Shown here: positions 1 through 5,700 of the stretch, in pieces
Layout of the letters: each line of letters starts with the position of its first letter
Position numbering within the stretch: the first letter of the stretch is position 1
Source of the DNA: a virus
Lineage: Duplodnaviria > Heunggongvirae > Uroviricota > Caudoviricetes
DNA: 5,700 nucleotides
Reading direction: 5' to 3' (one strand)
Virus record (IMG/VR): IMGVR_UViG_2778261535_000007
Coordinates: 1 to 5,700 of that record
Translations under genes and position numbers: made by a program
The notes under the pieces: model-generated
Database searches by the model: none
What the model was told of the DNA's origin: nothing
The model's input: only the letters and a program-made list of their open reading frames with translations

Positions 1-1434
1 ATGCTGTCTTTAGAAGATAGATTAAAGTCATGTGGTACAATAGAATTGTATAATGAGAAAGCTAAACAACATAATGTAATAATAAAAAACACGGAGGATG
101 CATTAAAAAAAATAATTTCAAGAATCAACACCGCTCAAGAATTAGTATCTTCAATTGAAAATAATTTCAGTATATATCGTTCTAAAAAACAGGATAAAGG
201 AAAGAAAAAGAACGCCTTCGAGCGGTTGATGAACTCTATTAAGGTAGAAAAGGAATTATTTGTTGAGGAAGTGAAATATAATAATTTTCTAAAGGGTTTA
301 AATAAAGAATATGAAGAATTTTATAAGGCGGCTTATGATTTCAAAAGAACCAAAGAGTTGCAGATTCTTGCTGGAATAAATAATTCTATAGTGCATTATT
401 ATAATGAAATAAATAAACATGATGACGATAGCGAAAAATTGAACGATATATCGTTTGTTTATGTTGAGTCTTTGAAATCATATCGATTACAACTTGATAT
501 CAACGGTGTTCCGGCTGATGCTTTTGTTAGACTGTCCGAGGGACATCTTAAATCATTAGGGCTGGCAATACTTTTAGCATTGGCGAAAAAGAAACAATCT
601 CAATTTATTGTTTTCGATGATGTAGTTAATGCTATAGATACTGAGCATAGGTCTAATATAATTAATACATTCTTAACTGATCCGTATATTAAAAGAACAC
701 AAAAGATAATCACCACTCATGATAAATTGTTCTGGGAATTGTATAGCAATCGAGAAAAGAGTTTAGGTAATGGGGAGTTCTCAAGTTTTATTCTTGAGTG
801 CTATCCTCATGGAATTCATTTTGAGGAGCGCGATATTTCCTTTGAGGGAAAAATATCAGAAAGTTTAGAACACTATGATATTCGGCAGGCGCTTATTTAC
901 TGTCGTATCTGGTTTGAGTCATTAGCAACCGAACATTGTGTAGCGTCAGAATTAAGTCTTACAGCAAGTTTTACTAACAGGGATTATGTAAAGCCAAATT
1001 TACTTAAAGTTAGTTTGGAGAAAATGTACGCGGTACTTATTGGTTCTTTAGGCGATAGATTGGAAAATATTAATGAAATTAAAAATAATTTTTTGAGCTG
1101 GGGGATACAAAATCAGGAACACCATGCTTTTAGCGAAAATAACTATAATATAATTCATTCCAAGACTAGCCAGGAAATACAGGTTATATTTGATTCGATT
1201 AGGAAGTTTAAAATACAACTATCACCAACAGTTAGTCTTGTTAGTTTGACTGATCAACTTTTATCACTAAATGATAAAATAAATGCCATTGAAAATAGAA
1301 TTCAAAGTGCCAATCCTGCAGTTCCAGTGGATGTTATTCGAAAATGGAGTAATGATAAATCTAGATTAGTGAAAGAAAAAGAAAAAGTAGATGAGTTGAA
1401 GGTCTATTGTGAAAGCTGTATCCCTCAAGTTTAA
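1..1434 (+). CDS. ABC/SMC/RecF-like ATPase, C-terminal part (5'-partial at window edge), fused to an uncharacterised ~230-aa C-terminal domain; candidate anti-phage defence protein
   Basis: Uninterrupted 477-codon ORF ending in TAA at 1432..1434. It contains an ABC signature-like motif LSEGH (nt 532..546), a Walker B-like FIVFDD (nt 604..621), a D-loop-like AID, and an H-loop-like KIITTHD (nt ~703..723). No Walker A/P-loop lies N-terminal to these within the window, so the true start is probably upstream and the ATG at position 1 probably internal. The N-terminal ~170 aa are Lys/Glu-rich and helical-looking. GC is about 28-30% (counted on the first 60 nt), against >50% in the adjacent phage genes. 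Confidence 0.7.
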   Translation: MLSLEDRLKSCGTIELYNEKAKQHNVIIKNTEDALKKIISRINTAQELVSSIENNFSIYRSKKQDKGKKKNAFERLMNSIKVEKELFVEEVKYNNFLKGLNKEYEEFYKAAYDFKRTKELQILAGINNSIVHYYNEINKHDDDSEKLNDISFVYVESLKSYRLQLDINGVPADAFVRLSEGHLKSLGLAILLALAKKKQSQFIVFDDVVNAIDTEHRSNIINTFLTDPYIKRTQKIITTHDKLFWELYSNREKSLGNGEFSSFILECYPHGIHFEERDISFEGKISESLEHYDIRQALIYCRIWFESLATEHCVASELSLTASFTNRDYVKPNLLKVSLEKMYAVLIGSLGDRLENINEIKNNFLSWGIQNQEHHAFSENNYNIIHSKTSQEIQVIFDSIRKFKIQLSPTVSLVSLTDQLLSLNDKINAIENRIQSANPAVPVDVIRKWSNDKSRLVKEKEKVDELKVYCESCIPQV

Positions 1435-1444
1435 AATTAAAATC

Positions 1445-1465
1445 AAGCCCCGTTTTTCGGGGCTT
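1445..1465. terminator. Bidirectional intrinsic terminator hairpin between convergent genes
   Basis: Perfect 8-bp GC-rich stem AAGCCCCG (1445..1452) / CGGGGCTT (1458..1465) with a TTTTT loop. On the minus-strand transcript the stem is followed by GAUUUUAAUUUUA; on the plus-strand transcript by GGUUAUAUUAAUU. It lies 10 nt after the stop of the + gene (1432..1434) and 2 nt after the stop of the - gene (1468..1470). Confidence 0.6.
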
Positions 1466-1467
1466 GG

Positions 1468-1794
1468 TTATATTAATTGATTACTGAGTAGATCCAACGC
1501 AAGTTGTTTTTCTTCCGGCTTAAGTCGGTCAATCAGGAATTTAACCAGCTTGTTGCCGGTCAGCCCGCTGGGGCTGAGGGTATGTGAAAACTGGGCGTTA
1601 AAAACAAAGGTGTGGCCGCATTCAACTTCCGTGCAGGCGCAGTATAAATCAGCCAGTTTTTTGTCTTTCCAGTCAGATTTACGAATGATGGCCGGTGAGC
1701 CGCATTCAGGACATTTAATTTTAAAAACTCGCATGTTCACCATCCCGCACGCCATTGCTAACAATGGGGATGATTTTAACTTAACTGCGCTCAT
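1468..1794 (-). CDS. Ogr/Delta-family C4 zinc-finger protein (putative late-gene transcriptional activator)
   Basis: The protein carries C-P-E-C, then 22 residues, then C-X4-C (CPECGSPAIIRKSDWKDKKLADLYCACTEVECGHTF). This C-X2-C-X22-C-X4-C spacing, with a conserved Y before the third Cys and TF after the fourth, matches P2 Ogr / P4 Delta as I recall them. Its ATG (1794..1792) overlaps the portal stop codon (ATGA). The real start could instead be an internal Met (for example MRVFKIKCPECG), giving about 88 aa. Confidence 0.7.
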   Translation of the reverse strand: MSAVKLKSSPLLAMACGMVNMRVFKIKCPECGSPAIIRKSDWKDKKLADLYCACTEVECGHTFVFNAQFSHTLSPSGLTGNKLVKFLIDRLKPEEKQLALDLLSNQLI

Positions 1795-2852
1795 TTTTCG
1801 CCCTTTTCGGTGGTAATTGTCGGGATATCCACGTCAAAAACCAGGTGCAAGTGTGCGGGGATCTCCGGGTCATTGTTGACGCCGTTCATTAGCTTGCGCT
1901 GCAAGGGGATAACTTCATCCTTGCGATAGGTTGTGCGGGCGGTTTCAGGGTTTCCCATTACCGCGCCGTTGGTCGGGATGATACCCGCCAGGCCAGCGGG
2001 GAAACGGTGGGCGGTAAAGATATCCTGTGCGGTGATCCCTTTGATGTTGGCAAATTCATCCTTTGCGCTGACTTCGCCCACTGGCATGATTTTAACCCCT
2101 TCCGGGTCGCCCTTCGGGATGTTGATAAACATATTGCGGAAGTTACCCAGCCCTTTGGACTGGGCGATCTTCTCTTTGATTTCGTTTTCCATTTCCAGCG
2201 TCAGATTGGGATCGCTGGTATAGAGAATAAAGCCCATGTGCGCCCCGTTATTGTAGTAACGGCGCCGGAAGATGGTTGCCTCACTGTTGAGTAACACCGA
2301 ATGGATGCCGCCGATATAGTCAGGCAGGCCATATACCTGCTGGCGCGGGTCGTACATTTTAAAAAAGACGATGTCTTCCGGGTCATAGATAAGCGCTGGC
2401 CCTTCCTGCAGAACAGCAAACGACCCGTCTTTTCGGCAGCGCAGATACAGCGACGGCAGCGGCATCAGGTCGATCACTTCCCCGAATACGTTACGAATTT
2501 TCAGAATCGCGACGTCACCAAATAGCATGTAATCAAAGACAGCCTGTTCGACCAGGTCAGGTGTCAGGCCGCCGCCGATGTAGCCACCGGCCACCATATT
2601 GCGCCGCGCATACAGTACCCCGCCGTGCTGGCCGTTAAGGTTCGGCAACTGGGCCAGCGCCAGGCGATCAATCGGAAGTCGCCAGTGGTCATACTCATTG
2701 TCATACCAGATATTGTGATAATCCGTGCCGGTCGTCAGGATGGGTTCGGGTTCGCCAAATGTGATCACGCTTCCGCGCCCTGGCGTGAAGGTTTCAACCT
2801 TGTTGCCGATCATGGACCTGAATTTTTTATTATTACGCTGTTTCTTTGTCAT
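1791..2852 (-). CDS. Q: Phage portal protein, P2 gpQ-like
   Basis: 353-aa ORF with conserved P2-family portal blocks as recalled (YGLPDY...LLNSEATIFRRRYY.NG.H.GFI, KG.GNFRN.F...P, EVSAKD.F.NIK). It lies immediately downstream of and overlapping the terminase ATPase gene, the same P-then-Q order as in P2. Confidence 0.93.
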   Translation of the reverse strand: MTKKQRNNKKFRSMIGNKVETFTPGRGSVITFGEPEPILTTGTDYHNIWYDNEYDHWRLPIDRLALAQLPNLNGQHGGVLYARRNMVAGGYIGGGLTPDLVEQAVFDYMLFGDVAILKIRNVFGEVIDLMPLPSLYLRCRKDGSFAVLQEGPALIYDPEDIVFFKMYDPRQQVYGLPDYIGGIHSVLLNSEATIFRRRYYNNGAHMGFILYTSDPNLTLEMENEIKEKIAQSKGLGNFRNMFINIPKGDPEGVKIMPVGEVSAKDEFANIKGITAQDIFTAHRFPAGLAGIIPTNGAVMGNPETARTTYRKDEVIPLQRKLMNGVNNDPEIPAHLHLVFDVDIPTITTEKGEK

Positions 2853-4660
2853 GCTGCTTTCCCAAAATACCAGCCCGATGGGCGGTCATATTCGTGATCG
2901 ATAGGTTCGTTAATTATGGCGTGCGAGATAGCGAAGAAAACATCTGCATGGCCGGTCGCGTCTGAACGTTCGGCAACAAATGTCAGCGCGTTGCCGCTGT
3001 TGGTTGTTGTGCGTCGGATAGCCATAAAGCTGGCCGGAATTTCGACGCGCTCTTTGTTCGTTTCGTCTACGGCGTCTTTTGCCCATTCGATGCGTTTACG
3101 CTCGACAACGTCGATCATCTTCATTACCAGACGGTTTTTGCTTTCGACGCTGTAAAGAATGGGTGTGGCTTCGCGCGGTGCAAACTTGCTGACCAGGTCA
3201 TAAACGCCCTTACCTATGCCGGTTGTATCGATCCCGATGTAAGTGATGTTAAAGCGGCGCATAAGCAGCTTTATCTGGTCGGCCTGCCAGCTGAAGTTAA
3301 AGCCCTGCCATTGCCAGACGGCCAGCACGCGGAAGCGCTCGCCGTCCTCTATGGGGGGCGCGATTAACACAAAGGTGGAGTTGTCGCCGGATCGTGACGG
3401 GTCGAAGCCTGCCCATACTTCGCGATTGCCGAAGGGCCGCGCAGCGGTCAGATCAAAGTCGCCCCATGTGGCCCGGTCCACTTCACAGCCGACAAGCGCG
3501 GAGAACTTGAACACCGCGTCCTTACTGTCAACGAACTGGCACATGTAGAGCATGGCGAACGCGGTCGGGCTGTATTTGTTGCGCAGCCGTTCAATATCGA
3601 CAAGCGTACCGAGGCCACCTTCGATAGCGTCTTCCATCGTGATGATGTAGCGCCAGATCTGGTCCGGGCAGAGAATACCCTGGCCCATTTCGCTTTCTGT
3701 CGGGAACTCCACACCTTTGCGTTTCGGGTCGTCCCCGCGCCAGGCTTCGCCAGTCCAGACCGGGTAAGCCTGGTGCGTTTTCGCGCTGGGCGTCGAAAAG
3801 TAGGTCGTCCGGTATTTGTTATGCGTTGCCATTGCGCTGGCAACTTCGTGCAGGCGCGTGAATTTCGGGATCCAGAAAACCTCATCGCCATACAGGTGGC
3901 CGTTAAAGCCCTGTGCTGTGCTGGCGTTCGTGGACAAAAAGCGCAGTATTGCGCCGTTACTGAGGCGGATATTTTTACCCGTCAGCGTCACGCCGAAATG
4001 GTTCTGGGCGATCTGGACGATGTATTCGCGGAAGATTTCCGACTGGGATCGGCTTGCAGAGAAAAAGACCTGGTTATCACCGGTAATGACAGCATCTTCG
4101 AATGCTTCCCAGGCGAAATAATAGGTCATACCCACCTGGCGGCTTTTCAGAATGAAGCGCCAGTCTTCGCCTTTATGTTCGCGGCAGTGCAGCTGGTACT
4201 CGAAGAGATGTTCCCGCGCCCAGGTGTCGAGCATTTCCGCTGTAATACCGGAAACGTCGTTTTTCTTATACCGGCGCTTTCTTTCCCCAGGTTCCCCGCC
4301 TGCGCTGCTGAGGCAGTACCCTTCACCATCATAAGCCGCTTTCTGGGCCTGAATTTCTGCCAGCTTTTCGGCGTGCTTGTTGCGCTGCGCCATGAGTTTC
4401 ACATGGTGAGCAATCAGATCGCGCAGTTCTTCCAGTTCCAGCGCTGTTTTTTTCTCGCGGCGGGAGAGCTGGTCGATACGGCGGGCGATGACATTTTCCA
4501 CCGATTCAACAGGCAGCAGTGATGCCCACTTCCCGACGTCAGCCCAGTGGTAAATTGTACGCGGTGGAATATTCAGTTCCTGCGCAATATCTTTCGGCGT
4601 CCAGCTTTTTATATAAAGCGTGCGGGCCGCTTCTTTTAATTCATCGGAATATTTAGCCAT
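2849..4660 (-). CDS. P: Terminase ATPase (large) subunit, P2 gpP-like
   Basis: 603-aa ORF of typical size and position for P2 gpP, divergent from the scaffold gene. Its stop overlaps the portal start by 4 nt. The N-terminus looks helix-turn-helix-like (TPKDIAQELNIPPRTIYHW). Confidence 0.92.
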   Translation of the reverse strand: MAKYSDELKEAARTLYIKSWTPKDIAQELNIPPRTIYHWADVGKWASLLPVESVENVIARRIDQLSRREKKTALELEELRDLIAHHVKLMAQRNKHAEKLAEIQAQKAAYDGEGYCLSSAGGEPGERKRRYKKNDVSGITAEMLDTWAREHLFEYQLHCREHKGEDWRFILKSRQVGMTYYFAWEAFEDAVITGDNQVFFSASRSQSEIFREYIVQIAQNHFGVTLTGKNIRLSNGAILRFLSTNASTAQGFNGHLYGDEVFWIPKFTRLHEVASAMATHNKYRTTYFSTPSAKTHQAYPVWTGEAWRGDDPKRKGVEFPTESEMGQGILCPDQIWRYIITMEDAIEGGLGTLVDIERLRNKYSPTAFAMLYMCQFVDSKDAVFKFSALVGCEVDRATWGDFDLTAARPFGNREVWAGFDPSRSGDNSTFVLIAPPIEDGERFRVLAVWQWQGFNFSWQADQIKLLMRRFNITYIGIDTTGIGKGVYDLVSKFAPREATPILYSVESKNRLVMKMIDVVERKRIEWAKDAVDETNKERVEIPASFMAIRRTTTNSGNALTFVAERSDATGHADVFFAISHAIINEPIDHEYDRPSGWYFGKAA

Positions 4661-4837
4661 GCGGCTATTATGGCGGGATTATTTTGCGGAATTGATAATT
4701 AAATATCGGTAAAAGGTGGCTATTCAGTTATAACCGAATACATAAGAAATAAAGCGGTCGCGCTGTTTTAATCAATTCGCAATACTGACCACCACAAACG
4801 AATCATTGTTATTTAAATTTATTATTAAAGGTCAGTT
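4661..4837. promoter_or_regulatory. Divergent late-promoter region between the P-Q operon (leftward) and the O operon (rightward)
   Basis: 177-bp AT-rich intergenic region between two divergent start codons, at the position of the P and O late promoters in P2. It contains an imperfect Ogr-box-like dyad, TGT-N12-GCA, at 4764..4781 (consensus TGT-N12-ACA) and an AAAGG Shine-Dalgarno 6 nt before the ATG at 4838. No clean -35 is seen, which is expected for activator-dependent late promoters. Confidence 0.45.
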
Positions 4838-5700
4838 ATGCCGCAACCTCATTACCGCACGGATTGGCTATGTATTGCCACATCTGGACAGGCTGTGGAC
4901 GGTCGCACCATTGAACCGCAATGGTTGATTGATGCGGCAGAAACCTACACCCGCAAAACCTACACGGCCATGATTTGGCCGCACCATCCGCAATGCGATA
5001 TCAGCGAACGTGAATTTACCTGCAATCTGGGGGAAGTGGACGCGCTGAAAGTGGAAACGGAAGGTGATGTCACGAAGTTATATGCCCAGTTAATCCCGAA
5101 TCAATTTTTAATTGAAGCCAATCGGCAGGGGCAAAAGTTATTTACGTCAGCAGAATTTGTCACTGATTTTGCAGGCAGTGGTCGTGAATATCTTTTTGGG
5201 CTGGCTGTGACGGATATTCCGGCAAGTCTGGGAACGGAAAAACTTAAATTCGTTTTAGCCGGTGAAGAAAAGGACGCCGAGCGCGGGAGTCTGGAAACAT
5301 TCAGTTTAGGAAAATTACAGACAAGTAAACCGGATAAAAAAAATTCTTTCTGGTCGCGTTTATTTTCGGCCAGTAAAGATTTTACGCCAACCCCAGAGCC
5401 AAACACTGATAAGCCCACCGAGGGCGACGGAGAAAAAATGGAAGAATTAAAAGCGCTCATTCAGCAAATGCTGGATCTGCTTAAAAGCGGTAAAGACGCC
5501 GCAACGGGTGATGCTGACACGGTTGATACCCCGGAACAGGCCGCTGATGTGGTGGCAGATGTTGCCGCCCAGATCGCTGATGCGGCCGACGAGGTGGCTG
5601 AGCTGGCGCAGGACGTTATCGAAAACCCGGAAGACGAAGTCAAAGCGGAAGAATTCAGCGCCGCCAAAGCCAACCTGGCAAAAGTCATGAAGTCATTCAA
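4838..5700 (+). CDS. O: Capsid scaffolding protein, P2 gpO-like (3'-partial, runs off the window)
   Basis: ATG at 4838 preceded by an in-frame TAA (4826..4828) and an AAAGG SD. I translated the frame by hand and found no stop through 5700 (287 codons). It is absent from the ORF track apparently only because it has no stop in the window. The Ala/Asp/Glu-rich C-terminal part and its position divergent from P match gpO. Confidence 0.85.
   Translation, partial: MPQPHYRTDWLCIATSGQAVDGRTIEPQWLIDAAETYTRKTYTAMIWPHHPQCDISEREFTCNLGEVDALKVETEGDVTKLYAQLIPNQFLIEANRQGQKLFTSAEFVTDFAGSGREYLFGLAVTDIPASLGTEKLKFVLAGEEKDAERGSLETFSLGKLQTSKPDKKNSFWSRLFSASKDFTPTPEPNTDKPTEGDGEKMEELKALIQQMLDLLKSGKDAATGDADTVDTPEQAADVVADVAAQIADAADEVAELAQDVIENPEDEVKAEEFSAAKANLAKVMKSF

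Follow-up and report, generated by a model that had tools for sequence, protein, structure and literature searches.

Organisation of the locus

The window analysed here is a stretch of 5,700 nucleotides, positions 1 to 5,700 of the IMG/VR virus record IMGVR_UViG_2778261535_000007. In the list of its open reading frames, the first frame lies on the plus strand, is open from the first base and spans 477 codons (Table 1). Since homologues of the encoded protein reach E=2e-207, the frame is a genuine gene rather than an ORF arising by chance. It faces a minus-strand operon of ogr-like, portal and terminase genes; the convergence with the P-Q operon described in the original prediction is thus confirmed. 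The ogr-like gene between the cargo and portal genes was absent from that prediction. The operon is 98% identical to that of the Salmonella phages SW5, SW3 and SI7, and the SW5 homology (98% identity) begins at window position 1485.

Table 1. Features of the window and, in the last row, of a full-length homologue.
Feature	Position	Strand	Basis or remark
C-terminal 477 codons and stop of a ~940-residue Rad50-like ABC ATPase/HEPN-like fusion	1..1434	+	homologue alignment
Descending coiled-coil arm back to the ATPase head, residues 12-123	34..369	+	AF2 single helix, pLDDT 74-93
ABC signature LSEGHLKSLGL	532..564	+	L-S-E-G-H-L invariant in 20-45 homologues
Walker B FIVFDDV	604-624	+	FDDVVNAID invariant
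D-loop NAID	628-639	+	FDDVVNAID invariant
H-loop TTHD	712..723	+	ABC ATPase motif
Predicted HEPN-like all-helical domain core, residues 281-407	841..1221	+	fold match, invariant residues
C-terminal antiparallel helical hairpin, residues 409-473	1225..1419	+	AF2 pLDDT 84-97; alignment
GC-rich hairpin with T-runs flanking on both strands, bidirectional terminator-like	1441-1469	.	between cargo and ogr-like genes
Ogr/Delta-like zinc-finger gene	1468-1794	-	Pfam Ogr_Delta E=2.6e-17; phage-core boundary of the cargo slot
Portal (Q-like)	1791-2852	-	Pfam Phage_portal; SW5 annotation
Large terminase (P-like)	2849-4660	-	Pfam Terminase_6N/6C, Terminase_5; SW5 annotation
Landmarks of the L017 protein	Walker A residue 121, CPLC 374, signature 642, Walker B 666, H-loop 702		

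The gene had also been described as AT-rich, foreign cargo acquired at the P2 hotspot, and the present data agree. The GC content is 31.5% in 1-1434 and 51.7% in the phage genes (1468-5700); along the window it is 28-37% over 1-1350 and goes up to 50-61% from about 1800. A cargo of about 31% GC in a core of 52-56% was found in all three phages, namely that of the window and the two relatives described below. The slot between gpA and the portal gene is named in the literature as the main P2 defence hotspot. In SW5 the same slot holds a different cargo, a DNA methylase, and in a P2-like prophage of E. coli APEC O1 it holds a true RloC. SW5, SW3 and SI7 have no ATPase gene despite their 98% identical flanks.

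Intact copies of 939/940 residues, 70-71% identical to the window protein, were found in two P2-like viral contigs (L017 and L016), in each case as the only gene in the interval from gpA to ogr/portal. From window position 343 onward, L017 runs collinear with the window at 75.5% nucleotide identity, and its gene has 939 intact codons; the phage backbone around the L016 cargo differs. When the window protein was aligned to homologues of 939-957 residues, its residue 4 paired with residue 464 of the 957-residue P0052, and its identity to the 939/940-residue proteins (L017:6609-9428, L016:1039-3861 and P0282) was 70%. About 463 codons of the ATPase/HEPN-like gene therefore lie upstream of the window, in agreement with the earlier view that the gene continues there. 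The alignment to full-length homologues speaks against the ATG at the window start as the true start; this ATG is most likely a coincidence of the window cut.

Domain architecture of the family

The ATPase half within the window contains the signature, Walker B, D-loop and H-loop, and no Walker A was found within 1-1434, as expected from the truncated ATPase of the ABC/SMC superfamily originally proposed. Pfam SMC_N matched the window protein with E=9e-9 and 35.5 bits, under its gathering score of 40. The closest solved structure to the head is Rad50. Residues 12-123 align with the coiled-coil region that follows the CxxC hook of the homologues. In full-length members, an N-terminal extension of about 85 residues is followed by Walker A (APNGGGKSS in the L017 and L016 homologues), by a coiled coil that carries a CxxC zinc hook midway along (CPLC at residue 374/375 in L017/L016, CPAC in Pseudomonas members) and by the Rad50-like head; an HEPN-like domain and then a helical hairpin form the C-terminal end. 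The family combines a Rad50/SbcC-type ABC head, split by a CxxC coiled coil, with a C-terminal domain of predicted HEPN fold. Both this C-terminal domain and the Rad50-type hook had been overlooked in the original prediction.

The approximately 200 C-terminal residues are predicted to form a separate, conserved domain with an HEPN-like fold, of the kind seen in the HEPN superfamily, where four helices make an up-and-down bundle of about 120-130 residues. The best full-domain structural match in two models was the HEPN protein 2hsb, a match to be read alongside the many helical-bundle structures found at similar Z. In a Foldseek search of this domain against the PDB, nothing was obtained at E<0.6 and no nuclease fold was found. 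The domain was unmatched in Pfam (E<=10), NCBIfam, PHROGs and PDB sequence profiles, and a relationship to HEPN or RloC was absent in HMM and profile searches. The C-terminal hairpin is missing in some family members (P0027 and P0028).

Across 45 sequences at 32-39% identity, 22 positions of the C-terminal domain are invariant. Since the invariant residues are mostly polar, they suggest an active or ligand-binding site more than a scaffold. Invariant in the core are D293, R295, R302-x3-E306 (nt 904-918), W367 and N371-Q-E-H-H375 (nt 1111-1125), together with N383, H386, S390 and E392. HEPN proteins typically have Rx4-6H where helix 3 ends or helix 4 starts, and a conserved acidic residue in an N-terminal helix. 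Here the first long helix carries E306, and the His pair H374/H375 closes the third core helix. The distance from E306 to the nearest invariant His, H374/H375, is X67-68 (68-69 residues), and that to H386 is X79; no Ser precedes H374/H375 or H386 in the family. At the position of the canonical HEPN Arg (Rx4-6H), the window protein and most members have G, and a few members (P0016, P0158, P0160 and P0012) have R or K. HEPN families in which the Arg is missing and the His is kept are known.

Comparison with RloC and other named systems

RloC is a wobble-nucleotide-excising anticodon nuclease of the Pfam family AAA_13/PF13166 (Davidov & Kaufmann 2008, Klaiman et al. 2012), and its activation is DNA- and ATP-dependent. 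The triad of its C-terminal ACNase is Arg-X3-Glu-X36-52-His, often with Ser before the His; R-x3-E belongs to the catalytic triad of PrrC/RloC. Like RloC, the window family is a single polypeptide in which the ABC head is split by a Rad50-like coiled coil with a CxxC hook, and its C-terminal helical domain, of putative HEPN type, has R-x3-E in a helix and an invariant His further on. Both are stand-alone genes, laterally transferred without an external silencer, and the gpA-portal slot used in APEC O1 is identical. On the basis of the HEPN-like C-terminal domain and the Rad50-type zinc hook, we therefore assigned an RloC architecture to the family.

There are also differences. The family is about 200 residues longer than RloC: it has the N-terminal extension and the C-terminal hairpin, and its coiled coil is longer. 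Its E-to-H spacing of 68-69 residues exceeds the 36-52 of RloC, its motif is W-x3-N-Q-E-H-H in place of R-Y-I-N-R-x-S-H, and sequence similarity is limited to the P-loop and the signature motif. Direct homology to RloC was rejected, since neither BLASTP nor Pfam AAA_13 nor hhalign, in local or global mode, linked the C-terminal domain to RloC. With the L017 protein as query, the best BLASTP E against the APEC O1 RloC was 0.18, over the P-loop only. When an 18-sequence profile of the C-terminal domain was compared with a 30-sequence one of RloC, hhalign gave a probability of 0.2%, or 0.03% in global mode. AAA_13 did not match the window fragment; it scored 24.6-32.8 bits on full-length relatives (ATPase only, under the gathering score of 36) and 374 bits on the true APEC O1 RloC, over positions 11-713 of 713.

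A sister family consists of uncharacterised, unnamed proteins of 860-900 residues annotated as 'AAA family ATPase', among them WP_102803754.1 (Klebsiella variicola pNDM-IMP-2) and members on the viral contigs L019-L023. Its alignment with the window family extends over the ATPase, the region of the CxxC hook and the opening helix of the C-terminal domain (BLASTP E=8e-40), and the signature LSEGH and the Walker B/D-loop FDDxVNAIDxxHR are the same. The identity is 23%, and the C-terminal domain of the sister family is shorter, without the hairpin; end to end, the two C-terminal domains align weakly (hhalign E 0.002, probability 13%). The sister motif W-x-Y-L-N-x-G-T-H-D resembles the RloC R-Y-I-N-R-G-S-H more than that of the window family does. 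In the hhalign comparison of the sister C-terminal domain with RloC, the N-x-G-[ST]-H motifs were aligned at E 0.14 and a probability of 0.4%; given these values, a link to RloC bridged by the sister family is a lead only.

ABC-HEPN fusions in prophages (the PrrC/RloC/APECO1_4465 group) have been proposed to exclude other phages (Anantharaman et al. 2013). What the window family shares with this group is an HEPN-type domain joined to the C-terminal end of an ABC ATPase, and the location in an integrated prophage. The APECO1_4465 type is an AAA_13 member, whereas the window family is not, is unlisted there, and owes its HEPN assignment to structure only. The description of the gene as a novel defence component is therefore to be reduced: the family is unannotated and distinct in sequence, but its domain plan was already known, since RloC shares the architecture and ABC-HEPN prophage fusions were described in 2013.

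The gene could not be assigned by eye in the original prediction to Old, GajA, AriA, PtuA or LmuB, and it appears to be none of these; the PADLOC matches are weak and confined to the generic ATPase part. The AriA, PtuA and GajA models matched at E 1e-5 to 1e-11 over the P-loop or the C-lobe. The advised HMM searches (Pfam and PADLOC) returned no family beyond generic ATPase, and neither did NCBIfam or PHROG. For OLD, Gabija, PARIS and Septu, neither a TOPRIM domain nor a neighbouring DUF4435 or PtuB gene was found. DndD/PbeC, which are CxC ABC ATPases, require a DndE partner encoded in tandem. No DndE-type partner was present in any locus examined, and the PADLOC DndD and PbeC models gave E 1e-7 to 5e-4 only. 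The JGI label 'DndD' on homologues is an over-annotation, and both it and the label 'RecF' were dropped because the partner genes are absent and the scores are sub-threshold.

Distribution and possible function

Among 1.84 billion representatives, 35 clusters at 50% identity matched at E<=1e-30, a number so small that the distribution is not a housekeeping one. The gene was not found in 5,426 complete E. coli genomes (megablast, blastn), tblastn of the phage collection gave no match to it, and only the sister family was found in the plasmid collection. One homologue lies on an ICE next to Lamassu (L002), another beside Hachiman, a kinase-AbiJ protein and integrases, and further ones on a relaxase-bearing contig and on the viral contig L018. 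The gene stands alone in phages as well as on an ICE, on plasmid-like contigs and in defence islands. A first, word-indexed search gave fragments of at most 806 residues, and each of the four loci on long contigs carried a disruption at a site of its own, a frameshift in three cases and an in-frame stop in one. The notion that all homologues are broken into two ORFs, by programmed frameshift or phase variation, was rejected when profile and exhaustive searches found hundreds of intact proteins of 915-968 residues. The split-ORF pattern is a sampling artefact together with some genuine pseudogenes.

We hold with moderate confidence that the gene is the C-terminal half of an RloC-like, single-polypeptide anti-phage protein of about 940 residues, carried as gpA-portal cargo by a Salmonella P2-like prophage. 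By analogy with RloC, the protein in an uninfected lysogen would be a dimer joined through the zinc hook and coiled coil, with the HEPN domains held apart or occluded. When another phage superinfects, its DNA ends or its aberrant replication intermediates would stimulate the DNA-dependent ATPase, and engagement of the heads by ATP would join two HEPN domains into a composite RNase site. This RNase might cut tRNA or another RNA; translation would halt, the infection would be aborted, and the lysogen population, and with it the prophage, would be protected. More tentatively, the family may be a distinct, unnamed single-gene anti-phage system, in which a Rad50-like zinc-hook ATPase would act over a divergent HEPN domain without the canonical Arg and with a His-His/R-x3-E site. 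Its target or chemistry may then differ from that of RloC, and its spread across Enterobacterales, Pseudomonas and Firmicutes would be the work of P2-like phages, ICEs and plasmids.

The protein could instead be a DNA sensor of the Lamassu type or another SMC-like one, whose C-terminal domain would be non-catalytic (regulatory or for oligomerisation) and in which killing would come from a partner encoded elsewhere or from the ATPase acting on DNA by loop extrusion or clamping, not from an RNase. LmuB, too, pairs an SMC/Rad50-like ATPase with a coiled-coil segment, and its model PDLC03859 was the best PADLOC match of full-length members, at E 1e-20 to 6e-22 in Pseudomonas members, 1.2e-20 in P0081 and 7.7e-10 in the L017 protein. 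The Foldseek result and the lack of the canonical HEPN Arg also favour such a sensor, as does the homologue directly upstream of a complete LmuA/LmuB pair. These LmuB matches span the ATPase only, however, whereas the genuine LmuB in L002 gave E 1e-197, and the LmuA/LmuB pair there forms a full system of its own. Genes resembling LmuA or LmuC are missing from the single-gene slot of L017 and from L008 and L013, and LmuA is likewise absent at L006. Unlike LmuB, which has an LmuA effector and often an LmuC partner, the window family has an effector-like domain fused in cis, of a fold class unlike that of the Cap4 (PF14130) LmuA beside one homologue. The invariant, mostly polar residues of this domain also point to an active or ligand site, and we consider a sensor of this kind unlikely.

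Still less probable is that the window copy is a non-functional remnant, truncated or disrupted upstream (for example, with a start near the ATG at position 1) and a relic of cargo turnover. In its favour, the window shows no more than the C-terminal half, with neither Walker A nor the zinc hook, it begins with an in-frame ATG, and the four disrupted homologue loci show that the gene is sometimes inactivated. On the other hand, the 477 visible codons are uninterrupted with every family-invariant residue intact, the collinear L017 has an intact gene, and defence genes in P2 hotspots are reported to occur only rarely as pseudogenes. An accessory for DNA repair or recombination of the SbcC/Rad50/RecN kind, aiding phage replication or lysogeny and not immunity, is very unlikely. 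It would accord with the Rad50-like head, with the RefSeq GO term 'double-strand break repair' on sister-family proteins and with the weak RecF similarity in NCBIfam, which amounts to 21.6 bits against a cutoff of 172. No equivalog-level match to the housekeeping RecF, RecN or SbcC was found, however, and the contexts are mobile and variable. In contrast to Rad50/SbcC, the family has no Mre11/SbcD-type nuclease partner, has an extra C-terminal domain and is distributed on mobile elements. The variable slot, empty of the gene in SW5, SW3 and SI7, the AT-rich composition foreign to the phage, the sporadic occurrence on ICEs, plasmids and defence islands, the absence from complete E. coli genomes and the small number of clusters all argue against a repair accessory.

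On the RloC-like reading, the P2 gpA-portal hotspot in Salmonella would carry RloC-like cargo. The family is missed by current annotation resources (PADLOC 2.0, Pfam, NCBIfam and PHROGs), and an HMM built from its alignment could serve tools that annotate defence systems. The coupling of Rad50-like DNA sensing to RNase activation is still structurally unresolved for RloC itself, and the non-canonical HEPN motif, with no Arg and a tandem His, together with the extra N- and C-terminal modules, could show how it is achieved. If active, the family would extend the RloC/PrrC-type ABC-HEPN abortive-infection proteins by a branch that is distinct in sequence.

Cargo of the gpA-portal slot

The AT-rich gene at the start of the window converges with the minus-strand ogr-like, portal and terminase genes; for the last two, the original prediction had described this. 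Its overall GC content is 31.5%, against 51.7% for the phage genes; along the sequence the values range over 28-37% and 50-61%, respectively. From position 1485 onward, the window showed 98% identity to its nearest sequenced phages, SW5, SW3 and SI7 of Salmonella (Peduoviridae, Irrigatiovirus). SW5 has no ATPase gene in the region from the replication endonuclease gene gpA to the ogr-like and portal genes; its place is taken by a hypothetical gene (66 residues) and a small DNA methylase gene (L001:5265-5957). The window ORF is therefore variable cargo of this slot, and the comparison documents that slot content is swapped among phages that share 98% identity in the flanking core genes. Two papers single out the gpA-portal slot as the main hotspot for defence genes in P2-like phages. 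Both the cargo status and the hotspot location claimed for the gene stand.

In IMG/VR, two viral contigs, L017 and L016, proved to carry intact genes of 939 and 940 codons, with C-terminal halves 70-71% identical to the window protein. The gene order in L017 is gpA (Pfam Phage_GPA, E=7e-101), ATPase gene, ogr-like, portal and terminase, collinear with window positions 343-5700 at 75.5% nucleotide identity. In L016 the ATPase gene also follows gpA, in a different P2-like backbone, and extra ORFs precede the portal gene. These ORFs (245, 126 and 79 residues; L016:3862-5469) have no Pfam match and may be further cargo. Since the ATPase gene is AT-rich (about 31-32% GC) inside a GC-rich core (52-56%) in all three phages, it behaves as a mobile single-gene module in a defence hotspot.

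The ogr-like gene follows the portal gene directly, with a 4-nt overlap, unlike the classical P2 ogr near att. SW5, L017 and 19 E. coli prophages (the latter at 90% identity) have the same annotated layout.

Features of the window, the full-length protein and related loci (residue positions refer to full-length members)
Feature	Position	Strand	Remark
Cargo ORF, 477 codons	1-1434, stop 1432-1434	+	open from base 1
GC-rich hairpin, T-runs on both strands	1441-1469		separates convergent cargo and ogr-like genes
Ogr/Delta-type zinc-finger gene, 108 residues	1468-1794	-	Pfam E=2.6e-17
Portal gene	1791-2852	-	Pfam
Large-terminase gene	2849-4660	-	Pfam
Scaffold gene	after terminase gene	+	
N-terminal extension	first ~85 residues		
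Walker A APNGGGKSS	residue ~121		
Q-loop-like FIDRNRLQEF	after Walker A		
Long coiled coil	after Q-loop-like motif		interrupted by CPLC/CPAC at ~374
Signature LSEGHL	residue 642		
Walker B/D-loop FIVFDDVVNAID	residue 666		
H-loop TTHD	residue 702		
C-terminal part	after H-loop		~235 residues
APEC O1 RloC gene	L027:6433-8649; NC_008563.1 925932-928148	-	
Sister-family loci	L024:3342-5951; L025:2555-5224		conjugative plasmids
Disrupted homologues	L002:9528-12355, L003:9144-11974, L004:9107-11974, L006:8769-11611		3 frameshifts and 1 in-frame stop replacing conserved Asp

The full-length protein and its relatives

Residue 4 of the window protein aligns with residue 464 of a 957-residue homologue, P0052. 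About 463 codons therefore lie upstream of the window, and the intact copies support the claim that the gene continues upstream. The first homology search returned fragments only. A profile search then gave about 400 relatives, mostly intact "AAA family ATPase" proteins of 940-960 residues from Pseudomonas, Achromobacter and Halomonas. When 1.84 billion cluster representatives were searched exhaustively with phmmer, 220 clusters matched at E<=1e-10 and 35 at E<=1e-30; almost all of the 35 have lengths of 915-968 residues. A systematic split of the gene into parts was therefore rejected; the split pattern is a sampling artefact, together with some genuine pseudogenes. The gene was not found in 5,426 complete E. 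coli genomes or in the GenBank phage collection.

The proposed ATPase class was borne out by the signature, Walker B/D-loop and H-loop of the family and by the Walker A of full-length members. This domain architecture is conserved. The core of the C-terminal domain has 22 invariant positions among 45 sequences that are only 32-39% identical to the window's C-terminal domain, including (in window-protein numbering) D293, R295, R302-x3-E306, W367, N371, E373, H374, H375, F377, N383, H386, S390 and E392. So many invariant polar residues close together speak for an active site. A 145-residue protein, P0315, consists of this HEPN-like core alone, with 45% identity to window residues 280-407. It may represent the domain on its own or a fragment left by a contig edge.

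Homologues occur in variable and mobile contexts: an ICE adjoining a complete Lamassu system, a relaxase-bearing contig, another viral contig, a site adjoining Hachiman, a kinase-AbiJ protein and integrases, and positions beside large DUF4365 proteins. No conserved partner gene was seen in any examined homologue locus. Two unrelated loci of Pseudomonas type have a DUF4365 protein encoded upstream of the ATPase gene and divergent from it (L008:3760-7725 (-), 1321 residues; L004:8106-8831 (-), 241 residues), which could be a loose association or just a neighbouring defence gene.

Relation to RloC

The defining features of RloC are its ABC motifs, a Rad50-like coiled coil that bears a CxxC zinc hook, and, at the C terminus, an anticodon-nuclease domain, later classed as HEPN, with the triad Arg-X3-Glu-X36-52-His. 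Its RNase is activated by its own DNA-dependent ATPase and controlled by the zinc hook. A supplementary table of 2008 lists the RloC orthologue of E. coli APEC O1 as flanked by "phage replication initiation, capsid". We located this protein (738 residues; Pfam AAA_13, E=2e-111) between gpA and portal of a P2-like prophage; a true RloC thus fills exactly the slot that the window cargo gene fills. It shares its strand with the portal gene, opposite to the orientation of the window gene. Between its tail-fibre assembly and tail-sheath genes (L027:23767-29521), this prophage carries cargo at a second site: a gene annotated "P-loop ATPase, Sll1717 family", together with an IS21-family element that truncates the sheath gene.

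The window family matches RloC in its entire domain plan and likewise has an R-x3-E helix, which is invariant. The original interpretation was right about cargo, hotspot and ATPase class but overlooked this plan and the fused HEPN-like effector. Judged by sequence similarity, the family fails the tests of RloC membership: AAA_13 was below threshold and covered the ATPase only, BLASTP against APEC O1 RloC aligned the P-loop only, and profile-profile alignment of the C-terminal domains gave 0.2% probability. The Glu-to-His spacing is 68-69 residues against X36-52 in RloC, and glycine usually stands in place of the canonical HEPN arginine.

Zinc-hook ABC ATPases of 860-900 residues, found on plasmids and five viral contigs (L019-L023), form a sister family that aligns to the window family (E=8e-40) over the ATPase, the zinc hook and the first helix of the C-terminal domain. 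In that domain the sister family carries W-x-Y-L-N-x-G-T-H-D, a motif similar to R-Y-I-N-R-G-S-H of RloC. Because the hhalign links are weak (E of 0.002 with the window family, 0.14 with RloC), this possible bridge to RloC is a lead, not proof. On Klebsiella variicola pNDM-IMP-2, one copy of the sister family adjoins a restriction endonuclease.

Alternative explanations and proposed mechanism

The annotation libraries tested (PADLOC, Pfam, NCBIfam, PHROGs) did not recognise the window family. The best PADLOC match was an LmuB model (E to 6e-22); the match is confined to the ATPase, and neither LmuA nor LmuC is encoded alongside the gene. We consider a Lamassu-like sensor with a non-catalytic C-terminal domain unlikely. 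Matches to mad3, AbiLi, AriA, PtuA, GajA, DndD and PbeC were weak and generic, and the DndE partner required by DndD/PbeC-type ATPases is absent. RecF scored 21.6 bits against an NCBIfam cutoff of 172. The prediction would have been refuted by identity as a housekeeping ATPase or by a confident known-defence match, and neither was found. It is very improbable that the protein assists the phage in repair or recombination.

The gene is disrupted in four long-contig loci, each time at another position, which suggests that it is inactivated recurrently, possibly due to its cost. The L006 frameshift was seen in both the NCBI and the Logan assembly, which are independent. That the gene is a dead remnant in this particular genome seems quite doubtful to us.

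We give about even chances to an RloC-like abortive-infection mechanism, by analogy with RloC/PrrC and general HEPN biology. The protein would form a zinc-hook dimer, whose Rad50-like head would sense phage DNA ends or replication intermediates. ATP-driven engagement of the heads would let two HEPN domains join to form an RNase site; cleavage of RNA, probably tRNA, would stop translation and abort the superinfecting phage. ABC-HEPN fusions in prophages and RloC in the gpA-portal hotspot are already on record, and the kind to which the window family belongs is therefore known.

Follow-up and report, generated by a model that had tools for sequence, protein, structure and literature searches.

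The question raised by the left end of this locus is what is encoded beyond the H-loop of an SMC/Rad50-like ATPase, where an earlier note had placed some 230 residues that it could not assign and in which it expected an effector or sensor domain. The stretch of DNA analysed (the window) comprises 5,700 nt, and its first open reading frame does indeed encode 477 aa containing the motifs LSEGH, FIVFDD and TTHD, with about 235 residues following the last of these. Residue numbers given below are those of this 477 aa protein unless Erwinia numbering is stated. The gene and its ATPase head present the following features:

1..1434, plus strand: last 477 codons and stop of a gene for an SMC/Rad50-like ATPase with a HEPN-like domain (ORF listing, orthologue alignment)
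532..723, plus strand: C-lobe motifs of the ABC/SMC head (Pfam SMC_N match, invariant residues)
532-546, plus strand: ABC signature LSEGH, residues 178-182
604-621, plus strand: Walker B motif FIVFDD, residues 202-207
712-723, plus strand: H-loop TTHD, residues 238-241
724..831, plus strand: predicted head-completing segment, residues 242-277, with an FWE-motif helix and a beta hairpin (AF2 model, extent of SMC_N)

The ATG with which the window opens is not the start of the gene but lies within it, aligning with residue 465 of an intact 939 aa orthologue from Erwinia (L004:7886-10705), to residues 465-939 of which the window protein is 82 % identical. The full gene encodes ~940 aa and is cut by the left edge of the window, such that its N-terminal ~464 codons, encompassing an N-terminal extension, Walker A, most of the coiled coil and a CPxC zinc hook, lie outside. 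Family members are 876-986 aa in length, and an intact ORF of 902-1056 aa is present in 58 of 62 genomic copies. As most copies are intact, and the C-terminal region is retained at 33-50 % identity in Pseudomonas, Vibrio, Bacillales and Bacteroidota, this region is real and under selection. The ATPase gene has a GC content of 28-36 %, compared to 50-60 % for the neighbouring phage genes. At the DNA level it is without a match in 5,426 complete genomes of E. coli, and in 50,697 phage records it is matched neither by DNA nor by protein.

With regard to the ATPase head, Pfam SMC_N matches residues 52-245, and the motifs of the C-lobe, which include the D-loop VVNAID, contain the residues S179, E180, G181, D206, D207 and H240, each invariant in the family. 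Walker A (NGGGKS) is seen in orthologues, and all of the head motifs (Walker A, signature, Walker B and H-loop) are invariant. A full-length family profile matches the heads of SMC3 and Rad50 in the PDB, as well as the Rad50 zinc-hook fragment 6zff; a CPxC zinc hook (C374 and C377, Erwinia numbering) is invariant in the Rad50-like coiled coil, being present in 59 of 60 copies. At residue 245 the SMC_N match has reached only position 202 of the 220 in the profile, and the AF2 model of the ensuing segment displays a helix (2-13) and two strands (21-27 and 30-36, model numbering). According to this model, residues 242-277 complete the ATPase head and are no part of a new domain.

The tail is therefore not the single fused domain of ~230 aa that had been envisaged, as it divides into three parts, namely the end of the head (242-277), a helical core (278-413) and a hairpin (409-473). 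The latter two comprise:

832..1239, plus strand: all-helical core of ~135 residues (278-413) with a HEPN fold, predicted RNase effector
877..918, plus strand: motif 1, residues 293-306, DIRQALIYCRIWFE, with invariant D293, R295, R302 and E306
1099..1125, plus strand: motif 2, residues 367-375, WGIQNQEHH, with invariant N371 and H375
1225..1419, plus strand: antiparallel coiled-coil hairpin at the C-terminus, residues 409-473

Neither residues 250-477 nor residues 278-413 match any entry in Pfam, NCBIfam or PADLOC, and a profile of the C-terminal region yields only coiled-coil noise against PDB sequences. A lenient scan of 29 members returned one with a weak DUF4145 match (E 0.0056), which aside, no sequence profile ties the domain to a named HEPN family. 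TOPRIM, HNH, PD-(D/E)xK and TIR domains, of which the earlier note saw no clear signature, are likewise without family matches, and on this ground, together with the all-alpha fold, such readings of the tail were rejected. In the structure prediction and Foldseek search that had been recommended, the model is all-alpha, and HEPN proteins head the ranking against the PDB, but no match is significant (best E 0.58, probability about 0.7). The pLDDT of the model is moderate (77), with a minimum of about 50 right around the NQEHH loop, and non-catalytic HEPN domains (MtlR, domains of nucleotidyltransferases) are among the fold matches. The resemblance to HEPN might be a generic helical-bundle match, the tail then being no more than a helical lobe peculiar to the family, with a coiled-coil region for dimerisation of the ATPase, and devoid of an effector role. 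This is improbable, as the head extends only ~30 residues beyond the H-loop, and the remainder consists of the hairpin and an independently folding helical domain in which polar residues are invariant, which argues for a separate effector or sensor module, as originally suspected, over a mere C-terminal lobe.

Whilst the tail is indeed invisible to the domain collections searched, the statement that it holds no recognisable motif does not stand, as two conserved motifs (293-306 and 367-375) are found within the core. Motif 1 has the pattern D-I-R-Q-A-L-x-Y-C-R-I-W-F-E, incorporating an R-x3-E like that of the PrrC/RloC triad, and is found in all 60 genomic copies; motif 2 reads W-x-x-Q-N-Q-E-H-H, and the two motifs are present in 59-60 of the 60. 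The proposed comparison across homologues bears this out, with six residues (D293, R295, R302, E306, N371 and H375) invariant in a set of 35 full-length representatives whose identity falls as low as 19 %. HEPN domains are described as having ~100-130 residues, a four-helix topology, an Rx4-6H motif and an upstream acidic residue, typically in the form Ex3[KR], and metal-independent endoribonuclease activity is a criterion of the superfamily. The core is all-alpha and of four-helix topology, allowing for inserts; an Rx4-6H motif whose arginine is followed by a polar residue is not found. Instead, motif 2 (xNxxxH) corresponds to RNxxxH of HEPN domains minus its arginine, with Q370 at that place. 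The family form is [Q/L/I]-N-Q-E-x-H, in which position H-5, the canonical place of the HEPN arginine, is occupied by Q in 77 of the 86 members and by R in none. R or K is found at W+1 (H-7) in 12 of the 86, and in about 86 % the canonical Rx4-6H arginine is missing. The upstream helix bears the invariant D293 together with R302-x3-E306, the reverse of the HEPN order (Ex3[KR]) and the same as the R-x3-E of PrrC and RloC. Spacing from E to H is 65-72 residues, and the residue preceding the His is H or N. On this evidence the tail contains what looks like a diverged HEPN domain. The protein thus seems not to be without precedent, and resembles a previously unrecognised relative of the anti-phage tRNA nucleases RloC and PrrC.

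To the right of the gene lie:

1441..1469, no strand: GC-rich hairpin with T runs on both strands, terminator-like in both directions, separating the ATPase gene from the convergent ogr-like gene
1468..4660, minus strand: P2-type phage genes bounding the hotspot (Pfam)
1468-1794, minus strand: Ogr/Delta zinc-finger regulator (Pfam Ogr_Delta, 2.6e-17)
1791-2852, minus strand: portal gpQ (Pfam Phage_portal, 4.6e-14)
2849-4660, minus strand: large terminase gpP (Pfam Terminase_6N/6C/Terminase_5)

The window is collinear with an Erwinia P2-like prophage (78 % DNA identity) in which the ATPase gene is preceded by gpA; a search of the window for the P2 cos sequence was negative. The gpA-to-portal region of P2 has been defined as a defence hotspot (PMC9122126), and hosts the family gene in four loci (L004, L005, L066 and L067). 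Elsewhere, the gene (X) is found inside a type I operon as hsdM-hsdS-X-hsdR (L044), within type I restriction-modification loci (L062 and L056) or beside hsdR-hsdM-hsdS (L011). Most copies stand alone, the domain is seen in one architecture only (~900-990 aa), and no conserved partner gene or neighbouring effector exists among 60 loci.

From these observations we infer that the window protein is probably a single-polypeptide, RloC-like abortive-infection system with the tail as its effector end, and that its gene is cargo of a P2-like prophage, situated in the gpA-to-portal hotspot. Its layout would comprise a Rad50/SMC ABC head split by a zinc-hook coiled coil, followed by the HEPN-fold domain (278-413) and the terminal hairpin (409-473). 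By analogy with RloC, the ATPase and zinc-hook module would hold the HEPN domain silent until an infection-linked DNA cue is sensed, for example DNA ends, replication intermediates or restriction failure. ATP-driven engagement of the heads might then switch on the putative RNase, probably via pairing of two HEPN domains, so that tRNA anticodon loops or other RNAs would be cut, translation halted and the infection aborted. The presumed catalytic centre would be formed by H375 and N371 of the xNxxxH loop, with R302, E306 and R295 of the preceding helix replacing the lost arginine.

As the arginine of Rx4-6H is missing from about 86 % of members, the domain could alternatively be non-catalytic, sensing RNA, nucleotides or DNA by binding them, or acting in regulation or dimerisation, with defence exerted by the SMC-like ATPase itself (e.g. 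via DNA trapping) or by a recruited host or unlinked nuclease. Inactive HEPN domains are documented, MtlR and those of nucleotidyltransferases being examples, and LmuB, the best PADLOC similarity of the ATPase, has its effector as a separate protein. We nevertheless consider loss of catalysis unlikely, as the six invariant residues, all polar or charged and with a His and two Arg among them, persist to 19 % identity, and no effector gene is conserved nearby. HEPN variants that lack the motif arginine but retain other conserved basic residues are also documented and regarded as likely active, and the Arg-Glu-His triad of RloC and PrrC, which has been validated by mutation, likewise draws its Arg and Glu from an upstream helix.

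The favoured reading, that of an RloC-like effector protein, rests on a number of shared traits. As in RloC, there is a single polypeptide with an ABC head split by a coiled coil bearing a CxxC zinc hook, a C-terminal HEPN-type domain in which R-x3-E and then His are conserved, and no obligatory partner gene. Some copies reside in prophages, and a minority are linked to type I restriction-modification, as with prrC and the restriction-linked rlo genes. RloC, known here by its published description, is 658-897 aa in length with a C-proximal Arg-x3-Glu-x36-52-His triad, often with Ser before the His; the family, in contrast, is of ~940 aa, has 65-72 residues between E and H, and carries H-H in place of Ser-His, in addition to an extra ~85 N-terminal residues and the terminal coiled-coil hairpin.

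These resemblances, and in particular the common head, zinc hook and R-x3-E...H arrangement, coupled with the occasional type I linkage and prophage occurrence, could also be those of a true, highly diverged RloC orthologue, i.e. a known system overlooked by the AAA_13 model of Pfam (PF13166). Relevant to this is a sister family of ~870 aa AAA family ATPases (e.g. WP_102803754.1 from Klebsiella plasmid pNDM-IMP-2), which is related at 25 % identity over 767 residues (E 1e-42) and reaches AAA_13 with sub-threshold matches of 25-28 bits against a cut-off of 36. It shares the N-terminal extension, Walker A, a CPAC zinc hook and the ATPase motifs, as well as the helix E-I-R-x-A-L-x-x-x-R-x-x-x-E and the W-x-x-x-N-x-x-x-H register. 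The sister family retains the canonical arginine as W-R-Y-L-N-K-G-T-H (Rx6H), in register with N371-x3-H375, and has no terminal hairpin. It is also far more abundant, with 795 clusters at 90 % identity (E ≤ 1e-5) compared to 55 at 50 % identity, albeit from different searches. Alignment of the two HEPN cores by hhalign joins only the R...R-x3-E helix (E 0.021), and with a probability of 2 % is too weak to be counted as independent support. For the family itself, AAA_13 is not matched by the window protein at E ≤ 1, nor by ten full-length relatives or the Erwinia and Ewingella orthologues at E ≤ 0.1; members instead match SMC_N, AAA_23, AAA_21 and AAA_15, with the ATPase scoring best against the SMC_N, AAA_23 and LmuB models. 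Given this, and that size (mostly 900-990 aa) and spacing fall outside the published ranges and both termini carry additional elements, orthology to RloC seems very doubtful.

PrrC similarly combines an ABC ATPase with a C-terminal HEPN domain and an Arg-Glu-His triad, and the L044 gene sits between hsdS and hsdR as prrC does. PrrC, however, lacks the coiled coil and zinc hook, is much smaller and is always linked to restriction-modification. The APECO1_4465 group of prophages and ERFG_01251 (Anantharaman et al. 2013), compared here by description only, are likewise fusions of an ABC domain to a C-terminal HEPN in prophage islands, and such fusions are predicted to exclude superinfecting phages (Anantharaman et al. 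2013). ERFG_01251 is described with a classical MNT-type HEPN and the standard motif, in contrast to the arginine-less motif of the family. Within two 50 kb stretches covering 810-910 kb of the APEC O1 E. coli genome, no prophage ATPase was found.

Amongst PADLOC models, LmuB of Lamassu is the best match for the ATPase part (44-93 bits over head and coiled coil), far below the scores to be expected of family members. It resembles the family in its SMC/Rad50-type head, long coiled coil and defence context; Lamassu, however, requires a separate LmuA effector and LmuC, whilst the putative effector here is fused in cis, with neither LmuA nor LmuC conserved nearby. With only weak LmuB matches and no conserved neighbour in 60 loci, membership of Lamassu was rejected. 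We know of no HEPN-type LmuA effector. OLD/Gabija GajA was similarly discarded, as Pfam and PADLOC reveal no TOPRIM, the C-terminal domain is all-alpha, and a weak GajA match is limited to the Walker A region of one relative. DARNA/PD-T7-3 offers a functional analogy only, as a single protein that aborts infection by means of a HEPN anticodon nuclease activated by a DNA cue (ssDNA). Unlike the family, its HEPN is N-terminal with a canonical Rx4H, and it is dodecameric and without an ATPase. Outside the HEPN fold the two are not homologous.

A more tentative proposal is that the family is an independent lineage, not classified before, which did not descend from RloC but converged on the same design through capture in cis of a HEPN RNase by a DNA-sensing SMC ATPase of Lamassu/Rad50-like type. 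The catalytic centre would have been rebuilt, lacking the hallmark arginine, from R302, E306 and R295 of helix 2 together with N371 and H375, and the hairpin may be a new latch coupling head engagement to nuclease pairing. Were this so, P2 hotspots and type I restriction-modification operons would house a novel defence system consisting of this one gene. On the favoured, RloC-like reading, an unannotated tail becomes a testable prediction of a compact single-gene candidate anti-phage system, with R302, E306, N371 and H375 as predicted catalytic residues and Walker A, Walker B and the CPxC hook as predicted switch residues. The RloC-type arrangement of a HEPN RNase under the control of a Rad50-like ATPase that senses DNA would thereby extend to a sequence-unrelated group and to an abundant enterobacterial sister family. 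As the family lies outside both Pfam AAA_13 and PADLOC 2.0.0, it may well escape defence annotation based on such models. It further provides a natural example of a HEPN site without its signature arginine, informative on how HEPN catalysis may be rebuilt, or lost. The architecture and its logic were familiar from RloC and PrrC, so that the finding adds to an existing concept and does not introduce a new one.

The terminal hairpin is less conserved than the core and missing from some members. It ends in the CxxC to which the earlier note had drawn attention:

1408..1419, plus strand: C470-x-x-C473, terminal CxxC (1 of 60 intact relatives)

Although YCESCIPQV is indeed present at the C-terminus, the CxxC recurs in only one of 60 intact relatives, and not even in those that are 84-87 % identical. 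It is therefore incidental, and a role as a zinc or conserved metal site was rejected; a single Cys within the final 30 residues is the common state, being found in 47 of these 60 relatives.

With regard to the C-terminal tail (residues 242–477) of the protein encoded at window positions 1–1434 (+), the earlier note had proposed that an unplaced domain here was the likely effector or sensor, and this instinct was sound: we read the tail as an effector module in its own right, in which a coiled-coil hairpin follows a diverged HEPN domain. The note's failure to place any motif is likewise borne out by sequence comparison, as residues 250–477 have no match in Pfam, NCBIfam or PADLOC, and a profile of the tail returned only coiled-coil noise from PDB sequences. 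Despite this absence of library matches, the region is strongly conserved across relatives. An AlphaFold2 model of residues 242–477 (29-sequence alignment, pLDDT 79) displays three parts: a helix and beta hairpin completing the ATPase head (residues 242–277), an all-helical core, and a long antiparallel coiled-coil hairpin (residues 409–473, pLDDT 93–97). HEPN proteins lead the fold matches to the predicted model, among them sacsin HEPN 3o10, 1wol and 1ufb, Csm6 (6tug, 8jbc, 5yjc), HepT toxins (5yep, 8xdj, 7ae2), AbiA, Csx1, LsoA and HepS. Foldseek likewise ranks HEPN proteins first (HepT 6m6u, SsR10 2q00, MtlR, sacsin, Csm6 and TM0613), with no significant match (best E-value 0.58). The predicted fold is thus well supported by one fold method and only weakly by Foldseek, and we consider it very probable that the core adopts it.

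Conservation was assessed by aligning 35 full-length representatives of the ATPase-HEPN family, with identity down to 19 %. Apart from the ATPase motifs and zinc hook, invariance is confined to D293, R295, R302, E306, N371 and H375 (window protein numbering), with K284, Y300, W367, Q372, N383 and E392 kept in at least 90 %. Two motifs, found in 59–60 of the 60 genomic copies, occur within the domain: D-I-R-Q-A-L-x-Y-C-R-I-W-F-E in the long second helix, and W-x-x-Q-N-Q-E-H-H in the loop preceding the last helices. The latter matches the consensus HEPN motif, R-[NDH]-x-x-x-H, without its arginine: 77 of 86 members have Q at position H-5, and none has R. Equating H375 with the catalytic histidine finds support in a sister family, an unnamed group of ~870 aa ATPases (25 % identity over 767 residues, E-value 1e-42), which shares the zinc-hook ATPase and, in the same register of its C-terminal domain, carries a canonical Rx6H (W-R-Y-L-N-K-G-T-H). 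The first motif contains R-x3-E; with a His further downstream, this is how the catalytic triad of PrrC/RloC is arranged (R-x3-E-x36-52-H), a triad validated by mutagenesis for RloC (PMC2610378). Spacing to the His is 65–72 residues in the ATPase-HEPN family. HEPN families lacking the motif arginine but retaining other conserved basic residues have been described as probably still active (PMC3710099), and we lean towards the tail domain being an active RNase. The family offers a naturally occurring HEPN site deprived of its signature arginine. The CxxC at the end of the tail, highlighted in the earlier note, is incidental, being present in 1 of 60 relatives and missing even from those of 84–87 % identity.

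The tail domain is a recognisable fold within a clearly precedented architecture. Full-length relatives begin with ~85 unassigned N-terminal residues ahead of a Walker A motif (NGGGKS), after which come a long coiled coil harbouring an invariant C-P-x-C and then the head motifs. The N-terminal region is conserved in both the ATPase-HEPN and sister families, and has no counterpart among Pfam, NCBIfam or PADLOC models (Erwinia L004:7886–8140, residues 1–85). The family profile matches SMC3 and Rad50 heads in the PDB, as well as a Rad50 zinc-hook fragment. This is the design of RloC, a Rad50-like, zinc-hook ABC ATPase gating a C-terminal HEPN anticodon nuclease; there, the hook and the DNA-dependent ATPase together act as a built-in switch, keeping the nuclease silent or turning it on (PMC3458546). 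Given this shared design, a similar logic is proposed, whereby the ATPase would sense a DNA cue of infection and ATP-driven engagement would switch on the HEPN RNase. Cleavage of RNA would then abort infection, tRNA being the likeliest substrate in what is a tentative prediction of the specific target. As the active site of HEPN RNases usually spans a dimer, activation is likely to come about through engagement of the heads or through pairing via the hook. Despite this RloC-like working, proposed by analogy, Pfam AAA_13, the family of RloC and PrrC, is unmatched by every member tested, and both protein size and triad spacing lie outside published RloC ranges. The family is not represented in PADLOC 2.0.0, the best model being LmuB (Lamassu SMC ATPase), which matches weakly (44–93 bits) and in the ATPase part only. 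On their published descriptions, the proteins may represent a highly diverged RloC, may belong to the prophage ABC-HEPN group 'APECO1_4465' listed in 2013, or may have arisen as an independent fusion.

A profile of residues 242–413 searched against 1.84 billion representative proteins matched only 55 clusters, with all full-length members being 876–986 aa and carrying the domain at ~705–875; the ATPase-HEPN proteins are one rare family of single, fixed architecture. The sister family is abundant (795 clusters at 90 % identity, E-value ≤ 1e-5) in E. coli, Salmonella, Klebsiella, Proteus and others, and matched no specific PADLOC model. In Klebsiella its gene adjoins one for an Mrr-type restriction endonuclease, and this unnamed, widespread family looks like a candidate ABC-HEPN defence system. 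Two members are:

L071:4342–6951, WP_102803754.1, K. variicola plasmid pNDM-IMP-2
L072:2555–5224, sister family member

Scanning one genome per species revealed an intact 939-aa ORF in Erwinia tasmaniensis (L004:7886–10705), to residues 465–939 of which the window fragment aligns with 82 % identity; the window ORF is truncated at its N-terminal side. The window and the Erwinia prophage are collinear (78 % DNA identity), with the following features in the window:

1–1434 (+), ATPase ORF, 477 residues (ORF listing), with ABC/SMC C-lobe motifs LSEGH (residues 178–182), FIVFDD (202–207) and TTHD (238–241)
1441–1469, GC-rich hairpin, terminator-like on both strands, between the convergent ATPase and ogr genes
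1468–1794 (−), P2-type Ogr/Delta zinc-finger gene (Pfam)
1791–2852 (−), P2-type portal gene (Pfam)
2849–4660 (−), P2-type large terminase gene (Pfam)
from 4838, gpO-like scaffold gene, continuing past the right window edge (comparison with the Erwinia prophage)

In the ATPase part, Pfam gives a single, below-threshold match (SMC_N, residues 52–245). The Erwinia gene is flanked by the replication gene gpA (Phage_GPA, 3.6e-108) and ogr/portal/terminase, a gpA-to-portal placement that recurs in Ewingella americana and two IMG/VR viral contigs. The cos-proximal gpA-to-gpQ locus is a hotspot of anti-phage systems, and in P2 holds old/tin (Rousset et al., PMC9122126). GC content is 28–36 % across the ATPase gene (1–1450) versus 50–60 % across the structural genes (1500–4700), a sharp step that fits recent acquisition of the gene as hotspot cargo. 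The gene is a good, compact candidate P2-hotspot defence gene for experimental validation. No copy of the P2 cos sequence was found in the whole window. The Ogr/Delta gene lies directly downstream of the portal gene with a 4-nt overlap, which is not the P2 ogr position, and translation may actually begin at an internal Met, as ~26 residues of the listed ORF precede the Pfam domain. This stretch has 95 % identity with Salmonella phages SI7, SW5 and SW3 and 90 % with E. coli prophages, although the ATPase gene has no DNA counterpart in those records.

Elsewhere, the family occupies variable islands with integrases, helicases and further defence-type genes, and all-against-all neighbour comparison across 60 loci revealed no conserved partner gene. 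Several copies lie inside or adjoining type I restriction-modification loci (X, ATPase-HEPN gene):

L044 (Chitinophagaceae), hsdM-hsdS-X-hsdR, closely packed
L062, hsdM-hsdS-X-hsdR with an inserted Schlafen/AlbA_2 plus HATPase_c_4 protein gene (10795–12447)
L056, X between hsdM and hsdR, with an AAA_15 ATPase gene (4543–5862)
L011, X just downstream of hsdR-hsdM-hsdS and a SpoIISA-like toxin gene (6154–7113)

Such placement is the hallmark of prrC and of rlo genes linked to restriction loci, and is also reported for a minority of RloC genes. In 10 Pseudomonas loci (L029:1778–2035 and nine others), a small conserved ORF of ~85 aa without a Pfam match lies just upstream of the ATPase gene on the same strand, and could be a regulator or partner limited to this clade.

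The ORF is intact (902–1056 aa) in 58 of 62 genomic copies, with L013 and L026 being N-terminally shortened. Two copies examined closely, L001:6769–9611 (Pseudoduganella sp. R-34) and L003:7528–10355, are frameshifted at different positions, giving pieces of 400 + 536 aa and 158 + 784 aa, respectively. Either decay into pseudogenes or errors of assembly may explain them; the former would fit inactivation of a toxic gene. Immediately downstream of the L003 copy (10977–13877) are a Cap4_nuclease-domain gene (376 aa) and one for a 580-aa protein without a Pfam match. TraI and ArdC genes are nearby, and the two genes could form a Lamassu-like pair carried by an integrative conjugative element.

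Follow-up and report, generated by a model that had tools for sequence, protein, structure and literature searches.

Gene content and base composition of the window

The DNA analysed here, a stretch of 5,700 nt (the window), belongs to a P2-like E. coli prophage (Peduoviridae, Irrigatiovirus-like). Positions 1-1434 on the plus strand hold the last 477 codons of a gene for a 941-aa protein, with a Pfam SMC_N match, 31.5% GC and a GC3 of 26%, which we refer to as the cargo gene. A gap of 33 nt, occupied by a GC-rich hairpin (1444-1466), separates it from a convergent ogr-portal-terminase operon on the minus strand (1468-4660). The Ogr/Delta-like zinc-finger gene (ogr, 1468-1794; Pfam Ogr_Delta, E = 2.6e-17) overlaps the stop codon of the portal gene through an ATGA; an internal ATG at 1734 is an alternative candidate for its start. 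It follows the portal gene in 48 of 48 close relatives. The portal gene (gpQ-like, 1791-2852; Phage_portal), 97-99% identical among relatives, and the gene for the large terminase (gpP-like, 2849-4660; Terminase_5, Terminase_6N, Terminase_6C) belong to the conserved core. The latter diverges from the capsid scaffold gene (gpO-like; Phage_GPO), whose 5' part lies on the plus strand at 4838-5700, across an intergenic region (4661-4837) of 34% GC.

The full-length cargo gene was recovered from contigs L071-L075, which are 99.7-99.98% identical to the window. The complete locus has the order int-cI-cox-...-Dam-gpA-[cargo]-ogr-portal-terL, and in L071 (99.8% identical to the window) 339 nt separate gpA from the cargo gene and 33 nt separate the latter from ogr, which is followed by the portal gene and terL. 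Pfam searches of the window and the L071 locus found Phage_GPA, Phage_portal, Terminase and Phage_GPO. The cargo segment, ~3.2 kb with 31-32% GC, consists of the single 941-aa gene and its own predicted terminator hairpin. An Rfam scan of the window and L071 returned no match, and no tRNA was found in the window; a search of the window for the Ogr-type late-promoter dyad TGT-N12-ACA gave one match, inside terL, as expected by chance.

A fit with a single change point separates 31.7% GC on the left from 51.9% on the right; the maximum, a log-likelihood gain of 93.4, falls at 1514. For comparison, 500 mononucleotide shuffles gave a mean gain of 2.6 (maximum 9.1) and 500 shuffles of 100-nt blocks a mean of 11.1 (maximum 32.2), so that the GC step at ~1514 is highly significant. 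An earlier note on this DNA had estimated ~28-30% GC for the first 60 nt of the left gene, ~45% for the zinc-finger gene and >50% for the portal and terminase genes; the counted values are 28.3%, 44.6%, and 53.2% and 54.6% (GC3 64-66% in both), respectively, and confirm the step. The note had also placed the jump within a few tens of base pairs, centred on the hairpin. The jump stands but its centring does not: the likelihood surface is flat from ~1440 to 1550, and in 50-nt windows the GC content stays at 0.34-0.42 through 1549, while 0.58 is first reached at 1525-1574. Hence, the transition is ~100 nt wide, and its right-hand limit lies within the 3' end of the zinc-finger gene. The GC content of the cargo gene lies 3.6 sd below that of the prophage's 22 remaining genes, and its GC3 lies 3.2 sd below theirs. 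Three relatives with an empty site or a filling of normal GC (L024, L021, L001) have no step at the corresponding place, while in relatives with other AT-rich fillings it is present, at 1330-1514.

Contents of the gpA-ogr slot in related prophages

In 48 related loci, with portals at least 82% identical, the gpA-ogr interval can be sorted into 22 classes that are unrelated to one another, besides the window's own, and measures from 123 bp ("empty") to 3,419 bp. Differing fillings are carried by phages whose cores are 97-99% identical, and fillings of at least 1.5 kb have 32-36% GC. The diversity of these classes, empty sites included, bears out the first reading of the locus as variable cargo beside a conserved phage module. 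In classes c5, c9, c18 and c20-c22 the gpA match (37-54% identity) ends well before the C-terminus and the gpA-stop coordinates are unreliable; their apparent intervals of 12 bp or 27 bp were therefore excluded as evidence.

The fillings of neighbouring classes comprise a KAP NTPase/PDC-S20, AAA_13/PDC-S06, GmrSD_N with HEPN (NsnA/PD-T4-2-like) and NACHT with AbiC, and these classes also match AbiC/AbiP and HEPN families; further fillings are a MazF toxin, Hcp with Tlde1, and a D12 methylase. Generally, the slot is enriched in known or candidate anti-phage systems, while the window's own gene gives weak matches only.

A hotspot between gpA and gpQ of P2-like phages has already been described (Rousset et al. 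2022, PMC9122126; Moura de Sousa et al. 2026, PMC13586616). The slot of the window lies in the same place, between gpA, which encodes the replication endonuclease, and the portal gene gpQ, and it shares the hypervariable gene content among near-identical phages and the frequent defence genes. The old/tin locus of P2 corresponds to this hotspot (Odegrip et al. 2006, as cited in PMC9122126 and PMC13586616), and shows a similar contrast in GC, with 33% for tin and 35% for old against 53% for A and Q. The published hotspot adjoins the cos site. Unlike in P2, the portal operon of the Irrigatiovirus-like subgroup has an ogr/Delta gene joined to its end, so that ogr takes the place of Q plus cos as the conserved flank on the right. 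The P2 cos 19-mer and cos region had no match in L071 and relatives. The supplementary tables of Rousset et al. list SMC_N-containing fillings, none of which is assignable to the window's gene, and neither hotspot account (PMC9122126, PMC13586616) discusses composition, terminators or breakpoints inside the flanking genes.

Very probably, then, the GC step marks where the accessory (defence) hotspot between gpA and the portal gene ends on its right-hand side in this P2-like E. coli prophage. As such, the boundary is a further example of a phenomenon already known from the literature, the P2 gpA-gpQ defence hotspot, though a plain GC step can locate such accessory slots from raw sequence.

Architecture, homologues and putative function of the cargo protein

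The signature motif, Walker B and H-loop of the ATPase lie within residues ~178-242 of the part encoded in the window and are followed by an all-helical C-terminal domain. In the full-length protein, whose Walker A contains K124 and whose Walker B contains the invariant D670/D671, an ABC-type head is split by a long antiparallel coiled coil with a CxxC motif at its apex (CPLC, with C374 and C377 invariant in the family), and extra helical domains are present at the N-terminus (aa 1-80) and the C-terminus (aa ~745-941). The top structural matches of an AF2 model (pLDDT 82) in Foldseek are Rad50, SMC and Lamassu LmuB. The cargo is a Rad50/SMC-like ABC ATPase encoded by a single, rare gene, and it is unclassified: searches of the full protein against Pfam and PDB sequences returned generic SMC_N/AAA_23 matches only, PADLOC weak partial ones (mad3, LmuB, AbiLi), and NCBIfam neither a match nor a model. 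A structure search with the C-terminal domain yielded nothing significant and a weak hint of HEPN, a domain whose hallmark is a four-helix bundle with an Rx4-6H catalytic motif. Upstream of the gene, a promoter scan gave no more matches than in shuffled sequences.

Lamassu encodes the SMC-like ATPase LmuB together with the effector LmuA and, in type II, LmuC. Like LmuB, Rad50/SbcC and SMC, the cargo protein has a split ABC-type head and a long coiled coil, and its apical CxxC resembles the zinc hook of Rad50. Unlike in Lamassu, its gene stands alone between gpA and ogr, with no ORF for an LmuA-type effector or an LmuC/kleisin partner, and the LmuB profile covers only 73 N-terminal residues (aa 84-156), which speaks against membership in that system. 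P2 Old, an OLD-family ABC ATPase with a TOPRIM nuclease, likewise occupies this slot as an AT-rich cargo of one ABC-ATPase gene, but the window's protein lacks TOPRIM, has the long coiled coil and shows no detectable sequence relationship to Old. As Pfam and PADLOC gave no TOPRIM or OLD match, an OLD-family nuclease was rejected as its identity. "Toga" (PMC13586616) is a single protein from a P4 hotspot with Foldseek matches to SMC and Gao_Ppl, unrecognised by DefenseFinder and PADLOC. The cargo resembles it, as described in that paper, as a single protein with SMC-like structural matches that resides in a hotspot.

Homologues of 47-77% identity occupy the same slot in P2-like prophages of Erwinia, Lelliottia and Yersinia, with 29-32% GC in phages of 50-56% GC, which makes the gene a recurrent resident of the slot and not a one-off import. 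The family is found in the P2 slot of four genera, in a P4-satellite hotspot in Pantoea and in an integrase/KAP island in Pseudomonas. This family of ~940-aa SMC/Rad50-like ATPases is widespread and has no name.

The cargo is most likely a putative single-protein anti-phage system. The SMC/Rad50-type head, together with the coiled coil and the CxxC hook, would sense foreign DNA, while the conserved C-terminal helical domain would serve as effector or regulator. Its fold is also that of DNA-repair or chromosome ATPases, no defence model matches it strongly, and the slot hosts non-defence cargo as well (Hcp with Tlde1, the methylase), as would suit a genuine cargo gene that serves the phage itself, in DNA repair, replication or genome maintenance, or provides some other lysogenic conversion. 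We consider such a role unlikely: the phage can spare the gene, as shown by close relatives that lack it, members of its family turn up again and again (P2 hotspot, P4 hotspot, integrase-linked island), and most hotspot genes that had no prior test proved protective once cloned (PMC13586616). Because it is found time and again in hotspots of phages and satellites, the family is a good candidate for a new defence system that consists of a single gene.

The low GC content could alternatively be that of a low-GC donor from which the gene was acquired so recently that its composition has not yet shifted towards that of the host, in which case AT-richness would not be a maintained property of hotspot cargo. 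Across phyla, the GC content of the family ranges from 25 to 56% and tracks that of the host; low GC is hence not dictated by the protein itself, and the gene may plausibly stem from a low-GC source. The enterobacterial slot homologues, however, remain AT-rich despite their divergence, and the same holds for unrelated slot fillings including P2 old and tin (32-36% GC), which renders a fresh import quite improbable. Low GC that is kept through deep divergence and is common to unrelated fillings rather points to a long-lived AT-rich accessory pool.

The right-hand border: hairpin, ogr tail and proposed exchange of fillings

The hairpin, CAAGCCCCG-TTTTT-CGGGGCTTG, lies between the two convergent stop codons. 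Its stem of 9 bp, extendable to 12 pairs over 1441-1469, contains 7 G-C pairs, and with a folding energy of -23.4 kcal/mol (z = -6.2) it is matched by 0 of 200 shuffles. On the minus strand it runs into ATTTTAATTT and on the plus strand into ATATTAATTG, the better T-run being that of the minus (late-operon) strand. By these features it looks like a rho-independent terminator on both strands (a putative bidirectional terminator), and it would stop both convergent transcripts, preventing mutual read-through of a lysogenically expressed cargo gene and the late operon. The annotated rho-independent terminator tQ of P2, after gene Q, is likewise a GC-rich hairpin that closes the late P-Q operon at the accessory border. 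In contrast to tQ, the hairpin of the window follows ogr, is common to the convergent cargo gene, and varies in sequence with the filling class: the stem is identical after the 77%-identical cargo in Erwinia, while empty sites and GC-normal fillings have another hairpin, AAGCCCGC..GCGGGCTT, at the corresponding place.

A sharp change in composition with a hairpin nearby can indicate an insertion scar, and the boundary might then be an att site at the end of the prophage, or have been left by a transposon or by an element inserted site-specifically. This is very improbable. Phage genes run for >10 kb further left, up to the integrase, and with gpA, Dam, cox, cI and int on that side the cargo occupies an internal slot and not the prophage end. 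A repeat search for transposon ends and target duplications found no inverted or direct repeats around the 3.2-kb segment, which also encodes no transposase or recombinase, and the window has no tRNA; these results speak against a transposon or IS insertion. In addition, the breakpoints inside ogr differ among filling classes by tens of nucleotides, a poor fit to a fixed site-specific target. The "insertion point" of the earlier note therefore holds as a variable site, whereas insertion gives way to a slot whose contents are replaced.

That the left gene is a conserved low-GC core gene of the lineage, with no cargo junction at all, would agree with its AT-rich homologues in the same slot of Erwinia, Lelliottia and Yersinia but is hardly credible and is refuted by the survey: the gene is absent from 70 of 70 related loci (tblastn), from the 48 loci with a classified interval, from all 5,426 complete E. 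coli genomes, though 19 of these have this phage core at 97% identity, and from 50,697 phage records, and the slot has 22 other fillings including empty sites. A left gene of the same low GC shared by all related prophages was the finding that the earlier note had named as speaking against variable cargo, and the survey shows the opposite.

With the boundary taken as the edge of the accessory hotspot, its position can be narrowed down further. DNA homology to all relatives (98% for three Salmonella phages, 97% for 19 E. coli prophages) stops at 1483-1485, and fine mapping places the breakpoint at ~1510-1525, within the last 19 codons of ogr (1468-1525). The junction suggested at the hairpin is thus real, but lies ~45-60 nt to the right of it, inside ogr. 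Against the nearest core relatives there are 21 mismatches in 1468-1527 and 30 in the next 1,025 nt. Of the former, which cluster at 1471-1525, 17 are A or T in the window, and the encoded peptide is almost unaltered. The pattern of variants is partly common to ogr tails beside other, unrelated AT-rich fillings, and the GC content of the tail correlates with that of the filling (Spearman 0.66, p = 6e-4); in the AT-rich classes c2, c3 and c12, the tail stays GC-rich.

From this mosaic pattern we infer that the variable segment truly ends in the ogr tail, which serves as the recombination arm on the right. P2-like phages would swap fillings with one another through homologous recombination in their conserved flanks, with the right crossover within the last ~20 codons of ogr, at ~1510-1525, and the diverged AT-rich tail would be imported together with the cargo. 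A wider proposal, which we put forward tentatively, is that the 941-aa gene founds an unclassified family of single-protein Rad50/SMC-like anti-phage systems, with a zinc-hook coiled coil, a conserved C-terminal domain that bears the invariant motif W..QNQEHHAF, and residence in P2 and P4-satellite hotspots across Enterobacterales and in Pseudomonas islands, and that the last ~20 codons of ogr, in GC-rich and AT-rich variants, form a portable recombination arm that moves with the cassette. The extension of the variable segment into a flanking core gene, with an AT-shifted ogr tail accompanying AT-rich fillings, is a modest new point, and it bears on the route of cassette swapping that the 2026 survey left open (PMC13586616). 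On the left side, outside the window, homology ends 55-56 nt past the gpA stop, just beyond a conserved hairpin.

The GC step and its setting in a P2-like head module

Composition measured by sliding window and per gene reproduces the values of the earlier note. GC is 28.3% in the first 60 nt of the window and 31.5% (GC3 26%) in the left gene portion (1-1434), and rises to 44.6% in the zinc-finger gene and to 53.2% and 54.6% in the portal and terminase genes, each with a GC3 of 64-66%. The best single change point lies at 1514, with 31.7% GC to its left and 51.9% to its right; its log-likelihood gain is 93.4, compared with maxima of 9.1 in base shuffles and 32.2 in 100-nt block shuffles. The step is thus real, but it is broader than the few tens of base pairs around the hairpin first assigned to it. 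As the likelihood surface is flat from ~1440 to 1550, and GC in 50-nt windows stays below 0.43 up to 1549 before reaching 0.58 at 1525-1574, the transition is ~100 nt wide and ends right of the hairpin.

Right of the cargo lies a P2-like phage head module, with Pfam assignments for an Ogr/Delta zinc-finger gene (ogr, 1468-1794, minus strand), the portal gene (1791-2852, minus), the large terminase gene (2849-4660, minus) and a gpO scaffold gene (from 4838, plus). The Salmonella phages SW5, SW3 and SI7 (Peduoviridae, Irrigatiovirus) are 98% identical to the window over 1485-5700, the prophages of 19 E. coli genomes, out of 5,426 complete ones, 97.3% over 1483-5700, and homology ends at 1483-1485 in all these matches. 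Contigs found by exact-protein look-up with the window's Ogr are 99.7-99.98% identical across the whole window and read int - cI - cox - ... - fil - Dam - gpA - 339 nt - 941-aa gene - 33 nt - ogr - portal - terL - gpO - gpN - gpM ..., window position 1 being codon 465 of the 941-aa gene. In this full context the AT-rich stretch is internal to the prophage, between the replication gene gpA and the packaging operon.

The ogr gene overlaps the portal stop codon at 1791-1794 (ATGA) and hence appears translationally coupled to the late operon; it directly follows the portal in 48 of 48 close relatives. In P2, ogr is located elsewhere and has its own promoter. A late-gene activator encoded within the late operon would set up positive feedback. 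Translation of the window's ogr may start at 1794 or at 1734, and the RefSeq annotation in E. coli prophages is shorter, at 91 aa. Between the divergent terminase and scaffold genes, 177 nt of 34% GC (4661-4837) presumably hold two late promoters; no dyad of the P2 Ogr-dependent type (TGT-N12-ACA) was found within them.

Variable content of the gpA-ogr interval

The interval between gpA and ogr was compared across 66 viral-contig loci with related portals. In the 48 loci whose portals reach at least 82% identity there are 22 filling classes that mutually lack DNA similarity, and no filling among them resembles the window's cargo gene. Likewise, 50,697 phage records lack this gene, as do the 5,426 complete E. 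coli genomes, which were searched at up to distant-blastn sensitivity. The left gene is therefore not shared by all relatives, and the proposal of variable cargo next to a conserved phage module is supported. The cleanest empty sites (loci L020 and L024) measure 123 bp and the longest filling 3,419 bp; GC is 32-36% in fillings of at least 1.5 kb and 48-59% in short or empty ones.

The fillings include a KAP NTPase (PADLOC PDC-S20), an AAA_13 ATPase (PDC-S06), two versions of GmrSD_N + HEPN (NsnA/PD-T4-2-like), NACHT + AbiC/AbiP, an Exo_endo_phos nuclease, a MazF-type toxin pair and a D12 methylase (SW5 type). In one relative (L031:11585-12640), Hcp (T6SS_HCP, E = 8.5e-34) and a Tlde1 domain (E = 2.1e-31) make up a type VI secretion effector cargo, not an anti-phage one. 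Several large filling proteins are without any match. One is a 925-930-aa protein (32% GC) of E. coli GN06156 (L002:4931-7723), RM13322 and GF31, the three of the 19 genomes with this core whose filling was looked at; it has no Pfam, PADLOC or NCBIfam match and adds to the uncharacterised genes of the hotspot.

For P2-like phages, the gpA-gpQ interval has been published as the main defence hotspot (PMC9122126, PMC13586616), with 1,650 arrangements in 18,150 E. coli loci (Rousset 2022, PMC9122126) and very rapid swapping almost without linkage to core genes (Moura de Sousa 2026, PMC13586616). P2 has a GC contrast of the same sort, with 33% in tin and 35% in old against 53% in both A and Q. The earlier note had thus correctly recognised a known feature. 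Unlike the published P2 hotspot, the window has as its conserved flank an ogr gene appended to the portal operon, a filling that is no recognised system and a breakpoint inside the flanking gene; we found GC content, ogr and terminators nowhere mentioned in Moura de Sousa 2026 (PMC13586616). The phenomenon is already known, and this instance adds a member whose cargo is unclassified.

Elsewhere in L071, a locus 99.8% identical to the window, two small genes between fil and cox (18156-18987; 159 and 115 aa) are 39-40% GC, where the prophage as a whole averages 53%, and are probably the second accessory spot (integrase-primase) mentioned in PMC13586616. A search of the whole locus for the P2 cohesive-end 19-mer and surrounding cos region gave no counterpart near the hotspot.

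Breakpoints and hairpins at the edges

In an ungapped comparison to the nearest cores, anchored on the ogr stop codon, 21 mismatches fall in 1468-1527 and 30 in the following 1,025 nt. At 17 of the 21 the window has A/T where the relative has G/C, and the tail peptide is nearly the same (...KPEEKQLALDLLSNQLI vs ...KPEERQFALDLLNGQTA), which suggests that the last ~19 ogr codons are part of an imported or mosaic segment. On this sequence comparison the right breakpoint is placed at ~1510-1525, inside ogr, in agreement with the compositional change point at 1514. Comparing classes, the more GC-rich the filling, the more GC-rich the final 60 nt of ogr tend to be (Spearman 0.66, p = 6e-4); their mean GC is 0.44 beside AT-rich fillings and 0.57 beside others. 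One variant tail pattern is common to several unrelated AT-rich fillings, and the window's tail has part of it. At the left edge, which lies beyond the window, relatives stop matching 55-56 nt past the gpA stop. No inverted or direct repeats bracketing the 3.2-kb segment were found. On the simplest reading, diverged P2-like phages may exchange cargo by homologous recombination and cross over within the conserved flanks.

The hairpin at 1444-1466 has a perfect 9-bp stem (-23.4 kcal/mol, z = -6.2) and scores terminator-like on both strands. Its place between two convergent stop codons and its analogy to the annotated P2 terminator tQ point to a putative bidirectional terminator. Empty and GC-normal classes carry another hairpin directly after ogr (AAAAAGCCCGC-TTGAT-GCGGGCTTC), and convergent AT-rich fillings each have their own. 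Behind the 77%-identical cargo of Erwinia, the window's stem recurs (AAGCCCCG/CGGGGCTT) around another loop, so the hairpin travels with the cassette in this lineage.

The left edge is marked by a conserved hairpin (L071:13470-13525; 20-bp stem, 4-nt loop; AATCNCGC...GCGNGATT), 5-50 nt after the gpA stop and ~1.7 kb left of window position 1. In 21 distinct sequences, compensatory changes are seen at 10 of the 20 pairs and pairing holds in 94% of cells, a level reached by 0 of 500 shuffles, with slid controls at 28-55%. G-U pairs on the gpA-sense strand suggest a structure at the RNA level. There is no Rfam family for it; CTGCGGG and a second small hairpin (GCGGGC-GGCAAAGA-GCCCGC) follow. The left-edge hairpin could serve to terminate or stabilise gpA transcripts, or act as a site for packaging or replication.

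The cargo protein and its family

Walker A lies at ~aa 117-125 of the 941-aa protein, which its sources name only 'AAA family ATPase [Escherichia coli]', and the signature, Walker B and H-loop motifs lie at aa 642-705. A long coiled coil carries an invariant CPxC (aa 374-377), and the C-terminal domain, conserved and entirely helical, contains the invariant motif W831..QNQEHHAF841..N847..H850. The AlphaFold model of the protein (pLDDT 82) resembles Rad50, SMC heads and Lamassu LmuB; the C-terminal domain alone (model pLDDT 84) has no significant structural match and a weak HEPN hint. PADLOC gave weak, partial matches only and NCBIfam none; the cargo is not a recognised system and is left unclassified.

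Prophage homologues occupy the same gpA-portal slot in Erwinia tasmaniensis (77% identity), Lelliottia amnigena (62%) and Yersinia enterocolitica (47%). Four genera have the family in their P2 hotspot, with identities of 47-77% (loci L076, L077 and L079 among them). A P4-like satellite in Pantoea carries a 39% homologue (L083:6001-8802) flanked by the integrase and delta genes, and a 33% homologue in Pseudomonas lies beside an integrase and a KAP NTPase. As P2 and P4 almost never have defence genes in common (2026 survey, PMC13586616), the presence of this family in both hotspots would reflect old rather than recent sharing. The family reaches Firmicutes and Bacteroidetes with a GC of 25-56%, so the protein does not dictate low GC; yet the enterobacterial copies resident in the slot have all remained at 29-32%, deeply diverged as they are. 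In Yersinia relatives without the ogr insertion, cargo and portal are separated by a 441-nt spacer of 52% GC.

Follow-up and report, generated by a model that had tools for sequence, protein, structure and literature searches.

The Q-proximal junction of an Irrigatiovirus-like element holds no cos: lineage and a predicted cohesive-end site beside attP and int

The window (the whole stretch of DNA analysed here, 5,700 nt in length) contains no cohesive-end site (cos), neither at the 3' end of its late operon, where P2 would have one, nor elsewhere, and the missing Q-side cos is explained by lineage and not by loss. The window very probably derives from an HP1-like element within the Peduoviridae, belonging to Irrigatiovirus or very closely related to it, and not from one of the P2/186 type, with a cos situated after the last baseplate gene beside attP and int. 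A cos in this position has already been documented for HP1, HP2, phiO18P, and PV94. The present analysis only adds a location for the cos of Irrigatiovirus, a prediction of its cohesive end, and a sequence marker by which it can be found; the literature search found no account of the termini of Irrigatiovirus, SW5, or vB_YenM_324, and the paper on SW5, SW3, and SI7 is silent on genome ends.

The Q-proximal junction and the search for cos

The organization of the window is as follows (strands are those of the window as presented):

1..1434, + strand: 3' half of the cargo gene (open reading frame and Pfam SMC_N match)
1435-1467, 33 bp: gap between the cargo gene and the Ogr-like gene, containing the terminator only
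1441..1469, both strands: bidirectional intrinsic terminator hairpin (terminator scoring, folding compared with shuffles)
1468..1794, - strand: Ogr/Delta-like zinc-finger late-gene activator, last gene of the P-Q-ogr operon (Pfam Ogr_Delta, E 2.6e-17)
1483..1485: right-hand breakpoint of the variable cargo cassette, where the megablast homology to all relatives starts
1791..2852, - strand: portal, gpQ homologue (Pfam Phage_portal)
2849..4660, - strand: terminase large subunit, gpP homologue (Pfam Terminase_5, Terminase_6N, and Terminase_6C)
4838..5700, + strand: 5' part of the GPO capsid scaffold/protease gene (Pfam Phage_GPO, E 2.9e-39; synteny in SW5, RM13322, and L005)

The open reading frames of the window are full length and give strong Pfam matches, and the GC content changes from about 30% in the cargo gene (range 27-37%) to 45-57% in the phage genes. 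The GPO gene constitutes the start of the rightward late operon, the end of which is expected around 17 kb further on with the last baseplate gene and then cos. On the other side, an earlier sequence-only reading had described the P-Q-zinc-finger operon as ending 33 bp from the convergent cargo gene, with an interval consisting just of a hairpin, and both the open reading frames and the folding agree with this. The hairpin at 1441-1469 has a dG of -17.7 kcal/mol (z -5.85; 0 of 200 shuffles fold equally well), and terminator scoring is positive for it on both strands. The 33-bp interval 1435-1467 is a bidirectional terminator and contains no cos site.

In P2, the cohesive end is the 19-nt GGCGAGGCGGGGAAAGCAC at positions 1-19 of NC_001895, and the stop codon of Q is found at 187; cos is therefore situated 186 nt past the Q stop, with the cargo genes tin and old between rep and cos. 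The 19-mer and its location beyond Q had both been given in the sequence-only reading, and the record confirms the one letter for letter and the other in position. As had also been stated there, the 19-mer is missing from the 5.7-kb window: no match exists at up to 3 mismatches. For the flanks, use was made of a contig (L005) that matches the whole 5,700 nt of the window at 99.8% identity and extends for 10 kb to each side of the Ogr gene. The closest match to the P2 19-mer in the window or in these 20 kb has 6 mismatches, which is the level of shuffled sequence.

Five cos types were compared by k-mer matches against shuffles in the window and in L005. The core of the enteric cos described below and the cos sites of phiO18P, PV94, and HP1 yielded nothing above chance in either, and the best values of the enteric cos profile (nhmmer; E 28 in the window, E 3.7 in L005) are noise. 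The flank search for a P2-type cos, which had been suggested as a check, accordingly found none above chance in the 20 kb of L005, and between rep and Q of this contig no cos-like element was detected by profile or k-mer searches. The layout of P2, with cos at most around 200 bp downstream of Q, does not occur: Q is followed by ogr and then by the 33-bp gap with the terminator alone. Concerning the exact junction, its 50-mer is absent from IMG/VR and from the GTDB species-representative genomes.

Lineage of the window and position of cos in the HP1-like branch

From position 1485 onwards, the window is 98% identical to the Salmonella phages SW5, SW3, and SI7 (Peduoviridae, Irrigatiovirus), and from position 1483 onwards it matches prophages at 97% identity in 19 E. 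coli genomes out of 5,426 complete ones (megablast in both cases). The P protein shares 49% identity with that of HP1 versus 41% with that of P2, and the difference is larger for Q (52% versus 33%). SW5 and the prophage of E. coli RM13322 are collinear, gene for gene, with HP1, K139, phiO18P, and PV94, the shared order being int-cI-cox-...-rep-(cargo)-Q-P / O-N-M-L-...-sheath-tube-lysis-TMP-baseplate-fibre-orf33/34/35. The Pfam families Phage_HP1_Orf24 and HP1_ORF34 are present as well and match an HP1-like architecture. The window thus belongs to the HP1-like branch.

A regulator after Q is found as orf13 in K139 and as a 'transcriptional regulator' in phiO18P, PV94, and the Yersinia phage vB_YenM_324. 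In HP1, a tblastn match to the Ogr-like protein is situated at 10447-10632, in an unannotated reading frame that is split over two frames. Since the zinc-finger regulator follows Q across the branch, the P-Q-zinc-finger operon is a trait of the HP1-like branch.

In the records of this branch, cos is situated at the other end of the late genes. The annotation of HP1 begins with cosL at 1-9, followed by attP at 251-694 and by int at 698-1711; the other end of the record comes after orf35, the last baseplate gene. In phiO18P (NC_009542), cosL (1-16) and cosR (33970-33985) flank the int and baseplate genes, and attP is tRNA-like. For PV94, 16-nt 5' overhangs were established by means of heat-sensitive restriction fragments and run-off sequencing (PMC3986222); its record stops with the last nucleotide of the 16-mer (...CACGGAATCCGCA / CTCTTCCTCACCCGCC), to resume with TGCGCGC. 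For K139, terminally redundant ends are reported instead of cos (cited in PMC3986222), and given this report the end structure is not uniform within the HP1-like branch. The location of cos in HP1 is explicitly contrasted with that in P2 by Lavigne (2009; PMC2771037). For HP1-like Peduoviridae, the assumption that a relative of P2 has its cos beside Q is not valid (Lavigne 2009), and a Q-side junction without cos is exactly what their architecture predicts.

That the element is degenerate had been considered in the sequence-only reading; a loss of cos or of distal genes from this prophage copy, such that the absence reflects decay, is improbable. The tail end of the window's own element lies outside the retrieved sequence, and deletion derivatives occur among related cos-bearing loci (L094, L036, and L049); however, at least 24 contigs possess the identical Ogr-cargo junction, and all genes are intact in the 20 kb available for reading, which extend from int up to the lysis genes. 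In these junction-identical contigs, int, cox, rep, ogr, Q, P, O, N, M, L, sheath, tube, and lysis genes are intact, and the 98%-identical relatives are phages that were isolated and propagated, so that no sign of degeneration was found. Moreover, intact relatives are normally without cos beside Q.

If the HP1-like reading is correct, the terminase, composed of gpP (encoded in the window) and gpM (around 3 kb downstream in relatives), would act in trans on a distant cos. The circular genome would be cut about 160-190 bp past the last baseplate gene (the homologue of HP1 orf35), beside attP and int, and the virion chromosome would read cos-attP-int...rep-cargo-ogr-Q-P / O-N-M...tail-cos. Because the cut would be made beside attP and int, the Q end of the leftward late operon would come to lie inside the chromosome. 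On a circle of about 30 kb, cos would be found 20.7 kb from the Q stop in one direction and around 9 kb from ogr in the other. The Q-proximal junction would then need only a stop of transcription, which a single hairpin provides for both the P-Q-ogr operon and the convergent cargo gene.

The predicted cohesive end and its conservation

The last 400 nt and the first 323 nt of SW5 are contiguous in the RM13322 prophage (L002 40614-41334, 93.5% identity), where a non-coding stretch of about 500 nt follows the last tail gene (end at 40838). A sensitive search with this stretch revealed a core that is shared by vB_YenM_324, which belongs to another genus, and a Salmonella phage contig, in both of them past the last tail gene. 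In close relatives it reads ACGGCG / CTACACCGCACCCGCC / TGC and is situated in non-coding sequence around 165 nt past the last tail gene. In the RM13322 prophage, the 16-mer lies 167 nt past the last tail gene, at positions 41006-41021 of L002, in register with the ends of phiO18P and PV94. The following lines give the alignment, with slashes around the middle block, which is the cohesive end as annotated in phiO18P:

phiO18P: CCACGGAATCCGCG / CTCATCCGCTCCCGCC / TGCGGGC
PV94: TCACGGAATCCGCA / CTCTTCCTCACCCGCC / TGCGCGC
K139: CCACGGAATCCGCG / CTCCTCTACACCCGCC / CGCGCGG
enteric lineage: GGACGGAAACGGCG / CTACACCGCACCCGCC / TGCGCAG (L002 41006-41021)

By homology to these mapped sites, a cohesive end with the 16-nt 5' overhang CTACACCGCACCCGCC is predicted, the exact nick positions in the enteric lineage presumably corresponding to the borders of the middle block. 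The 16-mer is flanked by ACGG(A/C)..GGCG on the tail side and by TGCG on the int side. For the element of the window itself, the candidate core is predicted to be ACGGCGCTACACCGCACCCGCCTGC and is expected about 21 kb from ogr, past the 574-aa tail-end gene; this element has presumably retained the site. Searching with P0001, the representative of the tail-end protein, led to ten other prophages, with an identity of no more than 98.2% where they overlap, and not to the window's own element. In 10 of 10 prophage loci found via the tail-end protein (L137-L146), the core is situated 161 nt past that gene.

A profile built from three enteric sequences only was run with nhmmer, blind to the annotated ends, over circularised reference genomes. 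Its top match was the cos junction of phiO18P (E 1.2e-8), and the next independent match was the junction of the K139 record (E 4.7e-5). The HP1 cos was not recovered, the best match in HP1 (E 1.8) being situated elsewhere in the genome. Since the HP1 cos is too diverged for the profile, the link to HP1 consists of synteny plus the intermediates phiO18P, PV94, and K139, and sequence homology of the enteric core to the HP1 cos is not claimed. The sequence-only reading had also allowed for a divergent cos. This holds with regard to the type, which is that of HP1, phiO18P, and PV94 and not that of P2, but not with regard to the place, which that reading had not taken into account: in this lineage the site follows the last tail gene, beside attP and int and around 20.7 kb away from Q.

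Among the known systems, phiO18P (Bielevirus) shares with the enteric lineage the gene order, an Ogr-like regulator after Q, and a cos that is bordered by the last baseplate gene on one side and by the tRNA-like attP and int on the other. The 16-mers (CTCATCCGCTCCCGCC in phiO18P, CTACACCGCACCCGCC in the enteric lineage) are identical at 12 of 16 positions, and the flanks match with ACGGAA..CGCG before and TGCG after, followed by AAATTTTTTGCAAAAG versus AAAAATTTTGCAAAAG. The two differ in their hosts (Aeromonadales versus Enterobacterales) and in the sequence of the overhang, the enteric ends being predicted ones. PV94 (Vulnificusvirus) possesses cos at the same position, and its restart at TGCGCGC is in register with the enteric core, whereas its repeats on the int side are more diverged and K139, a close relative of PV94, is the phage reported with another end structure. 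HP1 (Hpunavirus) is collinear as well, with cos about 250 bp from attP and 190 bp past orf35 and with ACGGAAA repeats on the side of the tail genes; unlike the enteric lineage, it is AT-rich, its annotated cohesive end comprises 9 nt, and its cos lies beyond detection by the profile.

P2, 186, and P4 (Peduovirus) have in common with the enteric lineage the terminase family (gpP/gpM) and 5' overhangs, and the flanks are similar, with GGCG before, TGCGC after, and the motif TTTTTCAG around 25 nt further on. They differ in sequence and position: the 19-nt end of P2, to which no match exists in the window, lies close to the Q stop, beside tin and old, and the enteric site about 20.7 kb away from Q. 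The flanks suggest that HP1-type and P2 overhangs have the same orientation. That the HP1-type overhang might be an inverted P2 overhang (GGCGGGTGCGGTGTAG, reverse complement, versus GGCGAGGCGGGG...) was considered as well; the similarity is too short, and no claim is made.

The core is strongly conserved. IMG/VR has at least 120 contigs with the exact 25-mer ACGGCRCTACACCGCACCCGCCTGC, and among species-representative genomes it occurs in 70 stretches, which come from more than 20 genera of Enterobacterales; such invariance is unusual for non-coding DNA. Of 190 loci with the 25-mer among the matches listed, 134 exhibit an orf35-like gene directly upstream on the same strand, 14 are of satellite type, and one has a portal or terminase gene within 1.5 kb. 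In satellite-like islands devoid of tail, portal, and terminase genes, the core has been retained together with around 175 nt on its int side, and nothing on its tail side. Correspondingly, an alignment of 3 satellites and 7 phages contains 84 of 150 columns conserved in at least 8 of the 10 sequences downstream of the core versus 13 of 101 upstream. Such a footprint would be expected of a packaging signal shared by helper and satellite, by analogy with P2 and P4, which share theirs.

The conserved int side contains repeats of TTTCAG/CTGAAA, at 3.3 per 200 nt versus 0.31 upstream (103 distinct loci). In the Irrigatiovirus lineage, seven copies of TTTGCA/TGCAAA are found in their place, and the array spans about 175 nt. 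These repeats probably constitute a cosB-like array for binding of the small terminase subunit, the specificity of which would have changed in Irrigatiovirus.

Concerning the phage assemblies, the genomes of SW5, SW3, and SI7 differ in nothing but their start points (100% identity; Nextera XT libraries, assembler Ray). The contig of SW5 breaks inside the predicted 16-mer (...GGCGCTACACCGC / GCACCCGCC...), and SW3 and SI7 are short of 7 nt (CTACACC) inside the 16-mer relative to the prophages. Anomalies confined to the 16-mer fit physical DNA ends at this site without proving them. The start of the SW5 GenBank record coincides with the conserved core, but was dropped as evidence for cos, as the one genome was deposited with three different start points.

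An alternative would be a lineage without cos, using headful packaging or possessing terminally redundant ends as reported for K139, whose terminase is closely related. This is unlikely, to about the same degree as a degenerate copy. In two of the three identical phage assemblies, the sequence continues across the putative junction; but it is exactly inside the 16-mer that the assembly anomalies are situated, and the K139 record itself breaks 22 nt from the homologue of the 16-mer. Furthermore, the 16-mer and its flanks are in register with the cohesive ends of phiO18P (annotated) and PV94 (experimental), and a 25-mer that is invariant across a bacterial order and kept by satellites argues for a cos of the HP1 type.

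The cargo slot, a satellite-like island, and two architectures

The full cargo gene is found in L005 at 10361-13186. It encodes an ATPase of 941 aa (AAA_23/SMC_N), is convergent with the phage late operon, and gives weak PADLOC matches to mad3, LmuB, and AbiLi. Positions 1-1483 of the window had no match among the relatives (SW5, SW3, and SI7; 5,426 complete E. coli genomes), and in these collections the cargo gene is therefore specific to the window's element. It is followed in L005 by a gap of 340 bp and the GPA replication gene. The variable cassette reaches from around 55 nt past the rep stop to around 16 nt inside the 3' end of ogr (its last five codons or so), corresponding to 6858-10016 of the reverse complement of L005 (L005rc). 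Apart from the ATPase of the window, this slot between rep and ogr contains a methylase and a small ORF in SW5, a 925-aa protein in RM13322, and nothing in vB_YenM_324. A second variable slot exists between cos and attP, with AbiH in RM13322 and small ORFs in SW5, PV94, and vB_YenM_324.

The sequence-only reading had also proposed that cos might lie just beyond the cargo gene, which would place the cargo between Q and cos like tin and old in P2; in spite of the order old-cos-Q in P2 and of the 340 bp of non-coding sequence available between rep and the cargo gene, this is not supported and is the least probable of the explanations, as neither the gap nor the whole of L005 contains an above-chance match to the five cos types or the profile, as the rep-proximal homology of relatives ends around 55 nt past the rep stop with no conserved non-coding block, and as vB_YenM_324 possesses a rep-ogr gap of 296 bp without cargo and its cos core 20 kb off.

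The gpA-gpQ defence locus of P2-like prophages was described by Rousset (2022) as proximal to cos, and cohesive ends were speculated to promote exchange there (PMC9122126; see also PMC13586616). In the lineage studied here, the rep-Q hotspot persists with cos 9 kb and 21 kb away around the circle.

The enteric cos core occurs in 516 of the 5,426 complete E. coli genomes, and the phage in 19. Around 430 of the core matches in E. coli fall into a single identity band of short, core-only matches. Roughly 8% of the complete E. coli genomes, ST131 strains among them, carry an 11-kb satellite-like island at argW, the one example examined being that of JJ2434. In JJ2434, this island is situated at the tRNA-Arg gene and comprises int, two genes of the sce7725/7726 family, the cos core, an Ogr-like gene, a DUF927 primase, an Icd/Ash-like gene, a gene of 286 aa without known function, and an HTH regulator. 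In addition, it carries a full-length major capsid gene of the P2 family, 42-50% identical to the capsids of HP1-like phages; terminase, portal, and tail genes are missing. This gene content suggests a capsid-substituting, P4-like satellite of HP1-like helpers; no description of the island was found in a literature search. The combined reading that the rep-Q hotspot is a trait of the convergent, terminator-bounded junction and not of cos, and that the argW island is such a satellite, is put forward tentatively, at slightly less than even probability.

'P2-like' prophages of Enterobacterales comprise two architectures, and seeking cos beside the portal gene wrongly flags the HP1-like ones as defective. 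For this group and its satellites, the 25-mer described above provides a simple cos marker. Finally, the Irrigatiovirus lineage constitutes a natural control for the proposal of cos-driven exchange at the gpA-gpQ hotspot (Rousset 2022).

Two cargo sites in the HP1-like lineage and an Ogr-like sequence in HP1

The cos-adjacent cargo site of the HP1-like lineage is situated on the attP side and is distinct from the variable site between the replication gene and ogr/portal Q (rep-Q slot). This second slot, located between cos and attP/int, was compared in four genomes and exhibits the following contents:

L002 41334-42520: cos-attP slot of the E. coli RM13322 prophage, AbiH
L001 1-657: cos-attP slot of Salmonella phage SW5, two small ORFs
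L012 27900-29180: cos-attP slot of Yersinia phage vB_YenM_324, other small ORFs
L136 1-940: cos-attP slot of Vibrio phage PV94, other small ORFs

The rep-Q slot of the window is occupied by a single gene, which is found at full length in a 20-kb contig 99.8% identical to the window (L005):

Window 1-1434 (full gene L005 10361-13186, minus strand in L005): cargo gene, one 941-aa AAA_23/SMC_N ATPase

Upstream of this gene lies a 340-bp region of its own. The protein exhibits weak matches only to the LmuB (Lamassu), mad3 and AbiLi models, and the gene is regarded as an uncharacterised candidate defence gene. It is located in the slot where P2 has old/tin.

Between terminator T31 and Q of Haemophilus phage HP1, an unannotated sequence is present:

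HP1 NC_001697 (L004) 10417-10709, minus strand: Ogr/Delta-like sequence

It is spread over two reading frames, with the CxxC part at 10539-10709 and the CxxxxC part at 10417-10644, and constitutes either a frameshifted pseudogene or a sequence error dating from 1996.

The cos site and its int-side flank

The genomes of Salmonella phages SW5 (L001), SW3 (L010) and SI7 (L011) are 100% identical and differ in their deposited start points. The ends of the SW5 record fall inside the predicted 16-nt cohesive end, and at this same place 7 nt (CTACACC) are missing relative to the prophages in SW3 (209-240) and SI7 (20466-20500). Break and gap are probably artefacts that arose during assembly where the DNA physically ends, such that the deposited sequences of SW3 and SI7 likely lack 7 nt at cos.

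Concerning the int-side flank of cos, the E. coli RM13322 prophage (L002 41022-41200) was compared with L013, L012 and IMG/VR loci. Most phages and satellites possess TTTCAG/CTGAAA repeats in this flank; Irrigatiovirus and the E. coli prophages instead have TTTGCA/TGCAAA at all copies, with 7 per 200 nt and 0 upstream. The motif comparison points to a protein-binding motif that has switched in a co-ordinated manner, which possibly reflects small-terminase specificity.

Unusual cos-bearing loci and an island at tRNA-Arg

In L141 (GCA_010797475.1 AAOPWH010000008.1, 10001-21725), the orf35-like tail-end gene and cos are immediately succeeded by the int, cox and rep genes of a related element, an arrangement that represents either a tandem pair of HP1-like prophages or a circular junction that entered the assembly. 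The exact enterobacterial cos 25-mer is also found in two Firmicutes assemblies, each time on a very short contig (L177, Vagococcus sp., 2,014 nt; L217, Bacillales MAG, 2,687 nt), most likely through contamination of both. A few cos-bearing IMG/VR loci have atypical neighbours (L036, L049, L056, L094, L024): in some, a portal or terminase gene lies 1-7 kb upstream without tail genes, and in L024, 98 nt separate the end of a gpA-like gene from the downstream cos core. Such loci probably represent deletion derivatives or additional satellite types.

An HP1-type cos core is likewise present within the following island, with which L031, L045, L046, L061, L066 and L076 are grouped:

E. coli JJ2434 NZ_CP013835.1 2690467-2701075 (L148): ~11-kb island at tRNA-Arg, flanked by yfdC and dsdC

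It encodes a P4-type integrase, two sce7725/sce7726-family genes, an Ogr/Delta-like gene, a DUF927 primase-helicase, an Icd/Ash-like gene, a 286-aa unknown gene and an HTH regulator, as well as its own full-length P2-family major capsid protein with 42-50% identity to those of HP1-like phages. Its gene content includes no terminase, portal or tail genes, and neither annotation nor Pfam revealed sid or psu. Among 5,426 complete E. coli genomes, the cos core is found in 516, whereas a matching phage is found in just 19. The ~11-kb island has the appearance of a P4-like satellite with HP1-like phages as its helpers.

Follow-up and report, generated by a model that had tools for sequence, protein, structure and literature searches.

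The window, that is, the whole stretch of 5,700 nucleotides that was analysed, contains a small zinc-finger gene placed between a cargo gene and the late head genes of a P2-related prophage. The genes of the window and the parts of the zinc-finger gene are the following.

1..1434, plus strand: cargo gene, the C-terminal 477 residues of a 941-residue AAA_23/SMC_N ATPase; variable, and not part of the regulator
1441..1469, no single strand: hairpin of a bidirectional intrinsic terminator between the convergent cargo and zinc-finger genes, followed on the minus strand by ATTTTAATTTT
1468..1794, minus strand: zinc-finger open reading frame, long form (108 aa), whose ATG overlaps the portal TGA
1468..1734, minus strand: short form (88 aa) of the same frame, starting at M21 (MRVFKIKCPEC...), a start kept in nearly all homologues
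1576..1716, minus strand: Ogr_Delta domain (PF04606), residues 27-73
1618-1713, minus strand: zinc-ribbon motif
1791..2852, minus strand: portal gene (Q homologue, 353 aa; TIGR01540 with 231 bits, and PF04860)
2849..4660, minus strand: large terminase gene (P homologue, 603 aa; PF06056, PF03237 and PF17289), first gene of the late P-Q operon
4838 and running off the window, plus strand: scaffold gene O (GPO), divergent from P

The 108-codon reading frame at 1468-1794 on the minus strand, first noticed in a sequence-only reading of this DNA, is confirmed. So is its overlap with the portal gene, since the ATG (1794-1792) shares two bases with the portal TGA (1793-1791) in an ATGA at 1794-1791. 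The encoded protein carries the motif C28-X2-C31-X22-C54-X4-C59, with an additional cysteine at C52, and the four zinc-ribbon cysteines are invariant or nearly so among 30 homologues. In a profile search it matched Pfam PF04606 (Ogr_Delta) with 62.9 bits against a cutoff of 26.3 (E = 2.6e-17), which places the family match far beyond chance. The match runs over positions 1-47 of the 47 of the model, i.e. the full-length domain. The protein also matches PHROG 603, "transcriptional regulator" (E = 1.6e-41). Profile score, four-cysteine motif and P2-family context all agree with membership, as does the small single-domain character of the protein, and the description of the product as an Ogr-like C-X2-C-X22-C-X4-C protein holds. 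At the equivalog level the result was different. The NCBIfam Ogr model (NF007241 / PRK09678) gave only 19.8 bits against a cutoff of 116, so this level is not reached, and identity to P2 Ogr amounts to 32% over no more than 37 aa. On these scores the protein is a member of the Ogr/Delta family and not a strict Ogr orthologue. A PADLOC search returned no defence-family match for it.

The best-known members of this group, P2 Ogr, 186 B and PSP3 Pag, are 72-aa zinc-finger late-gene activators of P2-like coliphages. P2 Ogr acts through the alpha subunit of RNA polymerase. It shares with the window protein the Pfam family, the cysteine motif, the small size and the fact of being the only such gene in its phage. 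The window protein differs from it by a sequence identity of 32% that is confined to the zinc finger, by a score that falls short of the Ogr equivalog model, and by its length of 88 (or 108) aa instead of 72. Counted from M21, most of the additional residues belong to a conserved C-terminal tail with predicted helices, which bears out the earlier remark that the tail is longer than that of Ogr. An AlphaFold2 model built from 30 homologous sequences was poor (mean pLDDT 54). At low confidence, the zinc ribbon is modelled as three beta strands and residues 80-103, near the C-terminus, as a pair of helices; residues 1-24 fall below pLDDT 50 and are unstructured in it. A profile search of PDB sequences gave chance-level matches only (E >= 0.19), and thus no solved structure of any relative.

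The late-gene side of the window has close relatives. Positions 1485-5700 are 98% identical to the Salmonella phages SW5, SW3 and SI7 (Peduoviridae, Irrigatiovirus) and prophages of 19 complete Escherichia coli genomes match positions 1483-5700 with 97% identity. The homology to SW5 and to the E. coli prophages ends at window position 1483-1485. In these phages and prophages the zinc-finger gene is annotated as "transcriptional regulator" or "ogr/Delta-like zinc finger family protein". The exact 108-aa protein is present on at least 24 assembled contigs with a single gene order: integrase, HTH repressor, Cox, Fil, Dam, GPA rep, the 941-aa ATPase, Ogr_Delta, portal and terminase, and beyond the terminase, divergently, GPO, capsid and small terminase.

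Position of the gene within the P2 family

The sequence-only reading had presented the place of the gene, next to the portal gene and far from where ogr lies in P2, as unusual. Its account of P2 itself was accurate: the P2 record places ogr behind D and beside attP/int, 81 nt downstream of this late gene and on the same strand, with its own -35 and -10 in the spacer. The point that was missed is that P2 ogr, too, lies directly downstream of a late operon, the F operon, and shares its terminator, which the record annotates after ogr as "rho-independent terminator for ogr transcript and F operon". The window gene fills the same kind of slot, behind the P-Q rather than the F-D operon. Moreover, the site of ogr differs between lineages of the P2 family, being after D in P2 and inside the early operon in the Burkholderia phages KS5 and KL3.

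Vibrio phage K139, Salmonella phage SW5, Cronobacter phage ESSI-2, Aeromonas phage phiO18P and HP1, which represent five Peduoviridae genera, all have these genes in the order rep, variable cargo, zinc finger, portal, terminase. Counterparts in K139, Smhb1, phiO18P, ESSI-2 and SW5/SW3/SI7 occupy the same place between rep/cargo and portal. They are direct homologues, the identity to the window protein being 96% for SW5/SI7, 58% for ESSI-2 and 52% for K139 orf13, which is annotated "zinc-finger protein" at the equivalent position. The HP1 copy on the portal side is an unannotated and apparently frameshifted reading frame. Species-representative genomes supplied 80 related loci, and in 57 of them the gene next upstream, on the same strand, is a portal homologue; a terminase precedes the portal gene in all of these except two fragmentary ones. 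The position of the zinc-finger gene beside the portal gene was also stated for K139 and Smhb1 in a 2021 paper (PMC8537503).

As to a further, canonical ogr elsewhere in the same genome, which the sequence-only reading had proposed to look for, no second Ogr-type gene was detected in the complete SW5 genome or in the prophage of E. coli RM13322 by tblastn with P2 Ogr and the window protein or by a six-frame scan for the cysteine motif. Likewise, no second PF04606 gene occurs in the 20.3-kb stretch from integrase to lysis genes of the source prophage. The window thus has the HP1/K139-type organisation, with the sole ogr homologue between rep/cargo and portal and on the portal strand. Since the portal-side site is the standard position in this lineage and the gene is the only ogr homologue, the claim of an unusual arrangement falls away. 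Judged from gene order, a zinc-finger gene beside the portal gene is the ordinary, documented placement in the HP1/K139-like branch of the P2 family. Gene, family and position are already known, being annotated in near-identical phages and prophages. The position as such has therefore little discovery value, as it has already been discussed in print for K139-type phages.

Start codons, spacer and expression of the zinc-finger gene

The sequence-only reading had ascribed to the protein an N-terminal extension of about 20 aa and had considered it probably co-expressed with the head genes. In-frame ATG codons lie at residues 1, 14, 18 and 21, and gene callers choose differently among them. PGAP annotates 91 aa from M18 in the 97%-identical E. 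coli prophages, which leaves a 47-nt gap to the portal gene; other callers give 108, 105, 88 or 81 aa, and the annotations of SW5, SI7 and ESSI-2 use the long form. M21 is the only start that is kept in nearly all homologues, including the satellite copies with no portal gene upstream. Across loci it is preceded at 9-12 nt by a Shine-Dalgarno-like GGAG/GGGA, which in the window is part of GGGATGGTGA at 1737-1746.

The upstream start is conserved as well. A start codon (ATG, GTG or TTG) lies at the portal stop in 51 of the 52 portal-adjacent loci. Directly before the portal TGA stands A, G or T but in no case C, although the residue encoded by the last portal codon differs between loci (K, A, E, L, I or Q); when the portal stop is TAA, a TAATG overlap is found in four of five such loci. 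This start is preceded by a Shine-Dalgarno-like GGnG, in which the G at -8 is invariant and the G at -12, a third codon position of the portal gene, is 92% conserved. The distance between the portal stop and the zinc-finger gene proper is also constrained. In K139, which has an extra small reading frame (orf14), the portal gene is 270 nt away, and in phiO18P it is 65 nt away. In the window, as in most of its enterobacterial relatives, this gap is reduced to a fixed length of 50-56 nt (50, 53 or 56 nt) and is open as an in-frame extension. All 48 distinct spacers are free of stops in this frame; stops occur in 25/48 and 48/48 of them in the other two frames and in about 33/48 in shuffled sequences. 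The pN/pS ratio of the extension, which rests on pairwise counts that are not phylogenetically independent, is 0.48-0.57, and in both large groups the other two frames have higher values; the core has 0.14-0.20, so that constraint on the extension is much weaker. In two loci (L052 and L060) an arginine codon has changed from AGG to CGT with the arginine kept.

The same 60 nt hold elements that look like a promoter.

1773..1778, minus strand: TAAAAT, predicted -10 box of the zinc-finger gene's own promoter, essentially invariant
1796..1801, minus strand: GCGAAA, weak candidate -35 box (3/6 matches, 17-nt spacer), within the last portal codons

In the window TAAAAT occupies the bases 13-18 nt past the portal stop, and 38 nt separate it from the M21 ATG downstream. 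It begins 13 nt after the portal stop in general and 16 nt after it in five loci with a 74-nt spacing. The hexamer shows essentially no variation among 50 distinct sequences, and its conservation does not depend on codon phase: the leucine, valine or isoleucine codons beneath it always end in TA (xTA), and the lysine codon is always AAA save for one GAA. The G two bases upstream (1780), at the extended -10 position, is 86% conserved even though it is a third codon position; in alignments it is also numbered +11 or -14. The candidate -35 overlaps the Shine-Dalgarno-like GGGCG (1799-1803) that precedes the ATGA start. A consensus promoter scan of the window did not call this promoter because its -35 is too weak, with three matches of six. 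In K139 the depositors annotated a separate promoter, P13, and HP1 carries TGATATAAT upstream of its zinc-finger copy. From this conservation we predict that the zinc-finger gene has its own promoter with TAAAAT as -10. The regions upstream of the satellite copies do not have the TAAAAT context; two of these copies (L054 and L020) carry GGTTAAA[AC]T inside a large hairpin.

No minus-strand terminator was found between the portal stop and the zinc-finger gene, and the first one follows the zinc-finger stop codon. Late P-Q transcripts should therefore run through the zinc-finger gene as far as the hairpin at 1441-1469, so that the co-expression with head genes proposed earlier is likely at the level of transcription. 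A candidate terminator at 1752-1767 was discarded: it is on the plus strand, the wrong one, and has no T-run on the minus strand.

These data bear on how the product is made. One could suppose that the 108-aa protein is the sole product, the third cistron of the P-Q operon, translated through the ATGA overlap and with no promoter of its own. The overlap itself, the GGGCG 4 nt upstream of it, the lack of a terminator behind the portal gene and the long form annotated in SW5, SI7 and ESSI-2 would all fit. However, an invariant, phase-independent -10 box would then lie within the supposed extension, and M21 with its own Shine-Dalgarno sequence is conserved even in loci with no upstream portal gene. 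Separate promoters and larger gaps are found in K139 and HP1. In addition, a sole activator that is transcribed only from a promoter requiring this same activator could not start the cascade. We regard expression through the portal overlap alone as improbable, well below the other two accounts given here.

A second possibility is that only a short protein of 88-91 aa is made, from M21 or M18, in which case the 60 nt after the portal stop would be non-coding and the ATGA incidental. This is a plausible minority view. It accords with the 91-aa PGAP annotation and its 47-nt gap, with the near-universal M21, with the 83-aa genes of K139 and phiO18P that are separated from the portal gene, and with the unstructured residues 1-24 (pLDDT below 50). 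It also accords with the conservation of TAAAAT, of the G at -14 and of GGAG, which is one of nucleotides and not of codons. What it explains poorly is the spacer frame free of stops in 48 of 48 cases, the start at the portal stop that is kept through varied last codons together with GGnG and its 92%-conserved third-position G, the lowest pN/pS in the extension frame in both large groups, and the switch from AGG to CGT that preserves arginine.

The proposed extension is thus partly upheld. The open frame and the upstream start are conserved; an invariant -10 box and a near-universal start at M21 lie within it. A 108-aa isoform may, from the sequence comparison, be made additionally on the late read-through transcript, under weak constraint. 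That there are two isoforms is something we infer, given that the pairwise counts behind these statistics are not independent of phylogeny. Our combined proposal is that the 60 nt are used twice, as extension and as extended -10 promoter, with an 88-aa isoform made early and a 108-aa isoform made late only, and with the lineage-specific operator TTCGG-N13/14-CCGAA near -66 described below. In this complete form the proposal is tentative, and we would not bet on all of its parts being right. If it were true, the late 108-aa isoform might not have the same activity as the short one and could serve, for instance, in feedback or shut-off. What is modestly new here is the dual use of the spacer, with a predicted promoter lying in an extension that may be translated, and the conserved dyad at the late promoters. 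For annotation, in which callers arrive at 108, 105, 91 or 88 aa, the comparison favours M21 as the near-universal start, and the coupled upstream start is possibly real.

Late promoters and probable role of the protein

The intergenic region between the divergent genes P and O contains the following predicted elements.

4667..4672, minus strand: CATAAT, predicted -10 of the late P promoter, 6 nt before the P ATG, conserved in both clades
4705..4748, no strand: candidate activator-binding region between the divergent P and O promoters, homologous to TTCGG-N13/14-CCGAA of the relatives
4781..4786, plus strand: AATACT, predicted -10 of the late O promoter, in a conserved block (CAGTATT on the other strand)

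Of 56 distinct P/O regions, 45 contain the dyad TTCGG-N13/14-CCGAA with no more than one mismatch; K139 is among them, and its P16/P17 promoter region has a perfect TTCGG-N14-CCGAA. Its centre lies 52.5-54.5 nt upstream of a conserved [C/G/A]ATAAT -10 box, with a leader of 6-7 or 30-40 nt. In the window the inner dyad is formed by GGTGG (4715-4719) and CCGAA (4734-4738), and outer half-sites ATCGG (4705-4709) and AAGAA (4744-4748) lie 10 nt further out. One arm of the inner dyad is degenerate in the window's own clade, CCACC replacing CCGAA. The dyad centre, at 4726.5, is 54.5 nt from both predicted -10 boxes (P, 4672-4667; O, 4781-4786). The palindrome TATTCAGTTATAACCGAATA, considered as a repeated operator, was rejected; it is not repeated elsewhere in the prophage and overlaps the lineage dyad. 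No TTCGG dyad was found upstream of the zinc-finger gene itself, where it would have pointed to autoregulation.

P2 and the window are alike in having a central site, in the window a candidate one, between divergent P and O promoters, with an intergenic length of 173 and 177 nt, respectively, and the P2 record lists a single "activator binding site; pO, pP promoters" there. The sites themselves differ, the predicted operator being TTCGG-N13/14-CCGAA near -66 and not the TGT-N12-ACA near -55 of P2. The latter is absent from the P/O region of the window, its sole match in the window, inside the terminase gene, being at chance level, and matches to the relaxed form TGT-N10-14-ACA in the E. coli prophage are not concentrated at operon starts. 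From its conservation and geometry TTCGG-N13/14-CCGAA is a candidate activator site, to which the zinc-finger protein may bind.

The zinc-finger gene most probably encodes the prophage's single Ogr/Delta-family activator, in the HP1/K139 position, expressed from its own promoter and by late read-through; we put the probability of this reading at about three in four. A role in late-gene activation is suggested because the protein is the sole family member, because its gene is in tight synteny with late head genes and because homologues lie beside satellite primases. In satellite-like elements, homologues adjoin a P4-alpha-like primase in 12 of about 22 portal-less loci, and this is as expected for an activator of helper late genes. 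The missing P2 operator in the P/O region and the degenerate dyad arm in the window's own clade are points against an activator.

A scheme for its action can be proposed. After induction, the gene's own promoter (-10 at 1773-1778, extended -10 G, weak -35) would yield the 88-aa protein from M21. By analogy with Ogr, B, Delta and Pag, this protein would bind the P/O dyad, which is centred about 66 nt upstream of both predicted divergent start sites, and would activate the two divergent late promoters from one shared site, as P2 Ogr does. Read-through of the late P-Q transcript to the hairpin at 1441-1469 would then raise its own synthesis in a positive feedback, and the ATGA overlap, by which the start may, unlike that of P2 Ogr, be translationally coupled to the portal stop, may allow a 108-aa isoform to be made on late transcripts. 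The hairpin would end the own-promoter transcript and the read-through transcript alike. In this scheme the family membership, the gene order, the single copy in the genome and the patterns of conservation are observed, and promoter activity, DNA binding, activation and a second isoform are predicted. Of the roles suggested in the sequence-only reading, a positive-feedback late activator is the one that best fits the data, i.e. a sole family member and no terminator after the portal gene, with activation itself presumed by analogy.

The same reading had also offered a regulator of the adjacent cargo, or a zinc finger borrowed for another function. More generally, the protein could have been recruited for cargo ATPase regulation, defence or anti-defence, with the late genes under other control. 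Its gene does adjoin a variable cargo hotspot, and its similarity to the experimentally studied Ogr is only distant. However, phages with a 91-96% identical zinc-finger gene carry unrelated cargo, namely a DNA methylase, a 925-aa hypothetical protein or the 941-aa ATPase, and the two therefore do not co-vary; even among 97-98%-identical phages the cargo differs and the zinc finger stays. The cargo and zinc-finger genes are convergent with a terminator between them, the portal synteny holds in 57 of 80 loci, PADLOC has no match for the protein, and no other candidate late activator was found in the SW5 genome or the RM13322 prophage. A regulator of the cargo is thus unlikely, and a recruited role of any of these kinds appears very improbable, the least likely of all the explanations weighed here. 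The zinc-finger gene does mark one edge of a cargo hotspot with candidate defence genes.

For the activator reading, the dyad and its fixed promoter geometry provide an operator model for late-gene control in HP1/K139-like phages. Such phages are frequently found in E. coli, Salmonella, Enterobacter, Xenorhabdus and Vibrio, with satellites of theirs carrying related activators. P4 Delta and the Delta-like satellite activators belong to the same Pfam family as the window protein. P4 Delta is a tandem duplication of the domain, unlike the window protein, which carries one Ogr_Delta domain. The satellite homologues beside the P4-alpha-like primase are 45-69% identical to the window protein and come from elements with neither portal nor terminase genes, whereas the window copy belongs to a complete helper-type prophage.

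Predicted divergent late promoters between the terminase and scaffold genes

Two predicted elements were located in the region between the large terminase gene P and the divergent GPO scaffold gene O:
4658-4672, minus strand: conserved -10-like CATAAT together with the P start, candidate terminase (P) promoter
4705-4748 (3798-3821 in the K139 locus, L002), P/O region: predicted operator dyad TTCGG-N13/14-CCGAA

The dyad was found in 45 of the 56 related P/O regions. Outer half-sites occur on both of its flanks with a 10-nt phasing, and its distance to the -10 box is fixed for both divergent late promoters. One inner arm has been lost (CCACC) in the clade of the window itself, which comprises SW5, E. 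coli, Enterobacter and Kluyvera. On the terminase side of this region, only 6 nt separate the conserved CATAAT from the P start codon and no Shine-Dalgarno sequence was seen ahead of this codon, which suggests that the P mRNA is leaderless here. In contrast, Xenorhabdus and other relatives have a P leader of 30-40 nt with an AAGGA-type Shine-Dalgarno sequence, whereas the geometry of the -10 box and the dyad is unchanged.

A variable cargo slot beside the zinc-finger gene

Between rep and the zinc-finger gene lies a variable cargo slot, occupied here by the following gene:
1-1485 (10361-13186 in locus L088), convergent with the zinc-finger gene: 941-aa AAA_23/SMC_N ATPase

This ATPase presents weak matches to mad3 and AbiLi (PADLOC). 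The same slot is filled instead by a DNA methylase in the Salmonella phage SW5 and by a 925-aa hypothetical protein in E. coli RM13322, while that of HP1 contains MazG, a methylase and HicB. Since homology between the window and its relatives ends at 1483-1485, i.e. within the final five codons of the zinc-finger gene, the recombination boundary is inside the variable C-terminus of this gene.

Copies in satellite-like elements, partial copies and copies away from the portal gene

Zinc-finger homologues sharing 45–69% identity with the window protein were found in satellite-like elements (loci L086, L025, L061, L066, L068-L070, L072, L074 and L075). A P4-alpha-like primase lies directly upstream of the zinc-finger homologue in these elements, which also carry an integrase, AlpA, a P2-type capsid gene and a fragment of a GPO_N scaffold. 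GTGTTAC-type repeats precede the satellite copies instead of the TAAAAT context, the predicted -10 box of the window gene. In L086, a reverse transcriptase (RVT_1) gene is located just downstream of the homologue.

Matches are confined to the C-terminal ~70 residues of the zinc-finger protein in a Pseudescherichia MAG (L078) and in two Enterobacter intestinihominis loci (L079 and L080). The L078 copy is in frame behind a P4-type integrase-like sequence, and the match in L079 and L080 starts 4 nt into the stretch examined. These partial copies may reflect rearrangement, or insertion into the zinc-finger gene. The portal gene is 2.7 kb from the zinc finger in Serratia ureilytica (L054) and absent in Serratia quinivorans (L020). 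In both loci a GC-rich hairpin with a 10-bp stem presents GGTTAAA[AC]T in its loop, outside any ORF and about 33 nt upstream of the zinc-finger ATG. This element may be a promoter, what is left of a terminator, or an RNA element.

The HP1 counterpart

In the HP1 reference record, terminator T31 and the portal gene orf15 are 337 nt apart, and no gene is annotated between them. An ORF was located in this interval:
about 10447-10680 of NC_001697 (L087), minus strand: Ogr-like ORF

It is split over two frames, with the CxxC part in one and the remainder in the other. The split stems from a frameshift or, alternatively, from an error in the old sequencing. Upstream of it lies TGATATAAT.
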